NCBI GenBank assembly: GCA_964016885.1
Contig: OZ024751.1
Location: 52,018,001 to 52,082,000 of the forward strand
DNA from: Eledone cirrhosa
Lineage: Eukaryota
Direction: 5' to 3'
Length of the DNA: 64,000 nucleotides
The notes beneath the pieces were generated by a model. The model saw only the letters and a program-made list of their open reading frames with translations. It had not been told where the DNA came from and did not search any database. How positions within the stretch are numbered: the stretch's first letter is position 1; each line of letters begins with the position of its first letter. The translations under genes and the position numbers were made by a program. Of the stretch, positions 1 through 64,000 are shown in pieces.

Positions 1-466
1 CACATATATACTTCAATACTGAGTACTCCTTTCTCTCGGCCGTCAACCACATATTATATATATATATGTATATATATATATATGTATGTATATATGTGTG
101 TCTGTGTGTATATATAGATATATATACATGTGTGTGTGTGTGTATGCATGTATATATACAAACACAAAATAAAATAAATCATTAATGTAGTAGAGTGGAA
201 AATAATATGATGAAGTAGGTTCAGGAAAGGGGGGAGGGGTACAAAAAAACAAAAACAAATGAAAATAACAATAAAGTATAACGAATAAAAAACAAACAAA
301 AAAATATGCAATTAATAAGGGCGACATTTCAAAATGTAATTAAGCAAGATTTATGAACTGTGTAATGCAAGTGAAGCTTTAGAAAGATGTGTAAAAAAAA
401 TAAATAATATCTGAAAATGAACTAAAATACACTGAATTACTTTAATTCTATTATAATACATTTAAT

Positions 467-547
<81 letters not shown>

Positions 548-993
548 ATGTATGTATATTAGATATAATAACAAATAGATATACACAAGATATAACAAAA
601 CATATAAATATATATATGCTTTGATTCTCCATAATAATTTTCTGTTTATATATGTATATATATAAAGATATATTAATTAATATATATATTAGGAATAACA
701 AATATATATATAGGAGATGTAGCAAAACATATATATTGTTATATCATGTGTGTATATATATATATTAGCTACAATAACAAGATATATATAATATATAATA
801 GGATTGGAAAACAAAGACCAAAGAACAGTTTAACATCCAGAAGATTAATGATGAAAAGAATATATGAAAAATGATATTATAATAGAAAGAAGACAAATGA
901 GATTGTTACAAAACTGTGGCAAAGATTGAATTTATTAGAACTCTGTGTAATATTTTAATCTCCATATGGTTCAATTATTATCATTTGTATGTA

Positions 994-1025
<32 letters not shown>

Positions 1026-2618
1026 ATCATTATCGTCGTCATTTTAACGTCCGCTTTCCCAGCTAGCACACACAGACTACATATACATATATATAGATTT
1101 ATTTATATAGATATATATATTTGTCTGTATGAAATGTGTGCATGCATTCATACATATATTCACACATACATACAGACATTCATACATATATACACACAGA
1201 TTATACATACACATACATATATTTTAATCTATGTGCCAAATACTTAAAGCTATCTTTACATTTCTATGTATAACAATCAGATATGTGAATTTTTTCCAAT
1301 TTCTTAGAGTTGCTTGCATCTATGAAATCTGTCAATATCTTTAATATTTAATGCACCTTTCTGTATTTAGTTATTAATTCTGAATGTTGTGCTCTCTATG
1401 TGCATAACTTTGTTACATAATGCAGCAGTAGTCAAGTGATTCAAAGTTTTGTTTGGCTTCGAGGGGGGGTTTATTTAAAAAAAAAAACACAAAAAAAAAA
1501 CTTCCTGTTGGTGTGAAATAACCAAGTAACTATCCAAAATTAGCTGGCATTGATAACACCTGTTGATAAAAGCTGAAAATGTGCATATGGTGCAATTGCT
1601 GTTTTTTGTATTTTTCTTTTGCTAGAAACAAAGTAGTTCAATTGTTGAAAGTGTTAAGAAAAAGTAGAAAGTTATAGGATTGCAAGAAAGACAACAGCAG
1701 CAATTAGCAAGCACAAAAGTATTCAGGGGTTTATAAGAGAGGCAGGAGTTCAGCTGGTACATTCGTCTGAGGTCCAGAGAGCCAAAGAGAGGGTCTATGT
1801 ATATTTGATGCCTCTTTCCTTAAAAAAAAAATACTTCTCAGCTCACTTGAATTTTAGGAGGGTGATCCCAACACCAAGGCTCCTAAAAACAGTCTTGTCC
1901 TCCTTACAAAATTTGTCTTGGTCGTCTTGGTGGTAGCACAGATAAAATACGCTGATGCCATATTGTTGGTGAATCAACAGAGCATATATTGATCTGTCTA
2001 GCTATGTCTTTGTGGACTGGAGCAACACAAAGATAAAGTGCCTTGCTCAAGGGCAAAACATGTTGCCCAGTCCAATAATTGAACAGCTGACTATACGATT
2101 GTAAGCCTAGCAACATACTGCAGTAGTGAAAATTAATAGGGTGATGTGATGGAGAAAGGGGGTTGAGAGTAATACTGTAGAGAATGGTGGGGAGTACAGT
2201 GATGGTGAGAATGGTTTATATATATAATTTCATTTAATTTTTACATTGAGTTTTCTATGCTGGCATAGGTCGGACAGGACACTTTGAGGCAATGTTTTAC
2301 AGCCAGAAGTACTTCCTGACACCAACCTTTTTAGTTACTTCTATCACTTCTAATGACATGCAAGGATATGGCATACCTCTTCTAAACTGGATATACACAG
2401 CCAATCAGATACACACACATAATATATATATAATTTCACCCAAACACACACACATGCACACATATATATATATAATTCTGGTATATATGGCATACCAATC
2501 CTGACTCCAAAAATTAAATATGTTCAATGCTATTACTGTCATTATTGACGGCATGGGTTTAGTAGTAATAAAATATGACAACAAGAAACATAAACAAAAC
2601 CAAAATGATGTCACTTAC

Positions 2619-2705
2619 AGATCTGTTATTTCCATGGAATGAGATTTGAGTAAATTGAGGAGCGATGATTCCACCAGTTCCTTTTTGGTGTCCATTCTGC
2701 AAAGA
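2619..2705 (-). CDS. Candidate 87-nt internal exon of an unidentified host gene
   Basis: Minus strand: tttctttaacag| ... |gtaagt; length is a multiple of 3; two frames are open (SLQNGHQKGTGG.. or LCRMDTKKELVESS..). Confidence 0.4.
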
Positions 2706-3301
2706 CTGTTAAAGAAATAAAGACAAGTAAATATATAGTAAAAATGGATTTCATAAATAAGTATATATAGTCACAAATACTTGAATTTGGAAGCTTGCTA
2801 TAGTTGATTATATCAGCCACAGTACATGACTGGTAATTTGTTTTATCCAGCTCTGTAATGATGAAAGGTAAAGTTGCCCTTAATGAGATTGGAACTTGCA
2901 ACATGAAGAGCTATAACTAAATACCACAAAGAATTTTGTGTGATGTTTTCAGTCTCCAGTCCACATTGTAAAGTGGGCGTTTTGGTACTATGACAAAAAA
3001 CGTCCAGCCCACACTGTGAAGTGGTTATGTTGGTTTCACATCAAAAGACACCCAGCTCACACTGTGAAGTGGTTGTTATGGTACCACAATGAAAGGCACC
3101 CAGCCCACATTATAACGTGGTCGGGTAGGTGTCATAGCACAGCTGTAGAAACCAAGCCAGAAACAGTTCTGTATGAGCAAGACATGGACACCTGACTGGA
3201 CTTGCCTCAAATGGCACAACCCATCTAACCCATGCTAGCGTGGAAAATAGATGTTAAATGATGATGATGATGATATATATATACACACACACATATATAT
3301 G

Positions 3302-3337
<36 letters not shown>

Positions 3338-4179
3338 TATATACACACACATACATATATATCTCTTACTTCGCTGTCTATTTATACGTGTATGTCTTCC
3401 ATTTATATACCCAAATACATATATGAATTTATAAATACAGTATCTGTGTGTGCTGTGTGAATGTGTGTGTGTGCATGTGTGTACGTACGTGTGTGTTTGT
3501 GCATGTGCAATATGTGTGCAAATGTGTGGCTGTGCCAGTGTATATATATATTTAAACAGATAACACATTTTGTTTCTCACTTCAGCTTGCAACACCCCGA
3601 GGGTTCAAGCCAAAAACAATGGAATCGGTTCAAAATCTAAGAAAAAGCAAAAATTAAAAGACCAATAAAATAACACACACATATATATGTACACACAAAT
3701 GCATATATATATTCCCTCTCACACATATATACACACACAAGCATATATGTACATACACACATGCACACATACATACACATGGGCAATATTATTGAATAAT
3801 AGAAGATAATATATTGATTGCTGAGTTTTGTTTTTCTTCTTATTTATTATCTGTTGTAAACATTGAAAAGTCTTTGTGGTGTATGTATGTGTGTATGCAT
3901 GTGTGTGTGATATATTCATATTTATGGACAGAAAAATAAACATTCACTTGATCATAAAAACAAATATTCACTTGTTTTCTCTCTCTCTCTCACACACATA
4001 TATACAACATAATATTCTATACTATTCAAAGATATTTGGTTCATAAACGAAAACATCTTAGGCTACCATCCTGTCCCTTTGTTACGCAGGTTACTAGCAT
4101 GACCAGGACGATATCAAGTACAGTTCAATCAGCACAGGAATTGAGTCTTCCTTTTAAAAACATTACCTCATCTGCCTCT

Positions 4180-4860
4180 GGTCTGTCTTACAACCAAACA
4201 GCTATGTGTGGCTCAATTAGGTACCCTCTTTGTCAACTGGTGCCCTTCTTGATGATGAATGCATTGATATCAGAGTTGCCCTGTTCCTGAGTCTCCACAT
4301 ATGTGCATCTAACAAATGTCATTGTGGAACCATGGTTGACAAATTTGAACCACACCCATTCTCTTATTGTCACAGTGTGGGTCGTTTTCCTCACAATTTC
4401 ACTTTGAATGATATCATTAAGAGGAGCCATGACACATCTGGTTTCTCGTCACAACTGGAACTTCTCAGTTTCGATCATGATGGTAAACATCCAGACTGAA
4501 TAACCGTTTTCCCATTTGATGAGGGCATTTCCCTTATCAGGGCTGCCACATATAGCAACATTTTCTCTGGGGGACATCCCACCACTTCAGCCACCAACCC
4601 AGGCTGCTAAAATACAGAGGTATGGAAAATAACCAAATACCAGGATTTTTGTGCTGGTCACCAATGAAACTTCTGGTGTCCTCGAACCCCCGACCCGTGA
4701 CTGCCATTTTCCATGGCCAAATTAAGACAAGGACATTAGGCCTAAGGAAGGAGGCCAGCAAAGTGGAATGGCTGGTGTAGTGAATATTGCTGGCTGTTTT
4801 TCATGACAACACTTTCACCACTTTGTTCACAGGTCACAGCTATGATAGGTTGTCCAGCCA
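4180..4860 (+). mobile_element. Degraded CRE-like RLE retroelement fragment
   Basis: GALLDD..IRVAL..C.CG..H..C..H..LNDIIKR..DGKHPD in ORF 4230-4499; collinear with the 25480-25899 copy. Confidence 0.75.
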
Positions 4861-5426
4861 AGAATGTAAACTTTGCTCCCTCTTCGTTTTCTTTCCTACT
4901 TTTTCTTTTTATCTTATAATATTATAAATGTATTTATATTTGTTTCCTGAATATGGTGGTGGATTGGCAGAATCATTAGTGTACCAGAAGAAAGACATTG
5001 TGGTATTTATTCTGGCTCTTTAAAATGTGACTTCAAATCCCGCTGAGGTCAACTTTGCCTTTCATCTTTCCAAGGTCAATATAACAAAGTATTGGTCAAG
5101 TACTGGGGTTGATATAATCGACTTCCCTCTCCCCCCCAAATTTGCTAGTTTTTGCCTAAATTAGAAAGAATATTTGTTTCCTGAAAAAAGATTTGTGCAC
5201 TAAAATTTCCTTCAACATGTTTCCATCCAAAGTTCACACTCGGGGTTAATTCTATTCTTTTTCATCAGATAGGTGTTTTTCAATGTTTACAACAGATAAT
5301 AAATAAGAAGAAAAACAAAACTTCTTAATTCTACACCCTAAAAACAAATAAAAATTACTATTTAAATCCTTCCCACCATTTCATCTATTTGCACACACAG
5401 AGACACACATATGTACATATACATAC

Positions 5427-5740
5427 AGAGAAACTGAATATCAGAGGAATCAAATATAATGTGCAAGACAGAAGACTGTGTTGGTATGGATGGCCATGTG
5501 ATGAGCATGGAGGATGATCATTGGGTGAAGAAGTGCCAGGTGCTCTAAGTGGAAGGAAGCTTAAATAGAGGCAGGCCAAAGAAAACTTTGGTAGAGACGG
5601 TGAGAGTGGATCTGAAAATGCTGAACCTCACAAAGGAAATGACAAGGGAACACAATGTGTGGAGGGGGGTTGTGCTAGAAAGAAACCACTCAACCCATGC
5701 AAGTATGAAGAAACAAACGAAAAAAGGATGATGATGATGC
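5427..5740 (+). mobile_element. RTE-clade LINE 3' fragment
   Basis: L.WYG..M..VEG...RGRPKKT..VRVDL; (GAT)n tail. Confidence 0.8.
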
Positions 5741-6487
5741 ACAGTCTGTGGAGCCTGCATAAAGGTGAAACTTATAAGTAACTGTCATACATAATAATAT
5801 ATATATTATATATATATGTTATACACAAGAGTATACAGTATATACACACATTACAATATTACATATAGACATACATATATGTATGTATATATGTGATATA
5901 TACATACACGTGTGTGTGTATGTTTGTATTATGTATGTGAATGAGATTGTATGTGTAATTGTATGTTTGTGTGTGCAACTGTATGTTTGTGTGTGCAGTG
6001 TCCATGAATGTGTATGCCTATTGTGTGTGTAGACATATAATTACAACTCGATTGATTTTTCTATGGCATACAGTCAGGAATTATTGCTGCCTTCACTTGG
6101 AAAGACTACAAATATTGAAAATAAATAAATACCTCCTTCCCTTCTACAACTCCGTCTACCCCACTCCAAACCCCTCATCTCTGCCCGCCAACCCTGTCCA
6201 CTCCCCTACCATTTACAACCATCTACACCCTCCAACCCCCATCTCCCTTGCAAGACTTTGTGTTATCCTTTCAACTTGGACAAGACACAAAACTAATCAA
6301 ATAGACTGTAAACACAATGTTTCACATATGTATGCATACACTTACATGTGTGTGTGTCTGTATGTGTGTATGTATATGTATGCATATATATATATATATA
6401 TATACATACATACATACAAAAAAATCAACGGATGTTAATAACGACTATAATGATGATGATATATGCGTGCGTGTGTGCTTATATATA

Positions 6488-6532
<45 letters not shown>

Positions 6533-6850
6533 TAAAATAACAGATTAAAGTTTAAAATTATCGAGCCCTCTTTGGATTTTAGTCTTGATATTTATTATTA
6601 TTATTAATATTAATATATATATATATATACATATGTGTAAATTAAGTAATTCCGTCGGAAAAGTCCAGGAAAAAAGAGTGCTCTATGTAGGTAACATAGC
6701 TTAATAGTTATGTAATAAACAACATAAGGCAATTATTCCATTTACAAGTGGTTTCTTAAAATAAAAAAATGTTGCTTTCAATCCTCAGAATGAAAAAATC
6801 TTGGTCTGTTTATTGAATTTGGATTTAAAAAAATATATATATACATATAC

Positions 6851-6881
<31 letters not shown>

Positions 6882-6959
6882 CACATATATGCTAGCATGG
6901 AAAATAGATGTTAAATGATGATGATGATATATATGTATGTATGTCAGGTCACTCTTCAG

Positions 6960-7390
6960 GACTACTGGTAACATGTAACCCAGTACAGCCTATGCATGGT
7001 CAGGTCATCAGTGACTGAACTGGCAACCCTACTACTAAACTTGCTTGGTGAGGAGGGTGATTTTGCGAGATGAAAAACAAAACCTATCAAAGGGCAGAGG
7101 AACTCAATAGAGTCAACAGCCATCCAATAATTAGAAAAAATTTTTTTGAGGGTGACAGTAGAGAGACCTCTAGTCTTCATTAAGACATCTCTCTAGGAAA
7201 AGGTCACTCTGATGTAAAACCTGCGACTTCGTTTGCATCCAATGATGTAGACCAGTTCTACTTTTTGGGTAAATGCATTTGATGTTCAGAGAGTGAGATT
7301 GGCTCTGACCAAAGCCTTTCCTCACTTAAAAAATGCTTCAATCACAGGCATTGCTTGCTTTCTGACATCATAAATATCAAACGATAGCAT
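6960..7390 (+). mobile_element. Interspersed repeat, probably a LINE (RTE-like) 5' region; homologous to 22181-22600
   Basis: Shared ctggtaacatgta..ctggcaaccc..ttggtgaggagggtga..aaaacaaaacct..ctctgat. Confidence 0.6.
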
Positions 7391-7429
7391 TACTCAAAAT
7401 TGGGTACCAGCCAACATACATGTATATAT

Positions 7430-7475
<46 letters not shown>

Positions 7476-7502
7476 GTATATGTATGTAAGTGTATATATA
7501 TA

Positions 7503-7769
7503 CAAGATGGTGTAGAACAGAACAAAAGAGAGACACAAAATAAAAACTCAGTCATTGAGGAGGTCACAGAATATGTGACGAAAGAGCTTTGACAATATAT
7601 AAACAACCAACCAACCAGCCAGAAATTTATAATAGATTGTAGTGAAATCCAACAGGTGCGTGTATTTTTATTGGCAGCATGACCCTACCAAAGTATAACA
7701 ATATCTGTTTCAACACACGTTTTCAGATAAGAAATATCTTGCAAAACAAATTCAAAAACAAAGTATAAA

Positions 7770-7772
<3 letters not shown>
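7503..7772 (+). mobile_element. Hammerhead-bearing element between TA tracts (family of 41880-42113)
   Basis: Clear homology to 41880-42113; TA tracts on both sides. Confidence 0.65.
7551..7593 (+). ncRNA. Minimal type I hammerhead ribozyme fold (U3 variant), same family as 41882
   Basis: GTCA TTGAGGA g GTCAC agaatat GTGAC GAAA GAGC TT TGAC; the ~170 bp downstream is homologous to 41925-42113. Confidence 0.65.
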
Positions 7773-7811
<39 letters not shown>

Positions 7812-7815
<4 letters not shown>

Positions 7816-8150
7816 CACTCCCACCAACACCACCCTCTCTCTGTAAAGTTGGTACCACAACATCCAGTCCAAATAAATGAGATAATGAGATCGAGATCGT
7901 GTAGGTGTCACAACAAATAAAACACACAGTCCTCGTTGTAATGTGGTCGTGTAGGTGACACGGTAAAAAGTTCCCAGTTCCACACTGTAAATGTAGTTGG
8001 TGTTAGGAAGGGCATCCAGCCGTAGAAAACCTGCCAGATAGTCCTATATGAGCGAGACATGGTCACCCGACCAACCTTGCCTCACGTGGGACAACTCCCG
8101 TCTAACCCATGCTAGAGTGGAAGATGGACATTAAACAAAGATGATGATGA
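7812..8150 (+). mobile_element. 5'-truncated copy of the 3' UTR seen at 20990-21341
   Basis: Near identity over ~330 bp; (GAT)n tail. Confidence 0.85.
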
Positions 8151-8179
8151 TATATATATATATATATAAATTTATATGC

Positions 8180-8215
<36 letters not shown>

Positions 8216-8347
8216 ATGATGATGATGATAAGATGATGATGATGATATATATATATATATATATAAATTTATATGCAAACCCATGCACCGTCCAAACCCA
8301 TGCAAGCGTGGAACACGGACGTTAAACGTTGATGATGATGATGATGA

Positions 8348-8386
<39 letters not shown>

Positions 8387-8747
8387 GGAGAACTAAGTTG
8401 GGGGTAGTGGTAGTGGTAGTATTGATGGCAGCTAAAGATACAACAATGAATTAAATGTAAGGCATTGTATATAATGATAATACAACATAATTAAAATGAA
8501 GAATGAAATTTTCTGAAATACTGTTGTATGTTTGTTGTTTTAGTTCAACTTCACACACACACACATACATACACACAAATACCTAAACAAACATACACAT
8601 ATACACACATACAAACACACACACACACACACACACAATCACAGAAAACTCCAAGAACCAAAAATATGCAATATTAAATAGATATGGAAAGAATTGATGG
8701 AGAATTTTCGATTCTACATTATATGAAACCAAATAAATTTAAGTAAA

Positions 8748-8930
8748 TAATTGTTTCTACTTTAGGCACAAGGCCAGCAATTACCCAGTGCATTACTGGT
8801 ACTTTTATTTTATCGACCCCGTAAGGATGAAAGGCAAAGTCAACCTCGGCGGGATTTGAACTCAGATCGTAAAGGGACGTAACTATGCTGGAAAGCATGG
8901 CGTCCGACCTTCTACCGATACTGCCAATCC
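8748..8930 (-). mobile_element. tRNA-derived SINE, (TTA)-tail family. Further copies or fragments at ~4955, 10250, 10855, 14270, 16852, 17735, 18548, 23380, 24205, 46900, 47400, 49021, 52245-52570, 52890, 55795, 57980, 62050
   Basis: Reverse complement of the 49417-49601 unit. Confidence 0.88.
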
Positions 8931-9424
8931 AACAATAATAATTTAAGTAAATAATGTTGAAGAGCTTTTTCTAAATTATTTATTTATTTTATAAAGTTTT
9001 AAAATATTGAGATTTATTTAAATAGGTAAATATATTTTGTTTAGAAATTTGATTGGAATAACAATATGGATATCTGTTAACAACCAGTTTCAGCAACAAA
9101 CAATATTATTATTGTTTTTTTTACAACTCTGAGTTTGGTGTTGATCATAGTGGCATTGGTGGCAGTAGAGGTGGCTGTGGCAGTGGTTGTGGTAGTGATG
9201 GTGGCAAGTTAGAAAACCATGTAGTCATAGAGTATTAAAAAAGCAACTTATTGTAGTTTTAGAGTATCAATGGCTTTGATTCAGTGTTGAGTTCAATAGT
9301 GACTGTCAAAAGGTCATTGCTTCAAAAACATGAATCAAAATACAACGCTGATAGGTTTTAAAAAAATTTTCCTTTCATTATTATTTTTTTATATACACAT
9401 TACCTATATTGGCAACAAAAGGAT

Positions 9425-9985
9425 TCTCTCTCTCTGAGCAAAGAGTAGATTGTATGATGTCTACATATGAAGTGTGATATTGTATGGCAATGAGACATGG
9501 GCATTGAATGTAGAGGAAGTGTAAAGTTTAGAACAAAATGAGGTGAGCAGGTTCTGCTGGATATGTAATGTTAGTGTGCATGATCGAAAAAGCATAGATG
9601 AGTTGAGGGGAAAATTGGACATCCAAGGTATTAAGTGCAAGAGAGAAGATTGCACTGGTTCAGGCATAAGATATATATTGATGATGATGATTTGGTGAAG
9701 AGATGCCAAGATTTCCAAGTAGAAGGAAGCCGTAGAAGATAAGAAATAAGGAAGGTTTAAGGGATGATGAAGAAAAATGAGCAGTTGAAGGGAGATATCA
9801 TAGAGAGGCAAGTCAGAAGAAATGATGGAAGCTGATCTCAAAATGTTGAACCACACAAAAGAGATGACAAAGGAATATGAGAGATTGTGGGAAATTGTAT
9901 AGGAGCAGACTTGCCCAACCTAAACATGCATGGAAAAAAAACAACAACATAAACATGATGTCGATGATGATGATGATGATGGGAC
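9425..9985 (+). mobile_element. Degraded RTE-clade LINE 3' fragment
   Basis: Homology to 43250-43790; (GAT)n tail. Confidence 0.75.
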
Positions 9986-12900
9986 ATGAAGATATACGAG
10001 ATGATGATATATTTGTATCTTTGTGTCTGTTTCCTAAGAGAAATTGTCACATAATTGAATTGTCATACCTACAAATAGGAATTGAAGTTTTGTCCCTGCA
10101 GACTTAGCTTATCATGAATTTACTAATAACATAAGTAAGTACCCATAACTCCTGATGGAGTCATAGGGGCATCATAGTATCTGGTAGAGCCCATACCCTC
10201 TCCAGGTTTGAACATAGCGCTGATTTCTGAGAGAGGATCAGCTCTAACACTGGACTGGTACTTTTTTTTTCATCTTAGAAGGATGAAAAGTAAAGTTGAC
10301 CTCAACAGGATTTGAACTCAGAGTGCAGAGAGACAGAATGAATAATGCAAAGCATTCTATCAAATGTTCTAACAAGTCTGCCAATTCAGCACTTATAATA
10401 ACATTTGAAGCTGGCTAAATAGGTTATGTATATTATTGATAGATTAACGGTGAGGCTATTGAAAGAAATGTGAAGTGCAGGGTTTGGGGAGTAAGAGATC
10501 AAAACATAATGACATGGTTTAAACAAATACTGATGTTTATTTTATGTCCCGCATAAGCAATATAACCTGCAGCTAATATTAGCTCAATGAAGGCCACTGG
10601 TGTATACTATACTGATAAATAATGTATGAATTGGTGTCAGGAAGGACATCTAGTCATATACAATAAAAAAAATGAAAGCAGCTGACTGTAAGATCTGACT
10701 ATGGAAAGTATGTTTCTATTAGTCTTTCCTTTGCTGATACTATCTGCTAGTCACAATTTCACACAGAAGAAAGCAGGATTTACACAAGAGCTGGATCAGA
10801 TATCACAAAGCCTCCCATTTGACTTTTTAACAATTCTGCCCAACCATCACACCTGGACTAGTACTTAATTTATCAACTCTGAAAGGATAAAAAGCAAAGT
10901 TGACTTCGGCAGAATTTGACTGAGAGACCAGAGAGCCAGAACAAATATCAAAGCTTTTAACTCTTTAGTATTTAAACCAGCTGTATCTGGCCAGAATTCT
11001 CTCACCTCTTTCTGTTCAAACCAGCTGTACCTGGCTGCCCATACTTATGTTAAGGTATTGTTCTCAAAATAAACAACATCAAAATGTCATAGATTCAATA
11101 TTATATGAGATAATTATGTAGGATAAAGCCTTTACCACAAAAATAATATATATAGAAGGGCATCCAGCCGTAGAAAACCCGCCAGACAGTCCTATATGAG
11201 CAAGACAACCAATCTTGCCTCAAGTGGAACAATTCCCGTCCAAACCCATGCAAGTGTGGAAGATGGACGTTAAACGATGATGATGATGATGATAGAGTAA
11301 TGTAAATGCTAAGGGGTTAATCCACCTATAGAATTATGGCTACAGAATACTGCCTCAAAAATATCTTGTCCAGCCCAAGCTAGCATGGAAAAAGTGGATG
11401 TAACCACCCTGATTATGATGGTGGTAATGATGATAATGTTGATGATGAGAGGAGGAGGAAGAGGTAACAGTACTGAATACTGAACAAAGAGTATACAATC
11501 AGGTATTACCAACTATATCATACTTGTTCAAACAATTAACATTAACATTAATTTCTTCCTCTTTTGGATCTGGTATAATGTATTACAGAATGAGATAATT
11601 CTCTGCTTCAGGGGGAAACGTTCTTTTTTTTTAATTAGCAGTAAAAATAGGGGGGGAAAGATAAAATAAAATAAAAGCAAATTTTGATGCTTTGCCAACT
11701 TTAATAAACTGTCTTTTACCAATATTGAGGACAAAAAACAAAAATTAAGAATGAATAAAAGAAAATAAAGAAAAGAAAATTAGAACAAATAAGTAAAGAA
11801 GACAAGAAAGAAACAACAGCAATAAAAACATACTTCATTTGCCCTTAATTCATTCCAATTTAGAAAGGAGTGCAAAGAAATGTTCTCTTGACAACAAAAG
11901 AATATCACCAGGGAGAAATAGAACAACAAAATGGAAGAATAACACATCTTACACACACACACACACAAACACACACAGTTCAGTTGTCTAAAAGCTAAGA
12001 GAAGATTCTATTTTCTTCTTTCTATTATTTATATATTTATTTCTCTTGCCAAAATTTGCAACATTTTCCCTAAAAAGCCATTCTAATGAAGAACAAAGTT
12101 AGAAATGTATCTGGAGATAGAAAGGAAAAAAAAAAGGATGATTTTTTTTTAATCTCTACCCTTGTTTTTATTGTTGTTGTTTTGTTTTCCAGTGAGAGAA
12201 ACATTTTACCTTTTGCCTCATATGTAGTTATAGAGGGATAATGGAAATTTATTTTTGACCATTTTCAATACATTCATCTGCTAGCAATAAAGGTTAGTCT
12301 TAGAATTACACACCCAGCTGTTCCTTTCCACATTATACTAGATGAGACAAAAGTTCTTGACCATTGTGCAGGCTTTCAAAATCAGAAACCATACAAGTCA
12401 CAGAGTACAAGATATCTTTAAAATATTTTTCTACTTTCTTCCATGACATGGTGAAAAAGAAAAAAATCTGCCTTTTTAAAAGATATTTTTAATTTTTCTT
12501 CATGTAAAATTTGCCCTTCCCCAATAAAAGTGTATGAAGACTAGTGGTTAGAGTGTTAGGCACACAATCCTAAGGTCATGTGTTAATTCCCAGACAGAGC
12601 AGCACATAGTAGAGGATTGTAGAGGGTTAGTGTGGGTTTTATAGGGTTGTAGAGGTCAGTTTTGATCAAACCTATTTTAACGATGTTATATATGGTTGTT
12701 ATTAAACTATATACATATATAACAAAAGGGTTTTTGGTAGATCAGTTGTGATCAAAGACATTCCAAATAAAACCCTCCAGTCCTTATTACAGATTTACTA
12801 TATCTACAACGAGTATATCTAATATGACCTCCCATTTGTAAGATGGTAAGGGTATGATTTGAAGGATATTTGGCTATTATTTCTAGCAGGCTTATCAACT

Positions 12901-15709
12901 GCACAAATGTTCCTTTGTTGGTTTGAAGAGCTTAGTGTTTCAAGATGCCACTAACCAATAAATAACTTCAGACAACATCAGATAAAGGAGACAAAAGAAG
13001 ATATAAAAGAAATAAATAAAAATATTGTTTTGAAAAATTGAAAGAAAAATAACTATTTTTTAATCCATCGAAATATTACAGAGTCAGGTTGAATTAATAG
13101 AAACTGCCAAGGTGGAACTATCTAGATATACTGGAAACTGTTTTTTAAAAGACAAATAAAAATAGCAGGAAAAGCCAAATTGACTGGAAGGTAGGTGTGT
13201 AGATATGTTTGTGCTTGCATGTATGTGTATATATATATACATATATATATATATAATTAGACTGTTAGGCAAATACATGCATAGGCATATAGTTATGCAG
13301 ATAGGATGCACATAAATATAGATAGGTAAACACACACATATCTGAAAATCTAAAGAGAGAGTGAGAAAGATATATACAGACAGATGTATAGACAGACAAA
13401 TAGATAGACAGATAAGTACATCAATAGATAAATTGTAAGATAGACAGGTAGATAGATATGTAGATACATAGATAGACATGTAGGCAGTTTATGCTTTAAC
13501 TTCTTAAACACCCAAGAAGTATATTGCGGAAACAAAATAAAATACCTGCATACACTTGTGTATAAGTCACACCTTTTACTATCAAAATACAACATAAAAA
13601 CCCAGAAGGCCACTTACCTACTGGACTAACAAAACCCCCAATTCAAAATATAAGGTATATTTCAAATGTTATATGTAAAATAAATATAAGAGTTATACAG
13701 TATATATGGTAATTGTAATTTTTACCATGGATTCTATGGCTGGATGCCCTTCCTAATTAAAGTTCCAGATAAACTTAAACAGGGAATATGTAATACATTA
13801 TTTTTTCATCTTTATATTGCATTTATCTATTTATTATAGAAGTATAATTATAATTCACCAATATTTGCATATAAAAATAAAAAAATAGTGAAAGTAAGGG
13901 AAACATGGGAGGAAACAGCTGACTACACCTCAGTTTGGTTTATCTCAGCTGACAAATTGGTGAAGGCAGTGCCATAGAGAACAGCCAGCAACATCTGCTG
14001 CATCAACCACTCCACCTCTATTTATGGAAGTATATTTACAATTCATCAATATTTGCATATTAAAAAAAAATAAAGAGAAAAAATTAAATAGCAAAGTCTA
14101 GGTGGTATATCTCAGGTGTGCACTGCAGACAAAATTGTGAAGGCAGTGTCATAGAGAATAGCCAGCGATACCCACTGCATCAGCCACTCTACCTCAGACA
14201 GGATGTACTCATCCCAATTTTGTAGAGGAAAACTGCAGTTTGAGGACTGAGGTTTCAATGGTGACCAATCAGCCTGGTGGATTGGAAGTATCAGTAGAGT
14301 GTCAGACAACATGTTTTATGGAATATAGTTATAGCCCTTTATATTTGAATATAGTTCAAATCCCGCCGAGGTCAGCTTTGCCTTTCATCCTTACGGGGTC
14401 GATAAAATACAGTACCAGTAACGCACTGAGGTAGATTTTAATTGACTTTCCTCTTCCCTTCAAATTGCTGGCCTTCATTTATTACCATCCTCCCCCTTCC
14501 CTTTATTTATTACCATTCTCCCTTTTTCCTTCACTTATTACCATTCTCCTCCTCCTTTCACTTATTACCATCCCATCCCCTCACTTATTACCATCCCATC
14601 CCCTCGCTTATTCCCATCCACCCTTTCCCTTCACTTATTATCGTCCCCCCTCTCCCTCCCCTTCAATTATTACAACCACCCCTCTCCCCTTCATATATTA
14701 TAGCCCCCCCCCCCTTCTAGCTAACTCTTTTATCTTTTTCTTTCACTTTTTCCTTGTTCAATTCGTTCCATTTCCATCACTTTAGTCTTTCCTATTCTTT
14801 CTTTCTTTTCTTCTAATTTTTTAATATTTTTTTGTTAGTTTTTGTATTTTTTCTTCTTCCTTCATATTTTAAAATTTTCATTTCCTTCCAAAGTCTTTAC
14901 TTTTTGCTTCCTATTCTTCTAACCATTTCTTTCTTTTCTAGTCTGTCTTGATTTTCATTCATTTTTCATTCTCTCTTTCCATTGCCTTCTGTTTTCTACT
15001 TTTCTTTCACATATTTTCCTTCATTTTATTTGATTTATCCTCTCTTTCTTTCAGATTTTCTTTGCCTCTTTCCATTTGTTTGACTATTTCTTTCTTTCTT
15101 TTTTCTTTCTTTTCATTTCTTTCACTGTCTTTCTTTGTACAACATTCGTCTATTTCTCTCTTTCTTTTTTAATTTCTCCTTTCTTACTTTCTTTTATATT
15201 TCTCTCTTTCTACCCATTTTTTTCTTTCTCTTACCCCAAAAATAAATAAATAAATAAAATAAAATTTCTTCCTTAGTTTTCTTCATCTTTCTCTAATTTA
15301 TTCTGTCTGCTTTCACACCAAATCTAGAATATTCCTGTTCAGCAACAATATTCTAAAATCAATTAAGAACAAAATATCAGTTTTTAAAAGCCATTTTTCT
15401 TTAAACTATTTCCTATTTCTGCTTCTTGTTTGTTTTATTGTAAGTTTCTTTTATAGCTGTCTATGTTCCATCTCAGATACTAAAACTACACACTCAGATA
15501 TATTTTGAACTGTAGCCAAGATTTAGCAATATACTGCTGTTGTGACAGTAATAAAGATGCAACATGCCAGCCACACTACACCCATATCTAACATGCCCTC
15601 ACTGACACAATTCATATCACACTATATGCATTGATTGTCAGACTACGTGACACAGAGAGCATGACCTCCATGTTACACTGCATTGCCATGCTGCAAGACC
15701 CCACTGTAC

Positions 15710-16090
15710 TTTGCACCACATGTCCTCACTACCACACAGTATCACTTACCACATGTCCTTAGGACCAAATAGCACATGTCCTCACTATCACCACACACAT
15801 CATGTCTTCACTACCACATACCACATGTCCTCACCAACATACAGTACCACACACCACATGTCCTCACTACCCCACAGTACCACTTACTACATGTCCTTGG
15901 TACCACATACCACATATCCTCTCCACCACTCACATATCCTTACCACGACACACCACATATCCTCACCACCACAAAATACCATTCACCACATGTCTTCACC
16001 ACCACACAGTACCATACACCACATGTCCTCACCACCACACAGTACCATACACCACCACACAGTACCACACACCACATGTCCTCACACTGT
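15710..16090. repeat. Degenerate minisatellite (cacatgtcctcactaccacacagtaccacac, ~25-33 bp)
   Basis: About 12 visible units. Confidence 0.85.
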
Positions 16091-16506
16091 ATCTTATACA
16101 TGTCCAAGTTTCCAAACATACATATTTGACTGTCACATAACAGTAACCCAGAAATTAATATGAACACCTCTCCTCAATCGTAACATCTTCCTACAGCCCT
16201 TAATTTTTTATTATTTTTTATTACTGTTTTGTCAGAGAGAGAGTAAGGTACCCTTAAACCAGAGACCTGCTATAAATGCTTCCAATGGAATAGTCTCTAA
16301 AGGTACCTAAGTAACAGGTGGAGGTGTTAAACCAAGTGATGAATTAAGTCACCTCACCTAAGCCACAGCATAATGTGAATTCAGAATACAAAGAGCTGGA
16401 ACAAATGCTACAAGGGGTCATGTCCAATACTCTATCAATTCTGACAATCTATCACCTTGGACTTATCATATTAATGCTTCGAAATAATGGTTTCTGATTT
16501 AGGTAT

Positions 16507-16851
16507 CATCATCATCATCATCATTTCATTTTATGTCCGCTTTTCCCTGCTTGCAAGGGTGGGACGGGAACTGATTCTGGCTTGATTTCTACAGCTGGAT
16601 GCCCTTCCTAACACCAACCTCATTTACAGTGAGTGCTGGGTGCTTTTTTGCCGTGGCGCCTACACGTCCACTTTACAGTGGAATGATAGGGACCTCAGTC
16701 CTATCATCTCATTTCTACAGCTGAGTAAACTGGAGCAATGTGAAATAAAGTGTCTTGCTCAAGGAAACAACACATCACCCGGTCTGAGAATTGAACTCAC
16801 AACATTTCGATTGCAAGCCCAATGCTCTAACCACTAAGCCATGTGCCTCCA
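16507..16851 (-). mobile_element. Full-length tRNA-derived SINE with RTE-derived tail
   Basis: Minus strand: A box TGGCTTAGTGG, B box GAGTTCAATTC, central ccttgagcaagacactt. The tail cccgtcccacccttgcaagcagggaaaagcggac matches RTE 43729-43762; ends in (GAT)n. Confidence 0.88.
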
Positions 16852-17104
16852 TAAGGCCAGCAATTTTTGGGGAAAGGGAAAGTCAATTAAATTGATCCCA
16901 GTGCATTACTGGTACTTTATTTTATCGACCCCGTAAGGATGAAAGGCAAATTTAACCTCAGCAGGATTTGAACTCAAAATAATGAAAGGCAAAGTTGACC
17001 TTTGCAGAGCCAGAACAAACACTGTAAAGTATTTTGTACCACAACCCCACAACACCCTGATTGCCACCCTAATTACCACAAAACACACTACCCCAGTTTT
17101 CACT

Positions 17105-17600
17105 TTAGTTGCCAGCCCCACCCACCACACCCCAAATACCACCTCAGACACCACCCAAGCACCACTCCAGCCACTACCCCAGTTACCACTCCAACCCCAC
17201 CACCTCAGCCACCACACCAGTTACCACCCCAGCTACCACCTCAGCCACCACACCGGTTACCACCCCAAGCACCACTCCAGCCATCACCCCAGCTACCACC
17301 TCAGCCACCACCCAAGCACCACTCCAACCATCACCCCAGTTATTACCCCAACCCCACCCTAATTACGACCCCCAACCACCACCTCGATTACTACCCCAGC
17401 TACCACCCTAGTTATCACCATTGTTACCACCTTAGTTACCACCCCAGTTACCAACTTAACCACCACCTAGCTACCACCTTAGTTACCACCATTATAACCA
17501 TCCCAGCCGCAACCCTAACTACTACCCCAGCCACCACCCTAATTACCACCTCAGCTACAACTTTTTTTTATCACTATTGTAACCACCCCAGTTACAACCC
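17105..17600. repeat. 12-bp minisatellite (ccaccccagcta-like)
   Basis: Periodic units visible. Confidence 0.85.
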
Positions 17601-17949
17601 CAGAGGTCAGAAGAACAGACACTAACAATAGATGTTCCAGTTGGTAGATTTACTAAATCGATTTGTTGTCTCTATTGATTTTCAACAATTCAAACATTTA
17701 CAGTGTTTCTACTGATGTATTAATAATAATAATAATAATGGTTTCTGATTTAGACACAAAGGCCAACACTTTTTTGGGAGGAGAAGTCGATTAAATCGCC
17801 CCCAGTGCATTACTGGTGCTTTATTTTATCGACCCTGTAATGATGAAAGGTAAAGCTAACCATGGTGGGATTTGAACTCAAAATGTAACTAATACTGCTA
17901 ATCCACCGTGATCTGTCAACCTAATAATAATAATATCATCACCACTTCA

Positions 17950-18265
17950 TTACTACAAACACCATCACCATCACCTCACCACAAACACCATCACCCCACC
18001 ACACACAGCATCACCACACCACAAACACCATCACGACACCACAAACACCATCACCCCACGACACACAGCATCACCACACCACAAACACCATCACGACACC
18101 ACAAACACAATCACCCCACCACACACAGCATCACCACACCACAAACACCATCACAACACCACAAACACCATCACCACACCACAAACACAATCACCACACC
18201 ACAGACACCATCACCACATCACAGACAACACTACTACATCACAGACAACACTACTACAACACCAT
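17950..18265. repeat. ~20-bp minisatellite with 60-bp higher-order period (caccacaaacaccatcacca)
   Basis: The lines starting at 18001, 18061 and 18121 are almost identical. Confidence 0.85.
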
Positions 18266-18789
18266 TACTTTAGCAGGAAAATTGGCCTTAAAAATGATTG
18301 TTGTTGTTTTTAGCCCAGAGGAACAGGAAAATGAAGTCAAATCTAGTGAAACTGGAATTAAGAATGTAGAGGGGTGAGTTTAAATAATACCATAACAAAT
18401 TTAGTCAGAATTCTACCACTTTTGCTGTTGTTTAAATGGTTTATCTAAGAGATATAGTAAAATAAATAAATATTCAAATATCCAAAGGGAAAATCTTATA
18501 GCAGAAGATAAGAAACATAATGAAAGTTAAAAAATAAAATAATAATAATAATTGTTTCTACTTTAGGCACAAGGCCAGCAATTTGAAGGGGAGGGGAAAG
18601 TCGATTAAATCGACCCCCCCCCCCCCCATACGTTACTGGTGCTTTATTTTAAGGATGAAAGGCAAAGCTAACCTCAGTAGGATTTGAACTCAGACCGCAA
18701 AGGGCCGTAACTCTATGCCACGAAGCATGGTGTCTGACACTCTTTCAGTAAATTCACTGAAACTGAAATAATAAAACTGAGAAAGAAAT

Positions 18790-19670
18790 CAAAACTGGCC
18801 AAAAGGATTAGGGAAAGTACTAGAACTAGAGAATAAGTTCCAATTATGTAAATAGAATTTACAATCAAAAGGACTGAGAGTAAACTTAGCAAAAACTAAA
18901 GTGTTAGTAAGTAGGATCTTGATACCATCAGAGAAGTGCCCTGTTTGATATGCAGAAACTCTATATGATGTACACAATGCAAATCTTGGGTACACAAAAG
19001 ATATAGTGGGATAACAGGTAGACTAACAGGAAGGAAAGACTTTGTATGTAATAGCTGCACAGGGGTAATCGATAGTAAGAGTGTCAATGATATAGAACTT
19101 TTTCAATCCCAGGAAGGATCCATAGAAGTGGTTGATAGCTTCTGCTACCAAGAGCAGAATAGCTAAATGGAAGAAGTTTAGAGAGCTACTCCTACTGTTG
19201 ACATTAAAATGTTTTTCCCTACAAACAAAAGGTCAGCTGTATGTAGCCTGCATGCAAATGCAATGCATCATGGTAGTAAAACATGGGAAGTGACTGTAGA
19301 GGATATGTGTAGGCTGAGAAGAAATGAAGCAAGCGTGCTTCGATGTACATGCAATGTTAATGTAAGGGAATGGAAGAGTTTGGATGAACTGTGAGAAAAA
19401 CTGGATTTAAGAAGAATCAGAAATAGTGTGCAAGAGAGAAGACTGTGTTGGTATGGACATGAGATCTGCATGGATGATCAATGGGTGATAAAGTGCCAGG
19501 AAATCCCAGTCGAAGGAAGACCAAGGAAGACCTGGGCTAAGGTGGTGAGAGTTGATCTCAAATCACTGAGTCTCACAGAGGAGATGAAAAAGGAATGCGA
19601 TAAATAGAGAGAGATGATGAGTAGAAAAGAACCAGTCCAACTCATGTAAGCATGGAAAAGCAGATACAGA
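18790..19670 (+). mobile_element. Degraded RTE-clade LINE fragment
   Basis: GLRVNLAKTKV-like start, HGSKTW, RRNEASVLR, GRPRKTW. Confidence 0.8.
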
Positions 19671-19702
19671 AATTAATATGATATATATACATATATATAC
19701 AC

Positions 19703-20460
19703 ATGGCTTCTCCCTCAGAATGAAAGGCAGACTGTATGATGCGTGTATCCGAACAGCGATGTTGCATGGTAGTGAGACCTGGGCGCTGAAGGTGGAAGAC
19801 TTACGTAGATTAGAGAGAAACGAAGCCTGCATGCTCCGATGGATGTGTAACAGTAATATACGTGAACGACAAAGCATAAATGAATTGAGAGAGAGACTGA
19901 GCATAAGAGGAATCAAATGCTGCGTGCAGGAGAGGCGGTTACGCTGGTATGGACATGTGATGCGTATGAAGGATGACAGCTGCATAAAAAGGTGCAGAGC
20001 ACTAGAAGTTGATGGAAACCGCGGAGTGGGGAGACCCAAGATGACTTGGGATGAGGTGATAAAAGCCGACCTTACCCAACTACACCTCTCAAAGTCAATG
20101 ACACACGACCGTGACTTCTGGCGTCACGCAGTAATACAGGGTACCCGACCTCCCATAGGTACATGCTGAAGCATATAAACAATATGCCCCCCCCCCCCCA
20201 CCGCAAGGTGGTCGTGGAGGTGCCACGGCAAAAAAGCACCCAGCCCACACTGTAAAGTGGACGTGTAGGCGCCACGAAAAAGCACCCAGCACTCACTGTA
20301 AATGAGGTTGGTGTTAGGAAGGGCATCCAGCTGTAGAAATCAAGCCAGATCAGTTCCTGTATGAGCAAGGCATGGTCAGCCGACCAGACACTGCCCACAA
20401 CAGGACAACCCGTCTAACCCATGCTAGCGTGGAAGAACGGACGTAAAACGGTGATGATGA
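19703..20460 (+). mobile_element. RTE LINE 3' end with extended SINE-like 3' UTR
   Basis: Open ORF (KGRLYDAC..MLHGSETW..RRLRWYGHVMRM..GRPKMTW), then the ggaagggcatccagc domain and a (GAT)n tail. Confidence 0.9.
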
Positions 20461-20485
20461 TATATGTGTATATATATATATATAT

Positions 20486-21339
20486 TGTATGATGCTTGTA
20501 TACGAACAGCAATGCTACATGGCAGTGAGACATGGGCATTGCATGCAGAGGACCTGCGCAGACTGGAAAGAAACGAAGCATGCATGCTCCGTTGGATGTG
20601 TAATAGTAATATACGTGAACGGCAAAGCATAAATGAACTAAGTGAGAAATTAGGAATAAGAGGGATCAGATGCTGTTTACTCGAGAGAAGACTACATTGG
20701 TATGGCCACGTGATGCGCATGAAAGACGACAGCTGTATAAAAAAGTGCAGGGCGATCAAAATTGATGGTAGTTACAGAGTAGGTAGACCCAGAAAAACCT
20801 GGGACGATCTGATAAATTCCGACCTTACACACTTGCACCTCTCTAAGACAATGTCACTGGACCGAGATCTTTGGCACTACGCAGTAATACAGAAGACCCG
20901 CCTTGCCTATGTACAAAGAGAAACCTACAGTCAGTAGGCACCTCTTAACCAAATATACACCCCAATCCACTACTCCTACTCTATCCTCCCACTCCCACCA
21001 ACACCACCCCCTCTCTATAAAGTTGGTACCACAACATCCAGTCCAAATAAATGAGATAAATGAAATCGAGATCGAGATCGTGTAGGTGTCACGAGAAAAA
21101 AACACACAGTCCACGCTGTAATGTGGCCGTGTAGGTAGCACGGTAAAAAGTTCCCAGTTCCACACTGTAAATGTGGTTGGTGTTAGGAAGGGCATCCAGC
21201 CGTAGAAAACCTGCCAGATAGTCCTATATGAGCGAGACATGGTCACCCGACCAACCTTGCCTCAAGTGGGACAACTCCCGTCTAACCCATGCTAGCGTGG
21301 AAAGTGGACGTTAAACGAGGATGATGATGATGATGATGA

Positions 21340-21341
<2 letters not shown>
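20486..21341 (+). mobile_element. RTE LINE 3' end with extended SINE-like 3' UTR
   Basis: ORF 20464-20937 with the same motifs; its UTR is near-identical to 7812-8150. Confidence 0.9.
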
Positions 21342-21375
<34 letters not shown>

Positions 21376-21603
21376 GTATGTGCTTTATATATGTGCTTTA
21401 TATATATATATATATATATACGTATGTGCTTTATGTAAACACAGCATCTTCCTTAATGTTATTCTTATATATATATATACATGTATATGTATATATATAT
21501 ATATATATGCTTTATGTAAACACAGCATCTTTCTTAATGTTATTCTTATATATACATATATATATATATACATGTAAATGTATGTATATATATATATATA
21601 TAC

Positions 21604-21642
<39 letters not shown>

Positions 21643-22180
21643 CACAGCATATGAGCACACACACATACAAAGAGTAAGACACATGCAAACATATATGCTC
21701 AATTCATTTTGCTTGAATGAAAAAAAAATAACTCACTTAGATATCGAAAATTAATATCAGTTACTGAACTCCCAATACCCTCCTCCCTCCAGTCACTACA
21801 CACATAAATATGTGTGTGGTGATAGTGGATGTGGGTAGTAGGAGGTTATGCACCATGGTGTGGTAATTATACATTTAAATATGCTGAACAGAAATATCAA
21901 AGAGGCAAACTCCATTTCTATAATAGAGTCATAGACAGAAATAGGTAGAAACTTCATTATATAAAGATAAACCTTGGCATAGCTTGAAATAAAATCTTTC
22001 TCTACCAACCTCCATTCCGACCTCAACCCCCACTTTATGTGACCCAGAGAGATATCTATAGCTTTGCTTCATATAACAAAGATTGTGCAATGGTGGTAAT
22101 TATATCTATATCTATCTCTTCTCTTCTCTGTCTGTCTAGCTTTCCCTCTGTGTGTATGTATGTGTATATATATATATATA

Positions 22181-22739
22181 CACTGGTAACATGTATCCCA
22201 GTACAACCTGTCCCATGGTTGGGTCGTTGGCGACTAAACTGGCAACCCCACCAAGGTTTCTTGGTGAGGAGGGTGACTTTGGACATCCTGCAGGACTAAA
22301 AACAAAACCTGTCAAAGGGCAAAGGAGCTCTTTTTAAGAGTCAATGGCCATCCAAAATCACCGGGAGAGATGACCCCTTAGCCTTTGTCAAGGCAGAATT
22401 CTAGGAGAAGGAAAACTCTGATATAACACCTGCAACCCTGATGGTATCCAATGATGTTAACTTGTTCTTCTTTTTGGTAAATATCATCTTGGTTAAGAGA
22501 GTGGGACTGGCTTTGTGCAGTGCCTTTGCTCACTATAAAAGCTCCATGGTACAGGCATTTCTTTATATCTGGAGATGTCTCTGCACTTGTCGTCACATGT
22601 GTCAATGATTGTCACAAGTGTAGTGTTTGTACCAGAGTTTTCAGCTGGACTAAAAAGTCACACTCGTTCAGCGCATCAGTAGAGGTTCTCCTACATAGAT
22701 ATAAAGTAGTGGCCGTACTCGAAAACGAGTTGGCAGCCA

Positions 22740-22740
<1 letters not shown>
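22181..22740 (+). mobile_element. Interspersed repeat, second copy of 6960-7390
   Basis: Collinear similarity; TA-flanked. Confidence 0.6.
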
Positions 22741-22793
<53 letters not shown>

Positions 22794-22871
22794 TGGTAAC
22801 ATGGAAAATGGACGTTAAAAGATGATGATGATATCATCATCATCATATAATGACATATAAATATATATATA

Positions 22872-22915
<44 letters not shown>

Positions 22916-23111
22916 TATACATACACACATATGTATATATGAAAGTTGAGATTATTTATATTAACATTTTGATTTATTCATACATTATCAATGGTCCTGT
23001 GCAAGTAAACATGTCTGATTCTTTTAGATGGTTATTCAGAAGTATTTAAAGGAGTGAGACATGTTTACATCTCCGAGAACACTGGTAACGCATAAATAAG
23101 TCAAACTATTC

Positions 23112-23142
<31 letters not shown>

Positions 23143-23194
23143 TCTATATCATCCTCATTATTTAATCTCTGTTTTCCCTGCTAACAAGGGCATA

Positions 23195-23225
<31 letters not shown>

Positions 23226-23504
23226 GCCGCCACCACCACCACTACTACTGCTGCTACTGCTCCTTCTGCAGGAGCCAACGACAACTAAATAAAACCAGTT
23301 CAATGAATTGCCAAACTGTTGCCATGGTTAACAGATGCATTACAACACCATATCTGCAATATTCATGTCACCTCCTTTTATTTTGAGTTCAAATCCCACC
23401 AAAGTGAACTTTGGCTTTCATCTCTCCAGGATTGATAAATAAAATACCAGTCTATAGCAGTGGACTGGTAGAATTGTTAGTGCATCAGAGATGAACACAT
23501 CATA

Positions 23505-23830
23505 GTCGAATGGTAAAGTAATTTGTTTCACAATCCTAAGCTCCTGGGTTCAATCTCTCTGAGTGGCATAATGGGCAAGTATCATTTACCTTAGCCTTGG
23601 GTTGACCCAAGCTTTGTAAATGAAATTGAGAAGATGGAAACTGTTTGGAAGCCTTACAGATGGACTGTACCTGTAATTCAAAGGGTCATGATAAATTTTC
23701 TTAATGGAAGTTGAGAATTCCATTAAGAGTACATTTGTCTGTGGAATACTTAGCCACTTATATGATTTCATGAGCAGGCTATTTGATTAATCAAACAACT
23801 GCAACATTCACCATCGAAATCAATGGAGAT
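23505..23830 (+). mobile_element. Third, older SINE-like family (related segments at 54220-54340 minus and 60860-61110 plus)
   Basis: B-box-like gggttcaatctc; shared tgtctgtggaatact.agccactt..taatttca.gagcaggct. Confidence 0.55.
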
Positions 23831-24631
23831 CCATTCTAGGGAATCAGATGTGATGCCTTGCAAGTAATTATTCTGACTGCTTGTGTTTGGGGTTCAAATC
23901 CTGTTGTAGCCTTCTTGAGTGATAGACTTTGTTTAATACCCTCACCTAGCCACTGGGGGGCCTTTTCTGGCGTCCACTCTGATGGAAGCATTTAAGTTAG
24001 GTCTCTGGTTTGAGGATACCGTCCTGTCTCTCTCATTCCTATGGGTCCTGGAGATACAGAAAAGTGGCATGGACACTGTCCTTCTTCCTCACAAAGCAAT
24101 AAAAAAACCATAGAAAACTTGACAAATAAAAGGTCAGGAAGATTTTTCAGTTATGTCAAATATAACAACTTCTCTAGCATTGGTGGGATTTTGTGTCTCG
24201 ACAAATAATTGTTTCCAAGGCCAACAATTATCCCAGTGTATTACTGGTACTTTATTTTATCGACCCCCGTAAGGATGAAAGGCAAAGTTAACCTCGGCGG
24301 GATTTGAACTCAGTCCGTAAAGGGACGTAACTCTATGCTGCAAAGCATAGCGTCCGACCCTAGTGGTCATGTGCATCGAAGTAAGAATAGGTATAAACAC
24401 ACACAGTACACACTGTAATGTGATTGGTGAGAAGGTCTGTATGTGTGGAAATGACCTGGGGCTTACCAAAGTTCTTAACATGTACACACATGCTTGTAGG
24501 AATACCAACACATATGCATTAACACAAATGTGCATGCATTAGTACACACACAAATATACACACCCCAAGACACATCAAAATTTATATATATATATATATA
24601 TACACACATATATATATTTATATATATATAT

Positions 24632-24816
24632 ATAGGAACAAGTATGACCCCGACGGCTAATTCTGGACTGAATTAGCCGTCCAGAATTAGCCGTCGAAAC
24701 GGCTTGAGCTCTGCCGTCGGGGTCATACTTGTTCCTATTACCCACTCTACTACCCTAAGTATTGAGTACTTTGGTGCGTTATGGTCCATCTGGTTCCTTC
24801 CCACATTTCCTTCGTT

Positions 24817-24817
<1 letters not shown>
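24632..24817 (+). mobile_element. Fold-back element with the 3' half of a hammerhead
   Basis: Inverted repeat 24632-24738; GAAA CGGC..GCCG TC GGGG; homologous to 53001-53194. Confidence 0.7.
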
Positions 24818-24854
<37 letters not shown>

Positions 24855-25182
24855 ATATGTATATACACACGCAGAACTGCTGAAACAACTGACTAACCAA
24901 CCAATCATTCAACTGTTCAAAAACCCAGCTGTTATACACACACACTAAGTGAAAGAAGTATTAACAAAAGAGACCAAATAAGTGTTACTGTAAAAATTAG
25001 TTATCGAGGCTTCAGTTTGAAAGAATCGTTACTGACATTTTAGCTGGATAACAATCACTTCTGGAAGATTCCCATTTATTTATAGAAACATGCTGTTGCT
25101 CCCCACTACTTTCATCACACCATCCTCTTTCTCATCTTTCTCCATCGAATTAAAGCAGCTGGATTATATATATATCTGTGCT

Positions 25183-25224
<42 letters not shown>

Positions 25225-25257
25225 AGCATACATATATAATCCACCTGCTTTAGTTCG

Positions 25258-25288
<31 letters not shown>

Positions 25289-25479
25289 TATGTACATACA
25301 TATATGATCATCATTTTACATTTGTTTTCCATACTAACATAACTTGAATGGATCGTCTCGGTTTGAGATTAGATAAGTTGGAGAACCAGATTTTGCTCAT
25401 TTTAAAAGAATTGCCCCTCTCATTTTTTAAATTAAATATGGAATGATACGCGATGCCCCCCCCCCCCCCCCCCCCCCCC

Positions 25480-25899
25480 GCAGCAGACAGAATGGCGAAG
25501 TCATTTCCCCGGAGGATGGCAAGGGAGACGCGCTGGAAAAACCACTCCAACTCGCAGGGCTCACACATGCGGCTGGCCAGCTCACTGCCTATGGTGGTGA
25601 GTAGGGAGGTAGCCCTAGGGCTAAGGACACCAGAAGTCTCCACTGCCAGGAGTACAACCGCAAAGCTGTCAGAGAGCAACCGGTATTTGAGGAGTTTAGC
25701 CTCCTCAGTCCGACGTGCAGCAGAACCCGGGTTAGTCGCAGACTGCACCAGGTTACGGCTGCAGAAAGTGTCGGTGCAAGTGGCATCCCAGACGAGGGGT
25801 TTGCCACCGCGGAACGGGAAGATGGTCATGCCATCTGGCCTTTTGCCGTCCCCTCGGTCCAGCCCCACCGGTTCGAGCTGGGAAGGGAAGCCTGCAGCG
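25480..25899 (-). mobile_element. Restriction-like endonuclease domain fragment of a CRE-like non-LTR retrotransposon
   Basis: LEPVGLDRGDGKRPDG..W D..K..KY..AVETSG..FFQRVSLAILRGN in ORF 25311-25949. Confidence 0.85.
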
Positions 25900-26680
25900 T
25901 ATATTCCATTTTTGGCACGTTTTGTTTTTATAGCTAGATGCCCATGCAAATACCAACTGCTTTACAGAGTGTATTGGGTGCATTTTATCTTAGCACTAAC
26001 ACTAAAGTTGAAGGTCAACCTCTGCTTTAGCATGGAAAATCGCATTCAAATCACATGTGACAATTTTAAAAAAGGAAGGTCATATAGGGTAAATCAGTCT
26101 TAGATACATTATGACTGAATAAAAGATAAGATGTTTGTGACTGTATATTCTATGATCAGAGCAGTCCTGGGGCTAGAAACAACACCACCATTAAATATAA
26201 CAATAATTGTTTCTACTTTAGGCACAAGGCCAGCAATTACCCAGTACATTACTGGTAACAATAATAGTAACAAAAACTACAACAGCAGCAAAGACTGCAA
26301 TAACAACAACATCAAAAACAGCAGCAGTAACAACTCCAACAAAAGCCCTACAACTACAATAACAACAACAACAGTAACAACAATAACCCTTACAACAACA
26401 ATGCCAACAGTTGCTAAATCAGAGGTTATAGTGAAGGAGATTAAATAAGCAATAGCTGGCTGAGCTAACAGTCCTTTTCTTCATCATTCTTCGCTGTGAA
26501 TAGCAAAAATGTTCGTTAAGTTGAATATTTGATGATGAATACAAGAAGAGGATAAATTGATTAATACAAGTGAATTGTCAACAATAAAAGTGATAAGCTT
26601 GAAAGCTTTCATCAGATGAGATTAAACAAACACATGAAAATACATACGTGTGTGTGTGAGTATATATATATATATATATA

Positions 26681-26869
26681 TCAGAATGGAAGAGGTAAAA
26701 TCCATTAAACTATTACTCATGAGAGTATTCAATACTTGGGGTAGTAGAGTGGGTAATATGAAAAATTTGGGAGCTCCTGCTGTTTCAATAGCTAGATCTG
26801 AACTCTAGCTGTTCGGATCTAGTTGTTGAAATGGCAGGAGCTCAGCCATCAGGGTCCCAAATTTTTCGT

Positions 26870-26870
<1 letters not shown>
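26681..26870 (-). mobile_element. Fold-back element, related subfamily
   Basis: Inverted repeat 26757-26870; tail ACCCACTCTACTACCC on the minus strand; GAAA TGGC..GCCA TC AGGG. Confidence 0.65.
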
Positions 26871-26912
<42 letters not shown>

Positions 26913-26917
<5 letters not shown>

Positions 26918-27021
26918 GGAAATCAGTAAAATCGAATCTCTGGCGGTTTGCAAGTAAATTCGGCCTACTTATATGAAGTGATGAGTTAGCAAAGCACTCG
27001 ATAAGGTAGGGCCTTAGAGTA
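26913..27021. repeat. TA-embedded interspersed repeat, near-identical to 44171-44280
   Basis: ~90 bp identical, starting at the same TA junction (taattggaaatcagtaaaatcg). Confidence 0.85.
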
Positions 27022-27309
27022 ATATATATATATATATATAATAATAATGAAATTATTGTGTACAGTGCTCAGGTGCACTACAACTCATCAAAGGTGCATG
27101 TATAGTACATAGAATAATGTACAAATGTCAGGAAAATAAACAGTGTATGAGTCATGATATAATAACAATAACAATAATGAAATATTGTGCACAGTGCCCA
27201 GGTGCACCACAACCCATCAAAAAAGTGCATGTACAGTACATAGGGCAATGCACAAACATCAGTAAAATGAACAGTGCACACATGTGTGCATGTGTATGGA
27301 AGGGGCACA

Positions 27310-29984
27310 TCAGGTGTAGTTTTGGCGTATTTCGGGAAGCATGAGTGTCTTAAAGGATGCAGTGTCTCAGCAGCTAACAATTGACGCAGGTAGTTTGTTC
27401 CATGCTTCAGCAACTCTGAGCGTGAAAAAATGTCTGCGAAAGTCATGGGAGCTGTGCTGTTTTCTTATCTTGTAGGCATGTCCACGTGTGTTAGACACAT
27501 GGAGATCAAAGAGGCGCTCAGGGTTGCAGTTGGCGAGATGGTTAAAAACTTTGTGGGTATTCACCAAGTCCATTGCCAGACGTCGGAGCTTCAATGAATC
27601 CATGCCCAGGGAAGCAAGGCGTTCAGAGTATGGTAGGTGTCTGATGGAGGGTATGCGCTTGGTTGCACGTCTCTGAACAGTTTCCAGGAGGTCAATGTTC
27701 CGAGCAAGATAGGGGTTCCAGACTGATGATGCGAATTCCAAGTGTGGTCGCACCATAGCTGTATACAGTTTTAAATAGATGGCTGGAGAGCGGCTAACAA
27801 AGGTCTTGCTGAGTGAGGCCAAGACTTTTTGATGTCAGTGTTGTGGAGGGAGTATGTGGACGCTGGATTTTTCCTTCCAAAATGCATGGTGGTACACTTG
27901 TCCACAGCCAGCTTCAGTTGCCAGTCTGTGATCCATTGCTGCATTGTGTCCAGGTCTGATTGTAGGAAAGAGTTGTAAATTTCAGGATCAGTCCTTTTGA
28001 TTTCAAGGTACAGCTTGATGTCATCTGCATATTTTAGTACCGTGGCATTCTGTAAGTTGGTATCTATGTCATTAATATATGCCACAAACAAAAGAGGACC
28101 AAGAACAGATCCCTGTGGTACACCAGATGACATCTCATATGGTGAAGAATGCTGTCCCAGAACCGTGACTACTTCCTTTCGGCTGAGAATGAAGGATTTC
28201 AGCCAGTTGAAAAGATCATCCCTCACACCCATTGCAGAGAGTTTTGCCATAAGTCTTTTGTGTGGCACAGAATTAAAAGCCTTAGCAAAGTCAAGGTAAA
28301 CAACATCCACCCATGAGCCGCTGTCAGTGATCCGGGTGATGTCCTCAAGGAACTCGATAAGCTGATCACAGCAGCTGGAGTTAGGGATAAATCCAAACTG
28401 TGAGGGCCGGATGAGGCTGTGAGAGCTCCAGAAGTTCCAAAGTGTTTCTCTGACACAGGATTCCATCAGTTTGGCCATACAGCTAGTAAGACTGACTGGA
28501 CGATAGTTGACAGGTGACATGCGGTTGCCCTTTTTGAACAGGGGAATGACACTGGCAGTTTTCCACTGCTCCGGAGTAGCACCATTGCTGAGACAGTATT
28601 GAAAGAAAAAAGAAAGCTGGCGCAAAAGGAAATCCCCGCCACGTTTGAGAAGCAGGTATGTCACACCATCAAGACCAGGGGAGGCATAGTTGCGCTTATT
28701 CTTAAGGTGACGTCGCAACATTGCAGGTGTAAATTCCATAGTTGTTATGGAATTTGATGTTAGAGATGGTGGAGATGGTACATTCTGGTTTTCAACAGTA
28801 AAAATACTTGCATAGCACTCAGCAATGAGTTCTGCGCATTCCTTGGGATTGTCAGTGATCTGGCTTGTGTGGGGATTGCGAAGAGGACCAACTGGAGAGT
28901 GAGGTCTCTGCTTTGAATGAACATATTTCCAGAACACCTTACTGTCAGGATTGGTTGCGATGCACTGTTCAAATTCAAGCACTGCCTTCTTTGTCACTTG
29001 CTTGAGATGATTAGAAGATTTATTCCGCTTTTTTCTGTTGGCATCTGATCTATGCAGTTTATATTCCCGTTCAGCGTTCCGACGTTCTTTCCTGGCAAGT
29101 CGGACCACTGAAGTTTCCCAGATTGCACTTTTGGGGTGGTTATTTTTCCGCTTCCGTGGCACTGATGCTGCACACGCTATCCATATTGAGTCCAGGATGC
29201 TCTGGAGTATAGAGTTCACATCTCCAGAGTTATACATCTCATGCCAGTTTGGGCGCTGTAGCTCAGTGCAGTACAAGTTCCAATCCGCCCTCTTCCAATC
29301 AAAGCAAGCAGATTGGAGATGGCCCTGGTTTTTGTTGCTGCCCTCAAGTGCCAGATTGGCAATGATCATAGCATGATCAGAGTTGCCTAGAGGTTCCTCA
29401 GTAGTACAACTGATAACCACTTCAGGAGTAGTGGTGAAGATCAGGTCCAAAGTGTTGTCACCTCTTGTTGGAGAGGTGACTACTTGTGACCAGTTTGAGT
29501 CCAGCACTAGTTCAAGGAAATCGTTTGCACCCTGTGGCCAACGAAAGGTTTCCCAATCGATCTCAGGATGATTGAAGTCACCTGCAATAAACACATAAGT
29601 GGCTGTTTTCTTGGCAGCAACTCTGAGGATATCGCAAAGCTGTGTGTCCTGATGGTAGTTTGGGGGGCGATAAACAACACCAAGCAGAAGTGTTGACATG
29701 GTCATACGTATGTCACAGAAAAAAACTTCTTCCTGTGATTCGTTCAAATCAACGCAAGGAATTACCGAAAAGTTTGAACGAACGTAGACCATCACACCAC
29801 CACCACGGCGGTTAATGCGGTCCTTGCGGAAAAGGTTGTACCCAGTAATGGTGAAAACCCCATCACAGAGTAAGGAATGTGCCCATGTTTCCGTGACTGT
29901 GATGAAGTCAGGGTCGATGCTTCTGACGTAGGATTCGAACAGATGTATCTTGTTGCATAAACTGCGAGCATTTAATGACAACAA
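27310..29984 (-). pseudogene. LINE ORF2 (AP endonuclease + reverse transcriptase, CR1/L2/Jockey-group type), disrupted by one frameshifting deletion near 27825 and a premature TGA at 27367
   Basis: ORF 27771-29984 has APE motifs (LNARS, VTETW, VYRPP, GDFN, TRGDNTLDL, SDH) and RT motifs (NYRPVSLTS, LDFAKAFNSVPH, GVPQGSVLGPLLF, YADD). The C-terminus continues in ORF 27367-27822 (VRPHLEFAS..W, LETVQRRATK, FFTLRVAEAWNKLP). The frame continues past the TGA to a second stop at 27310. Confidence 0.95.
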
Positions 29985-30040
29985 TTTGTACCCTGCTCGC
30001 AGTTTATGATGGTGTGTAGAGGGTGGCAGGTTGTTCTGGT

Positions 30041-30961
30041 TTAGTTTCCCAGAGTTGTAGCAGTTTTTACATTGCCAGTTATTGCGGGTAGATCACACTC
30101 AGACCAGCTGGTATCTCTCTTCCACGTTTCACCAGCCTTGACAAACCTCCAGATCTGCCCATCATCACGCAGACTGAAACTTTCATCTTGTGCTGAGTTC
30201 CGATTCAAGGAAGCTGCAGCACGTAGTTTTGGACGTACATGGGGTGGTAGGCCTGGGCGTGTTCGGAAGGTAATCCGATTTTCACGCCCAGCTTTGGCAG
30301 AGGCCAGATGATATGAGGTTGCCTCTGCGGGGTCCGAGAAAGACAGCCTGATGAGTCTGGGTTTTGGACCAGGTCGACCAAGGCGGAGGGCACCCTTTGG
30401 GGGAACACAGCCTAGGTCTTTGGCTGAGCTGGCAGCAAATGCCTGAAGATCAGCCTTGTCCTCTGGTACCCCAATGGCAATCACTTCATGGGTAGCAGAT
30501 TCCGCAGTCTTTTCAGCAAGAGGTACAGGGAGATTCTTTAGGAAGGCATGCCGATAAGACCCCTTATTGTGGGGTCCTACCCGAATGCTTGCCTCTATTC
30601 CTGCAACTTCCCTTCTCAGAGCAGAAATCATTAGTTGCAGTTCCGCAAAATCTGTACTGGTCGGTTGTTGTTGCTGCTGCTGCTGCTGTCGTTGTTGGTG
30701 ATGATGATGTTCCTCCACGGGAATGGCAGGGGAGGACACAGTCGCAGGTTGTTGCTGTTGTTGTTGTTGGTGATGATGATGTTCCTCCACGGGAATGGTA
30801 GGGGAAGACACAGTCACCAGTTGTTGGTGTCGAAATGTACTGGGAGTGGAAGACATGGGTTGTTGTTGTTTCTGATGTTCTCCCACAGGAATAGCAGTAG
30901 AAGCCAGTGTCATAGGTTTTTGCCGTTGTTGTTGTATATTTTTTTTTCTCCCACACGCCAC
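30041..30961 (-). CDS. LINE ORF1 protein (Gln/His-rich repeats, coiled-coil-like segment, RLGR RRM-like region); true start uncertain
   Basis: 306-aa ORF directly upstream of ORF2 on the same strand. Contains IAIGVPE and LRLGRPGPKPRLIRLSF, motifs typical of ORF1 in this LINE group. Confidence 0.8.
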   Translation of the reverse strand: MACGRKKNIQQQRQKPMTLASTAIPVGEHQKQQQPMSSTPSTFRHQQLVTVSSPTIPVEEHHHHQQQQQQQPATVSSPAIPVEEHHHHQQRQQQQQQQQPTSTDFAELQLMISALRREVAGIEASIRVGPHNKGSYRHAFLKNLPVPLAEKTAESATHEVIAIGVPEDKADLQAFAASSAKDLGCVPPKGALRLGRPGPKPRLIRLSFSDPAEATSYHLASAKAGRENRITFRTRPGLPPHVRPKLRAAASLNRNSAQDESFSLRDDGQIWRFVKAGETWKRDTSWSECDLPAITGNVKTATTLGN

Positions 30962-31451
30962 CTACACCCACAACACGCTTAAACCCCACACACACGTGCT
31001 TTCCACCACATATTTACACCCTCAGCCTCCTGATTCCTCTCCCCCCCACCTCTCTATCCACACACGCACAGACACTCCGACCTACAGCCCCCCCCCCCAC
31101 TCTTCCTGAACATGCAACCCCGTTCTTCCCCCAACCCTTACTTTCACATACACACACACACACATGTACACCTACACACACACACCACCTTCAGCCCTCC
31201 CCGCTCGGACACCCCGTCTCCCTCTCCCCACTCCACCCGCCACCACCCCTACACACCCTTCCACCACCTGTTTTACCCCTTTTTAATTTCAGTTTATTTT
31301 GATCATGCTTTTATATTTATTTTTATTTCATTCCTTTTATTTTGATCATGCTTTATTTTTATTTTTAATTTCATTCGCACCGTTTCCTTTCGCTATATGT
31401 CTCTCCACCACTCCCCTACACACCCTTTGAACTCTGTTCCCACACACTTCT

Positions 31452-31485
31452 CACCTGAGGAAGGGCTTATGCCCGAAACGTCGTT
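31452..31485 (+). ncRNA. Minimal hammerhead ribozyme-like motif (Penelope-type)
   Basis: cac CTGAGGA a GGGC ttat GCCC GAAA CG TC gtt: intact core, 4-bp stem II, palindromic ACGT stem III, GUC site; stem I is only 2 bp. Confidence 0.65.
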
Positions 31486-31570
31486 CCCCACCACCACACC
31501 ACTCTCCAGAGCGTGAAATTAATAAACATTCGTTGTACTGCCTCTCTGTTTTGTTCCTGTTCAAATTTTT

Positions 31571-31647
<77 letters not shown>

Positions 31648-31648
31648 G

Positions 31649-31704
<56 letters not shown>

Positions 31705-31730
31705 TATATATATGTAGAGAGAGAGAGAGA

Positions 31731-31963
31731 AATGACTTTTACAGGGCTAGAACTGTTTCAGTCATATGAAATCATTCCTGATGATTTCATATAAATGAAA
31801 CAGTTCTAGTCTTGTAGAAGTCATGCCTATATATAATAAAGATGCCAATATGCTACCAACGTAGTGAGTACTTTTTTTAACTGTGGTTACCTCCCTGATA
31901 CAACTAAGGAACCTATGTGATAAAGAGGCGGGACTTCAGATTAAGACTCACGTTTTAGCCTGA
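31731..31963 (+). mobile_element. Fold-back hammerhead element
   Basis: Inverted repeat 31732-31824 with its apex at CTGATGA; microsatellite-flanked. Confidence 0.65.
31775..31819 (+). ncRNA. Hammerhead-like fold at the apex of a fold-back element
   Basis: TTC CTGATGA ..weak stem II.. GAAA CAG..TTG TA GAA. Homologues lie at 49736-49780 (-) and 45411-45443; the latter has a perfect ACAGT/ACTGT stem III. Confidence 0.55.
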
Positions 31964-34834
31964 ATATATATATATATATATATATATTATATAATATATA
32001 TTTATGGAAGGTGACAAATGGATCCACAAGTGTGTAATGGAAGAAGCCTATAGAAAAGAAAAACTAAAAAAGATATGAGAAGTAATGAAGTCTGATCACA
32101 GGAGGCTGCACCTTTTACAAAAGAGATGACAGAGTACTACTTATAGATTTAGTAATACAATTCTTCCAAACTAAGAATGTTAGATAGAATGCTTTGTGTT
32201 AGTCATTCCACCTCTCTGTGCCCTGAGTTCAAAACCCAAGGTCAACTTTGCTTGACATCCTTTTGAGGTTGATAAAAAAAAGTCCAGTTCGGGTGTCAAT
32301 TTTTCTGCTCTCTCTCTCCTTCTCTGGGGAAATTGGGTGTGTTCAGACTTGGAGAGAGGATGGGTTCCACCAAGTTTAAAATGCTCAATACATGCTAGAT
32401 GTCACTACAACGACCCTATGACTCCATCAGATGTTACGGGTGTATTCATACATACATTGTTGCAAACCTAACATAAAGAACTAATAAAGAAATATGAAAA
32501 ATCCTTAACAAAAAATATCAAACTTCAGAGCAGTGGGGTTCTTAATCTTTTCAATAATAAAACACCTAAAAACTATCTCTGGTTCTATGATATAAAATTG
32601 TATAGTTCAAAGAGTTTATTTATATTTATCTACAAACTTTCCTTCAAAATTTTATGGAAAAACCTTTAAGTTATGTTCCAAACAGCAATGCTTTTTGTAT
32701 TAATTCTGTCCTAAATCTCTCCTCCATTTCTAGCTGTAATATTTTCATATTTTTGACAAAAAACACCTTTAAATTTCCCTGACCATTCTTTGTTGTGTTA
32801 TCATCTCAAATCTTACCAACACAGAGGTTTTCCAATTTGTGTAAACAAACATTACATGTGAAATACCACCTTAATGTACAAAACTGCACCCCAGAAAGTA
32901 GCTGACGAGGTAGAGATGCAGTTGTCTGTTTGACTTATGTAACCGTTTTTCTGTGTGCATCTTCTGTTGATACTATTATATATATATATATATAGTATAT
33001 AAAATTAATCAGATTATGTGTTAGTTTAACACCAACACTTCAGTATTCAGTATTCAGTGTAGAGCACTCAATGAGGGTCTATTAATTCCGGAGTAAATTT
33101 ATAAACAAGAGGTATAAATAAATCAATATTTCATAATTTACTTCTTTTAAGTAAAAGAAGTAAACCTCTTGTTTATATATATATATATATGATATGTATG
33201 TATATGTATATATATATAATCTGTGTGTAACTATGTAATGTTAACTTAATTCACAACATAAGATTTTCTGGAGACAGTTAGTTGGCTCATGTTTTTTCTA
33301 CTAAAACTAAAATAATTTATATAGGTTTTATTTTTGTTTTTATTGTTATTGTTGCTGCAGTTGCTGTTGTCATTATTGGCGTTACCATTGTTGTTGCTGC
33401 AGTTGCTGTTCCCATTGTCGCTGTTGTTATAACTGTTGTCATTGTTACTGCTGCAGTTGTTGTCATTGTTGTTGTCATTGTTATTGCCATTGTTGTTGTT
33501 GAAACTGCTGTAGTTATTGTCATCATAGTAACAGCTAAATCAACAACACAGACAACATGCCTAAATTTCCCCCTGACATCTACTATTAAGTAGCACCTTC
33601 TGTTCTCTGTGTGTTCTCATTAATCAATAATGATAATAATATTGTTTCCTTATATCTCCACAACCTAACACCTTCTCTGATACTTTCCAGTGTTCTATTC
33701 AAACATGGACATTTTTTTAAAATTCAAATTATTGAAATTCTTGCCTTACTTTCTTTTGTGTGTGAGGTTTTTTTTAGGTTCATCTTTATTTTGAAATTTT
33801 CAAATTCCTAAAAGATGTTTTTATTAACCTTTTTTTTTAAAAATATATTTCAGTGAAGAACATTGCTTTTAGTTTTTAAAATCATTTTGAAAATAATCAA
33901 GAATTTTGAAAGGACTTGGTCATATAACTAACTTTCTTATTATTTACCTCATGTTAGATAAATATAAACACTTTAAAATAAATAGCTTTGTATTGTAGAA
34001 CCAGTGGCAGTTTCAGGTGTTTCGGTATCATGTATGAAATATGTGTATTCTAATGCAAATGACCATAATAATAGTCGATTAATATAAACAATAGTTGAGA
34101 ACATCTGGTAAAATACTTCTGGAGATGGAATGTATGTTTTATATTAAATTATTATTAAAATTAACCAAAGATTAACTGAATGAGCATTTAATACATATAA
34201 GTAGAATATACAATTTATTTTTACAATTGACTTTGTGTTGGATAAGTGTTATGTATGGAACTCTAGTGCTTAAGTAACTACTGATCTATCTCACATATTG
34301 TGTACATGTGCACACACATACATATATACTAACAACAATATCTGACATTGCCCAGGAAAGAAATGACTCAGTGGATAATTTCATCACAAATAATAATGGC
34401 AATTAGGCATAAATATATCATTTGAAACACAACATTTATATTCTATGTAACTGAGATATATGGTAGAATTTAAAAAAAAAAAGCTTTAATATATACGTAG
34501 ATATTTATTTGGTGTAAGTGTTTTTTCAAAAAAATTAAATTCTAAAAAATATTAATTGGAGAGACAAAAAAGGCAATGTATACTTATAGACAAACAAACA
34601 CTATTATTGAATAGGAAATAAACATTTATATAAGTGGTGAATGGATTTATAAACATTTCTTAGAGTAAATTCAAGGTGTAATGGCTTACTGAATTTATTT
34701 ATTACATTTATAACAATGTAATAATCATTAAATACTACATGAAATACAAAATAAATAACACCATTAATTTTCCTGTAAAAAAAAAATGGTTATCATGGTT
34801 ATTTTTAATAAAGTTTTTCTTATATATATATATA

Positions 34835-34935
34835 CAGGGTGTCCCCCAAAAATGTATACACACTTCAACAGCATTCTAACAAATATTATCTGTACAGGTA
34901 ATGAAAGTGTGTATACATTTTTTGGGAACATACTG
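34835..34935. mobile_element. Tc1/mariner-type MITE
   Basis: ~30-bp imperfect TIRs (CAGGGTGTCCCCCAAAAATGTATACACACTT / AAGTGTGTATACATTTTTGGGAACATACTG) flanked by TA. Confidence 0.85.
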
Positions 34936-35947
34936 TATATATATATATACACATACACACACATATATATATTCACACACACATATGCCAAGCTTCCACA
35001 GTTTTCATCTAATTTTAACTCAAGGCTTTAGTCAACACAAGGCTGTAATTGAAGACATTTAACTTAGATGTCAGGCAGTGGGATTGAACCTGAAATCACA
35101 CTGGTCTATTGCCTTCCTCATTGCTGAGGGTTAAGGACCATGGATAATTGCACCATTGCTTATCCATATGATGCTGTATATTTATGATTCACATTGGGAA
35201 AAAAAGTGATTTATGTGTATATATATATGTATATATTATTAGCACAGATTAAAAGTTTAAGCAAACAATTTTTGCTTTCACCTTAAAGCGGGATAATCTG
35301 AAACTGAGAAATATCAATCTGTGATCACAGAAGTAAATATTTCAAAAAGATTACGAGCAAATATTGGCTTTTGGAAAATAGAAACACATCGTAGAGGATG
35401 ACCAGAAAGACCTGGGCAGAGGTTGTGAGTGCGAACCCGTCCAACCCATGCAAGCATGGAAAAGCGGACGTAAAGACAATGATGATGATGATGATAATGG
35501 TAGAAAAAACGCACCCAGGACACCCTGTAAGGTGGTTGGTGTTAAGAAGCGCATACAGCCATAACCCATATCAAATATGGAATTTATAAGCAAGAGGGGT
35601 TAATCCAATCCCTTTGGTCTCCAACACCATGTTTGTCACAGATTGTGACAACCCATCCAACCCAAAGCCATCTTGGAAAGCAGACATAAAAGTATGATGA
35701 TGATGATGATGGTATATAAGATGAAAGGATATTCAAATTAAAAGAAGTGTAAATAAAAGAAATGTGTGGAATGTCAACAATGAGGTTCCTGATACAAGAG
35801 AAACAGTAGATAATATTGGCAAAGAAACAAGAGCAGATATTACAATGGTCTCTACATTGTCCTAACAACATAACATACAGAATGCAACATTGCTAGACAT
35901 TGTGTGTATGTGTACTGGGAGCACACACATATATATTATATATATAC

Positions 35948-35993
<46 letters not shown>

Positions 35994-36678
35994 ATATCTA
36001 TATATATATATACGTGTGTATAATGGTAGCTATGGTGCTTCCATAGGTGGTATGCCAAAATTAGCACTCAATATTCATACAGAGCAGAGTGTGGATAGTA
36101 TAAAAAAAAAAAAAATCAGTGATGCATCTGGACTCAGTTTATTGCGTGTTACAATTGTTTCACCGGCAGGTAGCTCGAGACATGATCACTGTATGGATCT
36201 AGCTGATTCTACGGCTGCAGGTTCCTTCGGACTCGGGCAGTTCGTTCGCAGCAAATTTTCTCACTGGGGTGTTATTGTCAAAAAACACCTTCAAAAAACA
36301 TCTTCCACTCTTGTCATGCCATTGGCTGTTGTTATTCTACGTCATCTTAAGTTTTGGTAACTATTTACTGCTACACGGGTCATCAGCCATTTTCCGTCCG
36401 ACACACTTCAATGGAGCCCTGCTGGGTTCGGTATCTCACATGTCTGTTCACACTCCAGAGTATGTACCCACATATATACACACACACACGCGCAGGCACA
36501 CACACATGCATGCATACACATATGTACGCATACATGTGTAGACACACATACCCCCATACACATATATACACGCACACACTCTCCCTCTCTTCCACAAACC
36601 TAGGCACACCCACATCCAGATACCGACTGCCACATGCTTATATATATATGTATGTATATATACACACACATATATATA

Positions 36679-37070
36679 CAGTATGGCGCAGATAAATCTG
36701 GAAAAAATTAATGGATAATAAAAACAGCATTTTTTTTTTAATTAACTAATTAATATATTTCAATGAAACTTTATACACAGTTAGGCACATGTATAAGGTA
36801 CAACAATAACTCGATGTGGCCACTATTTTCTCCAGGCTGAAGCATGACTTGGTGATGGCATCCCTGTCTATGTTGGCCATGGCATCCCCGATGGTTGCCT
36901 TGAGAGCCTCCTTGGTGTTGTAGGGCCTGCTGTTCACCTCCCTCTCCAAGAGCCAGGCCTGGGTGGTCCTGGCCTTGTGGGCAGCGGCAGAGTCCTGTTG
37001 AAATATGTAGGGCCTCCCATAAACCACTCTGTCCATCCAGAGCAGGACTTGCTCGTCCAGGGGCCTCACG
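36679..37070 (-). mobile_element. Tc1/mariner (maT-like) transposase remnant with one terminus
   Basis: YIFQQDSAAAHKARTTQAWL..LEREVNSRP..TKEALKATI; the SPDLNP block is deleted; TA|CAGT terminus at 36679. Confidence 0.8.
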
Positions 37071-37189
37071 TAACTGTTATATATATAGGGGCCTCATGTA
37101 ACATATATATATGCTCCCAGTACACACAGTAAAGTGGTTGGCAGATAAGGACACAACTTTCAACCTAATGTTAATGTGAAACTAGAATG

Positions 37190-37840
37190 CACTTGTGCCA
37201 CAATAAAATGCATCCAGCCCATCCTGTAAAATGGCAGCATTGGAGACATGATAAAGAAATGGTAGTGCTGGTAACACAATAAAATGCACCCAGCCCACTC
37301 TGTAAAATGGTAGTCTGGTAACACAATCAAATGCACCCAGCCCACCCTATAAACTAGTAGTGCTAGTAACATGATAAAATGCACCCAGCCAACTCCATGA
37401 AATGATAGTCTGGTAACAGAATAAAATGCACCCAGCCCACTCTGTGAAATGGAAGTGGTGGAGATAAAAAATACACCCAGTACACTATGTAGAGTGGTAG
37501 TGCTGGTAACATGATAAAATGCACCCAGCCCACACTGTAAAATGGTAGTGCTGAAGTTATGATAATATACACCCAGTACATTATGTAAAGTAGTAGTGCT
37601 GGTTATATAATAAAATGTATCCACTACACTCTGTAAAGTTGTGATCCCAGTAACACAATAAAACACATCCAGTCTACATTGTAAAGTAGTTGGCATGAGG
37701 AGTGGCATCCAGTCATAGAGACACAATCTCAAACTGGAACATATGAGCAGGGCGTGTTCAGCTGACCTGTCGGGACTCAGCACATGACAACCCGTCTAAC
37801 CTATGCCAGTGTGGAACACAGACGTAAAATGGTAATGATG
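37190..37840 (+). repeat. Tandem amplification (~45-bp unit, ~11 copies) of a SINE internal module, ending in a SINE tail
   Basis: gtagtgctggtaacacaataaaatgcacccagcccactctgtaaaatg repeated, then ggcatccagtc..cccgtctaacctatgc..gatgat. Confidence 0.8.
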
Positions 37841-38810
37841 ATATACACACACACACATATACATATATATATATAGAGAGAGAGTTGTAGCTTTCTCGAA
37901 ATTTCTTTCTTGTCTGCGTGCATGTGTATTCGTGTGCGAGTGTGTAAAGAGTGTGCATTTATGTATGCGTCTTTGTGTATATCAGTATGCATCTATGTAT
38001 GCATGAAAGTCGACCGCTTCCTCAACCGTGTCACCCTTCGAGTACTCTGATCTATTATTTAGAGTAGTGTAGTATGTTATATGGTGGGCTTTACGCCTGA
38101 ATGAATGAGGTTACGAGGAAAGGGCGGAGGGGTGAATGGGGGAAACAGCACCACATCGAGCTACACCGCAGATTTTCCGCGAATCGATGACTGATGCAGA
38201 CTGATCGAAGTAGATGGACGATGATGTATACTGCAATTAGCAGTGGGGGAACGGAAGGGGGAAAAGAAAGGAGGAAGAGAAAGGGGAAGTGTTGAATGAA
38301 GATTAAATCTGTAAAATATCACGAGAAAGAATGAAAGAGAGAGAAATATGTGTGGTGGTGTTGATGGAAGCCCTAAAACTTGCTGAAAAAAAAATACGAA
38401 GATAAAGCAATTTCGTTAAGTTGTTAATAAATACATGGTACAGGTGAAATAGATCGTCTTCAAAAAATTACATGGATATTAAACATATGCATATTAAATA
38501 TGTGTAGGAGACAGATATATTTATCGAGGATATACAGATGAATGTTAACACATATACACACACAGAGAAAGTAAATTTTTCGTTTCCACTGTATATAGTC
38601 ACCATACACATATTTTAGTATACAAAATCTCTCTGTATGTATGTGTGTGTATATATATATATATATATATCAGCGTGAGTGTGTAATGTATGATTATATA
38701 AATATATACATTACACTCAGGCACACAAATATTGGAGGATAATAATAATGTTTTGTTTAATATTATAACGTGTTGCATTCATTAAAATACTAAATTTCTC
38801 ACTCCATCAC

Positions 38811-38845
<35 letters not shown>

Positions 38846-39870
38846 GAGAAACATGTATAAAACGATATTAGTGTTATTCTTGTTGGTTGCTTCAGGTTTT
38901 GTTTTAATCTGGGTAAATATATTCACATAAGAACTGAAATTAAAGCCCATAAGGAACGGTATATGAATAAATAAACAACTAAAGATAATTCAATTACGTT
39001 GATTGAAATACCAATACAGCATTTCACCAAAATATCTGGTTTTCTTTACATATCTATTGATATACAAGGAGAGAAGGAGAAGGTTCATGATAAAAAGGAA
39101 GTGGTGATGTTCATGGGTTATTTTTTCTTTCTCTCTAAGAGCGTTAGTAAGATTACAAGGGGGTGGATGAAGAGGTCTCCCCACACATATACGCACAAAC
39201 AAACACAACTAGGAAATTGAAAGTGAATTGTGGAGACACAGGGATCTCCGTCAACTTAACCTCTTCTTCCACACAACAGCCAGCAAGCAACTAGACAAAA
39301 ATGATGATTATGTAATAATTATAATAATGATATAACTATATGAATGACGATGATGATGATTTCTTACACAGGTACAGAGAGCCGGAGTTTTATAGTAGAG
39401 GGAGGAAGGGTAGATGTTAGGAGATTTCATAATGCTCATGCCTTTCTCAAGAGCATTATAGTGATGCAGAGTAAAGCAGAATTAATGGAAATAGCCACAA
39501 GTCTGGATGGGGGGTGGCTGTGGCGGAGAAGCCGTTGATTATGATGATATACTTTAGAAATCAACAGGCATTGATCACTAACACAGTTCATGGTGATTGA
39601 ACAGTTGGAGACAGGGAGAGAAGGAAAATTTTTTGGAAGAAGCAAGCCTTTCCTTTGCTTTCTTTAAACAGAAAACGAAAGTAAAACCAAAGCAACGTAA
39701 TACAGATTTCGTGATAATGATGAAAATATTAATGATTATTAAAGAATTTTCTTTTTTAAATGGTAGAATTAGTAATGTTAATATTTGAGGGCAAATCAGA
39801 GGGACTGATTACAGACACGCACTTGCACACAAACGCACACACTATACATATATATATACGTGCATATGTA

Positions 39871-39916
<46 letters not shown>

Positions 39917-40223
39917 CTCATACAGTCACTGTAGTTTAATGAAGTATTTCATCACTTTAAAACGCACACTATGCATTTGAATTAAGCAGCATTTATTATA
40001 ACACTACCCCGCGTCACTCCAAACAGAATGCAATACAACAATATTTGTGTTTAAACACATGATTTTAAAATAATAATTTCATTTAGATCTGTATGGGTGT
40101 TTTTTCTTCCCTTGGAAATATATACAAGAAAATGGTGTGTGCATGTATATACATGTTTAAATAAAAACATGTACACAGATGTATATGTAAAAAGAATACT
40201 GTAGGTTCTAGCCCTTCTAAGAG

Positions 40224-40296
<73 letters not shown>

Positions 40297-40469
40297 ATAT
40301 AGAGAGAGAGATGACTTGGAATTTTGTAAGCTAATGTACTGAGCAATGTTGATGTTTTTTTAAATTTTGTTTCTTTTTTTTGTTTTTTTATCATTTTACT
40401 TCCTTTTTTAAAGTGAAAAGTATAAGAAACAATAAATAATTTACCTATTCGCTGAAGCATACAGCTAAA

Positions 40470-40660
40470 TGAAGCTGGGCGGACAATCAGCAGCGATCGT
40501 AAGAGTAAAAAGTCTTGCACAATGCTTCGCCAATAAACATTCAATTTGACGTAAACAACTCGCGCTCGTGTTGCGGCCGATTTCAAAACATCCGCATGCG
40601 CACTCACTCAGTAAGAAATGGCGTAAAGGACGTTAAGGACCACACAAAGCCGAGAGGGGA
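40470..40660. promoter_or_regulatory. Putative promoter (CpG-dense patch)
   Basis: GC box GGGCGG, CCAAT, TGACGT, TCGCG, NRF1-like GCATGCGCA and YY1-like AAATGGCG, all within 190 bp. Confidence 0.45.
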
Positions 40661-40926
40661 GAGGGGGAGAGAAGCAAATGCTTGGAAGTTGTCGCAATCT
40701 GTCTGTATATTTATATATATATCTATTTACCCCCCCCCCCGCTCTCTCTCCACACACGCACACACATATATATTCTTCTCTCTCTCTCTCTGCATACATA
40801 TATATATATATATATATGTAGAGGTTATATTTAATTTGTTGGGATACAACAAGCAAAATATTTTTATAACTAATATAAAGCACTCAACAAATAACAAATG
40901 GAAACTATATTTATAAAACCATATTT

Positions 40927-40990
40927 ATTTCATTATACATATTTCAAGGGCCACCAAAGCAAACTATGGTGCGCTTTCATCAGATAAAAT
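40927..40990 (-). ncRNA. Type I hammerhead ribozyme fold (left arm, opposite strand)
   Basis: Exact reverse complement of 41151-41214. Confidence 0.75.
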
Positions 40991-41150
40991 ATAATATAGG
41001 TTAGTTTTATAAATAAATATTGACATACCCTTAAAAAATGCAACCATTCTGGTTGGAATCTCCTGGATATCTATCCAGGAGATTCTAACCAGAATGGTTG
41101 CATTTTTTAAGGGTATGTCAATATTTATTTATAAAACTAACCTATATTAT

Positions 41151-41214
41151 ATTTTATCTGATGAAAGCGCACCATAGTTTGCTTTGGTGGCCCTTGAAAT
41201 ATGTATAATGAAAT
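41151..41214 (+). ncRNA. Type I hammerhead ribozyme fold (right arm of long palindrome)
   Basis: ATTTTAT CTGATGA [aag..cacca/tggtg..ctt] GAAA T atgt A TA ATGAAAT: stem I 7 bp including one GU pair, stem II, 2-bp stem III, AUA site. Confidence 0.75.
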
Positions 41215-41455
41215 AAATATGGTTATATAAATATAGTTTCCATTTGTTAATATATTGTACATATATATATATATTCCCTACTCTCTCTCTCACATCTTGT
41301 GGCTCCTTTTCTTTTTCTTTCTATTTCCCCCAGCTCCCTGCTCTCCTTTACCTTATTTTATTTTTTATATTTACTAGATTTCTCTAATTCTTCATCTCTT
41401 CTACTCTTTTCTTTACATTTCATTCCTTTTTTCCCTTTCATGACCCCCCCCCTCA

Positions 41456-41523
<68 letters not shown>

Positions 41524-41749
41524 CATCTATCAATCTATCTATCTTTCTCCCTGCCTCACTTTTCCCCTCCTCTCTATCAATCTTACACTTCTCTCTTTGA
41601 TCTCGTTCTTTCAGTTTGAACACTGACTATCTACCTCCACCCTCTCTCTGATACAGTGATTATCTTCCTCTTTACCAATGTCTTTCACCTGTATGCTAGT
41701 GTGTCTATATATTCTCCCTGCTATCTTAATTTCAATTTCCCTCTCCCAC

Positions 41750-42113
41750 GCTGCCAATAAAGACACACACACCAGTTGAGTTTCACTTCAATTTATTATT
41801 ATAATTTCCAAGTCGGTTAGTTTAATAACCAAATGGTTGTTTAGTTGCTGATTGTCAAAGTTCTTCCGTTTAACAAAAGTAGTTACTGAGGAAGTCACAG
41901 AATGTGTGATGAAAGAGCTTTGACAATCAAAAACTAATCAACCATCCAGTTATTAAACTAACTGACTGGGAAATTAGAATAATAAATTGAAGTGAAACTC
42001 AACTGGTGTGTGTGTGTTTTTATTGGCGGCATGACGCTCCCAAAGTATAACAGTATCTGTCTCAACACACGTTTTCACATAAAAAATCTTGCAAAACAAA
42101 TACAAAAACGATT
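41750..42113 (+). mobile_element. Fold-back hammerhead-bearing element
   Basis: Imperfect inverted repeat 41750-41868 vs ~41909-42030; ends at (TA)n. Confidence 0.7.
41882..41924 (+). ncRNA. Minimal type I hammerhead ribozyme fold
   Basis: GTTA CTGAGGA a GTCAC agaatgt GTGAT GAAA GAGC TT TGAC; stems I and II are kept, with GC/GU exchanges relative to the copy at 7551. Confidence 0.7.
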
Positions 42114-42150
42114 TATATATTTATATATATATATACATATATATATATAT

Positions 42151-42294
42151 GAAGGATTCGGGACCCTGATGGTTGAGCTCCTGCCATTTCAACAGCTAGA
42201 TCCGCTGCCACCGGCGTCCTGAATCCTTCTACTACCCTAAATATCGACTACTCTGGTGAGTAATGGTCTAACTATCTTTACTGCATCCATTCTG

Positions 42295-42297
<3 letters not shown>
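42151..42297 (+). mobile_element. Fold-back element, same subfamily as 26681-26870
   Basis: Shares gggaccctgatgg..gagctcctgccatttcaac; short inverted repeat 42151-42229; TA-flanked. Confidence 0.6.
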
Positions 42298-42373
<76 letters not shown>

Positions 42374-42915
42374 CATGTTGAGCTCTGCTGAGGATCGAAT
42401 TCCAACCGTGACCATCCCCACTGACAGTTTTCGTGAAATAGTCTTTTCAAGACTATACAGACCATTTTTAGTTGTTCCAAATTGAAGGATGAGTATTTTA
42501 GACTTTATTTTATCATGAGTTAAGGCTCTATTGATTTTTCCCTGGATTTCACTAAATTCTGTTGGATAAATCTATATCCTGATTCTTTTTGAATTGAGTT
42601 TGAATTATTTTTCCCACATCTTACGTTAACTATTTTCCCATTTTGACTCTATAGTCACTTATATATTATGGTATACTGTTGGCTTCTTACTACAACAATT
42701 TCTATACTTTTCATTTATATATATATATAAATGTATATATACATATAGTAGGTATAATAAATATAAACACCAAAATCTACAGAGGACTCGATATTTGCTC
42801 TTAATTTTGGATTGATATATATCGTATATATATATACACACCGTCCAGTATATATACATACAAACACATATATATATATGTGTGTGTAAGCATGCAAAAA
42901 GTAAACAGAAAATAC

Positions 42916-43025
<110 letters not shown>

Positions 43026-43092
43026 AGTAAGAGGTATATAAATATATGTTTTAAGAGCTTGTAACTCATTCTTTTTCTTATATATATATATA

Positions 43093-43962
<870 letters not shown>

Positions 43963-44127
43963 TATATAACTGCTCTGTAAAACAACCGATGTTATTACAT
44001 TGAGCTATTTATCTTACTGGTAATAAGATAGTAATTAATGACTATCTTTCACTATTTAAGGTTTGATTAAAAAATATATTACCATAAAAGGTTTTATTAC
44101 ATACATAACCATAAATAGTATCCTTAA

Positions 44128-44170
<43 letters not shown>

Positions 44171-44175
<5 letters not shown>

Positions 44176-44380
44176 GGAAATCAGTAAAATCGAATCTCTG
44201 GCGGTTTGCAAGTAAATTCGGCCTACTTATATGAAGTGATGAGTTAGCAAAGCACTCGATAAGATAGGTCTCAGAGTTATAACATACGTTTAAATAGCTT
44301 GACAAATCGAACATTGTGGTAGGCGAAACTAACACACAATATATACCAAAGGAACGATAGAACTAATCAGGTTGAGAAAA

Positions 44381-44383
<3 letters not shown>
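44171..44383. repeat. TA-embedded interspersed repeat (longer copy of 26913-27021)
   Basis: Direct sequence identity; TA tracts on both sides. Confidence 0.85.
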
Positions 44384-44443
<60 letters not shown>

Positions 44444-45175
44444 CATGTAAAATATAGTTTAACTAATGCCAAAACATCCATTGTAAAATACATATGTGTT
44501 CATGTATGAATGCACTCCTGCTTGTGTGTGCATGCACCCATATAGCTGCTTACTCACCTATGTAGTATATGTGCATACTTTATCCACTCATCTATCCACC
44601 TTCTCATATATTTACTCTCTAAATGTTATTTTACTTTACCCCCATTCCTTTCCTTAAATTATTAGTTGATTTATTTATACATGCATATCTACATAAAACC
44701 TTTTAAAACTCCTTATTATACCTGTGTGTGCTTCTATGCAGGTTGTATGCATACATATAATTCACACACTTTACCGCAGGTTACCCTCCCATATTATTCA
44801 CTTATCTATTTTTAAACCCTTAAATTTTACTATTTTTTATTTTAGCCTGTTCAACCATCTACTTACTAATTTATTTAACTACTTGCTCATTTACTTCTAT
44901 ATAACCCATCTTAAATTTTCTTTAAAATGCTCCTTTAACTTCCAAGCCCTGTCTGTACATAGTCTTATCCCTCATCTCCTCAACTCCCTATTCCTATGAC
45001 CATTATACTCCTCCGCCTCCTACTATTCTGCTCCTACCCACTAACCATCCTTACCCCCACCCAAGTCTAAATGCACTTACCATTTTCTGGCCTCCCACTT
45101 TCTCCATAACCCCAGTTTATCACAATGATATATTTGACCACAGCCCCACGAAGACCTAGCGACCTATTTTTACAA

Positions 45176-45231
45176 CCCTTGATAATGCTTGCTGAACACA
45201 CGAGCCGAAACCGCTTGGCATCACGGTTGGG
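45176..45231 (+). ncRNA. Hammerhead ribozyme fold with U3-A8 core variant
   Basis: CCC TTGATAA t GCTTG..CGAGC c GAAA CCG..CGG TT GGG; all three stems pair. Confidence 0.7.
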
Positions 45232-45301
45232 ACTTTACCTATCCCACTCTGCATCTCCCCATGCATTGAGTACTCCCATGAGTACTCTTTTTCTGTTAAT
45301 G

Positions 45302-45354
<53 letters not shown>

Positions 45355-45505
45355 AACAAACGTTTTCACATAAAAAAAATATATATGCATGTATATATGT
45401 TACCATCATATATGAATGCAACAGTTCTAGTACTGTAGAAGCCATTTCTATATTAAATATATTTACACACTACTAATACCTTTCTAACTGTTGTTACCAG
45501 GGATC

Positions 45506-45536
<31 letters not shown>

Positions 45537-45729
45537 TAGTAAAAAGGAAAAGAAAATGGTGGCAAATTTTTCCCAGTGAAAAATAGTTTAATTAGGAATA
45601 AGTATAAATTAGTAATAAGTATTAGTAAGTATTCAGTTTTAGTTTTAAGTTTTTACCGGTTGCGCATTTCTTATGCTTTTCAAAAATAATTTTGAGATAG
45701 AGTGCTCGTGATCATATATATATATGTAA

Positions 45730-45849
<120 letters not shown>

Positions 45850-48800
45850 CAACTAGAATAAAAGGGAACTCGTGATGGTCTGCATCGACAAATAAACAAA
45901 AGAATAATTAAGTTTGATTTATGTCTAACAGAGTTATTTCCCTTTGCATAGTTTGGAAATTTGTGATGGTGAGATCTTAGAGACGTCATCTGCATAAAAA
46001 GCAACAATCAAATTAGTATTAGTCTATTTAGTGCGGTGATAATTAGAAAACCAATCAGAAATAATTAATTATATAGTGAAGGAAAGACAATATTAGTTTA
46101 TGACTAATATTTATTAATTTATTTTTTATCGGACATAACGAATTTGGTGTTACCTTAGCGTGAGCTCTACTGCCGTATCTGTAGTCTATGCTGTAAAATA
46201 AACTGAATTATTTCATAATAATGACCTTTAATGTACTATTTTGCATTTTTTATGATTTTTATTTTGATGATTGTATGTCATTGTATGTCAATTGTATGTC
46301 ATTAATACTCCATCGGTATTCAACATAATCCCACTTGCATTTTTTTTCATTCTCTTCAACCACATGTTAAAGTATTAAATAGCCAAGTAGAAGACCCCAC
46401 ATTATAGTATAAACGACCAGGTAAACTGTAGGCCACATGGTAAAATCTATATGACATGGTAGATCATATGCTAAAGTGAAACGACCAAGTCGATCATAAG
46501 TGGAAATAGCCAGATAGACGGTCGACCACACGCTAAAGTATAAATGGCTAGGTAGACATAGTAAAGTGTAAATGCCCAAGTAGATCAGACGCTAAATTGG
46601 CACCACGATTTTATTATATTACATTTTCAAGCAAATATTTTGTGTTCCCGGCAGACAAAATAACGAATGGATTACTCACAAAGATGACATGGAGATTGTG
46701 TTAACAGAGCCAGTTCACCTTACAGGGCTTGTTTCTATTAAATAGTCATCTCTATCCCGATCAAACTGAGCAACGAGCGAGTTCAGGGGCTCAGGACGCT
46801 GGATGTTTCCGTCACTATATGTTTTTAAAAAGAAACCTGTTTAAAAGCAATCAGTACTTTGCCAGTTTGCACTCTTCAGCCTATTAAGCGAATTATCAAA
46901 GCCGTTAGGGTGACAGATCTTTTGTTAAATGCCTTGGTATTCATTCCAGTTCACTCCGCTTTGTGTTCAAATCCCACCAAGGTCAACTTTGCTTTTCATC
47001 GTTTTGAGGTCGATAAATAGAGTACCAATCCAGTACTGGGGTCGATTCTTCTCTCTATCTCTCACGAACTCTATCTGGAAGAAATCGGCTGCATTCCATA
47101 AGGGAAGAGTTTTGTTTGTACTTTTCGCCGATGTATATGGGCAATAGATAGAAACATCAGCAGGGAAAACGAAAAAGTTTCACGTTGATATTTGATTTCA
47201 ACCACGTAACAGAAAAAAATCCCTAACCATTCTCACTGTCGAAAATATAATGAACCATGGTCTATCTGTCGAATTTTTGTAACTATCGCCGCTTTCACTA
47301 TTATACAATATATAAAACAACAAATAGAGAGCAGGGGTAACAACTCATAAACATTCAAAGATTTATCTCCCATGTATTGAGATAAGAAGCTCTCTTTCTA
47401 ATATTGACACAAGGCCAGCAATTTGTGGGAAGGATGAAATGCAAAGTTGACCTCCGCAGAATTTTGAACTCAGAATGTAAAAAGTCGTGACTAAATACTG
47501 ATTTTGTATAGAAAATTTCTTGAGTCACACACATACTATCTCTCTCTCAAAAACGTATATGAAAACACCACACGATATCACACTTTATTTCCTCTTTATA
47601 AGTAATTCACAATGTAACCTAACCACTTTATGTCTAACATGCTCTGCCTGCATGAACATATCTTTTGAAAATATTCATCTTTTCTAACTAAATATATTTT
47701 TTATCTTTAAACCTACAGATAGGGACATGAATAATATTTTACTGTTTCTATGTACATAAAGCACCCCTGTAAAGACAACTCTCTCTCTCTATCTCTCTCT
47801 CTCATGCTCTCTCGGATCTCGAATAATCGTCCCCATCACCTGAATATTAAATTTTGCTAATCTATCTCCGACGAAATTTTATTTTAACTGGTAGCATTCC
47901 TGCGAAAATTTATTCTCATTAAAAAAACCCATTATACATGACAAAAAGAAAAGTGCATTACTAAAAATCCCATAAATAGCATGGGTTGGGGGGGGGGGGG
48001 GGGGTGTCTCAGTATGTAAACTAAACGATTAATTCTGGTTTAAAAAAAAAAAACATCAACGAAGACAATCCAGAAAAATTCAAGATCTCCCCCTCCTATT
48101 ATTTGGGACCCAAGAGTATTACATGTTCGATTGGAAGGAGCAGACGATCATCACGTGACCTATAAACAAAAACAATGCTATTTTCTTTGCTTGGCTGTAT
48201 GATAGAAAATCACGTTGTTTTGAAGTATTCCTATCTAAATTAGAATGCTCTATCGTAATTTTATTTAAAGACTTTTTGATTTTGCTATATTACAAACACC
48301 AATTTGATATAAACCAATAAATAGATACACACACATTATTTAGTCTAAATACCAAATATTGTCCCACAAATGCCACAGAAAACGCGAAATTTTGTGTAAA
48401 TTGTAAGGAATTAAATTTCCTCAGGTTTTTATTTTCTTAAGATGAAGCATTAGTATATGTTTTTCAATAAAAGACGGGATTGACAAAAATAATTAATATA
48501 TTTGACAATCGGAATCTCCGATGTTCAAAGCAAAGAAATATGGTGACGATTCGTGAAAACATATATACAAATAAATAAGTTTAAGGCAAGGACGTGTATG
48601 TATTCGTTTTAATAATTCAAGAAAAACAAGTTAATTTTAAAAAAATATTTTTTTGTTATTATTACTGGTCTCAAATTTAATTACGCCGCTTTCCCCCAAT
48701 TTTCCAAATCTGTCATCAGTTGCCCCCCACACAAACACCTAAGCCCATCGCTCTGTTTATCTCTCTCACTGTCTCCCCACTCAAAAAATCCGTCGTGTTT

Positions 48801-49217
48801 TCGTATTTTCACTTGAAACACATGTGAGCATGATATGTTATACAGTACACCGTCATCGCTTATGACTCATATCCCTAACTACAACAACAATACTTAGAAC
48901 GAACGGCGATGTCAACAACAACAGCAGCAGCAAGCAACTCTGCCATCACGCTGACTCAGAAAATGTTTTACAAAAGTACACAATTTCATGTGGTCCTGAC
49001 TAAAGAAACTGCAATAAATAATAATTGTTTCTACTTTAGGCACAAGGCCAGCAATTACTCAGTGCATTACTGGTACTTTATTTTATCGACCCCGTAAGGA
49101 TGAAAGGCAAAGTCAACCTCGGCGGGAATAACAAAGATTTCTTTTATTTTAATAACACACGAAATTAATTTTTTTGGCCAACACGTAAGCGCACACACAC
49201 ACATACACAATAATTGA

Positions 49218-49601
49218 ATTGGCAGTATCGGTAGAGGGTCGGACGCCATGCTTTGACGCATAGATATACGGCCCTTGCCATTCTGAGTTCAAATCCCGCC
49301 GAGGTTAACTTTGCCTTTCATCCTTACGGGGTCGATAAAATAAAGTACCAGTAATACACTGGAAAATTGCTGGCCTTGTGCCAAAAGTAGAAACAATTAT
49401 TATTATTATTTATATCGGTATCGGTAGAGAGTCGGACGCCATGCTTTCCAGCATAGTTACGTCCTCCCTTTACGGTCTGAGTTCAAATCCCGCCGAGGTT
49501 AACTTTGCCTTTCATCCTTACGGGGTCGATAAAATAAAGTACCAGTAATGTACTGGATAATTGATGGCCTTGTGCCAAAAGTAGAAACAATTATTATTAT
49601 T
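49218..49601 (+). mobile_element. Two tandem tRNA-derived SINEs with (TTA)n tails
   Basis: A-box-like TGGCAGTATCGG, B box GAGTTCAAATCC, body gcctttcatccttacggggtcgataaaataaagtaccagt, tail agaaacaattattatt; units 49218-49410 and ~49417-49601. Confidence 0.9.
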
Positions 49602-49735
49602 CTTCATACTCAAATCACTATCTTCCCCTCTCTCACACGATATGTGTGTGTGTGTGTGTTAGTCCCGGGTTCAATTGTGGGTAACCACAGTAAGTAAGGT
49701 ACTCAATATATTAATAGAATGTAAACATAAATGGC

Positions 49736-49780
49736 TTCTACGGGACTAGAACTGTTTCATTCAAAAGAAATCATCAGGAA
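49736..49780 (-). ncRNA. Hammerhead-like fold, same family as 31775
   Basis: Minus strand reads TTC CTGATGA t TTC tttt GAA t GAAA C..G TA GAA. Confidence 0.5.
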
Positions 49781-50799
49781 TTTCCTGTCTCAGTACAAAT
49801 ATTGAGAAGCTGGGCTTCACAGGACCAGAAAGAATATGACTAGTTACAAGTACCATCCATTAATAGAACTGCAAAAATATGTAAAACATTCCAAAGATTG
49901 TGCCTGTAATAATTGCAAACACACATATATATTCAAAATTGGGAGTTCACAGGACAAAGACAATAATGATCTCCTTTTCGCTGAGAAGGCATAATAAGAC
50001 CGAAACATGCTCGTTGGGTTCACCAGTTAACTTTATAAACCAGATCCACGCCAATCTGGGCTGTCTATAATGTCCAAATATTTCGATCAACTGATGTTAT
50101 TGGAATTATCTCCCTTCCTTGCGGTGGTGTTTTTTTTTTTGTTGCTTTTTTTTAATACATAAATTTATTCCCCCACGCCTTATCGCTTTTGTCTATTAAT
50201 TTTCCAGCTCATATAATCACATATGTGTGACAGCACCATGTTTATATTTAGTATTTTTCCATCTTCTAGCTATATTTATTATAAGTAAACATTTAAATGT
50301 CCAAGAAACAATTTATTTTTCATAACAGTATTAATGACAATTTAACTTCTGAAAAAAACAAAACAACAGCGCTAAACAATGAAATAAATAAACTTTTAAT
50401 TCAACGAAAAGTGTTTGTTTAAATGTGTTTATCAAAGGCTTGAGTATCATCCAATCCATTGCATGGTTAAAAGTTTAAAGTATTATCCTATTTAAAACAT
50501 AGCCTCTCTTTTTTCATGGTGCCTCTAAACTTCTCTAATTTTACCATTTCTATCAATAATTTATAGATATAGATAAAGATAGAAAGAGTATGAGAGAGAG
50601 ACAGACAGAGAACGAGAGTCAGAGAGAGAGAGAGAGATATTTTTTTCAACTTCCATCGCAGATAGACAAACCAGTATTTTTCTCGGACTGTAAATGTTCC
50701 CTCTTTTCTTTGTTCTTAAACATCCGTCATTTGATTTAACCCTTAAAAAAGCTGTGATTATAAACTAGTAAACAACAATCTGTGTTTACACAGAATTCT

Positions 50800-50880
50800 A
50801 CTACTTTTTACCAACGACAACCCGGTGTTTACGGCAGGAAGTTGGAGGTGAAAGGTCACGACGCAACTTCAAAATGGCGA
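50800..50880 (+). promoter_or_regulatory. Putative housekeeping-type promoter / TSS region
   Basis: ETS-like CAGGAAGT, GGTCACG, YY1-like AAAATGGCG, local CpG enrichment. Confidence 0.45.
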
Positions 50881-50921
50881 AAGGAAGAATTGGATTTATG
50901 CAATTCTTTTCCAAAGATAAG
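50874..50921 (+). CDS. Candidate first coding exon (MAKGRIGFMQFFSKDK) of an unidentified gene
   Basis: aaaATGGCG (Kozak/YY1-like) in a CpG-rich patch, followed by an AAG|GTTAGT donor and a T-rich intron start. Confidence 0.45.
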
Positions 50922-53000
50922 GTTAGTGTTTCAGGTTTATTTCTCGACTTTCGATGTTTTTTTCTCATTATTTTATTGTTGTTTCTTTGTTATTATATAT
51001 TTCCTCCATTTTATTTTCAGTTTCTATTTTACATTTAATAAACCTGAACTTACGATCACACACACATATATATATATATATATAAAGCAAGCACTCATGT
51101 GGATACTCGCATATGTGTATATTACACAATATTTATGTAATTTTTTTTATCTGATTGTGTGTATATATATATATAAACATTATATAAATTATATATAGTT
51201 TTAGGATGGAGCATGAAAAGTGTATATATAAATATATATAATAATAGGTATATAATATGTATATATATATATATATATATATATGTATCATATATATGTA
51301 TATATTTGTCAGCCAAAATTTATGTATATAAATATCATATTTGTAAAATTATATTTGTAAATACATGTGTTAAACACACACACACATTATTTAAGATAGA
51401 GGATGTATGGCTGTATGCGTCGTGTGTGTGTATGTGTGTATGCATATCTATTAATATTTGTAATTGTAGAAATTTTCAACAGCGAGGAAAGGATTCTTGG
51501 TTAGAGAAAACCTTCGTTCCATCCATCTCTATAATTTTTCATATATAATTAGCCATCAACTTAATATCTTCTATTTCCAAATTATAATGAAACTAAACAC
51601 GGCATTTATTTTTAAGATCAAACCGTCACCCGTATCAGACAATATGGATCTGTAGATGCGGTATCTATGTCTGTCTGTGGTTATTGTTGTTTAGCCCCAG
51701 GTATTCTCTGATCGAGAACTATGGTCAAAAGTATTCCGGCCATGATTATTTCGCCAGAAATAAATACATCTAATATTAAATTTGTGTAATGTGACCTCCT
51801 TGTATATTTTATTTTATTTTTACGGTGGGTGTGATTTAAGGGTAATTTGACCGCTATTTCTAGCACATCGAGTGACTGTTTAGAGGCCCTCCATCCTTTT
51901 GATTCGTATTTGTTTGATGGCGTGTGTGTTAGGTTAGGTGTCTCGTGGCTGCTATTAAAATCTGACATGGTTTTATTTCAACAAACACCACGACAATTGA
52001 AAATCTTTCATCACCACCACACTCCTTCACAGGCTGACTAGTATTCATGACATAGTTTCTCTTTCAATACCACATATACACTATAATGTATATGTGATTT
52101 ATTCTTACTAAATCCGTGTCTACGCTACACTTGGTGTATTAGAAGTTGTGATGTTTATCACCTTTCTTGATAAATGCTTATAACTTTGCGCGGAGTTTGA
52201 TTGAAGCTTCGGGAATCGAAACTCCCTGATAATCTATATGAATAATAATTGTTTCTAATTTAGGCACACGGCCAATAATTGTTTTTATCGGAGAGTCGAT
52301 TAAATCGCCCCCTGTTCTTAATTTGTAATTTTATTTGATCGAACTCGGAAGGACGAATAGTATTAATAATTGTTTCTACTTTTGGCACAAGTCCAGCAAA
52401 AATCCAGTGCATTACTGGTACTTTATTTTATCGACCCCGTAAGGATGAAAGGCAAAGTTAACCTCAGCGGGATTTGAACTGTTTCTACTTTTGGCACAAG
52501 GCCAGCAATTTGAAGGGATTAAATTGAGCTCAGTTCTTGGTTGTTTATTTTATCGACCCCGTAAGGATGATTAATAATAATGATAATTATGCATTTAGCA
52601 TGTGCGTGTAGATGGATGAAAGAAGTTAGCGTCTATGCGCATTGACTCCGCCTATTCGGTTTCAAATTCCGATTGCAGCTGTCTCATTTCACTCGCATAA
52701 CATAACAATGAATGTCATGGTTTCCTTATAAACATTAATCGCTGTGTCACGCCACACATGAAACTATCAGTTGGATTGGAACCTATCCATAGATAGATGG
52801 TCTTCTCTGATGATTATCCCATCTAAATAAACTCCTTAAAGGACTGAAATGAGTTGTAATTAAACGAAGTACTATATAAAGAACATTATCGCCGAGGTTA
52901 ACTTTGCCTTTTATCCTTACGGGGTCAATAAAATAAAGTACCAGTAATACACTGGAATAATTGCTGGCCTTGTGCCAGAAGTAGAAACAATTATATATAT

Positions 53001-53194
53001 ATAGGAAAATGTTTAACCCCGACGGCACAGTTTAAGCTGTTTCGACGGCTATTTCTAGACCAGAAATAGCCGTCGAAACAGCTTGAACTGTGCCGTCGGG
53101 GTTAAACATTTTCCTATTACCCACTCTACTACCCTAAGTATTGAGTACTCTGGTGTGTTATGGTCCATCTGGTTCCTTACCATATTTCCTCCGT
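53001..53194 (+). mobile_element. Fold-back element with the 3' half of a hammerhead
   Basis: ~56-bp near-perfect inverted arms 53001-53117, followed by a tail shared with 24739-24817. Confidence 0.7.
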
Positions 53195-53494
53195 TATATA
53201 TATATAGTTAATAAATGAAGCAAACAAAACACAGGAGGCAATTTTACACACACGCTCCTTCATCCTTTATGGTACAATTAATTTTCCGGAATCTTTTAAT
53301 ATTCACAACATATAAAGTATTTGTTTTGAGAACGATGTTATTTGTCCGAAACATTACAATTGTATTAATAATTCATCATGTACATATATTAGAAATCATT
53401 ATATAGACAAATATATTTATTTTTTTTTTCAATAGAAAGTATTATTAGTACCGACACACACACACTCTCTCTCTGTATATATATATATATATAT

Positions 53495-53682
53495 ATGTAA
53501 TCTGAGTTTTTCGAATATTAATAATAACATTCGATTCGTTTGCAATTATCCAAACAAGCCTCAATTTTATAGCCATGTCAGTAGAATGAATACTTCATTC
53601 TTGCTCTGACATGGCTATAAAATTGAGGCGTGTTTGCATAATTGCAAACGAATCGAATGTTATTATTAATATCAGATTACAT
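53495..53682. repeat. ~85-bp-arm inverted repeat starting in a TA tract
   Basis: atattaataataacattcg...gccatgtcag pairs with ctgacatggc...ttattattaatat. Confidence 0.85.
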
Positions 53683-56600
53683 TTATTGTATTCAGCCATG
53701 TAGAGCGAAATTTTCTTTTTTACATACACACACACACACATAAATAAATATATATATATATATATGCTTGCGAAAAGTAAACGAAAAAACCACGCAGGAG
53801 AACAATACAGTACGCTAATAATCTATATTAGTTTAACGCCTGATACAGTACAAACAATGCTCTTCTACACTTCCTTTTACGTTATCTTCTTTTTAATGGG
53901 ATTCGTATTTTAGAAAGATTGATAGATAGTGTGTGTGTGTTAATATAATGTTAGAGATAGTTAATATTTGTATAACGGCAGTGTACACCAACTGGTGTGT
54001 TAACTTGTCGAACCCCAACGACTAGGAAGGGATTTTGGGGCTCTATTGTACCATGATAATTAGGGTCGTATCAACCTATGGTCGGGCTCCTAGTCTTCCA
54101 TGTATATCGTGGCGCTTTCTGGTACTTCAATCTTTCACTCTCTCTAGAGCTGGGCCCATACTCCTTGTAGCGCCCCCAAGGCTTTATGAAAAATTCGGCA
54201 GTGTCACGACGAGGAGTGTCCCAGTTGCTTGAACAACGAACAGCCTGCTCATGAAATTAACGTGTAAGTGGCTGGGCATTCCACAGACAGGTGTGCACTC
54301 TTGACGTAGTTATCAGTGAAATTCAGCGTGACACACAATAATATTGCATTGATGCTAATACCCATTGCATTTTCTTTTTATAGATCGTTAGTTGATTTGA
54401 TCAATCGATCCCAGCACCTCACTGCACCGTACTTTATTTTTACCGGGTCAGTTATATATCTGGAAAAAATACCACAAAGTAATTTTGTCCGACACTCTAA
54501 CGATTCTGCTATTTCAGAGCCTTTTTTCATCCTCTTACTATGTTATTTAATATCATAGACATAGTTTATTTCCAATCCAAGCTTTGTAAGCTTCCTTCTT
54601 TGCTTGGATGGCATCTTTAAACTCCTGATTGAATTAATCGGGCAAAACCAACCAACAGGAAATCCGGAGGTAGGCCCCGAGTAAGATGGTTGGATAACAT
54701 CCCTGCATTCAGCTGGTCTCTCTTGTGGATACAACTGGGTCAATTGGAGTCTGTTGTTTCTGACAGGACTCATTGTAAGGCATGCTTGAGGACTCTGCCC
54801 TGCAATAAATGGGTGAAGAAGAAGACAGTTTATTATTTATTAATGAATTGTCATGCAGCAATTATTTATCACTGGACTGATAATAACTCTTGGTTTTGAT
54901 TCTCAGCTGGAGTTGCTTTGACTTTCTGTTTGATGGGTTTTAATAACCAAGGCATAGTCCTATTTGAAGGTTCCATTAAACACATACAATAGAATGAAAT
55001 TAGTTTATATATATAATGCTGTTTCATGTGGCACAGAACGTTAAATGTTAAAATGTGTGCAAACTTCTACATTTACATATTATTAGATTAAAATTGACAA
55101 TTGATATTGTTTTGTGAAAGTATGTTGCCTTGTGGTTTGGGTGTTGGACTGATGATCATAAGGTCATACATAGGTTTGACTAATGAATTGGGCAGTGCGT
55201 TATATTCTCGAGGCAGATGTTTCATTTCACATTGCTTTTTGTGTTAGGACTGGAGCCCTTATCATTAAAACGCCCAAGAAACTTCCTATGAGATATGTAG
55301 GAGGCCAGCTAAATCTACACAGGTGTGAGCTGTTAATTTCAATTTTTCATTGATGTTTAGGCTTAGGTCATCTGATTAACCAGACCTATGATCAAAAGCA
55401 TTTAGCTATAGCCATCCCATCTTGTTAGGGATACAATGACTACATTATCTCATGCGTTTGCCTTATTTAGACAGTAATGTGCAATTTGATGGGCATTTAG
55501 CTGCTATTTGTAGCAGACTGTGCAACCACTTAGAAGATCCTTCATTGGACAATTGATATTGTTCCTAAGGCTAAATTCTCAATGAATGGAACCTGTGTTA
55601 GCCAGAGAAACTGAGACAGTATTATATATTTTTGTCCTGGATAGATACCATAATGGGCTGTAAGTTCAGCTTTGTAGCTACTAGAAGTAAAAAAAAAAAA
55701 TACAATGGATAAAGGTAGAGCAAAACTGGCCTACTCCTCATCACCATTATCTGTTTTGATCTTCCTTTTTGTGTTGATATGATGTTCTGTAGGTAGTGAA
55801 TTAGCAGAATTGTTAGAACATCATATAGAATGCTTTGCGGTATTCATTCCAGCTCTGCACTCTCAGTTCAAATCCCACCGAGGTCAACTTTATCCTTTTG
55901 AAGTCTAAAAAGGACCAGTTCAGTATAGAGGTCGAATTTTCCCCTGTATCCCTTTTTTACTTTCTCTCTATCCTTTCCTCTCCTTTTCTAGAAAAAAATA
56001 GGTTGTGTTCTGACCTGGAGAAGGAATGGCTCCACCAGGTTTAAAATGCCCACGGTACAGTGTATGTCTCGACAGCGCCTCTGCGACTACATCAAGAATT
56101 ACAGATCCATACATACATGATGTATAAAATAATCTGTTGAGGATTGGCTTTGTTAACTAGTCAGTCTTTCTATTGTTAATTTATATGTTTTCTGGCGTTA
56201 TGCCACACCTACCTCACACCCTGACACTTCAGCCTCTCTCTACCATCTACTAGCTGATATCACTTCACTATTTCCATCACATGTCCTCTCATTACATTTT
56301 GTTTATACACCACCACACAAAATCTCTCTATCTTGCTAGATGTCTTTACATTCTCTTGACATTTATGACATACATACAATGGATCAGCTAATTATATAAT
56401 ATATATATATAATCATCATCACCACTGCTTAACGACCATTTTTCATGCTTGCACAGGTTAGATGGTAGTCTTGTGCTGAGGCCAAACTGGTCAGGTGACC
56501 TAAGTCTTGCTCATACACTTTGTTTTGGTTTGTTTTCTATGGCTAGGATGCTCTTCCTAATACCAACCACTTTACAGCTTGTACTGGGAGCATGGTTTCT

Positions 56601-59600
56601 ATGGCTGGATGCATATATATATACATATATTACTGGTTTCAATGGACTGCAGCCATGTTTTGCGGTATTCATTTTAGTTCTCTATGGCTCTCCAAGTTTA
56701 AACCCTGCAGCGGTCAACTTTACCTTTCTTCCATTTGAATATATATGTTTGTATATGTATATATAGCTAATTTTTATTGAATTGAAAAGTAGGTCTCTTT
56801 AGAATTATCAGCAGCACCATAATTGTTTAAACTTTAATGGTTCAATATTAAGACTTTTGACTTCATTAGTCTGATAGTCTCTGAAATGAAGACTTTTCTT
56901 TTATATTATCTTTCTATTCAAAGGGCACCACAATTTATATAGTTGTTGTGTTATAATAAAATATCGATCGTTGTTTCCATTATATCCATAAACCTAGATA
57001 ATTATGGTATGTGTATTGCTCATGTTTGTCAATACTTTGTTTAGGTGATGTTTGAGTTGATTATTCATTTAGGTATTAGGAATTGAATACAGCAAACATT
57101 ATATATACTTAGAACTAAATACAGATGTTTTAAGGCCTCCACAAAAGCAATGGTTAGCCATTCAGGGCTGCCATAACAAGATTTATACTCATTGGCTCCT
57201 TTTTGAGGCAGTGTTTTATGTCCAACTACCCTTCCTGGCACCAACTATTTTAGTTACCTCTTATGATACATAGAGATAAGGTGTACCTATTCTTCTAAAC
57301 TGGTTTTGAACATGTTACTTGTTAAGTGTTGTATAATTGTCATTCCACCAGACTGAACTGTTGGTTCTATGGTGCATATCTGAGATGTGTAATTCTGACA
57401 TAACCTACTTGGTATGATGTAATAAAGGCCTGATATTTCAGAGTTGAAATTACTTATATTTTTGCTTTCTTTTTATTTGCTCTCTCTTGTTTTTTTTTTA
57501 CTGTTTCGTACGTGAGGAAAGGACAGTGCCGCTGAAATTCTTTTTGGGTCTCTGTGACTGGGGAGAGAGAGAGGGAGGGAAGGAAGGTGAAATCCTCAAA
57601 ACCTGGTCCTAATGCTTACAACAGGATGAACTCTGCTAAAGACCCTCATGGGCCAGTTGGTAGTGATAAATTGGGTGACAGATGAAGTCTACTACTCATA
57701 TAGACCACAATAGAATTTAAACTCTGAGCACAAAGAGCCAGAACAGATTTGGCAAGACAGCTTTTCCAATACACCAACAATTCTACAAATCCACTCACCC
57801 TTAACCATTTAGCATTTAAACCAGCCATAGCCGTCCAAAATTTTCTCACCTCTTTCTGTTCAAACCAACTGTAACTGGCCACTCATACTGATGTTAAGGT
57901 ATTGTTCTCAACATAAATAATACCAAAATATCATAGATTCAATATTATGTAAATATAGAGTAATATAAATGCTAAAGGGTTAACTGGTACTTTATTTTAT
58001 CTACCCTGAAAAGAAGATATGCAAAATTGATATCTGCACAATTTGAATTCAGAGTACAGAGAGCTGAAATAAATACCAAAAGGTATTTTGTTCTACATTC
58101 TATCAACCATGCTAATTCACCATTTATCAGTTGTTGCTTGTGTGAGAAAAGCTGTGGCATTGTGGAATATGTGTTAGTAAGTTATTAACAGATCATTTAA
58201 TTTCACCTAGTTGTATCAGACGATAGCTGTAGTAGTAAAGATTTACAATTAAGCCATTTTTGTTGTTGTTATTAGCTTTAAATTATTACAGTTGACAGGA
58301 AATTACTGTGATTAACAAAATGTGGAGAGAATAATTTTACAGACTTGATTCTCAGCAGTTTAGCCAAACACTGAAGAAAATTGAAAAATAGATATGAAAA
58401 TGAATCATTGATGTTAATGATGAAATAAGCAGTTAACACATTAAAACAACATATTTAACCATTTCCTTAGCATACTTCTAATGAACAATACTGCTATGAT
58501 TTACAAATATTCTTGAAAATAATTAAGAATTTGGAAGCATTTCATAATATATCTAACTTTTCATTTTTAACCCTTAACATTCTGTAGTGATTTAGCAGAA
58601 AATATATAAAAATGGATTTATTAATTCTAATGTTTATATAGTATCTTTACTAGTGGACAAATCGTTGTGAAAATTTGCAGTAAACTAATTTTTAATGTGA
58701 TACAGTCATAGTGCCATTGTGTACTTTTTAAACATGTCTTGTTAATGTGGTACAGGAAATTAAAAGTTAGGTCCTTGCTTGGAATATAGCTTAAGAAAAG
58801 TTCTTACAAAAAATTTTTATGGGCAGGATACAAACCATTGATCCAATTACTGGCATGTTAACACCTTTTCATATCATCTGGAATAGTAGACCTAATATTG
58901 ACTACCTGGTCTGTCCTAGGTTAATACCTAACAACACCTGGAGTGGTTGACCTATTATAGACTACCTAGCCTGTCCTAGGTCACAACACCTTCAGTTGTA
59001 AACCTAATATACTCATCATCTATAAAACATTACCTCAAAAAATCCCGTCCAACTCATGCCAGCATGGAAAACTGGACATTAAAAACGATGATGTTGTTGT
59101 TTAGTTTCAGTTCAACCTTGAGTGAGCAGGCCTGTGATCAAAAGCTTTCCAACTATGACCACCCTGTCTTCTTTTCAGGAACAATACACCTAAGACTATA
59201 TTATTCACTGTTCTGTCTCTTTTCTATTTTTCTAAGCTGGTAGGAAATGATTCAAGGGAGATTTGATTTCAATCTCTAGCAGGTTGAATGACCACTCCGA
59301 GACTGATTGGCTGAAGTTTTCTTTTTAGTATTATATATAGAGTTAGCTGATTTAATGTGTTTGATAAGAAAGATTTAAAGTAGATTTTTAGTGGCAAGCA
59401 GTACTAAATTACTTATTTTATATTTCTCTGGAAAATCTTTTTTGTTTCAAATAACATTGACCATGTAATTTGAGAATGTAGAGATGACAATTGAAAGTTG
59501 TTTTTCAAAACCAATATCTGCTCAAAAATAACCCCTATAACACACACACAAAGTTAGTCCTTTTGATAGTAACCTAACCAAAACCACCTCTGGTTCTATG

Positions 59601-60597
59601 AAACAAAACCACTCGTTTTAAATTAACATATTCCAACATAATTTTATGGAACTATATGTTCAGTTACTATTTTAGTAATGAACTAATTAATTTTATAGAA
59701 AATCCCTCAAAGTTAATTAATTAATTGAAATAGAGTGTATTTTGTGAGAAATACAGTCACAAAAGGGTTAAAATCTGTCTCAAGGACAGAATCTCATCAG
59801 GCCAGAGCTTATCCTTGTTTTCTTGGCAGACCTAACCCCCAAAGATGCTGCTGTCAATACTCAATTCTTTTCAGCTGAGTGGACTGGAGTAATGTGAAAT
59901 GAAGTGTCTTGCTCAAGGATGCAACACATCCCTGGTCTGACAATAGAACCCACAACCTCATGATCAATAGCCACACACCCTAACCACTAGGCTATATACC
60001 TTCACAAAACATTACCCAAAACCCCCACTGAACATCTTGACTTTGATGCCGATGAATTTCAAGAATCACTTCTGTTAAAAGTAATGTATATTATGTAATT
60101 CATTGAACAATATATATTACTACACATTCTCTTATTAACATGGCAGAAAAGAATTTAGCAGTTTCTCATTTTACAGTTGGGTGGTTGGTATTTAGGAAAA
60201 TGTTTTGTTTCTAACTAAACTATCGTCTACTTGAGAAAAATCATACACAAATTTTTTTTTATTCCTACCTTCTTTCACTTTGACAACTTCTTGTTAAAAA
60301 GCCAACAAGGAAGACTTAAGTAGTTGTTCTACTTTATAGAAATAGCGGTCAAATCAGAGAGGATGGCCACATTGATACACTAGATACACTGTGTTAAAAA
60401 AAAGTTTATATCAGGTTGAGTGACCACATAGGGGCCTCCCATCTTTCCACGAGTAATAGCTACTCACAAGGTGCCATGATAAAAGCATCTAGTCTAACAT
60501 GTCAGGTGGTAGTAGTGGGGCCATGAGAAAATGAAGCAGGTACATGCAGTGAAGTGGTTGGCATTAAGAAGAGCATCCAGCTGTAGAAACCTTACCA

Positions 60598-60845
60598 GAT
60601 GGCCTAAAGCACAATGAATTTGAAGTGCAGGTGAGGGCCCACCAGGGATCAGTCTTCAGTCCACACCCGTTTATCATTGTGCTTTAGGCCATCAATGAGG
60701 AGTTTAAAACTGGCACTCCATGGGTGCTCCTATTTGCTCATAACCTAGTCCTCATAGCTGAATCTGTGTAGGAGTTAGAAGCAAAATTTCAAGCATGGAA
60801 GAAGAACCTAGAGTTGAGGGACCTAAAAGGAAATTTAGCAAAGAT
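60598..60845 (+). mobile_element. Degraded RTE RT-core fragment with an inverted 20-bp 5' cap
   Basis: HQGSVFSP..FIIVL..PW.LLFA-like translation; 60598-60617 is the reverse complement of 60674-60693. Confidence 0.7.
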
Positions 60846-61295
60846 GTGTGGTATCATGTGCAAGTGTCTTTACCATAACCTCTGGTCAACCAAGATCTTG
60901 TGAATGAAACTGGGTAATCAGAAAATGTGCAGAAGCCTATTGAAAGGATATTACCTGTAATTCCAAAGTCCAGCCTTGTCATATATTGTGTCATACTGAT
61001 TCAGTTTTGGAATTACACTAAGGGTACACATGTCTGTGGAATACTCAACCACTTAGAAGTTAATTCACAAGTTGGATAATCAGTTGATTAAATAGCTGGA
61101 AACCAACTGAGGATCCATCAATCATTATTAATGTTGCTAATTCAGTAATGATAGATTTTATCATAATCAATATCATTATTAATGTTCAGTTATTTGCTTT
61201 CTCTGCTTATTTTGAATAAGCAGTAAATCGGATTGGACAGAATTTAGAGAATCATACTAATTTTGGTTTAGATTGCAATGGTGTGTGTGTGTATG

Positions 61296-61344
<49 letters not shown>

Positions 61345-62354
61345 TTTGTGTGTGTGTGTATATATAGATACACACATACACATGCACGCATATGTATGTG
61401 TGTATGTATATATATCCACCTCAATTTCCACCCAGATGATAGATTTTGAAAATTTGCAGTGAAAGCCTACATTTAACTGTCTTAGCAAACAAACAATCCT
61501 CTTTTCTCTCCCCCTCTGTCTTTCCCTTCTCTTTCTCCCTCTTTCCTCTTTCTCTTCTCTCCCCTCTTTCTCTTCTCTCCCAGACACATACACAACTCAG
61601 AGAAACTAATCTGACTCCATAATGGAAATCTTGCTATCAAGTTCCATAGAAACTGTTTGCTTTAAGAATATATCCAGGCAGCATGGCCAACCTGTTTATC
61701 TAAGCACAAATGAAGGCAACAAATAAATTAACATTCATTACATCTAGGTTTCTTCTTCACTCTTTGAAAGCTATCATAGGATTTGATATATTTGATATAT
61801 TCAGACACTTGCTGATTCTTTGATTATTGCAATAGATTTATTTTATAGTCAGTTTTACTTCCATGATATGTATGTATATGTATGGAACTGTAACTTCTGA
61901 TGTAGACACGCTATAGTAGCATGCAGTGTGTCATGGGCATTTTAAACTGGGTGGAGTCCATCCTTCTTCAGATCTAAACGCAGTTGATTTCTTCAGGAGA
62001 AAAAGCATGAGAATGAGAGAAGTGAGGAAAAAAAAATTGAGGGAAAACCACCCCAGACTGGTACTTTTTTCGACCTCATGATGAAAGGGAAAGTTGACCT
62101 CAGTGGGATTTGAATTGAGAGAATTGGAACGAATACCGCAAGCACTCCCTCTGACATTCTAAAGACTTTGCCATTTCACCCTCACCATGATACCAGAACA
62201 TGATAAACACCAGCTTTCCACTTACAAACTGAAGTCAGTTGTTAGAGCATCATCAGATAAAAAGATAAAATATAAAACATTACATAACGCAAAGCATACA
62301 CTCTGCCATTCAGTATTGTTTCCAGCCTTTGTTTCCTATCATCATCTCTCCTCC

Positions 62355-62417
<63 letters not shown>

Positions 62418-62433
62418 CATAACTATCTCTCTC

Positions 62434-62488
<55 letters not shown>

Positions 62489-62594
62489 TGTGCGTATATA
62501 TATAAAACCCTGTGCAGGCATAGAAAATAAACGTTAAATGGTGGTGATGATGATATATACATCTATACATATACATGTATATACACATATACAC

Positions 62595-62648
<54 letters not shown>

Positions 62649-63532
62649 CTGCCTTTCTCTTCCTGGTTTATTGTTTCATCTCTGTGGAAGATATACTGGA
62701 TGCTGTCAAACTTAAACCTGTACTTTGAACATTGTCAGGTTGACCTATGTAATTCTAGTCACTTCCCACCGTCCACTACCAGACACTAAACTGCTAACAA
62801 TAACAACAGCAACAACAGTAGCAGCAGCCTTTGTAGTTTATTCTTCATAGTAAATTATTGTTATTGTTTTCTGTTCTCCCATATTCCTGATCATTTCCAG
62901 TTTAATATATTATGCATCATCATCATCATCATCACCACCACCACTACCTTAATATCAATTTTATGCTCTATATTCCCAAACTGCCATAATCAAGTTATAT
63001 GTCATATATGTATGTACATGAGTGTGTGAATGTTTTTACTTTTGACATTTATGATATAAAAGTGGACCTGTACTGTCAATAATGATGGCAAAAGCATTAA
63101 GTATATTTAATTTGTGGTTTCTGAGATTAATATGACATACATACCAGGGTTAATGGATATATGAATAATAATACAATTTGGGAAATCTGTGTTTTGATAA
63201 ATTAGTCGTTTGCATAAGAGAACTGTGATAGTTGATTTCTGACTCGTGGAAATGATTAAAGATAAAAATGTATGAGTAACTAACTCTTGGAGAAAGAACT
63301 ATTTACAAGGAGGCAAATGTAGGGTTTGAACCCAGAACATTGTGATTGGAAAATGAACTTATTATTATATAACTGAGATAGGAAATGTATTGAGTGTATG
63401 TGAGTGTTTGTGTGTGTGTAAATTTTAAAAAGTTACAAAAGGAAATAGATTTATATATATATATATATACTAACACGTGTATTATTTTGGTTGATATACA
63501 TACACATAAAATATGTGCATGTGTGTGTATAG

Positions 63533-63809
63533 ATCATCATCATCATCATCATTTCATTTTACGTCCGCTTTTTCCCTGCTTGCAAGGGTGGGACGGGAAC
63601 TGATGCTGGCTTGATTTCTACAGCTGGATGCCCTTCCTAACACCAACCTCATTTACAGTGAGTGCTGGGTGCTTTTTTGCTGTGGCACCTCCACGACCAC
63701 TTTGCAGTGGAATGATAGGGACCCCAGTCCCTATCATCTCATTTCTACAGCTGAATAAACTGGAGCAATGTGAAATAAAGTGTCTTGCTCAAGGAAACAA
63801 CACATCACA
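63533..63809 (-). mobile_element. Same SINE family, head lost at a TA tract
   Basis: Near identity to 16507-16778. Confidence 0.85.
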
Positions 63810-64000
63810 TATATATATATATACACATATATATATATATATACACATATATATATGTATATATATATATATGTGATGTGTTGTTTCCTTGAGAAACATA
63901 TATATATATACACATATATATATATATATATAAATCAGGAAAGAAGAGTGACACTGTTTGCTATACAAAAAAGGTTTTTAATCTCATTGCTGACAATTGT

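Follow-up and report, generated by a model that had tools for sequence, protein, structure and literature searches.

A putative -1 frameshift site between ORF1 and ORF2 of a probable CR1-group LINE in Eledone cirrhosa, and its conservation among related elements

The two open reading frames of a young LINE family in Eledone cirrhosa, likely a member of the CR1 group, appear to be joined by programmed -1 ribosomal frameshifting into an ORF1-ORF2 fusion, a reading that is supported by the sequences compared below and to which we give a probability of roughly 80%. In the proposed process, most ribosomes would stop at the TAA that ends ORF1 and yield ORF1p, while in a minority the Gly and Asn tRNAs would slip in tandem one base back on G_GGA_AAC and continue into ORF2, resulting in a fusion that carries the endonuclease and the reverse transcriptase (RT). 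The predicted junction reads ...TTLGN-LNQNN..., and the fusion would measure about 1,350-1,400 aa. Slippage of this kind would set a high ratio of ORF1p to RT, like that of gag-pol. G_GGA_AAC ranks among the most shift-prone sites, with GGA as a tolerated XXX, according to excerpts of PMC5009743 and PMC3542737. The mechanism itself, -1 frameshifting, is a known one, proposed here for a host class in which it is not established.

The junction in the window and the element that carries it

The window is the whole stretch of DNA that was analysed, 64,000 nt of assembly GCA_964016885.1 (contig OZ024751.1, positions 52,018,001 to 52,082,000), and its features are collected in Table 1. Read directly from the minus strand, positions 30060-30041 are CTACAACTCT GGGAAAC TAA. 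ORF1 extends from stop to stop over 30961-30041 (minus strand, 306 aa) and has the C-terminus ...TTLGN, and ORF2 extends from stop to stop over 30092-27771 (minus strand, 773 codons), lies in -1 relative to ORF1 and starts with GKLNQNNL...KLLSLNARS. The original prediction was thus confirmed in holding that ORF1 ends in CTG GGA AAC TAA with the heptamer in register (30052-30041), that the -1 frame runs into the endonuclease motif LSLNARS, and that no in-frame ATG lies between the upstream TGA and the first catalytic motifs; the first ATG of ORF2 (29792-29790) is found 86 codons past the heptamer, 3' of the NARS and TETW endonuclease motifs. The length and the open frame of the linker are maintained in subfamily A and its sister subfamily B. 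A strict in-register heptamer occurs by chance at 26 of 13,181 upstream ORF1 codons of the relatives described below, and the chance of meeting one is about 3% for the 15-codon overlap of the window copy and about 1% for the 5-codon overlap of subfamily B.

Table 1. Features of the junction and of the surrounding element (window positions)
Feature	Positions	Strand	Basis or remark
5'-truncated copy of a young, probable CR1-group LINE (APE + RT type), 3' end (ATT)n	27028..30935	-	blastn against full-length copy L205; Pfam RVT_1, Exo_endo_phos
ORF1, C-terminal part only: Q/H-rich repeats, coiled coil, RRM, CTD	30041..30935	-	
Final -1-frame stop upstream of ORF2 (TGA)	30093..30095	-	limits the overlap to 42 nt before the heptamer; 9 nt in subfamily B
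Putative slippery heptamer G_GGA_AAC	30044..30050	-	in register with the ORF1 frame
ORF1 stop TAA, immediately 3' of the heptamer	30041..30043	-	sequence read
ORF2, endonuclease + reverse transcriptase, -1 frame, broken	27771..30050	-	
Linker of ~20 codons in the -1 frame, slip site to first endonuclease strand, no stop, no ATG	29984..30043	-	
Predicted RNA hairpin, 15-bp outer stem, 35 nt past the heptamer	29956..30008	-	strong only in the youngest subfamily
3' terminal stem-loop region + (ATT)n tail, common to both subfamilies	27028..27095	-	

The window copy is about 98% identical to the full-length copy L205 elsewhere in the genome (blastn). It lacks the PHD-like N-terminus with which full-length copies begin (MGRNN..., ORF1 of 409-457 aa), and its ORF2 has lost about 90 nt near 27824 and meets a stop further on, near 27368. 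Being 5'-truncated and broken in ORF2, it is a dead copy and a non-functional relic of the signal. The family as a whole is young and abundant in the genome, with 1,293 DNA candidates at first look in 3.0 Gb and an intact 957-codon frame in many of the 150 copies scored. In all 20 copies that were fetched, which had been selected for long ORF2 frames, ORF2 is open in -1 for 942-943 codons counted from the slip site, with the first Met at codon 86 or 67.

ORF2 matches PF03372, PF14529 and PF00078, and is 35% identical to an RT protein of Xenopus over 929 aa and 32% identical to one of Pelodiscus, with a similar C-terminal block. Placement in the CR1 group is likely on the strength of these vertebrate matches and of a C-terminal motif that we take to be CR1-like, and the endonuclease tree used below was built without L2 or Jockey references. 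No Rfam match was obtained on two full-length copies. The only close protein match of ORF1 is an Octopus vulgaris protein (76% identity). Full-length ORF1s begin with a Cys-rich, PHD-like region, and the PHD matches in relatives fall under the Pfam cut-off (E 6e-4 to 7e-3). A profile sequence search of the PDB with ORF1 gave a best E of only 0.11, and the best PDB matches of a predicted model of the C-terminal 159 aa (pLDDT 86.6) were human LINE-1 ORF1p (E 4.8e-5). The modelled RRM-CTD therefore resembles the L1-like fold and fits a type IIC ORF1 (PHD plus transposase-22-like coiled coil, RRM and CTD), which belongs to the CR1 and L2 lineages (PMC4120745, in excerpt); the ORF1 architecture of the Eledone LINE matches that of the CR1-group type IIC LINEs described there.

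Several features of individual copies were also recorded. ORF1 contains a Q/H-rich tandem repeat (PATVSSPAIPVEEHHHHQQQ...; window 30640-30930, minus strand), the unit number of which varies among copies. In copy L219 (G000:C4:367.25 Mb), the loss of one base in an A-run upstream of the site has created an open frame of 1,381 codons from ORF1 into ORF2. Copies that are 5'-truncated with an intact ORF2 recur every 30-70 kb over G000:C28:124.7-126.4 Mb (L220, L251-L256), and also occur in C178 and C1185. The C28 region is tandemly repeated in units of about 37.5 kb; the unit has internal tandem repeats and one match to the Rfam Histone3 stem-loop (L255:494-538); a crude motif search of the unit found no histone ORF. 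Elsewhere in the window, a 216-codon frame at 25311-25961 (minus strand) has an RPDG motif and a terminal G-run and gave no Pfam match; it is presumably the 3' end of a retroelement with a restriction-like endonuclease.

Conservation of the site in the genome and in distant relatives

All of the 30 best DNA matches, which were picked by similarity, have an identical heptamer and stop. A search with the flank pattern, leaving the heptamer unconstrained, gave 699 matches in the genome, and the reversed control gave none. Among the first 100 matches listed, 33 belong to one tandem array and 67 are dispersed; 60 of the 67 dispersed junctions retain GGGAAACTAA, and GAGAAAC is common to three of them. 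As copies decay neutrally, these counts show the state of the family and not selection. Subfamily B is about 80% identical to A around the junction and has kept the heptamer. Its -1 frame opens just 9 nt upstream of the heptamer, and entry into ORF2 must therefore fall within a window of five codons that bears the heptamer. Around the site, A and B agree at 34 of 36 nt, which is no evidence by itself, since 13% of windows do as well. Contigs of related organisms, among the matches listed, have changes and in-frame indels upstream and none in the site. The diverged queries P0002 and P0003 found nothing in the same genome beyond subfamilies A and B. The tandem array (G000:C1:135.63-135.66 Mb) repeats a unit of about 890 bp at least 33 times, always with a subfamily B ORF1/ORF2 junction, and is a satellite born from the LINE; in 31 units the site is altered to GGGGAAT.

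The original prediction proposed that conservation be checked across related LINEs, and the outcome was strongly positive at the protein level (ORF1 tails) and at the DNA level (heptamers in the overlap). It also held that an ATG before the APE domain or a different relation of the two frames would speak against it; in the family there is no such ATG, and the frame relation is unchanged. The closest metagenomic relative, L121 (58% endonuclease identity), reads CAG GGA AAC TAG with ORF2 in -1, and has an in-frame ATG two codons before the endonuclease Asn. A contig end from another organism reads CAG GGA AAC TAA. No relatives were found in viral contigs.

At the protein level, 57 ORF1 relatives were taken, one per 50% cluster and mostly of 27-39% identity; 8 that stop short of the terminal W-rich motif were dropped, which left 49. 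All 49 scorable tails, which are 5-42 aa long and otherwise variable and unalignable, have GN (39), KN (5) or EN (5). Shuffling within the tails gave GN in 6.5 on average and in 15 at most (2,000 shuffles), against the 39 observed. In every case, the amino acid ahead of GN can be encoded by a codon that ends in G (S 21, Q 9, P 3, A 2, T 2, V 1, E 1).

At the DNA level, an endonuclease alignment was used to take the best 80 of 487 metagenomic relatives, 12 of which had no callable ORF1 or ORF2. In the 68 callable loci, ORF2 lies in -1 in 51, in +1 in 11 and in frame in 6, and 48 of the 51 have a bounded overlap (3 dropped). From upstream ORF1 codons, 4.1 of these 48 overlaps would be expected to hold a strict in-register heptamer, and 23 do so; when GGA was accepted as XXX, the number rose to 42 (6.9 expected). 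Such locus counts overstate independence, since one clade of the endonuclease tree holds 32 of the 68 loci. With one locus per 60% cluster, the figures are 18 of 29 (2.7 expected) and 25 of 29 (4.6 expected), respectively. The XXXAAAC class, which was chosen after the data had been seen, is present in 40 of the 48 overlaps (1.5 expected); the eight without it include four G-run sites and one UUUAAAU.

The silent base before GAA, AAA, GGA or TTA-AAC fits the slip pattern in 40 of 41 cases in the overlap versus 8 of 30 upstream, and the ratio of AAC to AAT is 41:3 in the overlap versus 30:42 upstream. This covariation at silent sites is the strongest argument for frameshifting, as it is needed for re-pairing of the tRNAs and is not demanded by selection on the protein. 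By these comparisons, the junction is conserved and evidently under selection at the nucleotide level. The near-invariant Asn at the end of ORF1 would also fit a protein motif, with GN, KN or EN serving the ORF1 tail and ORF2 made from a spliced or separately started RNA. However, such a motif leaves the excess of AAC and the matched silent base unexplained. Seven junction-covering contig sets (three distinct RNA-like runs and two others) contained no splice joints, where contigs can show presence and not absence, and the AG dinucleotides in the linker have no conserved pyrimidine tract. We therefore consider this route highly improbable. A splice acceptor in the linker was sought as a candidate, and none is conserved.

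Further regularities were noted in the relatives. Four loci (L134, L146, L173 and L178) have -1 overlaps with TCG GGG GAA or TCG GGG GAC at the position of their relatives' heptamer, possibly a G-run variant of the slip site. In the largest clade (L122-L193), GTG GTA GG follows about 10-15 nt past the heptamer with its silent positions fixed, and in 13 loci of that clade the ORF1 stop precedes the endonuclease Asn codon by exactly 17 nt.

Candidate stimulators and other routes to ORF2

A canonical -1 signal has a structure 5-9 nt downstream of the slip site (PMC3542737, in excerpt). No stem-loop or pseudoknot was found at this distance in the family among predicted folds, made with no dedicated pseudoknot program, and local structure in the relatives was absent on average (mean z -0.51 at +5; 4 of 47 below -2). 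As no 3' stimulator was found at this spacing, the junction is not classed as a canonical -1 cassette. The original prediction had seen CCTGC/GCAGG as the sole, weak downstream stem. That stem is unlikely to be the stimulator: it lies outside the predicted fold, its GCAGG arm is absent from subfamily B, and a stronger hairpin is predicted at 30008-29956 (z -4.55; none of 200 shuffles as stable). The predicted stability of this hairpin falls from about -28 kcal/mol in subfamily A to -13 in B, and to as little as -6 in other copies; its outer stem persists in B with one A-U pair changed to G-C.

Long-range pairing was considered as well. Pairing of the post-slip bases with the 3' tail is not favoured in this family, the tail ranking 3 of 8 as a partner in A and 5 of 8 in B. 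Over 19 loci, the 3' tail ranked first in 6 (1.8 expected), and none of these 6 is from the E. cirrhosa genome. A 9-nt complement between the pre-heptamer bases and the tail is found in subfamily A only, and the best shared long-range partners lie inside ORF2 (best of 719 windows, two subfamilies only). The stimulator may be a delay in termination at the stop next to the site, the hairpin that begins 35 nt further on, or a long-range pairing. The -1 site of Barley yellow dwarf virus (PMC3542737, in excerpt) offers a model with a partly remote stimulator, and differs in that no such pairing was found in the Eledone LINE. In L192, L145, L157, L136 and L137, the bases that directly follow the heptamer complement the element's 3' end, most strongly in L192 (-34 kcal/mol versus a null minimum of -25).

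Reinitiation is the route described for L1 and SART1, the latter requiring a downstream structure (PMC5972666, in excerpt). L1 also tolerates non-AUG codons (PMC1965478), and ATG-independent production of its ORF2 by reinitiation is known (PMC1965478 and PMC5009743, both in excerpt). At the Eledone junction, ribosomes would stop at the TAA and restart at a nearby non-AUG codon with the aid of the hairpin, and the heptamer would signal binding or pausing instead of being a slip site. Candidates for the restart are the CUG some 15 nt further on and the UUG codons ahead of the endonuclease. The CUG with A at -3 is retained in subfamilies A and B, and the hairpin downstream of the junction is strong in A only. 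However, reinitiation does not predict the switching among G_GGA, G_GAA, A_AAA and U_UUA with a matching silent base, nor the position of the site in relatives, which can be as far as 150 codons upstream of the ORF1 stop. The CUG is lost in L121, and the junction has neither a UAAUG nor an AUGA overlap, the sequence being C TAA AC with no AUG for 86 codons. In the relatives, the interval from the upstream stop to the endonuclease Asn is free of ATG in 26 of 40 heptamer loci; the other 14 have one, only within four codons of the Asn in 6 and further up in 8. Taken together, reinitiation is an unlikely explanation. A UGGGA that overlaps the site, which we take to be a TURBS-like motif, was rejected as a reinitiation signal, being not conserved: it is AGGGA in L121 and in the other organism.

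The missing canonical stimulator and the spread of the hairpin from -28 to -6 kcal/mol among copies could also mean that the heptamer is an ancestral relic, too weak here, and that ORF2 arises by leaky or spontaneous slippage. A young family with many intact 957-codon frames is against this, as is the survival of the site next to an ORF1 tail that accumulates substitutions and in-frame indels, and we find the idea very doubtful. Programmed frameshifting remains the preferred reading.

Known systems and other recoding-like junctions

The proposed arrangement resembles that of gag-pol and PEG10, in which an in-register heptamer connects the ORF of an RNA-binding structural protein with the -1 ORF of an enzyme, and the PEG10 heptamer, GGGAAAC, is identical to that of the LINE (PMC2800197, in excerpt). 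In contrast, the LINE is a non-LTR element without a protease to cleave the fusion, its stop adjoins the heptamer, and the pseudoknot or stem at 5-9 nt was not found. Among APE-type non-LTR elements, a -1 frameshift is stated as required for ORF2 of Dictyostelium TRE5-A and TRE3-A (PMC5911963, in excerpt); these belong to another clade and host, and the likeness rests on a review statement that gives neither a slip site nor an experiment. The mammalian L1, silkworm SART1 and Candida Zorro3 elements share with the Eledone LINE a bicistronic RNA, an L1-like RRM-CTD ORF1 and an APE + RT ORF2. In those three, ribosomes reinitiate past the ORF1 stop, at an AUG or close to one, and ORF2p is made as a separate protein (L1 and SART1, PMC5009743 and PMC5972666; Zorro3 added by PMC1965478; all in excerpt), whereas here there is no AUG and the frames overlap on a slippery site.

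We found no report of a slippery site for CR1-group LINEs in the literature searched, while older subscription papers and Repbase entries on CR1 overlaps may already propose frameshifting. A -1 frameshift in a LINE was found stated only for the Dictyostelium TRE elements. The word 'frameshift' is absent from the main text of PMC13343379 (a 2026 survey of CR1) and PMC4120745 and has no match in PMC9115989 and PMC8392823; in the excerpted text of PMC11835228, 'ribosomal frameshifting' is used only of a retrovirus. The route of ORF2 translation is known for few LINEs, and reinitiation is what reviews describe. In most vertebrates, the retrotransposons that dominate are CR1-group LINEs (PMC13343379, in excerpt). 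If the recoding site is conserved in the group, the RT would emerge from translation already joined to a subunit of ORF1p, with consequences for particle assembly, cis preference and host control. Furthermore, ORF2 annotations that begin at the first ATG would cut off the endonuclease.

UGA-CU is a readthrough context, and at the in-frame loci the ORF1 stop is TGA followed by CT in 5 of 6, versus 1 of 16 other TGA stops. A related readthrough context is UGA-CGG (PMC3542737, in excerpt). At 6 of the 11 +1 loci, YCN TTT C (one TTT TAA) occurs within the last 15 codons, versus 6 occurrences in 19,523 upstream codons, and UUU_CGN is a described viral +1 motif (PMC5052127, in excerpt). The remaining one in-frame and five +1 loci look like broken or miscalled copies. 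In the endonuclease tree, the +1 loci form one clade and the readthrough loci sit at three places. As sibling lineages would thus reach ORF2 by three kinds of recoding signal, the fusion product may be what selection keeps. It seems somewhat more likely than not, though less probable than frameshifting in the Eledone family, that the CR1-group LINEs of many invertebrates make their RT as an ORF1-ORF2 fusion by means of the full retroviral recoding repertoire, namely -1 slippage (G_GGA_AAC, G_GAA_AAC, A_AAA_AAC, U_UUA_AAC), +1 shifting at YCN_UUU_C and UGA-CU readthrough. In that case, L1-like reinitiation would be one solution among several and not the rule for LINEs.

The individual loci are as follows. 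The in-frame junctions with a readthrough-like context, TGA then CTA, CTG or CTT, are those of L153, L164, L166, L170 and L185, and the +1 junctions with (C/T)CN TTT C (or TTT TAA) near the end of ORF1 are those of L161, L171, L176, L188, L194 and L198.

What the first reader, a model, noticed from the sequence alone, without database searches (positions are those of the whole stretch)
40892..41249. 178-bp near-perfect palindrome giving a hammerhead on each strand, ~250 bp from a promoter-like patch
The arms differ at only ~2 positions and have a 2-nt spacer. Transcription in either direction yields a hammerhead plus its full antisense copy, which would form a long dsRNA (possible ADAR/Dicer substrate; cruciform-prone DNA). 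Such long spacerless palindromes are normally unstable, implying a very recent fold-back insertion.
Basis: partly seen in the sequence, partly recalled or inferred. Interest (0 to 1): 0.7.

Follow-up and report, generated by a model that had tools for sequence, protein, structure and literature searches.

The report
Mirror-image stub of Penelope-type retrotransposon
This mirror-image DNA is real but ordinary in kind: it is one of thousands of ribozyme-bearing stubs of a Penelope-type jumping gene in this genome, likely made by copying one RNA onto both ends of a cut in the DNA, and its ribozymes would be locked shut if it were read through.

Summary
The 178-bp palindrome (2 mismatches) and a type I hammerhead on each strand are confirmed, but it is not a one-off fold-back. 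It is a head-to-head insertion (40818-41259) of two truncated terminal repeats of a Hydra-clade Penelope-like retrotransposon, lodged in (TA)n. The left arm carries the family's ~88-nt tail, less a 25-nt deletion. The hammerhead core has 6,424 exact matches in the genome. In 55 sampled insertions, 31 are head-to-head: 28 have one tail, 3 none, 0 two. In 8 of 31 the arms share no sequence, which excludes fold-back for those. Arms agree at 82 of 85 polymorphic sites (54% between insertions). Best mechanism (inferred): both cut DNA strands prime reverse transcription on one RNA at two fixed sites. The layout (inverted repeat, one-sided tail, opposite-strand hammerheads) is published; this twin-priming reading was not found in the papers searched, but this scan's agents reached it before in other genomes and other families of this genome. 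No read spans the locus; no RNA data. 'Very recent' is not supported.

The parts
40818..41259 (.). Whole head-to-head insertion of a Hydra-clade Penelope-like element (two 5'-truncated pLTR copies, 3' ends outward)
   Evidence: Alignment to a natural long copy, L077; ends ambiguous by up to 6 nt because of (TA) microhomology
40818..41069 (-). Tail-bearing arm, element positions +3 to +278 (+1 = family 5' hotspot), with a 25-nt deletion between 40891 and 40892
40818..40891 (-). Remaining part of the ~88-nt 3' tail; in long copies it continues into the 5' UTR and the ATG at +328
   Evidence: L077, L088, L091
41071..41259 (+). Tail-less arm, element positions +2 to +189
41069..41071 (.). 5'-5' junction, one untemplated or changed base at 41070
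   Evidence: gap 1; 63 distinct junctions among 65 head-to-head insertions
41150..41215 (+). Type I hammerhead: core from 41158, predicted cut after 41207, 2-bp stem III with self-complementary 8-mer (41199-41206)
   Evidence: covariation across 13 related variants; cleavage untested
40926..40991 (-). Mirror hammerhead, identical sequence; core from 40983, predicted cut after 40934
40795..40817 (.). Left target microsatellite, TAC(AT)10
   Evidence: Sequence; possible target duplication with the right side, not significant family-wide
41258..41274 (.). Right target microsatellite, TAC(AT)7
   Evidence: Sequence
41113..41118 (+). Candidate splice donor of a 5' UTR intron of the parent (element +44; mirror at 41028-41023 on minus)
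   Evidence: Inferred from motif kept in a sister family; no RNA evidence
40460..40660 (.). Single-copy CpG-rich host patch, promoter-like; neighbour, not part of the element
   Evidence: motif names (GC box, CCAAT, NRF1-like, YY1-like) are recalled

Best explanation
The palindrome is a head-to-head stub of the hammerhead-bearing terminal repeat (pLTR) of an abundant Hydra-clade Penelope-like retrotransposon, likely built at this site when both cut DNA strands primed reverse transcription on one element RNA. Shown: the arm is the pLTR of elements encoding RT plus GIY-YIG endonuclease; copies sit in (TA)n; 3' ends fall at two fixed sites (+189, +277); head-to-head pairs use each site once; arms of one insertion share variants; junctions differ between insertions; 5' ends pile up at +1. 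Inferred: a protein dimer cuts both strands in (TA)n; each 3' end anneals through 5-6 nt of AU repeat at one of the two sites of an uncleaved RNA that starts at +1 (likely the pLTR promoter); the downstream polymerase displaces the upstream cDNA where arms overlap; the two cDNA ends are joined by end-joining. Here both cDNAs ran almost to +1, which gives the near-perfect palindrome. The copy is likely inert: read-through would fold a long hairpin that blocks both ribozymes.
For: Parent: arm lies 3' of an RT/GIY-YIG frame in L077-L091; tail runs on to the ATG in 3 of 3 long copies whose tail precedes the ORF; Hydra motifs (against PMC8557442 section 11). Abundance: 6,424 exact 23-nt cores, reversed control 0. 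Geometry in two samples not chosen for being palindromic (30 of 34 sites with this exact hammerhead; first 30 of 6,424 sites; 55 insertions after removing 5 double-counted loci): 31 head-to-head, tails 1:28, 0:3, 2:0, against 15:9:6 expected if arms chose sites independently, chi-square p 4.5e-6. In 8 of 31 the tail arm shares no sequence with the other arm. Arms agree at 82 of 85 polymorphic positions against 54% between insertions, 0 of 5000 permutations (47 young insertions of 65). 63 distinct junctions in 65; 31 with overlap of 1-13 nt, 6 blunt, 28 with inserted bases. (TA)4 follows 58 of 63 site-1 ends and 49 of 59 site-2 ends, background 20%. 27 of 30 sampled of 84 sites start exactly at +1 against 4 of 30 of 53 at +44 and 12 of 27 at +51, 4 of the 12 being one duplicated locus. 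In vitro, a Poseidon protein cuts and extends both strands, starts at two internal RNA sites that bound the tail, is modelled as a dimer and uses uncleaved RNA (PMC11167929).
Against: No experiment on this family. 23 of 31 pairs do overlap in sequence, so one RNA needs strand displacement, which is assumed. Arm agreement could also come from two RNAs of one source locus or from later arm-to-arm gene conversion. 3 of 31 pairs have no full tail. A target-site duplication could not be shown (3 of 46, shuffled mean 2.2). The +1 start has no RNA support; the extra G before +1 is weak (27 of 84, p 0.013, and may be templated by the other arm). Samples required an intact hammerhead core on one arm, and one sample is the start of contig 1 only. 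PMC11167929 found priming without homology to the target, unlike the microhomology read here. No read or contig spans the junction. No named Hydra reference was available for a tree; Pfam found nothing on the proteins.
Confidence: 0.68

Rival explanations
1. Same parent and double priming, but each subunit copies its own RNA molecule from the same source locus, and an asymmetric dimer forces one to start at each site.
For: Explains full overlap of arms (as here, +2/+3 to +189 on both) without strand displacement; arm agreement 82 of 85 fits one active source at a time; the hammerhead's self-complementary stem III could hold two RNAs together.
Against: Needs an extra rule to give 0 of 31 two-tailed pairs; minor alleles shared by both arms at 27 of 30 sites although several source variants exist; the predicted RNA-RNA duplex is weak (-2.2 kcal/mol).
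Confidence: 0.17
2. Self-priming or fold-back: one cDNA (or an antisense template, as proposed for rotifer Penelope elements) folds back and is copied to give the second arm.
For: Proposed in PMC3846280 (Discussion passage); explains arm identity; 31 of 65 junctions have short overlaps; for this copy alone the geometry fits.
Against: In 8 of 31 sampled pairs (13 of all 65) the arms share no sequence, so neither can be a copy of the other; the second arm ends at the same fixed site as solo copies; 28 of 65 junctions carry inserted bases.
Confidence: 0.1
3. The palindrome is itself a mobile unit (MITE-like or retrozyme-like) copied whole from a master palindrome.
For: Many near-full-length palindromes of similar size; both arms start within -5 to +25 in 3 of 31 sampled pairs.
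Against: 63 distinct junctions in 65; arm lengths form a continuum; no tandem monomers here; no excess A>G that a hairpin RNA intermediate might leave; a shared 5' stop at +1 explains the similar sizes.
Confidence: 0.03
4. Sequencing or assembly fold-back artefact.
For: No listed read or contig bridges the centre.
Against: Arms differ by 2 substitutions and a 25-nt deletion; the mirror stops at the family's biological end and does not extend into the flanks; the same lopsided layout recurs at dozens of loci. The blank is expected: short contigs of a repeat that fits two places are laid on one arm.
Confidence: 0.02

Closest known systems
Hydra clade of EN+ Penelope-like elements (Craig et al. 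2021, PMC8557442; abstract, passages, sections 11 and 15 read; supplements not seen)
   Same: C-terminal GIY-YIG, DKT, CxCx5C linker, no CCHH, CxxC and CxH beside E and N, hammerhead in pLTR, (TA)n targets, mollusc hosts reported
   Different: RWR in place of RWK; about 3.9 kb because of a ~1.3-kb 3' UTR (reported generally <3 kb); tail ~88 nt against the 30-40 nt stated for PLEs
Inverted 5'-truncated pLTR plus one-sided tail of EN+ PLEs (PMC8557442 Fig. 2 legend; Adineta Pen2a, PMC3846280, 8 passages read)
   Same: Head-to-head arms, palindromic junction, tail on one end
   Different: No ORF between; those papers attribute the layout to endonuclease resolution or self-priming, whereas non-overlapping pairs here point to double priming
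Poseidon element of Anolis in vitro (Frangieh et al. 2024, PMC11167929; parts 1-2 of 4 read)
   Same: Two internal RT start sites bounding the tail near the pLTR-ORF junction; AT-rich targets; both strands cut and extended; hammerhead cutting not needed
   Different: Start sites here lie upstream of the ATG, 88 nt apart, and each is followed by 5-6 nt of AU repeat matching the target; the paper found no homology and the parts read do not treat inverted copies
Metazoan PLE hammerheads (Cervera and de la Pena 2014, PMC4209133; parts 1-2 of 4 read)
   Same: Type I, short palindromic helix III, dimer-dependent; pairs on opposite strands 100-700 bp apart already noted in Schistosoma
   Different: Pair 10.1-11.1 is A-U or G-U in 12 of 13 variants here, not the conserved G-C; stem I is 8 bp
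LINE-1 twin priming
   Same: Second target strand primes internally on the same RNA, giving an inverted segment
   Different: Here the internal site is fixed and the two cDNAs can overlap fully
Metazoan non-LTR retrozymes (bioRxiv 10.64898/2026.07.22.740005, part 1 of 5 read)
   Same: Type I hammerhead, PLE-related, non-coding copies
   Different: Retrozymes are head-to-tail tandem monomers; this is an inverted pair cut from a coding parent

Membership tests
EN+ Penelope-like element | Single ORF with RT and GIY-YIG endonuclease linked to the repeat | tested here: met
   Frames of 520, 407, 402 aa upstream of the arm in long copies, all broken; RT and GIY-YIG motifs read from alignment with homologues; Pfam blank
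EN+ Penelope-like element | pLTR: same repeat at 3' end and before the ORF (partial tandem) | tested here: met
   L077, L088, L091
EN+ Penelope-like element | Inverted 5'-truncated copy and one-sided tail | tested here: met
   31 of 55 head-to-head, 28 with one tail; tail longer than published
EN+ Penelope-like element | 5' UTR intron retained in copies | tested here: inconclusive
   Candidate donor at +44 kept in a sister family and candidate acceptor before the ATG; no RNA
Hydra clade | DKT motif | tested here: met
   Translations of L077, L088, L091
Hydra clade | RWK motif, no GxKF/Y | tested here: inconclusive
   RWR at the RWK position; most homologues have RWK; GxKF/Y not examined closely
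Hydra clade | CxCx5C linker; CCHH absent; CxxC and CxH around E and N | tested here: met
Hydra clade | Insertion into (TA)n | tested here: met
   58 of 63 and 49 of 59 ends, background 20%
Hydra clade | Generally shorter than 3 kb | tested here: not met
   ORF span ~2.2 kb plus ~1.3-kb 3' UTR plus pLTR, about 3.9 kb; stated as a tendency in the paper
Hydra clade | RT tree placement with named Hydra elements | not tested
   No named reference among the 120 hits listed; supplements not opened
Type I hammerhead ribozyme | Conserved core and three stems with covariation | tested here: met
   13 hand-picked variants (1 misaligned row dropped): 92.7% cells paired, 9 of 21 pairs with double changes, slid controls 36-57%; related sequences inflate the shuffle control
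Type I hammerhead ribozyme | G10.1-C11.1 pair | tested here: not met
   A-U 7, G-U 5, other 1
Type I hammerhead ribozyme | Self-cleavage | not testable with these tools
   No assay; no clear pile-up of 5' ends at the cut site
Non-LTR retrozyme | Head-to-tail tandem monomers of a non-coding unit | tested here: not met
   Inverted pair; coding parent
MITE | Fixed-length element with symmetric terminal inverted repeats and shared interior | tested here: not met
   Lopsided ends, variable lengths, 63 of 65 junctions distinct

The most novel reading that the evidence does not exclude
The inverted pLTR and one-sided tail of Penelope-like elements are the footprint of obligate twin priming: one RNA, two fixed start sites, one per target strand, with strand displacement; in the Hydra clade both sites carry AU repeats that pair with the (TA)n target, and both lie with the hammerhead inside a retained 5' UTR intron.
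Probability: 0.5. Interest if true: 0.55.

Novelty: new member of a known kind. Interest (0 to 1): 0.3.

Why it matters
The locus itself is ordinary. The family is useful because how Penelope-like elements make their inverted repeats and tails is named as an open question (PMC8557442, section 15). Thousands of copies give counts that separate models (one tail per pair, non-overlapping pairs, shared variants) and name two exact start sites to test in vitro. It also means this genome likely holds hundreds of long, nearly spacerless palindromes (5 of the first 100 listed sites form pairs with this copy's spacing), so such structures persist here.

Tried and rejected
Rfam: no hammerhead hit. Pfam on five parent frames: nothing above cut-off. 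Neptune clade, my first guess: dropped for Hydra after reading the motif list. Reads: no RNA holder listed; no listed piece spans the locus or the centre, uninformative; summed depths were not used as copy number. Target-site duplication: 3 of 46 informative against 2.2 shuffled, inconclusive. Cap-derived extra G at +1: weak. Excised intron as template: no pile-up of 5' ends at +44 (4 of 30 of 53 sites, control 12 of 27), rejected. Hammerhead-cut RNA as template: 5 of 30 of 304 sites flagged, of which 3 look like internal deletions; the planned control pattern hit a sister family instead, so inconclusive. A-to-I footprint, a lead from note e1-8671701: none in 47 insertions. A 4-kb tandem on contig 4 proved to be a segmental repeat holding a truncated pair, not a full-length array. 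The bacterial promoter scan is not relevant. The single arm does not fold mainly as a hammerhead in the energy model (stem I probability about 0.16). Literature: searches for Penelope with twin priming (3 listings, none on PLE insertion by title or abstract start), inverted pLTR, mechanism terms and octopus found no paper stating this model; subscription papers are not covered. No intact parent ORF was found among 15 long loci.

Full report
Observation. The inverted repeat is as described: arms 40892-41069 and 41072-41249, 178 nt, two bases between, two mismatches. A script found a hammerhead core with an 8-bp stem I at 41158 on the plus strand and at 40983 on the minus strand, and one other candidate in the 64 kb. 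Rfam missed it. Stem III is two pairs closed by a self-complementary 8-mer, the dimer-type design described for animal Penelope hammerheads (PMC4209133, parts 1-2 read). Across 13 hand-picked variants from related families in this genome the core is invariant apart from position 7, 92.7% of cells pair and 9 of 21 pairs show double changes, against 36-57% for slid controls (one misaligned row was dropped; relatedness inflates the shuffle control). The 10.1-11.1 pair is A-U or G-U, not the usual G-C. Cleavage is untested.

It is a repeat. The window lies in a 3.0-Gb animal genome rich in (TA)n; an octopus-like host is my inference from composition. A search with the palindrome gave 1,578 candidates; the 40 scored were similar palindromes at 91-97% (selected for that by the query). 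An exact 23-nt core occurs 6,424 times, the reversed control 0 times. Flanks show the element is lopsided: one arm ends in (TA)n right after the shared part, the other runs on for about 88 nt.

Parent. Walking upstream from longer copies led to a ~1.3-kb 3' UTR and a reading frame with RT and GIY-YIG motifs. In three long copies the tail continues into the 5' UTR and an ATG at +328, so arm plus tail is the pLTR and the start of the next unit. All 15 long loci were broken. Pfam was blank and the 120 homologues listed carry no useful name. The motifs match the list for the Hydra clade in PMC8557442 section 11: DKT, CxCx5C, no CCHH, CxxC and CxH, hammerhead, (TA)n; RWR stands for RWK, and the element is longer than 3 kb. 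No tree was built.

Geometry. Numbering from the family's 5' hotspot (+1): hammerhead core +89, cut site +138, first 3' end +189, tail end +277. Two samples were not chosen for symmetry: 30 of the 34 sites with this exact hammerhead and the first 30 of 6,424 sites, 55 insertions after removing 5 loci counted twice. 31 are head-to-head; 28 have one tail, 3 none, 0 two; 24 are solo. Independent choice predicts 15, 9 and 6 (p 4.5e-6). In 8 of 31 the tail arm lies wholly beyond +185 and shares nothing with the other arm, which a fold-back cannot give. Pooling all 65 distinct pairs (including sets chosen by the palindrome or by a +1 start), 63 junctions are distinct. In the 47 youngest, arms agree at 82 of 85 polymorphic positions against 54% between insertions. 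(TA)4 follows 58 of 63 and 49 of 59 ends, and in the parent both sites are followed by 5-6 nt of AT repeat. 5' ends pile up at +1: 27 of 30 sampled from 84 sites, against about 7-8 sites at each of two control positions (the patterns differ in length). A sister family of about 2,360 sites showed the same layout in the 10 loci printed.

Mechanism. In vitro, a Poseidon protein cuts and extends both strands, starts at two internal RNA sites that bound the tail, is modelled as a dimer and uses uncleaved RNA (PMC11167929, parts 1-2 read). Joined with the counts above, the likeliest route is twin priming on one RNA: one target strand primes at +277, the other at +189, both cDNAs run toward +1, the downstream one displacing the upstream one where they overlap, and the ends are joined. 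This copy is the case where both nearly reached +1. The cutting, annealing, displacement and the nature of +1 are inferred. Two RNAs on an asymmetric dimer remain possible; self-priming (PMC3846280, passages read) is excluded only for the non-overlapping pairs. Gene conversion could add to arm agreement.

Results against or blank. No target duplication family-wide. No spanning read or contig and no RNA holder listed. No pile-up of 5' ends at the candidate intron start or clearly at the hammerhead cut. Extra G at +1 is weak. No A>G excess.

At the locus. The neighbouring patch is single-copy and CpG-rich, with a candidate splice donor at 40441-40446 on the minus strand that suggests a gene running away from the element; this is not tested. 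If read-through occurs in either direction the antisense arm comes first and a hairpin of about -296 kcal/mol forms, with hammerhead stem I at about 1e-64. A Dicer or ADAR substrate is possible but unshown. Arm divergence is 1.1% against a mean of 2.4% in 35 pairs: younger than average, not brand new; no rate was available to date it.

Novelty. The inverted pLTR, one-sided tail (PMC8557442) and opposite-strand hammerhead pairs (PMC4209133) are published. My searches found no paper stating twin priming for PLEs, but they miss subscription journals and supplements. I had reached the model, which showed that other agents of this scan read other genomes, and other families of this genome, the same way; those notes are not independent support. 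Verdict: new member of a known kind, interest 0.3.

Noticed in passing
window 41759-42019: Second inverted repeat (107-nt arms, 90%, 47-nt spacer) in a (CA)n run; a separate, older dispersed family (3,501 candidates; most matches are ~150-bp copies), with another match at 7550-7618. MITE-like; not classified.
   Followed up: partly
window 6788, minus strand; L043:948-1016: Decayed hammerhead-like motif of another repeat family with a different stem III.
   Followed up: no
L220-L249: Sister pLTR family, about 2,360 exact sites, often in opposite-strand pairs 0.2-4 kb apart with one tail; hammerhead has a compensatory G-C pair in stem I.
   Followed up: partly
L006:1113-1191, L157:2297-2375: Related hammerhead family whose stem III palindrome is a different, GC-containing self-complementary word, supporting the dimer design.
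   Followed up: partly
window 40441-40446, minus strand: Candidate splice donor just left of the CpG patch, suggesting a first exon transcribed away from the element; gene not identified.
   Followed up: no
window 50830-50925: Second promoter-like patch with a short candidate first coding exon on the plus strand (ATG near 50876, donor near 50922).
   Followed up: no
window 27367-30961, minus strand: Near-complete LINE-like element with a 773-aa endonuclease/RT frame and an upstream 306-aa frame.
   Followed up: no
window 37109-37690: Degenerate 47-48-bp tandem array.
   Followed up: no
window 16784-16841, minus strand: tRNA-like Rfam match at threshold (29.7 bits), likely a SINE head.
   Followed up: no
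L079:5993-7867 and L085:5374-7539: Other Hydra-like families (about 40% and 60% identity to the parent) lying beside copies of this one.
   Followed up: partly
L307-L308: About 4-kb segmental tandem repeat, four units seen, each holding the same truncated head-to-head insertion.
   Followed up: yes
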